Of a stretch of DNA of 64,000 nt, positions 1 to 64,000 are shown piece by piece; the first letter of the stretch is position 1, and every line of letters starts with the position of its first letter. The notes under the pieces were generated by a model. It did no database searches. It had not been told where the DNA came from and worked only from the letters and a program-made list of their open reading frames with translations. Source of the DNA: the human T2T-CHM13v2.0 reference genome, Homo sapiens; assembly GCF_009914755.1 (NCBI RefSeq), contig NC_060936.1, one strand, 5' to 3'. A program made the translations under genes and the position numbers.

Positions 1-210
1 CAATACGATTTCATACTGCACAATCATCAAGGTCTACAACTGGAACAGAAACATTTTACATACAAAAGACCTGAAGATGATAGCGTACTTGCATAATGAA
101 GTGGAAATCATTTGACTTTCCATGGCAAACCTGAAGACAATGGGCATGCATTTTGAGGAGTGAAAAGGACCATCTAGTGCTCCATGGCAAACAGGTTACC
201 AAGCCATGCT

Positions 211-613
211 CTAGAGCTATACTGTCCAAACGGTAGCCGCTAGACACGTGGCTATCTAAATTTAATCAAAATTAAATAGCACTACAAAAAAAGTAGTTTA
301 TTGGCACCAATTACACCAGTTAAGTGAAAAACCAAGATTTATTATAATAGAGATATTACAGTAAAAAAGATGTTAAGTATAGAATCTAGGTAGGGGTAGG
401 CATATAGGTGTTCACTTTATAGTTCTCAAGAGTTTTTTATGTTTTATCCTTTTCACGTTAGAAAAAAATTGTTTAAATAGCACCATAAATTCAGTTATAC
501 AAGGCACACCTCAAGTAATCAGTAGGCCTCATTTGGCCAGTTGCTACCCTATTGGACTGCACATAGAACGTTTCCATTATTGCAAAAAAGTTATTGGACT
601 GCCCGACTCTAGA
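211..613 (+). mobile_element. MER3/MER33-like hAT-Charlie element interrupted at about 285-480 by an old L1-like fragment
   Basis: ctgtccaa...gtagcc...gtggcta start and ttattggactgc end; aaatagcac repeated either side of the insert. Confidence 0.6.
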
Positions 614-1356
614 GCCTACCTGCTCAGGAGTCCTGGCAAGCCTTCAGAAACTAATTATTCCACCCAAAATTCAGTGCTAACTTGTTCCTAGGGCAAGTGG
701 ATTATAACTACTGGAACAGTGCAACTTTTTAAGAGTGGGGCTTCAGATGGAAGAATAAAAGGAAACAAGGAACATGGTTACTAAAAGTAATGAAAGAGGA
801 AATCTATCAGAAAGAGGTTGAAAGGAACTGGGAAACTGAAGTGAGACTCGTGGTCAATAGGAGTTAAAAATATTTATGTACATTCATACATACATATATG
901 TTTGTCTAAATGTTTAACAATTTATAAAGCTGAAAACTCATTTAGTTCTCCCCCCTCCCCTACACACCAAATACATTGTGAAATAAGGAATAAAGACATA
1001 ATCAAAGATATGCCTAACATGGGGTAGACTGTACTCTTGTAACACTTTAGGACCTCACTGCTTGTAACTGAAAATATTTAAATGTGAATAATCCCTGAGG
1101 GGTTTGTCATAACTGTAAAAAAAAACTAGACCTTGTATAAGCCCCCCAAAATTAAATCCAATCATGTATGAAGGAAATAAGGAACAATCTACACTTGCCT
1201 TTCATGGATGGGAATCTGGCTACATAGTTCCACCTAAAGTATCTTCTGTCACAGGATATATCTACCAGAACAATTTCTTATTATCTCTAAAGTGAATTAG
1301 AGACATAGCCTCCTGGAAAAAACAAAAAACTACTCTGCAACCAGGATTTGGTATGT

Positions 1357-1362
1357 TTTATT
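1357..1362 (-). terminator. Candidate proximal MAGOHB polyadenylation signal AATAAA
   Basis: tttatt on +, about 240 nt downstream of the stop and followed by GU/U-rich sequence on -; further AATAAA at 338-343 and 297-302. Confidence 0.6.
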
Positions 1363-1603
1363 AGAGCAAATTTTTAACAAAAGGTGGCTTTCATTTACAG
1401 AATTTAATGTGTGTGGGGACTGTCCAACCCATGTGGACTCAAGTAAGGATAACCATTAAGCTTGCTAATGTATTTTCTTATTTTCAGTTTACATACAAAT
1501 TTTTTTTGTTTGCTTCACATTCATAAAAACCCCAATACTGTAAATGACAAATAACCCCTCCCATCCCTTAATTAAATATACAAACAGCCTGAAAACATAC
1601 AAT

Positions 1604-1703
1604 TTAAATTGGTTTAATCTTGAAGTGTAATCCAATAAGACTGAAAACTAAACATTTCAAGTCTTGTACCAAATAGTAAAATACTCGAAGGCCTTCAGGA
1701 TCC
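1604..1703 (-). CDS. MAGOHB: MAGOHB coding exon 5 (last; ...[32 protein letters not shown])
   Basis: tag|GGATCC acceptor at 1703/1704, TAA at 1604-1606; the translation is the conserved Mago nashi C-terminus; exon lengths 94+59+111+83+100 = 447 nt. Confidence 0.97.
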
Positions 1704-2049
1704 CTAAAATTTAAAAAGGTAAAAGTTACTTTTTCTTCCTAGGATAAAACAATTCTTTAAACGCCTAAAACAAAACAAATCAAAATCTCATAACAATTAA
1801 GTTAACAAAATTTAGGAGAAAGGAAGGATTTTGCTGACAACTAAAATGAACATACAATTAATATCTTTTCTATACGAAAAAATAGTTTCTTCATCAGTAT
1901 TCATTTTAGTATTTAAAGAGTTCATATCCTTATGATTGTAATAACCACATCATAAAAATGTCTAATAAAGCAGAAAAAAATAATACTGTAATGCTACCAT
2001 TTCATAGAATAACTATAAACATTTTGATGTTTCTCTATTTTTTAATAAC

Positions 2050-2760
2050 TAAAATTATTCCTTGTGCCCTTTTTTACATTACTTTCCCCACAGCATTAAA
2101 AAAAAAAAATTCCCTAGTAATTTTTAATTAATTTAATAATTCTCTCCTTGTTAGACACTGGGGTTAATTTCCTATTATAAATAATACTTCAATGAGCATC
2201 TTCATGCATAATAAAGCTTTTCCAATATTTAGGAATAGTTCCATAGAAGAGATGCTCAGAAATGAAATTACTAGGCCAAAGGTGAATGAAAAATGTCAAC
2301 AGATTTTGATGCATATTACCAAACTGCTTTCCAAAAACCACTACCAATTTATAATCCCAGTAGGGTATCAATGCCACACCCTTACCAAATGTAGGAAAAG
2401 AAATTTGATAGTTTAAAAGCATTTGGATGGTCTTTGTGAACACAGATTTTGCGTCCAATAGTTATCATGCATTCATTCCTTTCTCCTTTCCACTAACAAA
2501 TATTTATTGAAAGCATCTATTATGTGCAGGGCACTATGCTAACTCTGTGGATACAGCAAGGTTCTCAAGGAGCTTACATTCAAACCAGTAAAGCAGACAA
2601 ATAGGTTATTACAATTCAGGGTGACAGAAAAAAGTAAGAGCACTATGGGGACACTTTGAGGGGAATGGGCACAAATAAAAATAAGTGGCTAGGATCAGAC
2701 CAAGAAAATGGGATGTGCTACAAAACCCTGGGGCAGAGGAGAGACAGATCTTGGGAAGAC
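2050..2760 (-). mobile_element. Old L1ME-like fragment (about 2050-2410) followed by an L2 3' end (about 2470-2760)
   Basis: L1 3'UTR-like text; cattcattc...aaatatttattga...tatgtgcagggcact L2 signature. Confidence 0.5.
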
Positions 2761-3182
2761 ATCGATAGCTAAAGCATACTTAGGCCATAATGGATTTTTT
2801 CCATCTTTTTCCCAAGTATTGAGCCCAAGAAGGACAGTGAGATGATATAGGCCTAATGAGGCTGACATAATCCAATAAGGATTTCTTTCCTTTGGATTTG
2901 CTGATACTGTATCCACATTTTTATACAAAGTAGCTAATACAACTTGGGCATTATTATATACAGCTGTTGGATTAAAAGTTTTTGGACAATCAATGAAATA
3001 CTCTGCTAACTTCTACTGAGAGACAAGATAATAACCCTTTAATGACATAAAAATCAGAATTACAACTGCATAATAAACTGATAGGATGCCACTGAAATTA
3101 TCTTGGCTAACAAACTGACTATAGTTCTAAAATGAGCCTCTGTAATAATGAAAACTTCGCCAAAATGCTTTAACATACTTAC

Positions 3183-3265
3183 TTTGACTGATTTACATCA
3201 ATAAGAGAACCTATTTTTGATGTGGTAAAAGATATGTGCTCATCTCCAATTACAATTTCAAGCTC
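3183..3265 (-). CDS. MAGOHB: MAGOHB coding exon 4 (ELEIVIGDEHISFTTSKIGSLIDVNQSK)
   Basis: tag|GAGCTT acceptor, CAAA|gtaagt donor, 83 nt, in frame with neighbouring exons. Confidence 0.97.
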
Positions 3266-5162
3266 CTAAAAAATATAGCAGAAAAATGTAGTTAATATAA
3301 AAATCTATCCCAGAGGTATCTGTATTCTTGCTACAAGCAGATCCCAATTTTAGCTGCAAGTTTTCTAGCAGCCAACAGAGGGAGTGGGGGGCGAGGGGGA
3401 AAGAAACATGGTTTCTTAGATATAAACTATATCCTTAAAATAAAGACTGCTCACGCGCACTACCCCCAAGTTTAGGACCAACAAAGAATTGCTTTCCAGA
3501 GACATAAAGAAGACACTATGAAACAAAATGACAAAGAAATATTTCTTACAATGTCAGTAAAAACTAAAGACATCACTTTGAAGCACATGTTGTAAAAATG
3601 ATTGGAGTATAAGACCATTTTTAATATGATAAATACACATTTTTTCTTTCTGGAAGATTCTACAAATAAAATGTGTAATATTAATAACCACCACCACTTT
3701 AGCACCTACTGTATGTCAGGCCCTAGTGGTAGGGACTTTGTACTCTCTGTAATCTTGAAAATAACCTTATTAACCTATTTTACAAATGTGTAATCCAAAA
3801 CTCATAGAGCAGAAGAAAATACTTGTTGATATTTATAACCACTAATAATGATGGTACTTATATTTGATCCCAAGATGGTAAGACTTCAAAACTAATACTC
3901 CACAAAATAACTAAAATTAAGAACTAGTAAAAAAAAAAAAAAAAAAAAACCAACCTAATGTAGATGTTCCTAGTGTGCTGTAATTACTGTATAGATTTTT
4001 CCCTATATTGTTTATCTGCAGGCCTAAAACCAATAATTAAAAAGCTATATCTGTAATGAATCTTCAAGTTAACAGACACTATTGAAGACAATCCTAGCTA
4101 TTTATTTAATCAGAGGCCTAATTATGCAGTTTATGACACACACAGAATGGAGAATTAGCTAAGATGCTCTAACAGCCATAAAACCTTTGACTTGATACAA
4201 AAGGCAATTTCTGAAGCATGCCTACTCCTCCCCACTAACCAAAACCCATGAACACATCCTTAAGTGAATAGATAAAATACTAGGCTCTCCCTGAGTCTAA
4301 ATGATATAAAAGGTTAGCTGCTGTGGTTTGCTTTTTAGTACATATGTGTATCTGCATAAAACAAACTGAGGCCTAAATTTACTTTTTAAAAGTGATACGA
4401 TGCTTAAAATAAATACTGTTAACTATTACCTTTGCTTTTCTAAATAATGCTTCTTTAAGCAGAAGACTTAAGTTACTCCTACAGAGTGTCAGCATGTGTT
4501 AGATTTCTCCACATTTTCTTCTATTCAAAGAAGGTGATACAAAGTACAATCCTCAGGGATATACAAAAGTGAAATTAAATGTTTCTTCCTTCCAGGGGTT
4601 GTTGAAGGAATTTCTCCAAGAGTTGAAAAGACCCAATTCAGAAACCAAACTTTCTTTTTACAGAGTGAAATTAGGCCTTCAGAGTTCTTCAGAAGCCTGA
4701 GAAACATCATTTATTCTGAAGGAATATGAGAGGGAAATGCAATCATCAGTTTTAACAAAGAAACCACCAATCAAGTTTCTCTCTGGGGTATAGGGATGCA
4801 AATAAGAATTTTAGAAGTTATGATTTGGCAAAAATAAATTTTACATAGTCATATTCTTAATAAAAGTGATTAACACACAACAGAAATTATTCATAACACT
4901 GCATTGTGAAAACATCCTAACGTTGGCTGGGGTGACTACAGAGAAAGATGTCTAAATTTAGAGCTATGCACTGACTCCTTCACTACTAGGAGGTAGCACA
5001 GAAAAACAGAACTAAGAGATAAAATTAAAGAGAATTTACCAGGTGCCTATTAAATAGAAAGCCAAAGAATCAACTTAGACTCATTCCAAATAAATAACGG
5101 GAAACAAAATAGTATTATCAATTTTTAATATTTATACACTTAAAGAATCACTAAATACAAAC

Positions 5163-5273
5163 CTGTCGGCCAACCCTATCAGGGGGAGGCCACAAAGCAT
5201 CATCTTCTTTTGTAATTTCACTGTCATCAATAATTCTCTTCAGTTCTTCCATTACACTCTTGTGCACATAAGC
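5163..5273 (-). CDS. MAGOHB: MAGOHB coding exon 3 ([37 protein letters not shown])
   Basis: tag|GCTTAT acceptor, CAG|gtttgt donor, 111 nt. Confidence 0.97.
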
Positions 5274-5580
5274 CTAAAAATTAATCATAATAAAATGAGA
5301 TAATGCCCACCTATGTCACCCCTCAACTCAGAAAGAAATGAGTTACAAACCCTGAATATCCAAATAGAGGAATATAGAAAAATTTAATTGATTCCAAAAG
5401 TAGAGGAGACAGAATCACTTATCCTTGTTACACTGCTTTTCTTCATCTCTTGCCCTTTCCTTTCACATACATTTTTTCCCTCTTCTCATCATTACCTGTC
5501 TTTCAAACACTGTATTCTGCCTTTGCAACACTGAGATCCAAATACCCACAAGTGGTTAACTTGTGTCATCACAAGATCTA

Positions 5581-5724
<144 letters not shown>

Positions 5725-5946
5725 AATAAATGCAAGTGTAGTTCACGTCAAGGTTAGTTCTCTGAACTTTCTCATTCCTATGGATGCAAACACTGTATCT
5801 AATTTAAATGGAAACTCTTTCAATCTATAAATTGCCTTCTTCTTTACAATATAGCCTTAGATGTACTTTTTTAAATTCAACACAGACTTGAAGAAAATGG
5901 GCTAAATACAAAAAAAAAAAAAAAAAGACACTCACATAGAACTTAC

Positions 5947-6005
5947 CTCTTTTCTGATCATCACATCATTTTTGTAATTGCTGTTGTTGGCATATCTAAG
6001 CTTTC
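5947..6005 (-). CDS. MAGOHB: MAGOHB coding exon 2 ([20 protein letters not shown])
   Basis: cag|GAAAG acceptor, GAG|gtaagt donor, 59 nt. Confidence 0.97.
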
Positions 6006-6782
6006 CTGTGGGAAGTGGAAAAAAATCAATTTATAATAGCAAAAACTGCTAAAAAAATTAACATCATATACAATTTTGAAGGTAAAGACCATTTTATACT
6101 ACTATTTTTATTAATATTTCCTCCCTCCTTGTGTAAGATCATTGCTAGACAATAAATGTTTGCTGGTTAAGTTTGCTGAAGTTGAAGCTAGCCAAATATT
6201 TAAACAGCCCATGCCTACAATATATATTGGGTCATTTTTAAGGCCTATTTTCTTAAGCTACATCATGAACTAGAAAGAGAATCTGCAAAAGGCACTAAGA
6301 TTCCTTTAAAGTTTGTTATATGTCTGTATCGGTGCTAAGTGCCTCACCCAGAGCATTTAATCTAATCTGTAAAACAATCCCAAAAATCGGGTTTTATTCT
6401 CTCACCTATTCATAGGAGAGAAAACAAAGTTAAGTAACTTAACCAGGGTCACACAAGATTCAGATCTAGATCTACTTTCTTTCAATACTCAGGCTTTCCC
6501 CACTACACCAAAATGTTCTCTTTTAAAAATTTTTTTCCTTCAAATGTATGCATGCAATTATAATGCAGACATTTTAGAATTATGACTAGGAAGCATACAA
6601 ACGATGCTTCTGGATCAAAGTTGATGAGTTTGTTAGCTAGTTTATATTTAATTTTAATCCATCATGATTGTTGTATTATCTGATGTATGCTTCCCCTTAT
6701 GGCTAGTCAGTTGCCCAGACACAGCTATAATATGCAACAGGTACTCTAAAATGATAGAAATGCCAGTCTTTGATGGCTTGGC

Positions 6783-7208
<426 letters not shown>

Positions 7209-7385
7209 TCAGGTACTTAATTCATGTGACCTGCTAAAAGTGATAGGGACAAGCTTGATGGTGTTCGCAGGCAGAGGAACTGAAAATAATACTACATAAA
7301 GAATAGATGAATTCAGGTAAATTTAGCTGAATTTATGGGGACGGTAAGGTTAAATACAGTGATTAAGGTTTCTAAATAATTGCAG

Positions 7386-7722
7386 GGCTGGCCCGGTGGC
7401 TCATGCTTGTAATCCCAGGACTGTGGGTGGCTGACGCTGGTGGATCCCTTGACCTCAGGGGTTTGAAGCCAGCCTGGGCAACATGGGGAAACCCATCTCT
7501 ACAAAAAATAACATAACATAACATAACATAACATAACATAACATAACATAACATAACATAATTAGCTGGGTGAGGTGGCGTGGGCCTGTATTCCCAGCAC
7601 CTCGGCAGGCTGAGGTGAGGGATCACTTGCACTAGGGAGGCGGAGGTTGCAGTGAGCTGAGATCGTGCCACTGCACTCAGATCTGGGTGACAGAGTGAGA
7701 CCTTGTTTCAAAATAATAATAA
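7386..7722 (+). mobile_element. AluJ-type element with (ACATA)n microsatellite in the linker (about 7507-7561)
   Basis: Dimeric Alu; flanking aataattgcagg duplication. Confidence 0.92.
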
Positions 7723-8649
7723 TAATTGCAGGACTGTGGTTAACGTGAGTTCTGCCTGAAATGCTTGATACTCTTCTCCTTTCCTAATATACGTTCCTTC
7801 TCTAATTTTTTATTCTTGCTCTCACAGAACATTGTCCAAAGCCTGCTTATAGGACTTAATATGCATACTGCTTTATAGTTAAATGTCTGTGCCTCCCACC
7901 AAGACAAATCTGCTTTAGTTAAATTTGTCTTACTCATTACTGTACCTTAAAATTTTGTATTTGCTTGTTGTCCAGCACAAAACGTGCATTCAAAAAAACC
8001 CAAAAAATATATATCCAAATGAACTTTCTTGTTGCAGGTAGGCAAGATCAATGTAACATTCTCTAAGGATAGCGCTGTCAGAAAACACACTGTTGCACAC
8101 TACTTGGGTAGCAGTTTCACCTCATCCTCTGCTCATACTGCTCTGGAAGTCTGTTTTTTTCTCTCAAAGGCCAAGTCTCTCATTTCGAGACTCATCTCAA
8201 GAGTGCCGTCCTCTAAGAAGATCTTCCTGACTCCCTCCTGTGGAACTTTACCTCTCCCCTCTTGCTTGGTACTCTTCATGCGTCCTATGGTGAACAATTA
8301 CACGTAAACACCTAAAACATATTATTATTCTCATTTGTTAACACGTTGGGCTCCTCCCCTTCAAAGAAAACACACAGCCTAAATGAAAAAAAGGTACTGG
8401 TCACCACAAGATTTTATTCATCCACTGGACCACCCGCTGGTGGGGGTGTTTTCAAAAAAGTGCTAGCATTTTCAATCAGGGCGACGATCTAGAGTCCCTT
8501 CTGGTGCACTGTTACAGAATTCTGATTACTGTAGGTTCAACTTTTCAGTTTGTGACAGGATTAGCTTTAATTTATTGCAATTAATTCTCTTTCATTTATA
8601 AAACCAACTTATGCCTCCTCTATTCTTAAGCTCCTATTTCCTTCGAGGG

Positions 8650-9050
8650 AAGCAGTGGCCTCCGCCGCCTGTACCCTCCACACCACCCGGCCTCTCGGTC
8701 TCGCTCCCCTTTCCCAGCACCGCGTGCCGTGGGCCTCTTCTCACCGTCCGGCCGAAATTCGAACTCCAGAAACTCGTGCCCAAACTTGCCCTTGTGCCCT
8801 ACGTAGTAGCGCAGGTAGAAATCGCTAGCCACAGCCATTTTTGTACCCGGGAAGCCCGCCGAAAACGCAGCCAACGTGTCCCCCGGCGCCTTGCAGTGAC
8901 GTCATCGCGCGGAATAAGTGCGTCACCACAGGCGCTTCTCTTCCTCCTGCCGTGCAGCCCTAGACTAAAGCGTGAAAGCCGAGTATCGCGTGAGAGTCCG
9001 GAGGCGCTGAAGGGAGGGTCGCAGCGCCGTGACTTTCGCTTTACTAGGAA
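8650..9050. promoter_or_regulatory. CpG-island promoter of MAGOHB with palindromic CRE (TGACGTCA, 8897-8904) and YY1-type AAAATGGC over the start codon (8834-8841)
   Basis: Sharp local CpG/GC enrichment in an AT-rich background; motifs read directly. Confidence 0.85.
8745..8838 (-). CDS. MAGOHB: MAGOHB coding exon 1 ([31 protein letters not shown]); exon junction complex core protein
   Basis: ATG at 8838 in AAAATGG context, ACG|gtgaga donor; the N-terminus MAVASDF distinguishes MAGOHB from MAGOH (MESDF). Confidence 0.97.
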
Positions 9051-10009
9051 TGGAGGCACATTGTTTTCAAAATAAAGATTACATTATACTAGCAAAGATT
9101 AGAAATGTGAGCATATGATAGTCTTTTTTATGGACTTAGAGCTAAAGGTTTGCAAGTCACTTTTACTTTTCTGGTCTCCCAATCCTTGCGGCGTTTGTGA
9201 GGTGGGTGTGGCTCTATGCCCCCTTTAACTGTGAGCTAAATAAAGATAAAGCTTAGAATCGAAATGGCAGACCGGGAATATAAACTATTTTTCTTACTTA
9301 ATTTCTAACAGGGTGCTTTCCCTTTGGATAGCGATTGGTAGTTACCCGGGACCTCTAAGCCTATAATAATAGAGACAAAGTCAAAGGAATCCAACTCTTA
9401 AAACCCTCACAGCCCCCACACCTGAAAAACCCTGACAGTCACCGTGCTTTTTTTAACAGCAGAACTTCTAAGGTTCTTAATTCATTCAATAAGGGTTAAC
9501 TTTTGGTAGCCTGTGAAGTTTTGGCAATTTGACTTAAGATACAATAATGGTTTAGCCCATTATTGTTTCTCGCCAGATAGAATTAAGTTGGGGGAATGAA
9601 AGAATGCTCCAGTGTGGCGTAGTTTTTAAGGTAAGGGAAAGACTTTTACACAAAGTTTCCTTTTCAGATATTATTGATCACCCTTTTGTTATCAACACAC
9701 AGAGTAATCCTATCTGTCGGTTGACAACCTTCAGTGATTTTTAGTAGAAAGTGGTGGTGAGAAGACCTGGGATTCAATCCCAACACTTAACAGCTAACTA
9801 ACCTCGGGCAAGTGACTATCTCTAAGCCTGTTTGTTCATCAGCCTAATGCATATACAGCAATCTACATTGCCAAGCTCACAGAATTCTTGAGAGATCCAA
9901 TGAGATAATATGTAAAATAAGCTTTAAATTTTATAAAACATTAGTTTTAACAAACATTTCCTATGTGACAGTTTGAAACTAGAAATAAGCCATTTGATCT
10001 GGTAGTCTA

Positions 10010-10602
<593 letters not shown>

Positions 10603-11010
10603 GTGTGTAAAACATGCCGGTAGTACAGCAGAGGAAGCAAGAGCATTCTATTGCAGAGTAGGGAAATTTGAAAAAAGAGTATTGGAAAAGGCTTGTCAAC
10701 GGAAGTGTTTGAATTGGACCTTGAGAAGTAAGTTCTGTGTATGTTCAGTGGGATGAAAAAGCATTCCAGGCAGAAAATGACCCGAGCAAAGACAGTGGTG
10801 TGAAAATTCATGTTTGGGGAACACTAAGAAATTCGGTATAGCTAGAGCATAAGGTTCAAGTAGAATGACTAAAAAGGCAAATTGGGCCATGTTTCCTTGA
10901 GTCCATATTAGTAGTTATATAACTATTAATATAGAAAAATGAATCAGTCCCTACATCGGGCCACCATTTTGGAAAGTACGTAAGAAACAGGAAGCACCAT
11001 GTTTTACCAC

Positions 11011-11118
11011 TAGGGTGACTAGCCGTTCCAGTTTGACCAGGACTGTAGAGTTTCCTGGGAAATGGGACTTTCCATACCTGGAAACACCCAGGCAAACTGA
11101 GATGGGTTGGTCACCACA
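11011..11118 (+). mobile_element. MER94/MER81-like hAT-Blackjack miniature element
   Basis: Terminal inverted repeats agggtgact...ggtcacc and an internal palindromic structure. Confidence 0.75.
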
Positions 11119-11589
11119 CTTACCACAAGAATAATTCACAGAAATTTGAACACTCTATTCCGTAGTATCTCTGGAAATATCAGCTGTAATCCATTTTGTT
11201 GAATTATATGGAAAGCCTCATTCAATATCTTAGATTCCCTAATGTCTCTCCTTCAGGTTTTTGGCACATGTGCCAATGTTCATCTTCATGTTTACCTAAA
11301 TAGAACTATGGATACCAGAATGTGTAACTATATAAATAGAGGTTACAGAATGCACAAAGTATTAACATCTTTGTTAAGTGGGCCAGTTACTGTCTTGATC
11401 TCCAAAAATGACATAGGGGTTCAAGACTATAATCCTACCTGTTTGTAAGATAAAATATGAAACTATATTTACTTAACTCTCTATATTTTAAGCCAAAATT
11501 TGAACCTTTTGTATTGAAGCAAGAATTACAAAGTGATAAAGCATTTGCGTTGTGTTGTATTCTTGGATGGTACACAACAGTGATGTGGA

Positions 11590-11726
11590 AATGTTCTTCT
11601 GTATGGCTGCTGAGCCCTTGAAATGTGACTACTGTGACTTCGAACTGAATTCTTAATTGTGATTAATTTAGATTAACATTTAAATAAACACATGTGGCTA
11701 GAAGCTACTGTGTTGGTCAGCACAGT
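11590..11726 (-). mobile_element. MER3/MER33-like fragment
   Basis: acatgtggctag...gctact...cagcacag motif. Confidence 0.55.
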
Positions 11727-14254
11727 TAGAATCTTTTCATACACTTTTAGTTGGGCTAGAAATAGCAAAAAAAAAATTGTGAACATTTTCAAATTGCTTG
11801 TTGTAGGCTCCAAATTAGGACGTACTTACTGACATCAACACAGTTTACTTATGAAAATAAATATTTGAGCTGCTTAAGTGAAGCCAAAATACTGTTTCCA
11901 CCTTTGCTAACACAGCGGTAAATTTCAAAGCACAAAGTGAAGTAGGTAAGAAATAAACGTTTTATTTCCATCTGAAATTAGGGCTTAATGATCAAATCAT
12001 TCTGACTTCCAATTTTCAGAAACATGTTCCATGTTTATTGTGATAAGCACTAGATATTATAGTCTCATGTTTTTAATTTATGAATAACGTCTGATTCATT
12101 TGATTTTGTATTTACAGAAGAAAAGATGTCAGGGCTATCTCATTCAGTTATTAATAAATGGATCAGAGTAGTAAGTCAAGAATAAGTGCATAATGTGGTT
12201 TAAATTTTAAAAAATACTCAGAATGAGGTAGTATTTTAATTTTTAATTCATCCACCCACCTTGCTCTTCTCTTTTCCATAATAGACTTCCCTGTGGACGT
12301 TAGCCTTATCTGTCTTTTTACCACTTAGTGGTATTAACTTTTTAAGTAAGAGAATCATGATCATGCAGAAACACCAAACTTTCCACACCATTCGTTATCA
12401 CATATGTTCATATATGGCGAGAACTTGGAGCTACTTCTAGATTACCATGACATGATATATTTAATTCGATTGTTCAATCTAAAATTTTTTTCCAGCAAAT
12501 GACAATATTATATGCTTCAAACACATAGCATAATCTCTAACTCTTTTCCCCAAAACGGGTAAACACAGTATGCTAAATTAAGGGTAATAGGATATCTTCC
12601 AGTCTTCCACTGTATTTGCTACTTATTTATTTCAATAAGAGTGTTAAAGCAAAATTTAAAAAAATTATTGCAACAGAGTTAAGATTAAGAAATCTTAATT
12701 AACTGACTTTTTTTGTTTTAAAATGCTAAAAAAAAAACCCACTACTATTATTTGATTTTAATAACAGAATACCTAAATCTGGCATAAAAAAACATAGTGT
12801 GCTCCATAAGCATAATTTAAGAACTACTGGTTCAGACTATTCTATTTTAAACGACGTTACCAAGTTTCCCTTAGACACTGTATCTAGGTGGGTGTTTGCG
12901 TTGTTCCTAAGTGTTGGAATTTTTTTTTAACAATAAAGCATAGATTGGAAAAACAAGACTGGAAGAGAAGGCAATCAAAACAATACAACAAAATCTATCT
13001 AGAGTCAACCCGATTAAATGATAAATATTTTGATTCTTTTTTTCATTCATTAGCTTGGAAACACCTAGTTTGGCTGAAAGGTCAATGATGCCAGAAATAT
13101 CATCCTCCTTCTGGAAGAAGCCTGGCCAAGTGAGAGAAAGACCCAGTTTTCTTAGAGTAAAAATTACTGTATCCAGTTTTCCGGGCCGGAAAAACAAATA
13201 AAATTGGGGGTAAAAAACTTAAATATCAATTGTCTGCTTCTTTCCCTCCTACTAAAAGAAATATGACAGTACAACAAAGCAACCTTCCATTTCACTGTGT
13301 TCCACTTTCCCTTAGCTCACCGTGCTGCAACCCATATGCTTTCTTGCAGTTCCTTGCCTCAGAATTTTCACGCACACATGTCCTCCTCCTGGGAGACTCT
13401 TCTTATTCGGCCTGGGTTACTTACCCATCCCTAAGGTCTCAGTTTATAGCCCATTTCTGTTCAGGGAAGTGTTCCTTTTAAACTCCCTTCTACTACCCTA
13501 TGCTTTTTCTTTATAGCACTTAACACTTCGCACTTAACAGATACCCACACAAATAAATGTATAATGTGTCTCACCTTCTAGACTGTAATCAAAAGCTCCC
13601 TATTTCTTTTATCCTACACCTAGCCAAGTGTCTGGCACAGCAAGCCTTAACACTCAATATTTTTCAGTGATCAGATAAATAAGTAAATATTTGTAATTTT
13701 GACTTAACTGAACAGCTGAGAGGCAACAATGGGATTCCATAGGGCTTTGTAATTTTGTGTGAAGCCACTCTTCTGCCCTTCTCCCTACTGCAACTTGCTA
13801 CCCATTTAAATCCTGACTAGTCATTGTGGTATTCTTACAGCGGCAAGAATCATTATTCCTTTAGCTGACTCATTATGATTCCATCAGGATTCCAACTTCT
13901 ACAACATTTTTAGCTGCCAGTCATTTTTCTTATGGCAGCCTTAGATGTCCCTTCCAGGGTACCCAAAGTGTTTTTTAAAATTGCAGACTACCATGTTCAA
14001 CAGAATTGCCCTCATGATGATGTTTTCAATATTTTGTAATAGTAGGAGTCCACTATCATCATCCAAAAGCGTACAAAAATGATGACTTCATCATTGCACA
14101 TGTATAATATCACTACTTGTGCCATATCATCATCTTTAGGCATGTCCTGCCTTGCAGTGTTAGCGACTGAGTTTCTCTTCTTGGTCACAGTAGATTTTAA
14201 ATGAAAAATATATGAAAGGTCCTGGGTTAGGAAGGGCAAAAGAAAAGGAGAAAC

Positions 14255-14360
14255 ACGTTTATTGAGCGCATATGTGCCAGATAGTGTACAAATACATACT
14301 CAAAACGTATCAATCCTCAGAACAACCTTGTGAAATAGGTATTATCCCCATTTACACATA
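14255..14360 (-). mobile_element. MIR remnant
   Basis: atcctcagaacaaccttgtgaaataggtattatccccattt MIR core. Confidence 0.7.
14258..14263 (-). terminator. Candidate distal STYK1 polyadenylation signal AATAAA, inside a MIR remnant
   Basis: tttatt on +, with a U-rich tract downstream on -; alternatives at 15056-15061 and 14644-14649. Confidence 0.6.
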
Positions 14361-14651
14361 AAGAATCCCTTTTCTGACATTGTACATTATCTCTTGAATT
14401 TTTCTATTGGCATTAACTTTCACTTATTTACTTTTATCCTCCCTATGATATTTTTAGTAGTTATAAACCAGAAAAGCATATTTCCATTTAATAAATATTA
14501 ATTTAATAAAATAAGTTTCACAGTATATCAACAGATGATTGAAAATTAGAAGCTGCTATCCTTCCATATCAGATTACATTCTTTTCTAGCCCTTGTTAAA
14601 GACTGAGCTACTAAGCCTTCTTGCTTGGTTTCTACATTTCCTATTTATTGT

Positions 14652-14652
<1 letters not shown>

Positions 14653-14682
<30 letters not shown>
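14653..14682. repeat. (CA)15 microsatellite in the STYK1 3'UTR, (UG)n in the mRNA
   Basis: Direct read. Confidence 0.95.
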
Positions 14683-14685
<3 letters not shown>

Positions 14686-15455
14686 TTCTTTTCACTGTTC
14701 TAACATTGACTCTCTAGGCTTAGTCTCCTTAGTCTAATCGGAACTAGGAAGCTAGCTTAATGAACAATACATGTTGAATGTTCTTAATCATGAAATGACT
14801 CCTCCACCTTCTAATTAAACGTAGTAACAAACAGAATTTACCTGTCTCAGAATCAGATAAAAGGGGACCATCTTTCTTTTATCTATACCTAAGGTGAAAC
14901 TCAGAGGTTTTTCCGTTATAGTTCTCCTCCAGCCCCACATGTAGGGCTCAGGACTGAAGAACTTTGTGTCCTACCACCTTTTCTTGAAGGAGGTGTTGGT
15001 CCATATCTGTAATCCTGAGCAAGAAGAACCTTAAATTTTCTTTCCCTTCAACTCTTTTATTGGATTTCTATTCCTTCATTTCATTCCAAATTTTCATCTA
15101 GATAAAAATGTGGTTCCAGAGGAAACTAGCCTCGGACGGGAGGGATGAGCTTATTTGTGCCATGCCCCAACAAATACTGCAGAGTTCTAAAACCTCCTTT
15201 GCACAGGTCCACCACTTCTACCCAGGATTTCTAGGACTGGGACAGCAGAAGTGAGACTGACAGTATGTCTTAGCTCAGGATGTGTAGAGTCCCATCCAGC
15301 ATCATTTCAGATTTCCCGAGAAATGTGTAAAGGAAGATCAAGAATCCATGTCCCATTTCTCCCTTTGTGTCCCTGGGAAAGACCATTCTCTGTTCTTAGA
15401 GGAATTGATTCCAAGAACATATACTCATGCATGAATGTTTCTTGCCCGAGACTCT

Positions 15456-15660
15456 TCAAAGCATGCTATAGTTGTAGAAGAGGCTCTCCACTCTGATGCC
15501 GGCCACAGCTGCATACAGTTCAGGTACCACCAACTCTGGTACTTGTAACACAGCCTCGTCATCTGCAGTTTTAATGGCAGCTTCTAGGCGCAAGCGCAGC
15601 TCTCTAGGTGAGGGGCGGTCAGCCTCACGCCAGCGCCAGCAGGACTTCATGATACTGTAC
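15456..15660 (-). CDS. STYK1: STYK1 last coding exon (YSIMKSCWRW...SLFYNYSML*)
   Basis: cag|GTACAG acceptor, TGA at 15456-15458, 205 nt; nine coding exons sum to 1269 nt = 422 aa. Confidence 0.96.
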
Positions 15661-16113
15661 CTGAGAGGGAAACAAGAGAAACTGACTTCCTTGACGAGGC
15701 AAATGTATGGGGAGCATGTCTCCTCTCCTCACAAACTTTAACAAACAACTCTGCAATTCTTTAATTGTCTTCTGTTTGCCCTGTTACTCATATTCTTCCC
15801 AGAGAGTGATATTCCTTCTCAATCTTTTTATATCAAGTCTCTTAATAGCACTTTCTCAACAAGTGCTCTTGTATAATAGGAATGACTTAACATTTTCCAA
15901 ACTAGGGTATGACAGGACAGTTTTATCACTACATATTGTTTGCTGTAACATTGTAAGCATTGTGCAGTAAAGTAACAGGGCTGGGTAGAAATGAACACAT
16001 GTCATTTTTACTCTGATATGAGACGGAGCTTTTAATCATGTATACTGCTGCATACTTTAGGTTGATTTTCATGTTTCAGATATCTCCTCATCAAAATGTT
16101 ATGTTCTTTAATA

Positions 16114-16185
16114 CTTGTGCCTAGAAGCTGCTGCTAGAATTGCAGATGACAAGGCTGTGTTACAAGTACCAGAGGTTGTGGTACC
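16114..16185 (+). repeat. Inverted partial duplicate of the STYK1 last exon (pairs with 15523-15594)
   Basis: Ungapped 63/72 identity to the exon sense sequence, including a 23-nt perfect core. Confidence 0.93.
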
Positions 16186-17187
16186 AGGTCAGGTATTTTG
16201 TCAGTTAGGTGTCTTTCCCAGTATTAAGACCAGCCTTTAACACATAGAAATGTTTGTCATCAATTTTTTTCTATTGTACCTAGCTCCATCACTATATTCT
16301 GTGCGTGTGTGTGTATGTGTATACTCATATATAATTAAGATACTTAAATTTAATCTGCTTGATGCAGTAATTATTTATCATAAGGAAAACCAAGTGCTGT
16401 AAATTTACCCATTCAATGATAAAAAACTTACAAAATAGCAACAATTCTAATAAAAACATTAATATATTCTCTGCTGCCTCCTTATACACAATTTAACCTT
16501 TTCTTACATTCTACAGCAGTTCCTTTTTGAACTTCATTGGTAATAACAGTCTATGTAATTTTTTATTTTTCCATTTCCTGCCTCTAGGTTGGTTCACTAA
16601 CTGTCCCAATCTGCTGACAATATTGGATCCTCCTTCTGCCTTTCTAATTTCTTCTTATCTCCCCTTCCTCTGGTTGGCTTCTATCACACTGAGAGTTGGA
16701 AAAACAGGGAGACAGTCATTTAAAAGTTAAATACTAAATAAGAACTGGTAAACTCTGAATGAGTAACTCTAGTGCAATGGCTTTTATGACAGCTGTCTGA
16801 ACTGTGGCTGGCAGAAGACTGACATTTAGACTAAACACAACTATACTTGCATTGGGTTTAGTTTACTTGTTACCTATTTTAGAAGCTTCCCATGGAACTA
16901 AACTATAATAAAATTAGATTCCTGATATAGTTCTCAGCGTGTGGTGGGGGTATGTGTGTGTATGTGTGTGAGTATGTGTGAGTGTGTGTATGTATATGTA
17001 TATATAATATATATGCATATATAATATATGAGATAGGTATATTTTACTGCATGGGTTTGGTTAAAAGCTGTACATGGGTACATATACACAGGTGAGGATC
17101 ATCTGAGCCCTTTGAAAAGGGCACGATTGATAGAGGGCTAAACAACATTTGGAATGAAAGAGGAGCAGGCCTTTAAAAACCACTTAC

Positions 17188-17284
17188 ATGGTATGTGTGC
17201 AGCTACTGGGTCTCTTCATGATTTTCCTTCTTTGGAGATGCTCTAGGATGCTGGTAGGAGGGACTTCAGGATACGGTGGTGCTC
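17188..17284 (-). CDS. STYK1: STYK1 coding exon (GAPPYPEVPPTSILEHLQRRKIMKRPSSCTHTM)
   Basis: cag|GAGCAC acceptor, CAT|gtaagt donor, 97 nt. Confidence 0.95.
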
Positions 17285-17949
17285 CTGTCATTACGAAAAT
17301 AATGAGAACTTTAAGGTCCTCTAAAATATGAACTGTAACTAACACTATTCTTCATCCACTTGGGTTGGTTGCTTGCAAAAGATATAGCCATAGGAAAAAT
17401 ACTACATACAATTCAGTTGCTCCCTGGTGATCAAATATGGATATAATTTAGTGAATTGGGGGGAAAGGTGTTTTGGAGAAAAAAACCTGATAAGTTAGGA
17501 GAATCTTGAATCTCTAAGAAAGTGATCAACTAAGACAAGGTAAGACATAAGACCTGTCCTCCACTCTCCATACATGGGAAAGTGTGCAGTTTCTCAGTCA
17601 AATGAATTAATAAGTCTGGAGTAAACATTTTTATGTTTATGCAAGACCACTCTGGGAATTATCCTTGGGATTTGAAAACATCCCTTGGATTTGGTAATAT
17701 TTTGGGGAAAATAAAGAGGAAGAGAGCAAAAGAAAGGTAAAAAAGGACAGGGAAGAAGGGACTGGGGCAAGGAGAAAATAATCACTTTATATGACTATCA
17801 CGGGAATCAGGCTTAGATAACATGTCAGTCCATTTCAAGCTTCAGCACTGTACTGAAACCCTTTCAGAAAGCATACATCATCCACCCCTTAAATAAACAC
17901 GCTTGCATATTTGCATACAGGTACACACTATTTTGGGGCTCATCCTTAC

Positions 17950-17990
17950 CTAGAGTCACCATCTCATAGAGCAGGATCCCAAAAGACCAG
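17950..17990 (-). CDS. STYK1: STYK1 coding exon (WSFGILLYEMVTL; kinase subdomain IX)
   Basis: cag|CTGG acceptor, TAG|gtaagg donor, 41 nt. Confidence 0.95.
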
Positions 17991-18599
17991 CTGTAAAAGA
18001 AACAAAGCCATCTATTTAATTTCTATTTCTGTTTTTCTAAAGAGAGCTCATTTAAGTGTCAGAAGCCTTTAATAAGAGCCCCATGAAAAAGGCAATGAAG
18101 GAGAATCAAGGATGAGTGTCTGAAAAACAAAATAACAGCCATTAGAAAGCATTTCTGCTCAATTTCCATAGGTTCGAATCTCTTTTAAGATTGAAATTAT
18201 ATCTCTATTTACTCTCCTGTGTTTTAAATTAATAGATGTTTGTTATTATTTGCAAATGTGTGTGCATGTAACCACACAAACACATTTACCTCAATCACAA
18301 AAGCACATTTACCTAAAAATATTCCCTCTGTGTCTCTTTCTTCCTTTCCATCCCTCTCTGCTGAAATTCTTGCCTTTATTCTTAGCACAAATTCAACCAA
18401 GTTTTATCATTTAGTCACTATTTTCTCAGTAGATTTAATTGCCCAAACCTAGGAAAAATATTAACAGGGCAAGCTTTATATATAGTTGAAATAGGTATTT
18501 GCCTAAGCAATATGACTTGAGAGGTGTATAGTTCACTATTCTGTAATATCATTATTGAATGATTAATATTTTACAGTTAAGTTTATTACCCCCAGATGT

Positions 18600-19360
18600 C
18601 TATTGAAAAGCAGATGTCAGTGAAGCAACAATGGAAATCTCATAACTGACTCATCATATTAACTGATATTCTAAATTTCCTCTGCTGCTCATGGCATTCA
18701 TGGCTAGCAGGATATTCTACATTACATCAATGCACTTCTCCAAGCAATTGAGTTATATGGCTACCAAAAGTCAATTGTGATTCTTTATGATCCTGTTAAT
18801 GCCAATTTTACATGTAATTGCAATTATATGTAGTTATATAATCAATTAGGTATTTTATATATGGATTAAATGCAAAAAAGTGTTATCTTCCTTCAAACAA
18901 AGTTTGAAGGAAGTTGAATGTTTTGAAAACTAAGTTGAATGTTTTGAAAATGATTTATAAAAATAAACTGCTGAAAAAGAAAGTCTTGTCAAATTGTGTG
19001 AGGGAGACAACTTAGAAAATTGGGAAAAGTAACATCAAAAGTCTGCAGTCAAACAATTTCACAATTATTTTCAGGTTTCTCATGCTACCTAAAATCATTC
19101 TGAACTGGAACTCAAAAATAAATCATTTTTATTTACACTAAAAGATACTATTTACACTAAAAGAACAACGTGTAACTTCATTTGGGAAACTCATCCTTAT
19201 AAAAAGAAGCCTTGCCCCTCCTTGAGAAAAACAGATAATGTACATTTATAAGTTTTATGTTAAAATAAGTTATTGAAGGTATGTATATTTCTTTTTATTT
19301 TAACAATGTGTGGGTTAACTGGCCTTTTGGTTATTCCTTCAGATAAAACAGACTTTACTA
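18600..19360 (+). mobile_element. Degraded Tigger-family DNA transposon remnant
   Basis: Resembles the Tigger transposase 5' region; contains a local duplication of aagttgaatgttttgaaaa at about 18911-18950. Confidence 0.4.
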
Positions 19361-19451
19361 GATTAAGTCCTCAGATATTGATGTGAATAATCTTTTCACT
19401 TTTTTTTTTTTCTAATTAAGGCTGCTAATCTAATACAGAAGAAATACTTGA

Positions 19452-19817
<366 letters not shown>

Positions 19818-19963
19818 TCACATAACATTTCTGCTTGAGAGTATGTCTGATTTCTAAGTAGAGATTATATTCGTATACAGAATTGGCAACAGATCAAATC
19901 ATATTCAGGGACAACACCCAAGTCATGAAGAAAGTAAACTCAGAGTCCAGGAATAAACCGTAC

Positions 19964-20172
19964 ACATCTGCTCTGATGCTAGCAGGTCTCAGGAGAAGCC
20001 GTTCTGGGGCAAGCCACTTGAGAGGTATGGTTTGAGTAGAGGAGATGGCCCCTCGGGTGTAAACTTCATAAGCCAGGCCTAATCCACAGAGCTTAGCAGT
20101 GAGATCACTTTGCATCAGAATATTCCTGGCTGCCACATCCCCATGGAACAAATGCTTCTCCTGCAGGAATTC
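19964..20172 (-). CDS. STYK1: STYK1 coding exon (EFLQEKHLFHGDVAARNIL...LCGLG...WLAPE...ADV; catalytic loop and activation segment)
   Basis: cag|GAATTC acceptor, TGT|gtacgg donor, 209 nt; tyrosine-kinase motifs. Confidence 0.95.
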
Positions 20173-20499
20173 CTGTCAAGATAAAATCAAATATGATCAG
20201 CTGTCTGAGATCACAGCTTGGGTCACAGACAAGGAGAGGCAGTCCTAGGAATCTTCAAAAACACAAGGACATTTTCTACTCTGAACAAGTCTCACTAATA
20301 ATGATATGTCACTTCCAAAGCATGCTAATGAACTGCACATTTCTGCATTGTGTTTAGGATTACCAAATTGAGCAAATAATTCAAATGACATTAATACTGG
20401 ATTTTGAAAATATAATCACCTCTGTTTCAAACACTGACCCCTGCCTGATTTTCGTTTCCCGTGAGAAAGGACCCAGCTAGACACTGGAAAAGGGAGTAG

Positions 20500-20825
<326 letters not shown>

Positions 20826-22034
20826 TGATTCCAAGTTTCTAGCAGTAGTCCTCAAAACAATGTAATACGTACCAAAATTGAGTATCATAATGAAAAATGT
20901 ATATACATATCTCACTTTTTCCCCTAAAATAACTGCATGGGTTGAATTCAGAAATTTTCTTTTAGATAAATCTAAATGATTACAAAAGGCCACAGAGTTA
21001 TTAAGCAGTAGTGACCAGAACCAGGTATTATAATTCATAGGATGTACTATATAAACTCTACTAAAAATTTTCAAGTCAGTCTGCATATTGGAATTGCCTG
21101 AGAGCTTTTTAAACATAAGATTTTCACCCCAGATTTAATAAACCAAAATGTAGGAAGAAAGACCTGGTAACCGACATTTTTAAGATGTATCAAATTCTAG
21201 TACAGCCAACAGAGCATCGGAGAGCCATGGCACCCTATGATAATTGATTTTTGGAGTAATTTCCAATGGCATCAAACTATTCAAGGCATAAGAAGAAAGT
21301 TGCAAAACTATACATGACTGAAGATCTAGATATTGAGGGCTGTGATTACTAAAAAAGGATGGTATAGAAAATTAGAAGGTAAAGGTGATAATTTCCAATC
21401 ACTGATGACAAAGAAAACTAGCAGTTTTCTGTGCCTGGTGAAGCTTTAAAATAAGAAATTATAGTGCCATGATAAGAATTAAAGAATGTAACTGACTTTG
21501 AGCTTGTTAAAAGTAAGAAAAAAATAGCATGATATTGCCTTGTAACAGGTAGCATAGGGTCCTGATGAATGCACCAATTTGACCAATTCATCCCTGGACG
21601 GCGCCTCTGCAATTGCGGTTCTGAATACAGGGTAGGCTGTATCCTGACACTCTTTATCAAGGGAACATATCAACGAGGCCATTCAAACACCATAGACAAT
21701 ATTCACGTATATGATGTGTACTCTCCCTTGTCCCATGGGAGCTTCAACCATAACTATTACTCTTTACCCACCTTAATCCTTTTTTTCTAACCTTTTCCTG
21801 ATTCCACTTACATCCCTATATTTCACACCTCAAAGTAGCAAGATATATCAAATACTTAAAACAGTAGCTTCACAGAACCCCGATTTTCCATAGCAAATGT
21901 TAATTTTAAACACAACCATTTAAATAATTTCATAGAAATAGACATATAAACTTCCTGGGTAATTCTGGTAAAGGTAAATTTTTTATCTTAAACCCTGAGT
22001 TCTTTCTCTTATCTCGTTATTTAAGTTGTTTTAG

Positions 22035-22354
<320 letters not shown>

Positions 22355-22949
22355 TTAAAATAAAGGAATTATCCAACTGTGCTCTTCTCATTCATCCTTT
22401 TCCACTTGTTCCTTAATCTTTTATAATTATATGTACTCCCTGTCACATTCAGTATCAAAGCAAGTCTCCAACCAAACATGTTCTGAACTAGTTTTCTTGT
22501 TTCTCAGGTATAAAATTGCATACTTCCTTCTGGTTCTGTCGCCTTTCACCCATTCAGTTTCTCTTTCCATATCTTCTCCCTACTTGCTTCCCTATCTGTC
22601 TCTTTTAATTCTATTATTAGTACAAATGGGGATGTAAAATTATCAAGTAAATGGGTGTATACCTCTTGGCCCTGAAAAATCTGAAAAATCCTTCCTGTTC
22701 CTTGTATAAACCCTAAGTTGACTACTTTCTTCCTGAAATTACCAATAGTGTGGTAAATTATCTAGATAAATCCCTAAGGAAGGGACTAAAAACAATTTAT
22801 CCATGCTTGAGTTTCTGCCCCCTAACTTCTATCTAATTTTCTTTAAAACATACACACCACTTGAGAATATTAATATGAGAAATATGGCATCAAAAACAAG
22901 GCTAACAAGGAAACGTCACACCATCAGTTGTCATGTTGCCTCATCTTAC

Positions 22950-23033
22950 CAGCGCCAAAAGGACCTGCTTTCCGATGTGATATACTTGTTTTTCTGTGAG
23001 ATCATAGAGAAGACCATCCATAGTCATCACATC
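22950..23033 (-). CDS. STYK1: STYK1 coding exon (DVMTMDGLLYDLTEKQVYHIGKQVLLAL)
   Basis: tag|GATGTG acceptor, CTG|gtaaga donor, 84 nt. Confidence 0.95.
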
Positions 23034-23379
23034 CTAAAGAGACAGGGAAAAAAAGCCATTATATCAAAATAGCACTCACAGATTTGGAAAAGAAATAAAG
23101 TTGGGCAGAGATACTCTGAAATGCAGTTATCAAAGCTTTGAAATATATAAGGACTAGTGTTCAAAGTGAGGCTGTGGGAGATTTTCAGATAGGCAGAGAC
23201 ACAAAATGATCCATTGGACTGGAAAAACAATGACAGACATAGATGAATAGCAGGTAAGACAAGTATAAATAAGACTATCCACTGAATAAAGCAGCAATTT
23301 TTCTAGGGCTCTGTGTGTTTGCTTGTGTGTGTATGCACATGTGAGCACACATGTGTTCATGATTAATTTAGCACATAAA

Positions 23380-23810
23380 CTGAATGCATCTTTATTGAAT
23401 GCCTGAAATGTCCCTTATTCCATGTTAGGAACTTGGAATACAAGCATGAGTAAAATAGCATGGCTGCTGCCTTCTGGAGCTTATTGGGTGACAGGCACAT
23501 GTGAATCAGAATCAAATAATCATACATAAATCAATGGTTACATATCTGTAAGTGCCATAAAGGAAATGTACAAAGTGCTAAGAGAGCATATGATGGTGGG
23601 CAGAAGAGAGTTGATTGAGTTGCAGGGACAGGGAAATTGATGAGATCTGAAGGATGAGTGGACATTAACTATGAAAAGAAGAGAAGAGAGAAGTTTGGTG
23701 GAACAAGAAAAACATATAAAGATAATCTGAAATAGAGATGCGTGGTATTTTTTAAAAATGGAAAGAAGCTAGTGCAGTTAGAGGACAAAACAAGTTTTAG
23801 ATGAGTGACC
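23380..23810 (-). mobile_element. L2 remnant
   Basis: ttgaatgcct...gccttctggagctt...tgagatctgaaggatgagt L2 3' text. Confidence 0.55.
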
Positions 23811-24279
23811 TCTTTAAAAAGTTTAAAATGCCTAAATACTTGCAATTGTCCTATTGACAATACAGGATGGAAGACAATAACAGGGTCCCTTTCTCATACA
23901 CATTCAGTTGTACAATAATCAGCATATGAAGGAGGCTCAAAGAATATTGAACTTGCTCACTAGCAAGTGAGAAACTAGGGAAACAGGTAGCACTTCTGAA
24001 AGAGGAATATAGAACAAGGGAAATTTTAAGGAAAAGGACATCCATTTGAGGCTAAAAATTTCTGAATGCTTTAATTTTAAAAAACGTGAGTTTGAGCTAC
24101 AAAAGCTTTACAAGCTAAATTTCTCCCTGAGTTTGCCCACCATATTATAGTGATGTTACAGAATGGAAAACACACTTAATAACTGCAACAAAATTATAAT
24201 CATTACCAAAAATACTCATATAAAGATAATTGTTATATATAAACAATATAAAGATAATTGTTATATAATTATCTTTATA

Positions 24280-24670
24280 ACAGCTACCATTTTGAGTGCT
24301 TACTCTGTACCAACCATGGCCATGTTTTCACATACATAATTTCTTGTATTTTTTGTAATAATTATTACTCCCATTTTACAGATTCAGAAAACTCAGGATC
24401 AGAAAGGTGACTTGCTCACAGTCACATAACTAGTAGGAGGTGAAGCCTAAAGTCCATGCTCTAAACTTGTACTGTCCACTCTCTGCTCATTAGCCACCTG
24501 TGGCTATTTAAACTTATATTACTTAAAATTAAATAAAATTTAAAATTTAGTTTCTCCATCACATCAGCCACACTTCAAGTGTCTAGAAGCCATCTGTGAT
24601 TAGTGGCTTATCATACTGGATGGAGCAGTTATAGAACATTTCTATAATTACAAAAAGTTCTATTATATGG
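24280..24670. mobile_element. MIR (about 24280-24480) followed by a MER3/MER33-like fragment (about 24490-24670)
   Basis: ccattttacagat...gtcacat MIR core; tagccacctgtggcta...gtggctt MER motif. Confidence 0.6.
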
Positions 24671-24801
24671 TCATACTCCCTTATTCTGTCATGCTGTTAT
24701 AGTGTCTCTGCATTTTGTCATTTGTCACACTAACTGACATGTAAAAAGCTAGTCAACAAGGTCAAGCCTTAACCTCCTAATACCTCTGCCCTACTGCTCA
24801 C

Positions 24802-24983
24802 CCGCCGACAGGTCCAGAGAAAGCCGAGCAGGTCCCCCTGGGCCACATCCTCCAACACCATATAGAGTGGCAGCTTTTCAGTGCAGCAGCCTTCCAGCTG
24901 CACCAGGTTTTTGTGTTTCCCCAGGTATTGATGGAATTGGATTCGCCCTAAGAAATCTTGTACCTCATGGAGCCCAGCTGGTT
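24802..24983 (-). CDS. STYK1: STYK1 coding exon (EPAGLHEVQDFLGRIQFHQYLGKHKNLVQLEGCC...WTCRR)
   Basis: cag|AACCAG acceptor, CGG|gtgagc donor, 182 nt. Confidence 0.95.
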
Positions 24984-25321
24984 CTGTAGAGGACGAAAGA
25001 TCCAGGCAGTGAGCAGTCAGAGCATCCTCGATGAGTGGGAGGCAGGGAGCAGGAGGCAACTTAAGATGTTAATTCTCAAGGCCCCACATGGGAGTGAATG
25101 AAGGCAAAAATAAACACAAAGGGGACTAATTAGATGAAGATGATGCTTAATGTCACTGATCTTTTATCAAAGGTAACACAGAATCATAATTATTAGAACT
25201 GGATAGGCTTTCATCTGCCTAAATAGAGAGATAGTCTGTTTGCATTAAAAAGTTATCACTGTCTAGTCCTTTGGATTAATATCCTTGCTTGTCTTATCCT
25301 TGTTCTATGTATCCACCATTA

Positions 25322-25699
<378 letters not shown>

Positions 25700-25849
25700 T
25701 CAGGAAGGGGTATCAAAGAATAAAGTAAAATGAGGAAACAACCTCAGAATCCTAGTACAAGTAACATCCATTGTGAAAAAATCTGTTTTAACAGCCTCAA
25801 TAGGCAAAGATGAGCTAGGGAACCTAGGATGCAAAGAAGAGCTAGGGAA

Positions 25850-26072
25850 TCTAGGATGCAAAGATGTTTTAACATATGCAAATCAATTCTGTGACCTACC
25901 GCATTAACAGAATAAAGGATAAACATCATATGATCATTTCAATCAATGCAGAAAAGGCATTTGATAAAATCCAATATCCTTTCATGATAAAAACACTACA
26001 CAAAGTACAGAAGGAATGTACCTCAACACAATAAAGACTGTGTAAAAACCCACAGCTAACATCTTACTCATC
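25850..26072 (+). mobile_element. L1 ORF2 (reverse transcriptase region) fragment
   Basis: atgatcatttcaatcaatgcagaaaaggcatttgataaaatcca translates to [14 protein letters not shown], matching the L1 RT motif. Confidence 0.8.
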
Positions 26073-26325
26073 ATAACATTATGCTTATTTGTAGTAGTCA
26101 TTTTAGTTATTATTTGGAGATTGGGTAAGGATTCACAAATAAACAATTTGTGTAATTAAAAAAAAAGACACCAAGAAAAACATTTCTGCCTCAAGTTTCC
26201 ACTCTATTACCTTCTTCTGTACACAGTTATGATCACAACTATCTGTTAGTTAACATCTCAATGTTCGCAAAGCCTGTTAATATTTACTGTTAGGGGAAGG
26301 GGGAGTCAAACACTTCTTGTTTTAC

Positions 26326-26589
26326 CTTTTAAAGCCTTGAGAATAACACTCTTGGGCTTAGAAGGGTCCCCAGTGTTCATATTGGCTCGAAAGATGGGCC
26401 CACAGCTACCACTGCAAATCTGCTCCAGAACTTCAGAGAGTTGCTCCCGCGGCACCTGCAGCTTAGCCAGGGCAGGTGTGGTAGCTCCCAGAAAGTTTTC
26501 CACGGATGTCTCCTTAAGTGGCAAAGCCACATTTCCTCCATGTCCTGCTTCCCAGCTTAGGTCCCTAGGTGGAGGAACAGGGGCAATGC
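26326..26589 (-). CDS. STYK1: STYK1 coding exon (juxtamembrane region to VILKALK, including K147)
   Basis: tag|GCATTG acceptor, AAG|gtaaaa donor, 264 nt. Confidence 0.95.
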
Positions 26590-27164
26590 CTAGAACAGAG
26601 AGATGATGTCAACCAGTTTTTCCCCGCCCTGGGGATCCCGGAAAGCAGACCCTGAAACAAATTGGCAAGGAGGTTCCTTCAGCAGTTTTCTCTTTGGCCA
26701 ATCGGGAGTTGTCTTCTGATGCTTCTCTATAAACCAGCATCAATGTCAAGTTTGTAGAACCTTTATAATAATCCCCATTAGTTCTTAGGACAACTCAAGA
26801 AGGACCCCAGGAAATCGGTCATGACACTTCCTTTCTGCTTTCCTTTCTCTGGGTTACAATTGAGTACTTCCCATGAGTGTGGTATGGAGACAATTAGGGA
26901 AGTTACTGAATAGGTATCCAAACCACAGATGCCTAAAGGTGGAGGTAACTGCCAGTGAGAACTGTCATTTAAATCAGACAAATGGCTTTCAACGTTGGAG
27001 GAAAGGTATGGATAATTAATCAGCTTTAAGCTATGGTTATTCTTCCTCCTTTGAGTTACCCCAAAAGTCAAGTTATTTCATATTTCCTTGAGTCTTGGTC
27101 AAAAAAGTCTTCTGGTACTCTCTCCTTCCCTTGGCCAGCAAAAAAGAGAGGTTCATCCTTCTTA

Positions 27165-28650
27165 TTAAATCTACATTTATTCATTTATTCAACAAATATC
27201 ACCTATTACATGCCAGGTACTGTTCTAAGTGCTGGGAACAGGAAAAGTCCAGATTCACCTGAAGATTACTTTCTACTGGTAGGGGAGAGGAAGCAGGTAA
27301 TAATATATCAAGCAATTAATGTTGTGGAGGAAAATAAAAGATGGAGAAAAAGCTGAGTGTGATGCCATGAGCCTATAATCCCAGCTATTGGGGAGGCCAA
27401 AGCAGGAGGATCTCCTGAGCCCAGGAGATCCTGGGCTGAATTAACATTCAGCCTAAGCAACATAGCGAGACTCCATCTCTTTAAAAAAAAAAACAAAAAA
27501 AGGTGGTGGGGAGAAGAAGCATCAGTGAATCAGTCACCTGTGTTATATATGAAGGTCAAGAAAGGCCTTTCTGATGAGATAACATTTGAGAAAGGCCTGG
27601 AAGCAACTAGGGAGCAAACCATGCTGGTGTCAGGGAGAGTATTGTAGGCAAAGAAAGCAAAAATTGCAAAAGCATTAAGCAGGGAGCATAGCTGGAATAG
27701 TTGAGAAATAGCAAGGAAGCCAGTGTAGCTGGAGCCAAGTGGGATCATTGGAGAGTAGTAGGAGACAAGGCCAGGGAGGCCCAGATCACATAAGGCCATG
27801 GAAAAAATTTTGTCATTTTTCATTCTGAGCAAGGTGGGAGGCTACTGCATGTGTGTGTGTGGAAGAGAGATTTCAAGCAGATAACTAACAGGACTGACTG
27901 TATTAAAAGACTCATTCTGGCATTTCTATAAAGGAGTAGGGGCAGAAGCAGGGAATGTTAAGAGTGTGTTGCAGTGATCAGTGAGATGTGAGAGTAACTT
28001 GGGTTTATTTTGAAAATAGGGTAACAGTGTTTGCTTATGGATTAGATACAGACTGTGAGAGAAAGAAAGGAGTTATCTTCAAGGTTTGAGACTGAAAACA
28101 CAGTCTCAAACTGTGTTTCAAGGTTTGAGACTGATATCTTCAAGGTTTGAGACTGAAAACACAGAAGACAGGACTTGCCATTTACTAAGATAGGCAAGAC
28201 TATTTGCGGAGGACATTTATGAGAGAATTTCAGGACCTTTGTTTTGGTCATATTACATATGAGATTTGTATTCCATTGAAACTGTGCAGTAGGTGGTTTA
28301 ATATGAGAATTGAGTTCAAGGGACTATCATTGGAATAGAAAATGTATTTGAATCCATAAGACTAAAAATTATAGCATTTAGGAAGTGGCTTTAGTTTTTT
28401 CAGTATTTCAAGAAAGAGAAAGTTTAAAATTGTTTCAAATGCTTTTGACAGATCAAGTAAGACGAAGACTAAGAATTGATCATTGGACTTTTCAATGCAG
28501 CTGTCATTGATGACCTTGGAAAGACTTGTTTTGGCGAAGTGGTAGAGATGAAAACCTTATTTTAGTGTGTTCAAAAGAGAATGTGATGAGTAGAAGTAGT
28601 AGGAGTGAGTTTAGACAACTTGTTTGAGAAGTTTTCTATAAAAGTGAAGT
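27165..28650 (-). mobile_element. L2 remnant interrupted by an Alu monomer (+, about 27352-27500)
   Basis: ttcatttattcaacaaatat...tgccaggtactgttctaagtgctggg L2 3' end. Confidence 0.7.
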
Positions 28651-29271
28651 ATAAGACTATTGGGATAAAATTTAAAGAAAAACTAAGGATTAGCCACTAT
28701 AGAGTTTCATATCATTATGAGAGTTTTCTTTTTCCTTCTTTTTACCCTGAGTTTCATCTGTGAATTGATTCCCTTTTATTATATGCTCAGTGGAACTCCA
28801 GAACAGACTGTTATCATCTACTTAGCACTTCAAAGACTGTTATAATATAAAGGCCCCTCCTTTCCATCATATATCCTGGAGGCAAAGATTAGGAATGGAA
28901 CGTATCATAGGGTGATATGTCATCCTCCTAGGATGTTCATAAAGCCTTGGACTTTACCCCCTTAGGTCTTTCTCCTAGGTCCTTAGGCACTCATATAGTC
29001 AAAGTTTTGATAGTCCAACAGGAATAGAAACAGGTTATATGAGGTTTTTCTTGCACACTCTTTTTTCAGTCAGTAAGCACGTGTTGAATTCCAACTCGGG
29101 AATTCCTAGAAAAGAGATCATCCCCCTCTCAACTCCATGGGAGGGAACCCATGCCTCTCTCATTGCAGGTACCTAGACTTCTAGACATGGGCTCATTGAA
29201 ACTTAGACCATACTTTTTCCTAATCTCCATCTTCTTTAAGCCCCTGCCCAGCCCCAAAGTTTGAGCTTTAC

Positions 29272-29406
29272 CTTGAGGTCCAGAACGCTGCTGTTGAGTT
29301 CTTTGTTCTCTGATAAAAAGCCACAGGATGACCCCAAGAAGGATGAGGAAGATAGTAACCAACAAAGTTGGGACGATAATCACTTCATACTGCTTCTCCT
29401 GGATGA
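29272..29406 (-). CDS. STYK1: STYK1 coding exon with transmembrane helix (VIIVPTLLVTIFLILLGVILWLFI)
   Basis: cag|TCATCC acceptor, AAG|gtaaag donor, 135 nt, long hydrophobic stretch. Confidence 0.95.
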
Positions 29407-29851
29407 CTGGGTAGGCGATCACACAGGAAGAGAAGAGAATGAAGAAGAAGCCTAACCTGGTGTTCATGCAATTTCCCCTACCTGCCAGCTCTCAGCTCAT
29501 CATACATGAAAAGGTCATCTCTTCTACCATCTCCTCTACTTCCATTCAACAGAAACACTGCTGGGAGCAACTCTCTAACCAGAAACCCCAGTGACTCTGT
29601 TTCTTAGCCCATCAAATGTGCATGACGTTGCTTCTGGCAGTTTCTTACCAAGATTGAAGATGCAGCATCTGGATCACTGATTAGCACTTACCCTCTCCCC
29701 AAAAAGACAATGGCCTCTAGTCCCCATCCTTTTATCACCACTGTCTTCATTTCTACTGGAAATCAAATCATCCTCCTTCTAGAATCTACCGAGACCTTAG
29801 CCTTCATAATTCTAAAATCAGAGGATAGACATCTGTGGAATCCGTACTTAC

Positions 29852-29903
29852 CACACAACTTGTCACTGAGACTGCATTCCAGGAGCATCCGTGTCATGCC
29901 CAT
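29852..29903 (-). CDS. STYK1: STYK1 first coding exon, coding part (MGMTRMLLECSLSDKLC); the exon extends to an acceptor at 29971
   Basis: GCAATGG start at 29903, GTG|gtaagt donor, tag|GAATTA acceptor 68 nt upstream of the ATG. Confidence 0.93.
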
Positions 29904-30412
29904 TGCCACAGGGCTGTCCCCTTCCCTGCTAGGCCCACAGAGAATGCACACAGCACAGCTGTGAGTAATTCCTAAGGATTGAGTGGTTTTTGAAAAAAAT
30001 AAAATGAATGAAAAAAAATAAATGAAGTACACACAGAATTTTAAACCGCCTCTACAGATCACTAGTTAAGTAAATGGCTACCTCTCTGAGTCATCCGTTT
30101 ATCTCTATCTACCTAGCTGATATTCAGGTTGGAAGAACCCTCCCAACCTTCTCTTCCTCTCAGCGTTTCTCTTTTCTCTATTATACAGCAAAGAGCTCTG
30201 ATCTGCTCTTGTCCTTTCATTCAACTGTTACTGAAATTATTTTAAAGTCTCCCCTCCCACCCGAGACTTCTGCTCCCATGATCAAGTACAGATTCAAAAC
30301 ATCCATCTGAACTGTGATCCATGGGTTATGTGGGCATGATCTACCTCCCCTACAGTATTAAGCATGTCTAATATATTTTTTTTAGCTGTGCATCATATTT
30401 TTTAAGCAAAAC

Positions 30413-30570
30413 ATTTTTTGAAGTTGGGATCTTGCTCTGTAGCCAGGCTTGAGTGCAGTGGTGTGATCATGCATGGCTCATTTAAATCTCAAACTCTTGG
30501 GCTCAATTAATCCTCCTGCCTCAATCCCCTGAGTCTCTGGAATTACAGGCATGAGCTACCATTTCTAGCT
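30413..30570 (-). mobile_element. FLAM/Alu monomer
   Basis: Diverged single-arm Alu. Confidence 0.75.
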
Positions 30571-32355
30571 CTAAAGAAAACATTTAATTTCATTTTTACA
30601 CACAGTTAATTCAGATAACAAATAAAAAATTGACAGATGTCGAAGGATATGAGTTACACATTTGCTTTGTTTCTCTGAAATATCCACACCCTCACAAGCA
30701 GTGAACAGACAGCATTTATCAATAAAAACTATTTAATTCCTCATCCCTCAGAGCTTCAAGGTGCTTCCTCTGCTCATATCAGATATAGACACGGACACTC
30801 ATTGCTACAAGGATATAAAGGAAGTATCAGTACCAAGCCACCTTCTCTTTCTCTTTTAAATAAAAAGAAAATACATTCATATGATTCAAAAAATAGTAGT
30901 GTAAAATTGTATAGCATAAAAATATTTCTCCCCCCCATTCTTCTCCATTTATCCAGTTCTTAACTCTCCTCCAGTCTCCTCCAAGTAGACTCTAGTTATT
31001 AGTTTCTTGTTTGTCTGGCAAGGGATTCTTTATGTGTATCACTGTTAAGTCTATATAATATAATCAGTACATATTTCAAATAACAGCCCTAGAAACTTGG
31101 TTCTTTCTTTCCAAAGAGAACTCATGTTTACCACTGTCCCATACCTCTCCTAAATTTATATTTTGCCTTTGCTTGACAAGACACTCCCATGGTTCTATAG
31201 TCAACAAAGCCTACTTCTTTAATTCTGATTAACTTGAAAGAAAATATGATTTTCTGCTAAATAAGTCTAAATATGTGATCCAGTTTTGTAGTGACTTGAT
31301 AAAAACATAAAACAAAAATCAGAAGTATAGCTTATATAATATGCTACTATGTTGTACAGGTGTTACATTAGCCATATTATGCTGTCCTCTATCATTACAT
31401 TATGCATTGTTTTTAATACTGATACTAATAACCACAGTGTTACTTACTGAGGCAGAATCTCTCAGTGCCTGAAAGACCTATGTAAAGAAGCCTCCCAGAT
31501 TCTGCCTTACTTGTGTTCCACTCTTCCTGGAGCACCATGAACTTGTATATGGGTTTAATAGTTAAACAATTCCCTTACGACTCAAGAGAAACAAAACTGT
31601 GCAGTTGGTTGACAGAAGCTCAGGTAAACAGCCAAGTAGCCAGCGGGCGGAAAATTGGCACAGAAGAGGGAACTTCTTATCCTTATTCTTATTCTTAGAA
31701 TGGGATCTAAGAAGTTGATGAATAGTTAGATAGCAAAGTCCACTGTATCCAGTGTGTAAACCAAAATGGCAAGGAGAAATGTGGCTGAGAAAGCTTCCAC
31801 AATTCATGAGGCCACATGGAAGGACTAGCACTAGTGATGAAACTTTCAAAAAACAGACCTTAAGAGAGTGGCACAAAGGAGAAGTTCTGAAAAATAAAAC
31901 GTTGGATCAGCACGGTGAATTCAGGAAGGCTATTAGAAAAGTGATCACTGCTATTATCATTCTTATTTTCCTTTCCTTTGCTTCCTTTTTAGTGGATTAT
32001 CAGAAGTAATTGTTTTCATTCAGGGAGCAGCCAGTTTAACCAGTTTGGCTTTCTGAGGAGGAGGTTCTCAGCACACTCTCTCTTACCACAGCACAGGTGG
32101 AAAAAAGGGTCAGTCAGCAGCTAGCTCAGACTCATGAGCTCGGCCCAGAAAACAAACTACACACCCACTAATACATACTGAAGGGAGTCGTTTAAAGCCA
32201 TGTGTACGTGTACCCCCACATGGGCACAGTGAACTGCTCACGGAGGGCCATCCATACTCAACTATAGGCACCTGGCCAAACACACAAATCCCTGATAACT
32301 CAAACTCATGCTTATATCCTTACACTAACTATCACACCTATTACAGAGCACTCAC

Positions 32356-32481
32356 CTTTGGATGCAATATGGCCTGCTACTGCATTTCCTGAGCCAGGTT
32401 CTCACCATCACTTTTATTTGTACATAAGTAGTTTAAAGAGGCAAGGCTTATTGATATCTTGCAGCCCAGTGAAATTGGATG
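32356..32481 (-). other. STYK1: STYK1 non-coding 5'UTR exon (126 nt)
   Basis: Pyrimidine-rich ...tctag|CATCC acceptor and consensus AAG|gtgagt donor. Confidence 0.8.
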
Positions 32482-32506
32482 CTAGAGCAAGGAGATAAAT
32501 GTATAG

Positions 32507-32973
<467 letters not shown>

Positions 32974-34682
32974 TGAAAGCTAATGTGGGAAACCTCACCA
33001 CACAGAGGCCACCAAAGCTCATACATCAGAGGATGCTTATATTTACTTGTAACAGCAATATTCCTCTCTAGATCACTTTTTAGCTTGAAATTCATACTCA
33101 GAAACCACATGGCTTTGCCTGTCCACTCTGTCAAGCTGAGAAAAGGCATGCCTTAATGCCAAAAACCTCTAGGATGACTCTTCGATGGGTTCAACTCTGG
33201 CCCACCTGACTACTAGAAGGACACTTCTGGCCAAGATTCCTGTTCAATCTGACCAATACTCCACTCCCTTTCATTATCTCTAAATACTTTTCCCACTATG
33301 TCAAAAAATATATGTAGGCTACTGCTTCTTCTCTTAGCTGAACTGTAAAGCATTATCCACAGTTCTCTATTTAATGTTATGAATAATGAAATCCATGGCA
33401 TTGGAATCAAGGGTCTAGTGAAATTGTAATATATTTCATTCTGATAAATATGTTTGATAGTTGTAAAATATGTTTGTATATACTTTGCCTCTAGTTTACA
33501 TAATCCTATATCTACAGAGCCAAATCTCTTCAGGCAGGGTTCTAGTTAGAACCATAATATTGCCTCACTTGTAGTTATCATTCCTTAATTTCTCTTATCA
33601 GTTGCTTCAGACTTTCTCTTAGCATGTTAAAGGTTTAACTCCCCTCTTTCATTGAGAATCCTGAGAAGAAACAGTGCAATGAAGGAGATACAAAAGGGAG
33701 GAGAATGAAAGTGAAATGAGGAGTAAAGTCCATGCTAAATCTTTACAAGACTATAGTCTGAAGACCATAAAAGCTCATGAATATAACTATAACGAAATTG
33801 AACTAAATAGTAATATTAATTCTAAACTTTTACACATACAATACAAGCATAGTGTCACACTGCATTTAGGCATCTATTTTAATTCACACTATATTCTATT
33901 TGCAACCATAACACAACTCTTAATAAGTGGCATTTCTTTTCAGTTAGCACAATACAGTCTCCCGGACACAATCTGCAATTTACCCATGACTTTCCAGAGT
34001 AAACTTTTCTTACCAAAATATACCTAGATATAAGACTTCTAAAATCAGATTTCCTGCACTCTGCCTGCTTATGTGTGATGAAAAATTCCATGATTGAACT
34101 CAGTATAACATCTGGCCCTGTTCCAGTAAGGTACAGTTAAATCTGTTGTGCCAGCCTCACCTTCAACCTTACTGCTTGCTTATCAACACATGTGGATCTT
34201 CCAGCCATGTTCTTTTTAGATAGACAAGTGATCCACCCTCCCAGGTGGCTGCCACATGGATCAAGGAAGTTATTAATGGCTTTGGGCTATGGGGCAGAGG
34301 ACTCAAAGACTAAAAGTGAGGAGGGTAAAATATATGGAGGTAGCAGCCCCTAGCCTGAAACAGTCTGCCTTCTTGTATAGTTAGCGTTTCATTCTTACCC
34401 TTGAGCTATCTGGAAAAAAAACAAAAACAAAAAACAAAACCAAAACAAACAAAAAACATGTTTAATGGGCTGAATATATTAATTTGGAAGTGAGATAGAG
34501 AACAATGCTCAGATCTAGAGAATCTGAGAATTACTTGTTACCAACATCCTATGAAACAAGCTTCCGGTTTTCAGATCTAATAAACCTGTGTTTAGCAACT
34601 ACAGTGTGCCAGGTATTGTGCTAGGCACTTTCATACAAAGAAGGCAAGGCAGAAACTGAGGGATTAAGTTATGAATTAGTGA

Positions 34683-35002
<320 letters not shown>

Positions 35003-38000
35003 TAGCCACTTTTTTAAAAAAAATGGCAGAGCAAGGTTGCACACCCAGGTCTTTTACTTACAAACCCAATGTTCTTTATACTACTTTGTTGTGCATATAT
35101 ACTTGTCTTTCAAATGAGAAAGACCAACAAGGTCAAGAAGGAATTACATTGGAATCCAAAAGAATCATGGAAACCACAAGGCTGAAACCAAATTTTACTA
35201 ACATACACTCAATTTGGAAAGAATGGATGAATTGAATCTGCCTGTAAGGGTGTCCATATAGGAACCTCATAGGGACATAGATGACATCTGCATGTCTGTC
35301 TTTAAAGTATATTCTGAAAATAGAAGTAGAATCAGAATTTTTTTCCTAGTATTCACCAGATTATGTCATCTTGGGTTGTTTCCTTTGTTCATTTTCCTGG
35401 GTCTGATCCCCAATCCTATTTCTATCTTCTGCTTTTTGAGTAAAAAGTCCCGGTTCTTAGGACTAGCCATCTTTCACTGTGAGCATGAGGGTCAGAAAGA
35501 GGCCAGAAATTGCAGGGGACAGGGCACTGGCTTAGGAATTAGGGTCTTCATGCTGTCTCTCTCAGTGCCCCAGGCTCTACCGTTCTAGGGAAACAAACCA
35601 GTGAGAGGACACAGAGTGCATGGAAGGGCACACTGGAGAGGTGATTCTTTTTAAATCCAGAGAAGCGTATTTGTGTAGATAACTTGCCTTATGCCCTGTG
35701 ATATCTCCTAGTGTGGGTGAGGCAGGGAGGAGGTTATCTAAGAGAGGTTATCTCGTCCTCTCACTCTTCTCAGATATTGAGAAATTGTGCTTATTTCTGA
35801 TCTTTGCCCTCCCCCATTTCCTAGAGACCCAGGGATCGAAATGAACACTAGAGAAAGTGTTTCAAATGGGTTCTCAAAGGGGAACCCCTTTCCACCATGG
35901 TGCCTAGGAGTCCTGCGCCTGTTTCAACAGATCTTTTGACTCACTGGTACTCACCAAATTATGAAATCTGAGGGCTATCAGTTTTTCTTGCTTCTATTTT
36001 TACCTGTCTCCAGAGATTCCTGAAACATATGTGATATACAGTTGAGATGAGGAAGCTTAGTCTATATCCTGGTACCTCACAAAAGTTTACTTTGTAGAGG
36101 AGCAAAGTGATTGCAAGACAGGCCCCATAACATCTAGGTAAGAAATGCAGTGCTCACAGATGCTTACAAACAGCATCAGATTTTAAATATGGTTTCGCAG
36201 ATAAACACATTTTATTTCCTTTGAGGTATTATACAAATTCAAAACAGTTTATTTTTATTATAATTATCTTGCTATTTTGTATGTACCCAATTCCATAATC
36301 CTTCATCTACCAGTTTCAAAGAAAAGCCCAGAAATAGCATATCTTAAATTAAATATTCTCCTGCTGATTACGTTCTCTTCCTGAGATTCCTAATCAATAA
36401 CAATTTTCCCAGCTCCTCAGTTTCCCCAGCTCAGAATAAGGGCTATCAGTGAGAGGGAAAAGCTGAGAACTCACAACGCCACCCCCACTCAGCACAGGAT
36501 TATCTCTAATCCATCCGTGTCTCCTTTTCCTACCTGATTAATGCACCAGAAGATGGGTTGGGGCTGCTTTCAAATACCTTGTTCCTACTGTTGTCAGTGA
36601 CCTTGCATTTCCAAGGATCAGTCCTCTTCTTTGGTATTCAGCCTGCTGGGTTTTTCCTTCTAAGAAAGATTTTGGGTTCTCTAAAACTCTCTTGGAAGTC
36701 TCCCCCCATAAGTGAGGAGATCTGTTTTGTTTTCTGGCCACTCTTCCAGCCTGTCTAACACACTGCCCTCTGGCAGAGAGGAGGGCCCAAGCTGAGGAGG
36801 ACTGAAGGAAGACAGGCTACAACAGGCTGTAGGGGCACATATATACATACACACACTTTCTCATTCTCTGATAAATGAGTCCCAGGCCCAGGCAGAGAGA
36901 TGTGGACATGAGGTTTCACCATCAGAAAGCTAACTCAGCTCCTGTTTACCTCAGTGCTGTGCCATACAGTGTGTCACTATAAAATTTCTATATGTAGAAT
37001 GTAATTCCAGGTAAACAATAACAAACTCCTGGCGAGAGGAAAAAGACACTTCTGGGAACACATAACCTCCTGCCTCATTCTGTACAGCCAGGATCCAAGG
37101 GCAGTTTCCCCTCCCTAGGGAGTGGGTCAGCATGGTTCAGAGCTGAGCAGTCCAGGAATTAAGGGAAGTGGAGTCAGCCCTGACTTAGTGCTGTAATAAC
37201 AGAGTGAGAGATTGGAAGTTCTAGTTCTGGTTTGGTGGGTGATTCATTCAGCATCCGGAAGCATGTCACCTGACCTTGCCATTCCTTGCCTTCCTAGTTT
37301 AGTGAGCAGGAAACGTGCATGTCTCCTAAGGGTAATAAAGAACTGCAGAGAGCAGTAGGAAGTTTATCAACTGGAAAACGGGCATGCCAATCAATAAGTA
37401 CCCTCAGCCAGTTATGCTACCTCTCCTTGTCCCTGCAAGAGCTCCCAAATTTTGGAGGCTTCCTTTCATCCACATCTTCCTACCCATATCATGGCAGCCC
37501 TGGAATCTGATGGATATCTATTCCTACACTTACCCTGCATAGAATTTCCTGTGCTATAATGGTAAGACTTTGGAGTTTGGCTTCCATTTGAATCTCATTC
37601 CTATCATTCATGATGACTTTGTATAACGTATTTTAACTTTGTGAAGGTGTTTTCCCATATGTAAAGTGCTGCTGATGATAACTACCTACCAGGGTTGTTG
37701 AGAGCTATGCAGCATAATTTCTGTAAAATGCCTAGAACATTACCAGAGCCATTGCGATCATCAATATGTGTTAGTCTCCCTCTTCCTCCCTTCCTTCTTC
37801 ATCTGCCTTTCCAGTTGGGAAATAGTCACATAGCTGTATCAATCAGGTAAACATGTATAACCAAAAATAACAAAATGAAACAAAAAATCTTTTATCTAAA
37901 TATTTATAATATTTGTGCATGTAAGTATACTCTATGCACAGAGAGGGAGTTAAAGTAATCAAAAAGTTAATGCAGGATTTAAAACTTTTTATACTTCAAC

Positions 38001-38809
38001 TAGGTGTCATTTGATAGCAGAAATAGTACAGCTGCCAGTAGATATCTGAATTTAACAATCATGTTGAGAAAGAGAGATTTAAACCAGATAAATCAAATAG
38101 CATAATGCTGTAAAGTAAGGTACAGAAATGGAAAGAATGCTAGATAGTGGTATGGTATTCATCAGGGAAAATATATCAGCACCTGCCTGATTTCTTCTGT
38201 CTCTAAATTTTTCAGCTCCTTGTACTGGTTCCGCTGATATCACTTATATGCTGGCTAATTTCCACCCAGATCCTGAACCAATTCTGACGGGGGCATTACG
38301 GAGATCAGCAGTCTCAGTCCTCTTCATCCTATTTATCTTACATACTCTCCAATTTGGGGAAGATGTAGCCTTTATCCACTTCCCCAAATCTGCCCACTTA
38401 CTCATGCCTATTAACAAAACCCTCTCAAATCTGGAGCCCTCACCTGAATGCCACACAAGTCGATGGGGCCGTGTTGTCCTCTCTTTGCCTAAATCAATCC
38501 TAAGTGAGATTGAAATTTTACTTTATACTCTGATTACTGAGCTCTTGCTACTAATATAAAAGCCTCCCAGATAAATGCAACCACAATGGTTGAATGCCTC
38601 TTTACTGACCATCATCCTGCTCCACTCTACTTCATTCCTATTTCATTCACACCCCTGAACCCATTACCTTTATGTTCTGCTGGCCACACTGAAAACCTGA
38701 GTTGCTAATTCTTGCCTGAATTTTGCTCTGTAACTGAACTGTCCATTCAAGACAGCTCTACTTCTTCCACTTCTACAATCTAGTTAGTTTATCTCACATC
38801 ATTCCTTGG

Positions 38810-40620
38810 GGGGCCAGCCTTATTCCAAGTCATTCACTCAGATGTTAAATAATTAATCATAAAAATTATTAAATATGTTTTGCTATGAAGGAGAAGTTTA
38901 GGGTGCTATAAAAACGGGGCAATAGGAAGGAAGTCAAAAAAAGTTTCTTTAAGTAAACAGTATTTAAGCAAATGATAAGTAGGAGCTGACTAGATAAAGG
39001 TGGGCACAGCCACAAGGCAAGAGAGGAGGAATATCCAGGCCTTGGATGGGAACAGAGCTTGATACATTCTCATAACTGGAAGGTCAGTGGGCCTGGACAG
39101 TAACAAGAGAGGAGAAAACACGAAGAGATGGCACTGTGCAGGTAGGCGAGAGGCAGATCATAATGAGCCTTTAGGCCATGCTAAACATTGCTTGTTTTAT
39201 TCTAAGTATCACTGAAGTGCTTTAAATAGAGTGACATGGTCCATTTTGTATTTTAGAAAAAAAAAAATTATTTGGAATACTACTTAGCAATAAGAAGGAA
39301 CAAATTATTCCTACATGCAACACTTAGATGGAACTTAAGGACTTTATGCTGAGTGGAAAAAGCCAGTCTCAAAAGGTTACATGCTGTATGGTTCCATCTG
39401 TATAATATTTCCAAAATGGCAAAATTAGAGAGACAGAAAATAGATCAGTGTTTACCAGTAGGAACAGGGAGAAGGTGTGACTTTGAAGGGGTAGCATGAG
39501 GGAGTTTCTTTATGGTGACAGACAATTCTGTATCTTGACTGTGGTGAAAATTACATGAGTCTATACATGTGATAAAATATCAAAGAACTATGCACAGAGA
39601 GGAAAAAGATAATGTGTGAATGCAAAAACTGAAATCCCAGGAAACTCTACATTCTAGTTCATTATACTGTGCCATTGTCAGTTTCATAATTTGGATAATT
39701 TACTACAGTTATTTAGATGTTCCCATTGGGAAAATTGGTAATTGTTACATTGGATTCTATACTATTTTTGCAACTACTTGTGAACCTTTAATCATTTCAA
39801 ATTGAAAAGTAAAAATGAGTATTAGTTTTGCAGCAATTGAGTAATAAATTGCAGGTGATAATAAATACATACGAGAATATCAATTGTGAAACTAATAATT
39901 TCATAATCATTTTTTGGATTACAGTAGTGACAGTAAAAAAAAGAAAAATAATGGATTGGAAACCTTGAGGAGATTGAACCAACAGGACACAGTGGTTGTA
40001 GAAGGTAAGAAGGAGAAGGAGAAATCAAAGAAGAGGAGATGATGAGTTGTTCTGGACATTTTGATTTAAGATGCCAGTGTGACTTTTAAGTAGAATATTA
40101 GAAAAAAGCATTTGGTTGTACAGTTCTTAGGATTCATAAGGGAAGTCTGGACCAGAGATAAATATTTGGGAGTCATTAGATAATATTGAAAGCTTGAAAG
40201 TGAATAAGAGAGAAAGAGGAAAAAATGAACAAAAAGGAAAAAGAGAAGAGAGGAAAAGAGGGCCTAGGAAAGAATCCATGGAGTTCCAACGGATAAGGGC
40301 TACATGAAGGAAGAGGAATTGGGGTCCAGGGGGAAACTCAAAGAGGGCCTAAGAAGGAAAAACTAGAGAAGTAAAAGGGGAACCAAGAGTTTGTGCTGTT
40401 GTGGAAGCAAAGGAGAGGGGCATGGACAACAGCTGGGCTAAAATCTGATGACAGGTCAGGAAAACAATAAGTAGCAGATACAGGCAACATGGAGGTCACC
40501 CATCATAGAAAGAATAGCTATAGTGCAGTGGCCAGAGAGCAGGGTGGTTCTGGGAATGAATAGGTGGTGAGGATGTGGAGAAAATGTGTTTAGGGGGCTC
40601 TTCTATGATCTTTGCGACCT
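38810..40620. mobile_element. L2 remnant (-) interrupted by an L1M 3' end (+, about 39270-39810)
   Basis: Purine-rich L2 text; ggaatactacttagcaataagaagg...agccagtctcaaaaggttac L1MC/MD-like 3'UTR. Confidence 0.6.
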
Positions 40621-41028
40621 ATATGAATGAGAGGACTGAAAAGAGGAGTTCAGAGAGAGATTTCACAGTTGATTTCTTTGGAAACTTAGGGCTCCAGCAA
40701 GATAAGAAAGGGAACTGGTAATACCCCAACATGCAGTAATCTCTCATTCTAAAAAAAACAAAGCAAAGTTTGGTATGGAGAGGCCTGTATCAGGCATAAA
40801 TGTTTTACAAAGCCTAAACACACACACCCACACACACTGAAAAACAGAGAGATAGATTAATAGAACACATAAGTATCCCAGAAAAAGAGACACATATTTA
40901 GGACTTTAATATAAAGAAGTCAGCAAGAATCAAAATAAGCAGATGAGTGGTTCTCAAACCAGAGAGCACATTAGAATCTCCTAGGAGGCATTTTTAAAAA
41001 ATATCAATCCTGGTGTTCATTTCCCACT

Positions 41029-43309
41029 TGATATGGTTTGGCTGTGTCTCTACCCAAATCTCATCTTGAATTCCCATATGTTGTGGGAGGGACTCAGTGG
41101 GAGGTAATTGAATCATAGGGCCAGGTCTTTCCCATGCTGTTCTCATGATAATGAATAAGTCTCACAAGATCTGATGGCTTTATAAGGGGGAGTTTCCTTG
41201 CACAAGTTCTCTCTCTTTGCCTGCCACCATCCACGTAAGATGTGACTTGTTGCTCCTTGCCTTCCACCATGATTGGGAGGCCTCCCTAGTCACTTGGAAC
41301 CATAAGTCCATTAAACCTCTTTCTTTTGTAAATTGCCCAGTTTCATGTATGTCTTTATCAGCAGCGTGAAAATGGATTAATACAGTAAATTGGTACCAGG
41401 AGTGGGGTGCTACTGAAAAGACAGCCAAAAATGTGGAAGTGATTTTGGAACTGGGTAACAGGGAGAAGTTGGAACAGTTTGGAGGGCTCAGAAGAAGACA
41501 GGAAACTGTGGGAAAGTTTGAAATTCCCTAGAGACTTGTTGAATGACTTTGACCAAAAGGCTGATAATGATATGAACAATGAAATCCAGGCTGAAGTGGT
41601 CTCAGATGGAGATGAGAAACTTGTTGGGAACCAGAGCAAAAGTGACTCTTGTTATGTTTTAGCAAACAGACTGGTGGCATTTGCCCCTGCCCTAGAGATC
41701 TGTAGAACTTTGAACTTGAGGGAGATGATTTAGGGTATCTGACAAAGAAATTTCTCAGAAGCAAAGCATTCAAGAGGTGACTTGGGTGCTGTTAAAGGCA
41801 TTCAGTTTTATAAGGGAAACAGAGCACAAAAGTTTGGAAAATTTGCAGCCTGACAATGTGATAGAATAGAAAATCCCATTTTCTGAGGAGAAATTCAAGC
41901 TAGCTGCAGAAATTTGCATAAGTAACAAGGAGCCAAATGTTAATCACCAAGACAATGAGGAAAATGTCTCCAGGGCATGTCAGAGACCTTTGAGGCAGCC
42001 CCTCCGATCACAGGCCCAGAGGTTTAGGAGGATAAAATGGTTTCATGGGCTGGGCCCAGGGTCCCTCTGCTATGTGCAATCTAGGGACTTGGTGCCCTGT
42101 GTCCCAGCTGCTCCAGCTGTGACTAAAAGGGCCAAGGTACAGCTTGGGCTGTTGCTTCAGAGAGTGAAAGCCCCAAGCCTTGGCAGCTTCCATGTGGTGT
42201 TGAGCCTGTGGGTACACAGAAGTCAAGAATTAAGGCTTGGGAACCTCTGCCTAGATTTCAGAGGCTGTATGGAAATGCCCAGATGCCTATGCAAAAGTTT
42301 CCTGCAGGGGCGGGGCCCTCATGGAGAACCTTTGCTAGGGCAGTGCAGAAGGGAAATGTGGGGTCGAGCCCCCACACAATGTCCCTATTGGGGCACCACC
42401 TAGTGGAGCTACGAGAAGAGGGTTACCATCCTCCAAAACCCAGAATGGTAGATCCACCAACAGCTTGCACCATGTGCCTGGGAAAGCTGCAGACACTCAA
42501 CACCAGCCCATGAAAGCAGCCAGGAGTGGGGCTATACCCTGTCAAGCCTCAGCAGCAGAGCTGCCCAAGACCATGGGAACCCCCCTCTGGAATCACCATG
42601 ACCTGGATGTGAGACATAGAGTCAAAGATCATTTTGGAGCTTTAAGATTTGACTGCTCTGCTGGATTTCAGACTTGTATGGGGCCTGTATCCCCTTTGTT
42701 TTGGCCAATTTCTCCCTGTGGAACAGCTGTATTTACACAATGTCTATATCCCCATTGTATCTAAGAAATAACTAACTTGCTTTTGATTTTACAGGCTTAC
42801 AGGTGGAAGTGACTTGCTTTGTCTCAGATGAGATGTTGAACTGTGGACTTTTGAGTTAATGCTGAAATGAGTTAAGATTTTGGGGGACGGTTGGGAAGGC
42901 AATATTGGTTTTGAAATGTGAAGACATGAGATTCGGGAAGGGCCAGGAGTAAAATGATATGTTTTGGCTGTGTCCCCACCCAAATCTTATCTTGAATTCC
43001 CATGTGTTGTGGGAGGGACAAAGTGGGAGGTAATTGAAACATGGGGGCAGGTCTTTCCTGTGCTTGTGAGAGTCAATAAGTCTCACGAGATCTGATGGTT
43101 TTATAAAGGGGAGTTTCCCTGCACAAGACAGTTCTCTCTCTTTGCCTGCCATCATTCACATAAGATGTGACTTGCTCTGCCTTGTCTTCTGCCATGATTG
43201 TAAGGCCTCCCCAGCCACTCAGAACTGTAAGTCCATTAAACCTCTTTCTTTTGTAAATTGCCCAGTCTCAGGTATGTCTTTATCAGCAGCATAAAAACGG
43301 ACTAATACA
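41029..43309 (+). mobile_element. Full THE1 (MaLR, THE1B-like) element: LTR 41029-41384, internal region, LTR 42955-43309
   Basis: TGATATG...AATACA LTRs of about 355 bp; 5-bp TSD ccact at 41024-41028 and 43310-43314. Confidence 0.95.
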
Positions 43310-43896
43310 CCACTCCTCTTAGAGATTATGATGATTATAAACCCCATAGATTATGACTTCAGATATCAGCTTCAATCAAGGAAATGCTTCCCAGGAGATA
43401 CTAACATACAGCTGGGGTTGAGAAGTACTAAGATAGATTATTCATCAAATGGAATTTAGGCAATGGACTACTTGTTTGATAACAAAAATTATATTTTTGA
43501 TTCACCTGTACACAAAATAAATTTTGGGAAAAAAGCTAGATGCTTTAAGAGACATAAAAAACTTAACATTATAAATTATATTGGGTTTGTGATAACTTCC
43601 TAAGCTTAAACAAAAAACTTTCTACCAACAGAAAAAAAAATCACAATGGAAACATCAATCAATAAACAAATAAAAACATAGTACTTTTATAGTAATGAGA
43701 AAACCACTAATATGCCAATAAATAAATAGTCAAAAACGTGAAAAACAAAAGTAAATGAGTTCACTGAAACAAAATGTTTAACAAATATGGAAGCATGGTG
43801 AACTAAGATGAAAGATTTTTATCTTAACTAGTAATTTTAAAAATACTTTAAAATAAAACAAGATACATTTTTTGCCAATCCATTTAAGACAAAATA

Positions 43897-44151
43897 TTAT
43901 TTATTTATTTATTTATTTATTTTTAAATTTTTTGAGCTGGGGTCTCACTCTGTTGTCCAGGCTAGAGTGCAGTGATGTGATCTTGGCTCACTGCAGACTT
44001 GATCTCCCGGGTGGCTAATTTTTAATTTTTTTGTAAAGATGGGGCCTTGCCATGTTGCCCAGGCTGATGTAAAATTCCTGGCTTTGAGTGATCCTCCCAC
44101 CCTCAGCCTCCCAAAGTGCTGAGGTTATAAGTGTGAGCCACCACACCCAGC
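43897..44151 (-). mobile_element. AluJ-type element with internal deletion and (TTTA)n tail
   Basis: Alu text missing part of the right arm. Confidence 0.85.
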
Positions 44152-45116
44152 AGAAAAGAAGATTTGAAAACTAATGTTTATTCCCTAAATAGTTTTATTT
44201 AAAAATGACTCTTGTAAGACTGACAAGGAATCTGAATGTCTACATTTATGAAAAATAACTTGGCACTATGAAAATTGAGAGCCTGAATGGCATTCATAAT
44301 TTTGACTCTGTAATTTCTCTCCCAAATGTCAATTATATGTATGTTTTTTAAAAATGGAAGATGTTTCTGAACACACAAGAAAATCTGTGACCCTTATTTA
44401 ATTTTTTTGAAAATATAAATAGGGATTTGCTTCAAAATATAATTCATGGACTTGAAGGAGGAGAAATAGGTGGAGATGTAAATAAAAAAAAATCAACCAT
44501 GTGTTCAAAATTGCCAAATTCAGGGGATATACATGGGAAGTCATTGTACTATTTTTGCTGCTTTTGTACATATTTGAAATTTTCTGGAAAAAAATTAAAA
44601 ATAGAAAAAATAACTAATTTTCATCAAAAGGAGGGATGTTTCAAATTATTTTTATACAGTTGGACCATGGAATACTACACATTTATTAAATTTACGTTCA
44701 CAAAAATGTTTAATAAACAGCAATTTGTAATGTTAGTGGGTTAAGTAAAAAGGCACATTTTAATGAGGTATATATGGCAAGAGTACAATGAAATTGACTG
44801 GGAAAAACACCTGTGTAGGGGAAGCCCAAAGAAAAATATATTAGAATGTTACAGCAACAGTGATGATGGTTACTATTAATAATTTTTTCCTCTATTTTCT
44901 ATTTTCCAAATGGAATGAATTAAGCCTTAGTTATTTTATAATAAGAACATGCAAAGGAAGAAAGGCTACAAGGCAGAAAAGTTTGATAGCAGAAATACAA
45001 AAGAAAATTGGCTGATGGTAACAAAAAAAGACCAAGAGGGAAAACAATCTTCCTAAAGAACTAGTGTTTAGAATTAAAGACAAAGTACAACCGTTAAATC
45101 AAGATTAATGGCTTCA

Positions 45117-45405
45117 GGCCGGGAGCGGTGGTTCACGCCGGTAATCCCAGCACTTTGGGAGGTTGAGGCGGGCGGATCGCGAGGTCAGGAGATCGAGACC
45201 ATCCTGGCTAACATGGTGAAACCCCGTCTCTACTAAAAAATACAAAAAAATTAGCCAGGCGTGGTGGCGGGCGCCTGTAGTCCCAGCTACTCGGGAGGCA
45301 GAGGCAGGAGAATGGCGTCAACCCAAGGCGGAGCTTGCAGTGAGCCGAGATCGCACCACTGCACTCCAGCCTGGGCAACTGAGGGAGAGAGAGAGACTCT
45401 GTCTC

Positions 45406-45433
<28 letters not shown>
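45117..45433 (+). mobile_element. AluY-type element
   Basis: CpG-rich Alu, long A-tail. Confidence 0.93.
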
Positions 45434-45437
<4 letters not shown>

Positions 45438-46003
45438 GAGTTTAACAAGCTTCATTGTTGCTTGCTAAAGGCATTATCTTGCCGACCTGGGAGAAAGCCA
45501 AGTTGGGACTCCCAGGAACAAAGTTAATGTATCATCTCCATCCAACTGTAGTAAAGGAGAAAGAATAAAAGAACCAGTGTCAGAGTTAGGGGTGGATTTA
45601 TCTTAATCTATTGAAGCCTTGGTTTACTAACCTATACAGCTGAGATAATTCTGCCTGCTTACATCAGAGGATTCTAGTGAGAATTAATAAGAAAGTAAAA
45701 TTGTTCTTCAGTGATAGTAGCTAAAAGTGCCTCTTCTAGCAAGAATTTATTTGTATAACATAATTACTTTTCAAATCAGTGGTTCCAACTTTGTGCTCCT
45801 GATCAAGCTTCCCTTTTTGATTACTACTGCCCCACCCCAGTGGTCTGAAGAGAGTGTGGCTTTCCTTCAACGCATTAGCATAAATGTAGCTAAAATTCCT
45901 TTCTTCTTAGCACAGACACAATAAAATGAGAGTTGCCCAAAGACTTGCTAAATGTTAAGTAAATTTGGGAAACCAATTCAGTGAACTGAAAGTGCAGGAG
46001 CAG

Positions 46004-46396
<393 letters not shown>

Positions 46397-47269
46397 CTAC
46401 TGCAGCTAGCTTGTTATCTTAAGAGGACCACGCTGGAGCCCAACAGCCTCCTGCCTTGGTCCTGCACTTTTCCTGCTCTAAACTTGTATGCATGAGCGAA
46501 ATGCTGGGCTCACTCACTTCTTTCCTTATGGTCTTTTATATCTGCCATGATAAAGGCATATTTATTATTCAGACTCCTAGGTTTCAGCTCAGTTTCCAGT
46601 TTTCTTACAAGTCTCAGAAGCATAGCCCAGCCCGTTTCTGAAATCCAGTATACCCACCTCTCCTACTGTTATAATTAGTTTTGTACTCTTAAGCAAATTA
46701 CTTAATCTCTCCTAATGCTCAGTTTTCTCATCTGTAAATTGGGTTTGCAATATTATCTAACACAAAGAGCCATTGTAATAATTAAACAATTTTACATGAT
46801 AATGCACTTAGAACAACACCTAGTACATAGTAAGCAGTAGCTGTTACTAATTATTCCTATGATAGCTATAATAATAAGAATATTCCTATAATAATTACTA
46901 TATCATTATTATAATTCCTCAAATTATGACATTGTTGAACGACCTCACCTTGTGGGTAAGAACTTCATTCTATGTAACATCAATATGATAACATAATACC
47001 ACTCGCATTTCTGTATATTCCACAGGAATAAGATAATTATTTCCTGACACCTGACTTTACAGAAAATCTTACTTATGCTTCAGTACAGTTTTCTTACCAT
47101 CCTTCTGCAATGTATCTACTTTTTTAAGTCTTAAATTGTCAACTGTTCTATTCTTTTTTTTGTAAATTGCTTCATAGTTTTCAAATTTAAAAGGTCATAG
47201 GCATATTAAAGTGGATGCAGCAGATTTTGTACTATTCTTTTCCTAGGCTCTAACAACGAAGACTTAAGC

Positions 47270-47430
47270 CAGTGGTTCTACTTGAGGAGCTTTTTAAAAA
47301 TCCCATTGTCTGAGATGTATCTCAAACCAATTAAATCAGAATCAGACTCTGGGAATAGGAACCAGGTATTGAGATTTATGTAAAACTCCTAAGATAATTC
47401 CAATATGCAGCCAAGTTTGGGAACCCCGCC
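47270..47430. mobile_element. MER5A-like hAT-Charlie element
   Basis: cagtggttct...aatcaga...gattc...aatatgcagccaagtttgggaacc. Confidence 0.7.
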
Positions 47431-48273
47431 TTAAACTCTTGTTATCTCCTTTTCTTAATTAATCCGGAGAAAATTCACCAGACTCTAATTTATTAGATAA
47501 GATTCTACATTGGCAGCCACTATTCTAGTTCTCTCTCTCTCTCACACACATTCTTTCTCTCCCCCTCCTCCCTTCATTCATTTCTCCCTCATTTGCATGT
47601 AATCTTCAGCAAGTTAGATCACTTCCCTGGGTTTTAATTCCTAATCTGTAAAATAACGGGTCATAGTCTTGCGCAATGTAATCAGAGATGTTTTGACAGC
47701 ACAAATGAGATAAAACATATGAAAGTACTTTAAAGTTTTAGAATACAAGTATTTCAGAAATCCAAGGAAGAATTATCATATTCCCCACATCCTTCCCTCT
47801 CCTGTCATGTAGACAGGCGCAAGGCCATCTCTTCTGAAGTACCCTTGCTTCCTGAAGTAAAGCTTTTCTATGCTGAATAACTTGAGGATCTGTTAAATCC
47901 TTCAGGCTTTGGTATTTCTTTCACAGACTTTCAAGCCAACTTTACTCAAGGCCGTATCATTTGTTGACCACACTTTTTATCTTGTCTTAGATCACTACTT
48001 ATAGTTCTTAGAAAGAAAAATGGTTAACGAGTCTAAGGAGAGGTAATATGAGATGCACTCTGGAAAAAAATCTAAGATAAATGAACTTTAGAATAATGCT
48101 ATATTTGCACCAATATAGTCTCCAGTACGATGAGGTCCTGACAGTAATCTTCACTTTGGCTTCAACTTCCCTCCGCTCTGAAATTCATCTTGTTTTCCTC
48201 ACCTAAATTATTTCTCAATGGAAAGTTCTAGGAGAAATGCTTGGTGAAAAGGAAGAAACTTCTCCTGAAATAG

Positions 48274-48637
<364 letters not shown>

Positions 48638-51261
48638 CCAATTAACATACCTTTTCTAGAGAGTTGCATGTAAAGTATTTGAGATGTATAACAATCAGTA
48701 CAAATACAAGATCTTATGATTATTTATTGATACCTCATGAGGAGTACCCAAGAAAGTAGAACTATAATGAAACTAAGATATATAAAATATATTTACATAT
48801 GAGAATTCAGAAGTGTAAAACCTGAGAAAAGGTGGATAAGAGTTTTTCTCTATCATTTTAAGCAAGAAATTTAATACCTTATATCATTTCCTCAAAATCC
48901 AGTCCTTCCAGTCCCTTTAGTACAATCTGTACATCCTGTATGTTGACAGAAAGAGTCAGAGCTACAGGAACATCAAGAAGTGTAGATGTGCTCCGACTGA
49001 TACAGAAAGCAGTTTAAAGCAAAGGTATATGAATATTGCTAGCAATACCTGCTACCCTCATGGATTCTTGACTTGTCCTGGGAACAAAAACGTGGCACTG
49101 CATTAATGTTTAAAGACTGGCCTTGTTGGAGGCATTTGAACCAGAGCAGCTCCGTCTTGAACAGGGGCTTGGTAAAACAAGGTTGAGGTCTACTAGGTTG
49201 CATTCCCAGGAGGTTAGGCATTCTTAGTTATAGGATGAAATAGGAGGTCAACACAAGATACAGGTCACAATGGCCTTGTTGATAAAACAGAATGAAGTAA
49301 AGAAGCCAGCCAAAACCCACCTAAACCAAGATGGCCATGAAAGTGACCTCTGGTCATCCTCACTGCTCATTATACACTAATTATAATGCATTAGCATGCT
49401 AAGAGACACTCCCACCAGTGTCCTGACAGTTTACAAATGCCACAGAAACATCTGTAAGTTACCCTATGTGGTCTAAAAAAGGGTGGAACCTTCACTTCCC
49501 AACCCTTTCCCAGAAAACTCATGAATAATCTACCCCTTGTTTAGCATATAATCAAGAAATAACTAAGTATACTCAGTCAAGTAGCCCACACTGCTGCTCT
49601 GCCTGTGGAGTAGCCATTCCTTTTTTCCTTTACTTTCTTAGTAAATGTGCTTTCACTTTACTCTATGGAGTCACCCTGAATTATTTCTTTAGCAATATCC
49701 AAGAACCCTCTCTTGGGGTCTGGATTGGGACCCCTTTCCAATAACATCTTCCTGGAAACCATGAAGGGACTATACTGAGGAGAATCCTATGGACCCAAAG
49801 GAAATAGACCACAGCACTGCCAATTGGCAGACTTTAGGTAAGGGGCGGGGTATGTTTTGCCCAGGTAAAGGATCAGATTGGGTTAGAGGTCCAACTTAGG
49901 AGAGTCTCTCCTAAGACAGAGAGGGTTAAGGCCCCTCCTAATAAAAGGCAAGGATGCTTAATGAAACTTGAGTTTGAGGCCCAATTTAGAAAGGTTAGAG
50001 TCCTTCCTAAGATTTAGGGATTAGAGGCCCCTCTCAGTAAAGTCCTTCTTGGTTAAAAGTGGATTTGACACTATGGGATGTTAACTGCTATTCTCTTTGG
50101 ATTAATCTGCCTTGCACTCTTTGCTGACAGATATGGATGACAGGAATAGGCATGTACAGGATCACCAGACACGGGGAGCTTTTTTCTCCCCAAAGTGGGA
50201 AACTTGAGAGCTGACTGGACTGCTAGAAAAGATCCTTCACTACCTAGTCTCTCTGAGCTCCTTGCCTTCCCCACCCCACTGTAGGCAACACTTTTATCCC
50301 TTCCCTTTCCTCCCTCTCTGTACAAACCAGTTGTAGGAATGGTAGAAATCACTCTCTTGCAACGTTTTAATTAATGAATAAAAGGATTCATGAGGCTAGT
50401 CTTAATGCTGTAGTGAATCTGGTGTATTTTGTGCTTTGAATTTGTCTTTCTGTGTTATTCTGTCATAAAGGGGAGGTACCTTGGGATAGAACACAGGCTT
50501 GGGACTCCATAAGCTAGATAGGGTTTCTCTCTCATTTTGTTTTATATCCTTGGGAGCTTGACCTTGTAACCATGTGGCAGTACTTTCTCTTAGTTTCTGC
50601 CATCCAGAAGACAGCAATTTTGGAGTTTATGACAAAGTTAGCTCTAAAAATTGTTTTGAGCAGTTAAAAGCCTTCATTGGCTCAAAATTGTCTGCTCCAG
50701 GCTCTTCCTGAGAAGGCAATGGAAACTTCCCAATGCTGTAGCTTAGTAGCTAAGGCTTTGCCTTTTCACAATGGCATCCCTGGTTCAGCGTTCAATTTCT
50801 GGTTTAGGGAATGAGTACTTTCAGGTTGATATTGGTGTGATCTTTGCCATTTGTTGATTTTATCCCCTCCCCCCATGAACAACTTCTATCTTCCCTTCTT
50901 GAATCTTCCTTTCTCTGAGGCACCTTGTAGACTCTAAATCTTGTAAAAACTGCTAATCATCTCTTTTAAAATACTGGTACACTTGTGATTAAGTCATAAC
51001 CTTAGTGAAAGCTTACTGGTTTCATCTGGGAGGTTACCTTTGGTAAAGCTTAAAAGCCAGAAAAATGGATTGTGTGGCCTGGCTGAAGTCAGGTAATAAG
51101 AGATTTAAAAGCATTTTTGAAGTGCTATGGTTAAAAGTCAGCTTTAATTAAAAGAAGATATATGAGCTATACGTATATTTAAAAGGTTTTTATGTTTTTT
51201 CTCTTCTTGGATCTTATTTCTCTGAGGAAAAAGTTTTTTTCTTCTCAGTTGACTAAATTGT

Positions 51262-51630
51262 TGATAGGGTTTGGCTATGTCCCCACCCAAATCTCATCTT
51301 GTAGCTCCCATAATTCCCATGTGTTGTGGAAGGGACACAGTGGGAAATAACTGAATTATGGGGGCAGATCTTCACCATGCTGTTCTTGTGATACTGAATA
51401 AGTCTCGTGAGACCTGATAGTTTTAAAAGTGGGAGTTTCCCTGCACAAGCTCTCTCTCTTTGCCTGTCGCCCACAGGCAAAAGACATGGCTTTCTCCTCC
51501 TTTTTGCCTCCCACAATGATTGTGAGGCCTCCCCAGCCACGTGGAATTGTAAGTCCATTAAAGCTTTTCTTTTGTAAATTGTCCAGTCTCAGGTATGTCT
51601 TTATCAGCAGCATGAAAATGGATGAATACA
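51262..51630 (+). mobile_element. THE1B-like solo LTR nested in the MER41 internal region
   Basis: TGATA...AATACA; TSD attgt at 51257-51261 and 51957-51961. Confidence 0.9.
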
Positions 51631-52096
<466 letters not shown>

Positions 52097-55000
52097 TTAT
52101 GAAACCACTAGAATTGAAAGGGGATAAATAAATCCCTCTCAAAATCTAATGCTTTGTTTCATTTTGTATTGTGTTATCTGACAGTTTTGACTTTTGTGGG
52201 TATCAGAAATTACTTCTTATTATGAGAGAGCTTTGGTTTGTAATAACTAGGTAGGAAACATACTTTTAGGGATGGCTAATGGAAGTTATGGGGGATACTT
52301 AACTCTTTGCATGTTTGGATCAGAGAAGCATACTCTTGACCACCTGGAAGATACGGAAGTGTCCCCATTGCCACACTGAGAGATAAGAGTTCCATAGGAG
52401 GTGGGCTGATTTCCTCTTTTTTGGGATCCAAGATCTGGTATAAAAATGGGACCCTTAAATTTTTGAAATCTGTTTTGCCTTCCAGCTGTGCCTGCCTATT
52501 AGGCTCTAGAAATTGCATGCTTTCCTGGCCCTGTTCCTCAAAGGGCTCCTCCCTGAAGCCAGTAATTCAATTAAGAAACTTAAAAATTGGCAAATGAAAA
52601 ATCTTACAACTACTGGATCTTCTGTCTGTTGTGTATTCATATGTGTTGTATGTGTAACATTTATATATGAAAGAGCTCTGATTAATTGGTTTAAAAATAA
52701 TAAGCACTTAAATATTTTGTCAGAAAAATAAAAACTGTAATGCTTTTTAGTTCATGTGACTTTAGGAAGCTTTGGGAAATAAAGACAGTTTTAAAGATTA
52801 TTGGTAAAATAAAAATGTCTTCCAAATTTAGACATTTGGTCTAAATTAGGCAGATCAGATAATTAGATTTGCTAAATACTTTAAGGTCATAAACTGCTTA
52901 TTTGACTTTTGAAAATTGTTTGGTATACCTGCTTTAGAGCCATTAGATTCTAGATAAGTCCTGGGGATATGTAGAATTAGACATGCCCCCTGGCAATGCT
53001 GGAAAGAATCAGACCTTATCTTGCACTTCTCTCTGGTGTCCTAGGCTTCACACCTAGTACCTAATTAAAATCACTTACTTACCAGGTTTTGCACCAAAAA
53101 TAAAAGTTGCTAAGAGTTAACATTGTAACATATAATTGAGACTACTGGAAAAACAGTTTTAACATGCAAGGTGTGTAAGGAAAGTGAAATGTGTTTTTGG
53201 TAAAAGATTATAAGAAGGCATGGGAATGTGAATTTTTTTTAGCCTAGTTTAGAAGGCTAAGGGGTTCTAAGTTAAGTTATCCTCACTTAAAAGTTAGGAT
53301 GAAGCTGAAAATTTGAGCAAATTGTGGAAGATTTGTGAAAAATTAATCTTGTGAAGGAAATTCTGTGTGAACATATCGGCTAAAGTTAAAGGGGTCTTAT
53401 TCAGTTTTTCTGTAAATTGAACATTGGAATAAAAGCACAACAGGGTGTTCTCAGAGCAGTGATCTGCTCCTTAACAAAAATTTGTAAAGAGTTTAAAAAG
53501 GTTTATGGGAATCTTACCTCTTGGTCTAACTGCTTACGATTGAATAGATTTGTCTATAATGTTTTATTAAGAATTGGGATTGACATTAACAGTACACTGT
53601 AAAATCTGGCTTTCTCTCTTGAATAAGATTTTTGTGTAATATTTTTAAAAACGAAATTTTGTTTGCCTTTTGAATAAACTATAAGAAAAAGAAAGGAAGG
53701 AAAAGAGACATTGTGTGGAAAGCTGTCTTCCCTCTATTAATGAGTAAAGTTTTTTGTCTTTTTAAAATTTTTGAGTTATCGTTTTGGCTAAATGAATGAC
53801 TTACGGTGACCTGAGATTCTATGTTTCTAATGATCAAGTGGTTAAACCTTCAATATTTGACAAACTTTCCAAAATCAAATGGTAAATTATGTCCTTTTCT
53901 GACCTAATTAATCTTTTCATATTAGGTCCCCTAAAGTCCAGAAGAGACATATTTGGCTTAATGTGGTATAAAAATCTGTAGAAATCATACAGGAAGCATT
54001 ATAAAATATAAAATTGTGTTTGGATTTCTTTGGGCTGTATTTGAATAAATATGTTCTTGGTTATGTGTCCCAAAATTATGGGAAACTCCTATAATTCTAA
54101 TATGACTTAGTATGTTATTAGTAATTATAATTGTTACATAACATTATTGTGTGCCACAGAGGTAACCATATTTCCTTGTCAATCATGTCTGACTGTGGCT
54201 GCCCTAAGACTTTCTGTCATTCACAGACAACTGTTGTCTTGTTTTGATCCTCTTTTAAAGGTGCCTTATAGTCAGTAACAGGATTTGACAGGTGCTCTTG
54301 AATGCAGGTTTCTGATAACTTTGGAGATTGTGACATTAGGATAGAGGCGAAAACTTTCATGATTCTCACGGAGAGCTGAAATATTCATGAATATCAAACA
54401 GAACAGGAGTTAACTGCATGGACTGAACTAATGAAAGACTGAAATAATCCTTTTATGACTTTTTGCTTAAAACATTGCTAATTCTTTGCTTTGTTTTTCA
54501 GAGTCAAGAACATTTTTGAGTTATCTGTAGCTTGTGGCAATACTCCTGTAAACAAAATTTTAGAGCATATTTCTCTCTATCTGATTTCTCCAGAATTTGG
54601 AAACTATTTGTGAGTATGCTTAACTTACGGAATATAGTTATTTGCATAATTGCAAAAAGAATGCTTTCTTTTGCAACAGGACACAACTGGATAAACTGTT
54701 TTTATTACCAAGTCTTTGACTGAAATAGAGTGCTTTCCTTTGAGGAATCAAACTTGACTTACAGAGTCAATAAAAGCTCCTTAGGAAAACTGGCCTCATA
54801 CCTTGTCTATGTAGTCCCTGTACAGGGTTCCTGTAAGTGAAGAATGTCATTTTCTGATGGGCCCAGGAGCCCCAAGTTATCTTGGGACCTCAAGAGGAGG
54901 AGAATTTATCCAACTCCTAGGTATTTTATGGTACAAAACCATGGCTGAGCTCAAGGAGTTTTTTAAAAGTCTTATCTGAAATTACTTATGGAATAAAGTT

Positions 55001-56689
55001 TCATCAGAGCTAATTTAAAAAGAACCTATGTGAAAAATAATTATTCTTGCTGAACTTCATATAAATAATCAGGCCAAGTATAATAGTAAAGCTTATTTTT
55101 GCAAACAAATCAGTTATATTATGATTTGTCTTTAGTAAAAATGAGGAGATAGAAAAATTGTGTTTCAAGAACTATGGTACACCTGTTGTTAGATTCTAGT
55201 CCCATCAGTTTTTAGTTTTTTTCTGCAATTTAGACTGACCCTGCTTATTCCTGTAAATCAACCAGTGATCTCTGACTGCAGCTCAGAAGAAACAAGATGG
55301 ATGGGTAATATAAAAATCTGGATCAGTATTCTAATTCTGGGCAAGTACTGGAATCAGTTAGTGACCACATATCATCTTGGTTCTAACAGTTGCCCACTTC
55401 ACAAAAAGCCTTGTTAGTTTACTTAGGATAGTTTTGCTTATTTTGCTCTACTCTTGCAGAATATATTGCTTTGTACCCTTTGTGTAGGAATGCAGTATAA
55501 GCTTACTGAATGTTTTCTTAAATTGAACACTTATTAATCTTCCAGATATTACCTTTTGTGGGAAATCAAGAGTTATGAATGGCCCTCTCCATACTGATAC
55601 TTTCTGACCAAGCTTCTCTCTACCCTGAATACAAAAGACACTAATAGTTAGGTATCAATATCATTGCCACTATTCAGCTAGAAGAAGTTACAGAAGATGG
55701 ATCGTCATCCCTCTACAACCCTTAGGATTAAGGGTCCCCTTATAAAGGGGAGGAGGAATGTGGCAAAGAAGCAACCCAAAACCCACCTAAACCAAGATGG
55801 CCACAAAAGTGACCTCTGGTCGTCCTCATTGCTCATTATACACTAATTATAATGTATTAGCGTGCTAAGAGACACTGCCACCAGTGTCATGACAGTTTAC
55901 AAATGCCATGGCAACATCAGGAAGTTACCCTATATGGTCTAAAAAGAGGAGAAACCCTCCGTTCTGGGATTTGCCCATCCCTTTCCCTGAAAACTCATGA
56001 ACAGTCCACTGCTTGTTTAGCATATAATCAATAAATAACTATAAATATACTCAGTCAAGTAGCCCACACCGCTGCTCTGCCTATTCCTTTCTTAGTAAGC
56101 TTACTTTCACTCTACTCTATGGACTAGCCCTGAATTCTTTCTTGAGTGAAGTCCAAGAACCCTCTGCTGGGGGTCTGAATTGGGACCCCTTTCTGGTAAC
56201 AGTCTGACCTTTACTTTTTGAAATGAAATAATAAAAACGTCTCAAGAAAAAAGTAATCTTCAAATCAGAACAGGAGGAGAAACATCATGAGTTTACGATC
56301 AAAATTCCAGAGGAAAATCCTGAAAAGTTTTTGCCTAATTTTTATTTACATTAAACAACAAATATATATTAAGTGCTGTTAACCATTCCTTGCTACTCCT
56401 CCATATGTCCCCTCTAACATAATTTTGGGCCTTTTCCCAGGACCCAAGTAAGATGGCAAAATTTAGATGTTATATTCTTGATCCGTGTCATCTCTTCCTC
56501 CTCTTGCACAAAACCCAGACTCTTCACACATCTGCATGGAGCACAGTCCAGCCAATAAACCAAGTGAAGCAATCTGCTTTGGAATCCACCCTGCTCTGCT
56601 ATTCCTTAACTGATATTTGTCTTTAACACAAACTTCCTTGATACTGGTTTTGATTCCCACTATTACCTAGTACAGTTTATGGCACCGGT

Positions 56690-56890
56690 TATAACAGCAA
56701 ACATTTATATAGTGGTAGTCATGTGTTAGGCACTCTTCCAAGCACTTCACAAATATTTAGTCATTTAATTCTACCAGATGACGAAACTGGGGCACAGAGA
56801 GAGGTTAAGTAAGTTGCTCCAGATCACACAGCTAGTAAGCAGTGAAGATGGATTCCAACCCAGATCATTTGGCTTAAAAATCTGTCCTAT
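56690..56890 (-). mobile_element. MIR
   Basis: cagatgacgaaactggggcacagagagaggttaagtaagttgc. Confidence 0.75.
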
Positions 56891-56961
56891 ACTGTTTGTC
56901 CAGTAAATTCTCAAAAACTAGTATTTTTTTGCAAAATTAGAATTACCTTTAATATTACTTG

Positions 56962-59025
<2,064 letters not shown>

Positions 59026-61661
59026 GTACAAGTAACATTTGTTGATAATAAACTTTATAGTTCCATGGCCTTTAAAGGTTAAACCAGAATTTGTGTGTGA
59101 TTTGGTGAGACCACAGAATGTTCTGTCTCCGAAAGAATCTGTCCTAGAACAGGTCGGGCAACAAATGCCTCCCAGTCCCAGAGACTAGCCAGAAATGCAT
59201 TCTATGTGAAGCAGCATGGTGTAATATAAGGCCACTGTTGATCCTTCTCATACCTGGATAAGTAGACAGAATATAGGGCACTACGTTCTGTAGTTGTCTT
59301 GGTGTCAGAACCCAGCTCATTTTCCCCTGACAGACCACAAGGGATGATCTAAATTTCTCAGGTTGTCATGAATTGCAGGGACAAGAGAGTGTGTCCAAAG
59401 AATTCACATCCCTAACTTCCTATTAATATAAATACTTCTATTTATCCATCCTCCTACAGAGACCACTGCTCCCTAGGCACCCAAAATATGTCTGACTGAG
59501 ATTCTAGTAAAAGTCCACAAAGATGCAGCCCCCAATATCACCTCTAAACCCTAAACTCAGGTGTAAAGATGCTAGTACATCTAGCACAGAACAGAGAGTT
59601 CTATGCCAAGGATCAATGAACTTCTTTTTGTGAGCAATCGATCTCACACACTATCTGAATATTTATAAACCCACAACCTGTCACTAGTTATGTCTTGCTG
59701 ATACTGCCAAATCTTTATTGTCCGTCTGTTTGTAGATATCCTAAGGTCATACTTTTATGACCTTAGTTCAAGTGAGCCTGTCTCTATTTCCTAGTAAATG
59801 TTAACTCAGCAAATTAAGAATAATTTGTTTTAATGTTAGCCCCCAAAAAAGCAGACTTAGAAAAATGATTTTGGTGTGGGAGGGGAGATTATAATTGTAG
59901 TTATAAACCACATTAGGTTTACCTACACTCCTTTTTTTCTAATGCTGCAAAACTGGAATATTTTTCCAAATTATCCCCATTTTTGTAATAGGAAATCATT
60001 TCATAATAATTCATGGCTATTTTACCAACTTCATATTGCATGTGGAAACCAAGTTTAAGTGAAAAGGTGACATGCATAAGTCAGAAAATGAATCAGAGAT
60101 CTAATCAGATGTGGGACCTTCCAATCATGAATCCATTAATTAGACTGTCCCTAAGTATGAAACATGGGTGAGGAAAAGAGACAGAGAGTGAAATCAAGGT
60201 CACTTGGGGTTATGGGAGCTGCTTGGGCTTCAAGAAAGAACGCAAACACAGCAGGTTCAACTCTCAGTGTCAGAAAGCCATGCCGTTCACACGCTGTAAA
60301 TGAGGTAACCATCCCATGCCTTCTGTACCACTATGATCACACCTCCCTGTTACAGAAACAAAAAACGTAAGAACAGCAACCCTGCTGTCTATTTCTTGAT
60401 CTCTTTGACAAATACACTATGAAATGCAGAGCATGCTTCACAAATGCCGTAGAATGCCCTATGTGTACAAGGGTGCTTTGAAAGCAACAACAAAAACCTA
60501 ACTTCCAAATTTACTGGTGGGGGAATTAAGGCACAGAGTTCAGACACCTCCCAGCAGTTAATTAGCAGCTAAGCATTGTGTGTTGAATCTCCATCTGATG
60601 CTCTTCCCACTACACTTTCCCACCCTTCATAAGGCTGACTGGATATTCCATCTATTTTTTTCAGTTGAGTTTTGTAGGGATGAGAACCAGGAAGAAGATC
60701 CTGGCCCTTGCAATTCACAATGTGCATACACTGTCACAGTTTCTTCTGGAACTTTGGGATGCACATGTGTCCAGACTAGCCTCTGCCAATCTCTACCAGA
60801 TACATGAAGGCTACAATATTTATATCCCAGCTGTGTTTTCATTGATGGAGCTTTAAGAATATTCTAATTAATACTCTGCTTCTTTTTTCTTCCTCAGCCA
60901 GAACTCACTCTGACTTATACTAAGATATCAGCCCCAAGGTAAGTTAAAGGAGCCAGGCCTTGAGCCCTGTGAGGAAAGACCACAGAAGTAGGAGTCAGGG
61001 AAGCCATGTGGTTTCACATCAGATGGGCTGGATTTGTGGAATCTGCGAATAAGTCTTATAGAATAAATCTGACCACAGGGAAGTCAGGATCAATTTTCAG
61101 CATTCCGTTTGCCTCTCTCCTCCTTCCTTAAGCCAAACCTGTTAATTCTACCACTAAACAAGTCCTTTCTTGCTGTTATAGCTTCTTACTGGCCAGAAGT
61201 GGTACTAAATTTGGGCCCAGGCTGAAGAGGTGTCAAAGAGCATGTAGGTGAGGGTCAACCAGGAGCTTTTCCTGTCTAAGTGAAGCCAGCCTGATCTGAC
61301 TTAACAGAGACTTTGGAGAAGTTGATTTTAAGCCTTTTTTCACTGACACAAACTAGGGGTGACTTGACATACAATTGGTCCTGATAGCTGACTATTGTCA
61401 GAAAAAATAAGCACTTGAGATCAACTTCTCTAAACACCAAATTAGCACCTTTGGCAAATATTTTTCACCACTTATTTGGTAGCATAATATGAATATAACA
61501 TAATACTGTCTCCTAAAGTTGTCCAACACAAACCCTGCATTCATCTCCCACAACACAGTACATCTGGTTAAATCATTCAATGTCTGAGTGTACAACTAAA
61601 ACCAATCATTTCAAGGCTTTTTCCAGAAAGGCACCTGACTTCATATGTGGATATTACATGT

Positions 61662-62038
61662 TGATATGATTTGGCTCTGTGTTCCCACCCAGATCTCATC
61701 TCAAATTGTAATCCCCGTAATCCCCCCATGTCGAGGGAGGGACCGGGTGGGAGGTGATTGGATCATGGGGGCGGTTTCCACCATGCTGTTCTCGTGATAG
61801 GAATAAGTTCTCACGAGATCTGATGGTTTTATAAGGGGCTCTTCCCCCTTTGCTTCCTTCACATGCTTTCTCTCACCTCCACCATGTAAGACGTGCCTGC
61901 TTCCTCTTCTGCCATGGTTATAAGTTTCTTGAGGAAACTTATAAGGCAGAGGAACTATAAGTCAATTAAACCTCTTTTCCTTATAAATTACCCAGTCTTG
62001 GGCAGTTCTTTATAGCAGTGTGAGAAAGGACTAGTACA
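61662..62038 (+). mobile_element. THE1C/D-like solo LTR
   Basis: TGATATG...TACA; TSD catgt at 61657-61661 and 62039-62043. Confidence 0.9.
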
Positions 62039-62437
62039 CATGTGTATTACTGAGATTTTTCTATAACCACAATGCATAGTTTGAAACATGTTTTTTCCCT
62101 TAAACCTTTGGCATTTACTACTGTGTCTTACTAGAATTCTAACTTAGCCTAGAATTATATACATAATTTTAATTTAGATCAATATTCTAAAAATACCATA
62201 TTCCTATATACTGTTATCTAACAATTTTTAAAAATACCCTTAAATGTATAAAGATGGAGCTAGTTATTGAGGTTATAAAGGTTAACAGCTACAGAGGAAA
62301 AAACTAAAACAGGTTTCCTTTTCATTTTTTATTTTAGCCAGTAATTTAAAGCATAAAAATATAAATTTGGGGTCATAAAAGTTAAAACACTACCTTCGAT
62401 TTGCTCTGACCATGTCAATTGTTAAGAATTAGCTGTC

Positions 62438-62754
62438 AGCTGACCTCCGTGGCTGACTTCTGTAATCCCAGCACTTTGGAAGATGAAGGCATGAGGATCA
62501 CTTGAGGCCAGGAGTTCCAGGCCAGCCTGGTTAGCCAGGGTCTTCAGCAAGACCCTGTCTCTTAAAAAAAAAAAAAATACAAAAATTAGCTGGACGTGGT
62601 GGTGCATGCCTCTAGTCCCAGCTACTGGGGAGGTTGAGATGGGAGGATCACTTGAGCCTGAGAGGTCAAGGCTGCAGCAAGCTGTGATCATCCCACTGTA
62701 CTCCAGCCTGAGCAACAGAGTAAGACTCCATCTCAAAAAACAAAACAAAACAAA
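62438..62754 (+). mobile_element. AluJ-type element
   Basis: Diverged dimeric Alu. Confidence 0.88.
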
Positions 62755-63485
62755 TTAACTGTTGATATTCCTTGTTGTCACTATGCCAAGAAGGGTTATT
62801 ATGAATGAGAAATATGAGAAAACTGATTGAGATGGCTTTCAGGGAAGCACATAATGCTCAGAAGCTTGGATACGACTTAGACTGCTGGGGGCTAAGGAAA
62901 GAGTGAGCATCAGGAAATGTTTATGTTTCCTGAAGACTCACCCTTAGGAGGTAGTATTCACAATATGATAGGGCTGAACTCTAACTGCCCAATTCAGCAG
63001 AAGGTATAGGGAAGAAAAGCTAGTGAAGAAGGACACCTGGGCTGAGGAGGTGAGAACAACTGCAGGAAATGAGGCTTTAAGCCAACGGATGGATAGAAAC
63101 CCCTTACTCCATCCCCATTATCCTTTCTGTATCCAGAGGTGACTGTCTCTTCTAAACTCTAAACTATCTTATTATTATTCTGGTTAGAAATCTCAAAGAA
63201 ATTCTGAGAAGTTCAACAATAAAATACTTTTTTTTTTAACCTGGAAGAATCTCCAGCAATTTCCCAGTCAAACTCTACCCTCCATTTTTCAAAAGGAATA
63301 AAAATAATAATAAAACAACTAAGGACCCCTGAGGTAGGTGCCTTGCTGTTTGCTCACAAAGAGAGAACCAGAGCTTAAAACGGATTTCAGGTCCCCCGGA
63401 CTGAGAGAGGACTCTGTCCACTCTACACTGTCTGTCTGTGTAATTTGCTGCTGCTGCTGCTGCTGTTTTTTCTTCTACTTCTTCT

Positions 63486-63799
63486 TCTTTTTTTTTTTAG
63501 ACAGAGTTTCACTCTTGTTGCCTAGGCTGGAGTGCAGTGGTACGATCTTGGCTCACTGCAACCTCCGCCTCCCAGGTTCAAGCTAATCTCCTGCCTCAGC
63601 CTCCCGAGTAGCTGGGATTATAGGCACCTGTCACCACACCTGGCTTTTTTTTTTTTTTTTTTTTTTTTTTTGTATATTTACTAGAGATGGGGTTTCACCA
63701 TGTTGGCAAAGCTGCTCTCGAACTCCTGACCTCAGGTGATCCGCCCGCCTCAGCCTCCCAAAGTGTTGGGATTACAGGTGTGAGCCACTGCACCCAGCC
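63486..63799 (-). mobile_element. AluS-type element, tail decayed into (CTT)n/(CTG)n at about 63447-63490
   Basis: Alu consensus; taatt(t/a)gct flanks. Confidence 0.9.
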
Positions 63800-64000
63800 G
63801 TAATTAGCTTCTTTACCTTTGTGCACATTCGTTCCCTTCTACTTTCACTTTCTCCAGTTAGACACTATGCCAAGACATGATATCTAATACCCAACCTACT
63901 TATTCAGTACTTAACCAGTTTGCCTATTATTATCTGTTTCTTCCCAACAAGACTTTAATTTCCTGGAGAGCACAGTCAGCTTCTTTAGGTCCCTCATTAG

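What the first reader, a model, noticed from the sequence alone, without database searches (positions are those of the whole stretch)
15523..16185. Inverted copy of the STYK1 last coding exon in the upstream intron: candidate exon-intron dsRNA hairpin (editing-complementary sequence)
Seen: 16114-16185 on + reads CTTGTGCCTAGAAGCTGCTGCTAGAATTGCAGATGACAAGGCTGTGTTACAAGTACCAGAGGTTGTGGTACC. This aligns without gaps at 63/72 to the sense sequence of the minus-strand exon at 15594-15523 (codons L378-P401), with a 23-nt perfect core. It is not a transposon. In the pre-mRNA the two segments are complementary, separated by 519 nt. Two of the nine mismatches are G-U wobbles, and two place an exonic A opposite C: 15575 (ATT, I384) and 15571 (AAA, K385). 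Established: intronic complementary sequences direct site-selective ADAR recoding (e.g. GRIA2), and A:C mismatches are favoured editing sites. Inference: editing would give I384V and K385R at the end of the kinase domain.
Basis: partly seen in the sequence, partly recalled or inferred. Interest (0 to 1): 0.85.

Follow-up and report, generated by a model that had tools for sequence, protein, structure and literature searches.

The report
Exon-derived inverted copy in STYK1 intron
A 72-base piece of the last coding exon of the human kinase gene STYK1 sits as an old inverted copy in the intron just upstream, so the unspliced RNA can fold into a strong double-stranded stem of a kind known to attract RNA-editing enzymes, but whether it is edited remains untested and it is most likely a harmless relic.

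Summary
Window 15523-15594 (STYK1 last coding exon, codons L378-P401) and 16114-16185 (intron 10) are an ungapped inverted repeat: 63/72 matches, a 23-nt perfect run, 519 nt apart. These are the only two copies in the genome and neither lies in masked repeat.

As pre-mRNA the arms form a -111.5 kcal/mol duplex with a 34-bp helix. In-register pairing averages 0.86 and is about 1.0 in the helices, in contexts up to 2 kb. The 3' splice site lies in the loop.

The intronic copy keeps residues A/R/K, as rodent STYK1 does, where human has I384/K385/E390. The mismatches therefore arose from exonic G-to-A substitutions after the duplication.

The same architecture is published for ASNS, and I recovered that duplex with the same tools. 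There it is edited only in hominines, after an A:C mismatch arose.

I file STYK1 as a new member of a known kind: a non-repeat exon-intron dsRNA and candidate ADAR substrate. Editing, conservation and function could not be tested here. The mismatch pattern shows no selection for pairing. Low-level, multi-site, probably neutral editing is the most likely outcome.

The parts
15523..15594 (-). Exonic arm. It is part of the STYK1 last coding exon (third base of R377, codons L378-V400, first two bases of P401) and is the source of the duplication.
16114..16185 (-). Intronic arm in intron 10, 454-525 nt upstream of the 3' splice site. It is antisense to the exon arm in the pre-mRNA. On the + strand it reads as the coding sense and translates to L-C-L-E-A-A-A-R-I-A-D-D-K-A-V-L-Q-V-P-E-V-V-V.
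   Evidence: only two copies in the genome; 0% masked repeat
15595..16113 (-). 519-nt loop of the predicted hairpin. It holds the first 66 nt of the exon, the 3' splice site (15660/15661) and the last 453 nt of the intron.
   Evidence: annotation given with the finding
15534..15567 (-). Exon side of the 34-bp uninterrupted helix (33 Watson-Crick pairs plus one G:U at 15557). Its partner is 16141-16174.
16141..16174 (-). Intron side of the 34-bp helix.
15568..15576 (-). Loosened AU-rich segment with 4 mismatches and 1 wobble in 9 positions. It contains the two exonic As opposite C: 15575 (I384 ATT, editing would give V) and 15571 (K385 AAA, editing would give R).
   Evidence: (pair probabilities 0-0.75)
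16118..16140 (-). Three intronic As opposite exonic C (16118, 16132, 16140). They are equally favoured candidate editing sites but would leave no trace in spliced mRNA.

Best explanation
A roughly 72-nt stretch of the STYK1 last coding exon was copied in reverse-complement orientation into the intron 0.5 kb upstream. I infer a DNA-level event such as replication template switching, tens of millions of years ago.

Since then both arms have drifted. The intronic copy took about 4-5 changes. The exon took 4 nonsynonymous changes (A384 to I by two changes, R385 to K, K390 to E). The intronic copy is therefore a fossil of the older exon sequence, and the two exonic A:C mismatches are G-to-A substitutions opposite a retained C.

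In the pre-mRNA the two arms form a stable imperfect 72-bp duplex with a 34-bp helix and a 519-nt loop that contains the 3' splice site. This forms as soon as the exon arm is transcribed and lasts until the intron is spliced out. Such a duplex is a plausible ADAR substrate.

The expected outcome is low-level editing at several adenosines in both arms. This could include I384V and K385R, where K385R would re-create the older residue. I see it as a by-product of the structure, not a selected, site-selective recoding device.

What is shown: the duplication, its uniqueness in the genome, the predicted thermodynamics and the direction of the substitutions. What is inferred: the mechanism of origin, folding in vivo, any editing and its neutrality.
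For: Repeat and uniqueness. Of the 25 longest inverted pairs in the window (50 nt or more, within 5 kb; 26 found, 25 shown), 24 lie in masked repeats. Only this pair has 0% masked on both arms.

Structure:
- The 701-nt MFE is -234.9 kcal/mol with z = -7.6; 0 of 20 shuffles fold as well.
- The arm duplex is -111.5 kcal/mol. In-register pair probability averages 0.86 and is about 1.0 in the helices, in 701-, 1301- and 2001-nt contexts.
- Adding the exon arm lowers the MFE by 78-89 kcal/mol.

Direction of change:
- The copy carries the Marmota residue at 3 of the 6 positions where Marmota differs from human.
- It carries the Cricetulus residue at 2 of 5 such positions, and the Gekko residue at 0 of 8.
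- If all 9 differences had arisen at random in the copy, 3 or more Marmota matches occur in 130 of 100,000 simulations.

Substrate likeness: in the dsRNAscan preprint (PMC11838218, Table 1), edited non-repetitive dsRNAs have medians of 30 contiguous bp, 87.5% paired and a 509-nt loop. Unedited ones have 14 bp, 75.2% and 1407 nt. This hairpin has 34 bp, 90% (65/72 including G:U) and 519 nt.

Precedent:
- ASNS and SEMA5B are described in PMC8897444 section 12.
- The 'opposite C-ancestral G' rule is in PMC6360793 section 7.
- The ASNS duplex recovered here is 134 nt, 129/134, with a 992-nt loop, -258.8 kcal/mol and one exon-C:intron-A mismatch between 55- and 51-bp helices. It joins the first coding exon to the upstream intron.

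Origin: template switching makes reverse-complement copies of nearby sequence (PMC8794818, passages).
Against: - No RNA data were available, so neither folding in vivo nor editing is shown.
- Only 0.9% of predicted non-repetitive dsRNAs (4,597 of 497,429) carry known editing sites.
- At 72 bp and -111.5 kcal/mol the duplex is shorter and weaker than the median edited non-repetitive dsRNA (144 bp, -184.8 kcal/mol).
- ASNS-like duplexes in non-hominine primates were not detectably edited.
- The A:C sites here have only short flanking helices (3 and 2 bp). A15575 has a 5' C, which by recalled ADAR preference (U > A > C > G) is not favourable.
- STYK1 is not named in the main text of the GTEx recoding survey, and its supplementary site list could not be seen.
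- The ancestral-state inference rests on only three partial orthologues: two rodents and one gecko. The gecko shares I-K with human at 384-385.
- No switch-point microhomology is visible at the edges of the copy (read), so the origin mechanism is not demonstrated.
Confidence: 0.6

Rival explanations
1. The intronic copy is a functional editing-complementary sequence, maintained by selection. It directs site-selective ADAR recoding of I384V and K385R in the STYK1 C-terminal tail and so produces functionally distinct protein isoforms.
For: The duplex is strong and both target As lie opposite C. A:C mismatches that arose by G-to-A substitution are favoured origins of robust editing (PMC6360793 section 7; SEMA5B in PMC8897444). 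K385R would re-create the residue kept by the copy and by both rodents.
Against: There is no sign of selection for pairing: 5 of 7 transition differences break pairs. The target As sit in the least stable part of the stem (pair probabilities 0-0.75). Seventeen other exonic As are paired, including favourable UAG/UAC contexts, so selectivity is not expected. This region of the tail varies among the three orthologues. No editing report was found: STYK1 with 'RNA editing' gave 6 papers, with 'editing sites' 3 and with 'dsRNA' 11 (10 listed). Two were opened and cite STYK1 only in their reference lists; the other listings were judged irrelevant by title.
Confidence: 0.08
2. Inert relic. The duplication is real but has no RNA-level consequence. 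Co-transcriptional splicing, RNA-binding proteins, helicases or local competing structure prevent a stable duplex, or the gene is expressed too weakly, so no measurable editing or processing effect occurs.
For: The base rate of editing among predicted non-repetitive dsRNAs is 0.9%. The ASNS duplex is unedited outside hominines. Before the exon arm is made, the intronic arm folds locally on itself and its neighbours, with 39 of 72 nt paired. STYK1 is absent from the main text of the GTEx recoding survey.
Against: The long duplex gains 78-89 kcal/mol over the local alternatives. Its contiguous helix, percent paired and loop length match the edited class, not the unedited one. It already carries five A:C-type mismatches.
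Confidence: 0.27
3. Splicing or processing element. The stem encloses the 3' splice site and the first 66 nt of the last exon in a 519-nt loop. In this way it modulates removal of the last intron, or retention and decay of the transcript.
For: The geometry is as stated. Long-range pre-mRNA pairings are associated with splicing outcomes in the PCCR catalogue (PMC8052449, passages).
Against: All five RefSeq/Gnomon STYK1 transcripts use the same last-exon acceptor and none retains the intron. The arms do not cover the splice site or the expected branch-point region. In the catalogue, stable pairings are depleted around active splice sites. No conservation data are available.
Confidence: 0.05

Closest known systems
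ASNS exon / upstream-intron dsRNA (PMC8897444, section 12 and Fig. 6a legend; recovered here at T2T chr7:99099097-99099230 and 99100223-99100356)
   Same: Both are non-repeat inverted copies of coding-exon sequence lying in the intron immediately upstream. In both, the 3' splice site sits in the loop, there are long helices, and an A:C-type mismatch was created by a G-to-A substitution after the duplex existed.
   Different: ASNS is longer and cleaner: 134 nt at 129/134, helices of 26, 55 and 51 bp, -258.8 kcal/mol and a 992-nt loop. STYK1 is 72 nt at 63/72, its longest helix is 34 bp, the duplex is -111.5 kcal/mol and the loop is 519 nt. In ASNS the A of the mismatch is intronic, whereas STYK1 has two exonic and three intronic. 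Editing is documented for ASNS and not for STYK1.
SEMA5B human-specific recoding site and the 'opposite C-ancestral G' rule (PMC8897444 section 12; PMC6360793 section 7)
   Same: In both, an exonic G-to-A substitution inside a pre-existing dsRNA turns a G:C pair into an A:C mismatch. Editing there would give back the older base.
   Different: For STYK1 the ancestral G is inferred from the fossil copy and two rodent proteins, not from primate genomes. Editing has not been observed.
   Same: Exon-intron pairing in the pre-mRNA is needed before splicing, and the intronic partner is lost from the mRNA.
   Different: By recall, the classical ECSs lie in the downstream intron, are short and imperfect, are conserved across vertebrates, and give near-complete, site-selective editing. 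The STYK1 element is upstream, is a recognisable 72-nt duplicate, and shows no evidence of conservation or selectivity.
Template-switch mutations that create reverse-complement repeats and hairpins (PMC8794818, passages)
   Same: Both involve a reverse-complement copy of nearby sequence on the same chromosome, which creates a ready-made stem.
   Different: The events scanned in that paper are short and close together. The largest pattern mentioned there was 59 bp, and a maximum distance of 8 bp was used for its two-step cases. Here the copy is 72 nt and lies 519 nt away. No ancestral reconstruction or switch-point signature is available.
Inverted Alu pairs, the usual ADAR substrates
   Same: Both are intramolecular long dsRNA within a pre-mRNA. 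Several such pairs lie in other STYK1 introns.
   Different: This pair is not repeat-derived: it is 0% masked and has only two copies in the genome. One of its arms is coding sequence.

Membership tests
Exon-intron dsRNA ADAR substrate (ECS-type hairpin) | Intramolecular complementarity between exon and intron of the same pre-mRNA, on the transcribed strand | tested here: met
   72 nt at 63/72 plus 2 wobbles, both arms within the STYK1 transcription unit; the MFE and partition function keep the duplex
Exon-intron dsRNA ADAR substrate (ECS-type hairpin) | A helix long enough for ADAR; more than about 30 contiguous bp is preferred in edited non-repetitive dsRNAs | tested here: met
   34 contiguous bp, against a median of 30 in edited and 14 in unedited non-repetitive dsRNAs (PMC11838218 Table 1)
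Exon-intron dsRNA ADAR substrate (ECS-type hairpin) | Observed A-to-G RNA-DNA differences that depend on ADAR | not testable with these tools
   No reads or editing database were available and supplements are closed. No main-text mention was found.
Exon-intron dsRNA ADAR substrate (ECS-type hairpin) | For a selected ECS: conservation of the intronic arm and of pairing beyond the neutral expectation | tested here: inconclusive
   No other mammalian genome was available. Within human, 2 of 7 transition differences preserve pairing (p = 0.45), so there is no positive sign.
ASNS-type exon-derived inverted intronic duplicate | The arms are recognisable inverted copies of unique exon sequence in the flanking intron | tested here: met
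   the ASNS comparator was recovered with the same approach
ASNS-type exon-derived inverted intronic duplicate | An A:C mismatch created secondarily by a G-to-A substitution | tested here: met
   The copy retains the A/R/K states shared with rodents; the chance expectation is 130 in 100,000. This rests on three partial orthologues only.
Template-switch mutation product | A reverse-complement copy of nearby sequence | tested here: met
Template-switch mutation product | A parent/child reconstruction showing a single-event origin and its switch points | not testable with these tools
   No outgroup genomes were available. No microhomology is evident at the edges.
Transposon-derived inverted repeat (e.g. 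inverted Alus) | The arms belong to a dispersed repeat family | tested here: not met
   Only 2 places in the genome; 0% masked on both arms, whereas the 24 other listed pairs lie in masked repeat (67-100% per arm)
Known structured RNA family (Rfam), including miRNA precursors | A match to a covariance model at its gathering score | tested here: not met
   In 15000-17400 the only hit is mir-297 at 38.3 bits (gathering score 90), on a TG/TA simple repeat at 16958-17024 and not on the arms

The most novel reading that the evidence does not exclude
The intronic fossil copy may act as a working editing guide. ADAR would deaminate the two exonic As opposite the retained Cs. A fraction of STYK1 mRNAs would then encode the older Arg385, and Val at 384. 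Lineage-specific G-to-A substitutions in the C-terminal tail of this oncogenic kinase-like protein would be partly undone at the RNA level, in a tissue- or ADAR-dependent way. The same stem, which encloses the 3' splice site, would couple this editing to the kinetics of last-intron removal.
Probability: 0.1. Interest if true: 0.55.

Novelty: new member of a known kind. Interest (0 to 1): 0.35.

Why it matters
If editing is confirmed, STYK1 would join ASNS and SEMA5B as a clear case of how recoding sites are born. First a one-step inverted duplication supplies a ready-made stem. Later G-to-A substitutions opposite the retained C create favoured editing sites.

The element is also useful whether or not it is edited. 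The intronic copy preserves an older version of the exon. It shows that four amino-acid-changing substitutions hit codons 384-390 on the human lineage.

STYK1 (NOK) is studied as an oncogenic kinase-like protein, so variable residues in its tail could be of interest. No function is known to me for residues 384/385 (recalled). The check is cheap, because public RNA-seq and multi-species alignments would settle it.

Tried and rejected
- Transposon or dispersed repeat: rejected.
- Chance match: rejected (E = 2.5e-16 genome-wide).
- Larger decayed duplication or retrocopy crossing an exon junction: a gapped local alignment of the 600-nt flanks gave only the same 72 nt. There is no evidence for either, and an RNA-mediated origin can be neither shown nor excluded.
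- Known RNA family: none on the arms.
- Full-length STYK1 orthologues: not obtainable. The protein word search filters by length, and my 67-aa exon query returned only 3 named fragments, with 31 candidates from unnamed sources left out. Querying the whole protein would have required typing a joined sequence, so I did not.
- Cross-species conservation of the intronic arm: no mammalian genome is reachable with these tools.
- Selection for pairing: the wobble-versus-disruptive count is uninformative (2 of 7).
- Literature: STYK1 with 'RNA editing' (6 papers), 'editing sites' (3) and 'dsRNA' (11, 10 listed). I opened two, where STYK1 occurs only in reference lists. The other listings I judged irrelevant from their titles.
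- Two literature searches were badly framed and gave nothing useful.
- A chromosome-wide count of exon-derived inverted intronic copies was not attempted, because the fetch caps allow under 2 Mb.

Full report
**Observation**

The repeat finder reports the arms 15523-15594 and 16114-16185 as a 72-nt inverted repeat, 88% complementary, with 519 nt between them.

A script gives 63/72 ungapped matches and a longest perfect run of 23. A gapped local alignment of the surrounding 600 nt on each side returns the same 72 nt and nothing more.

The annotated CDS parts sum to 1269 nt, which is 422 aa plus stop. The in-frame translation of the last exon therefore covers residues 356-422, and the exon arm covers L378-P401.

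In the RNA the nine non-matches are:
- three exon-C:intron-A (15590, 15576, 15568)
- two exon-A:intron-C (15575, 15571)
- two wobbles (15574 U:G, 15557 G:U)
- one U:C (15533) and one G:A (15531)

Editing of 15575 would give I384V and editing of 15571 would give K385R.

One refinement concerns the position in the protein. The Pfam kinase profile is matched by exon residues 1-23 at profile positions 234-256 of 258. The match is weak (E = 0.14) because only a fragment was scanned. The domain therefore ends near L380, and residues 384/385 open the C-terminal tail.

**Not chance, not a repeat**

A search of the whole T2T genome with 16080-16230 found two places only: itself and the exon arm (E = 2.5e-16). 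No masked repeat of 100 nt or more lies between window 10544 and 19437.

In a window-wide scan for inverted pairs of 50 nt or more within 5 kb, 26 pairs were found and 25 were listed. Twenty-four of the 25 lie in masked, Alu-like repeats. Only this pair is 0% masked on both arms.

**Structure**

- Folded as RNA, the minus strand of 15500-16200 has an MFE of -234.9 kcal/mol that contains the long-range stem. The z-score is -7.6 and 0 of 20 shuffles fold as well.
- The two arms alone give -111.5 kcal/mol. In-register pair probabilities average 0.86 and are about 1.0 in the helices, in 701-, 1301- and 2001-nt contexts.
- In register, the helices (Watson-Crick plus G:U) are 4, 13, 3, 2, 34, 1 and 8 bp long.
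- Before the exon arm exists the intronic arm pairs locally (39 of 72 nt). Adding the exon arm lowers the MFE by 78-89 kcal/mol.
- The loop holds 453 nt of intron, the 3' splice site and the first 66 nt of the exon.
- No Rfam family matches the arms.

**History**

The protein word search with the 67-aa exon translation returned three named partial STYK1 C-termini: Marmota, Cricetulus and Gekko. They were aligned.

Read on the + strand, the intronic copy encodes L-C-L-E-A-A-A-R-I-A-D-D-K-A-V-L-Q-V-P-E-V-V-V. At human I384, K385 and E390 it has A, R and K. Marmota has A, R, K, Cricetulus has S, R, K, and Gekko has I, K, Q.

The copy equals Marmota at 3 of the 6 positions where Marmota differs from human. 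It equals Cricetulus at 2 of 5 such positions and Gekko at 0 of 8. If all nine differences had arisen at random in the copy, three or more Marmota matches occur in 130 of 100,000 simulations.

I conclude the following:
- The exon read A-R...K when it was copied.
- Four of the nine differences (15575, 15574, 15571, 15557) are later exonic, amino-acid-changing substitutions.
- Four are changes in the copy (16118, 16140, 16175, 16177).
- One synonymous difference (15576/16132) cannot be assigned to either arm.
- The two exonic A:C mismatches are therefore G-to-A substitutions opposite a retained C.

Four to five changes in 72 nt give a Jukes-Cantor distance of 0.058-0.073. With recalled primate neutral rates this suggests an age of tens of millions of years, with very wide error. 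The inference rests on three partial orthologues, and the gecko shares I-K with human.

Of seven transition differences, two keep pairing as wobbles and five break it (binomial p = 0.45). There is no sign of selection for the stem.

**Comparison with what is known**

The GTEx recoding survey (PMC8897444; passages, section 12 read in full) describes three relevant points:
- An ASNS exon pairs with intronic sequence in a perfectly paired 50-bp dsRNA that is conserved in most primates.
- That duplex is not edited, or is edited at a single position only, outside the Homininae. A G-to-A change in the intronic arm made an A:C mismatch. [quoted passage not shown]
- A human-specific exonic G-to-A change in SEMA5B created an edited A:C site.

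I recovered the ASNS element in this genome as a positive control. In 40 kb of chr7, a self-BLAST on the opposite strand gave one pair of at least 95% identity and at least 35 nt, out of 122 hits. Its properties are:
- 134 nt, 129/134 matches, loop of 992 nt.
- One arm covers the first coding exon including the start codon; the other lies in the upstream intron.
- The duplex is -258.8 kcal/mol.
- It has one exon-C:intron-A mismatch between helices of 55 and 51 bp, as the paper describes.

The architecture matches STYK1: an exon-derived inverted copy in the upstream intron, with the splice acceptor in the loop.

Other literature bears on the reading:
- PMC6360793 (abstract, section 7) shows that 'opposite C-ancestral G' positions are favoured birthplaces of robust editing.
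- The dsRNAscan preprint (PMC11838218, passages and Table 1) gives medians for non-repetitive dsRNAs. The 4,597 edited ones have 144 bp, 30 contiguous bp, -184.8 kcal/mol, 87.5% paired and a 509-nt loop. The 492,832 unedited ones have 75 bp, 14 contiguous bp, -44.6 kcal/mol, 75.2% paired and a 1407-nt loop.
- The STYK1 hairpin has 72 bp, 34 contiguous bp, -111.5 kcal/mol, 90% paired and a 519-nt loop. It looks like the edited class in three measures, like the unedited class in length, and is intermediate in energy.
- PMC8794818 (passages) documents template switching as a source of reverse-complement copies. The largest pattern mentioned there is 59 bp and the distances are short, so that origin is plausible here but not shown.
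- PMC8052449 (passages) links long-range pre-mRNA pairings to editing sites (odds ratio 2.1) and to splicing. It notes that such pairings are depleted over active splice sites.

**What would be edited**

The exon arm has 19 adenosines.
- Two lie opposite C, in the loosest part of the stem (pair probabilities 0-0.75), with flanking helices of only 3 and 2 bp.
- Seventeen are paired. These include UAG (15585) and UAC (15546, 15540, 15525) contexts, which would all be synonymous. They also include possible K385E, T386A and Q394R changes.

The intronic arm also has 19 adenosines. Three lie opposite C (16118, 16132, 16140).

By recalled ADAR neighbour preferences (5' U > A > C > G), and by the abstract listing stating that 5'-UAN triplets dominate bystander editing, I expect scattered low-level editing. 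I do not expect two clean recoding events.

**Against my reading**

- Nothing here shows folding or editing in cells.
- The base rate of editing among predicted non-repetitive dsRNAs is 0.9%.
- The ASNS duplex was unedited in most primates.
- STYK1 has 0 occurrences in the main text of the GTEx survey.
- No paper among those returned for STYK1 with 'RNA editing' (6), 'editing sites' (3) or 'dsRNA' (11, 10 listed) deals with this. I opened two, which cite STYK1 only in their reference lists. The rest I judged from the listings.

**Verdict**

Selected, site-selective recoding has no support.

The element is best filed as a new member of a known kind. My probability estimates are:
- the duplication is real: about 1
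- some editing is detectable in either arm: about 0.5-0.6
- recoding at 5% or more in mature mRNA: about 0.15
- an adaptive function: about 0.05

Interest is moderate to low (0.35). The check is cheap and the fossil-copy aspect is neat.

Noticed in passing
window 14649-14686 (3'UTR) versus 16296-16327 and 16944-17003 (intron 10): A (CA)n run in the STYK1 3'UTR is complementary to two TG/TA-rich simple repeats in the upstream intron (20-29 nt, 81-92% complementary; pairs I2-I17). This gives a second possible exon-intron pairing in the same pre-mRNA. The sub-threshold Rfam mir-297 hit at 16958-17024 (38.3 bits against a gathering score of 90) lies on one of these simple repeats and is probably a low-complexity artefact.
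   Followed up: partly
window 19574-19765 and 20516-20707; also 20519-20699 and 22161-22341: Inverted Alu-like masked repeats flank the coding exon 19964-20172 (192 nt, 73% complementary, 750 nt apart) and pair across the next intron (181 nt, 81%). This is the usual configuration for Alu-driven editing, and by recall for exon skipping or back-splicing.
   Followed up: no
L004, T2T chr7:99099097-99099230 and 99100223-99100356 (ASNS): The ASNS exon/upstream-intron inverted duplicate is 134 nt long (129/134). Like the STYK1 copy, it lies wholly inside one exon, starting 14 nt into the first coding exon and spanning the start codon. Two cases with the same layout hint at a recurrent mutational route, but they are too few to distinguish a DNA-level from an RNA-mediated origin.
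   Followed up: partly
window 16114-16200, + strand: On the + strand the intronic copy keeps an open frame over all 23 full codons. It is followed directly by donor-like GT motifs (CAG/GTCAGGTA, read). No + strand gene is annotated here, so this is probably meaningless.
   Followed up: no
window 15456-15659 (last-exon translation) against P0001-P0003: Codons 384-390 of the STYK1 tail vary among the three partial orthologues, and by the fossil-copy inference took four nonsynonymous substitutions on the human lineage. The adjacent VLQVPELVVPELY stretch is identical from gecko to human. This suggests a conserved C-terminal motif next to a fast-evolving linker.
   Followed up: no
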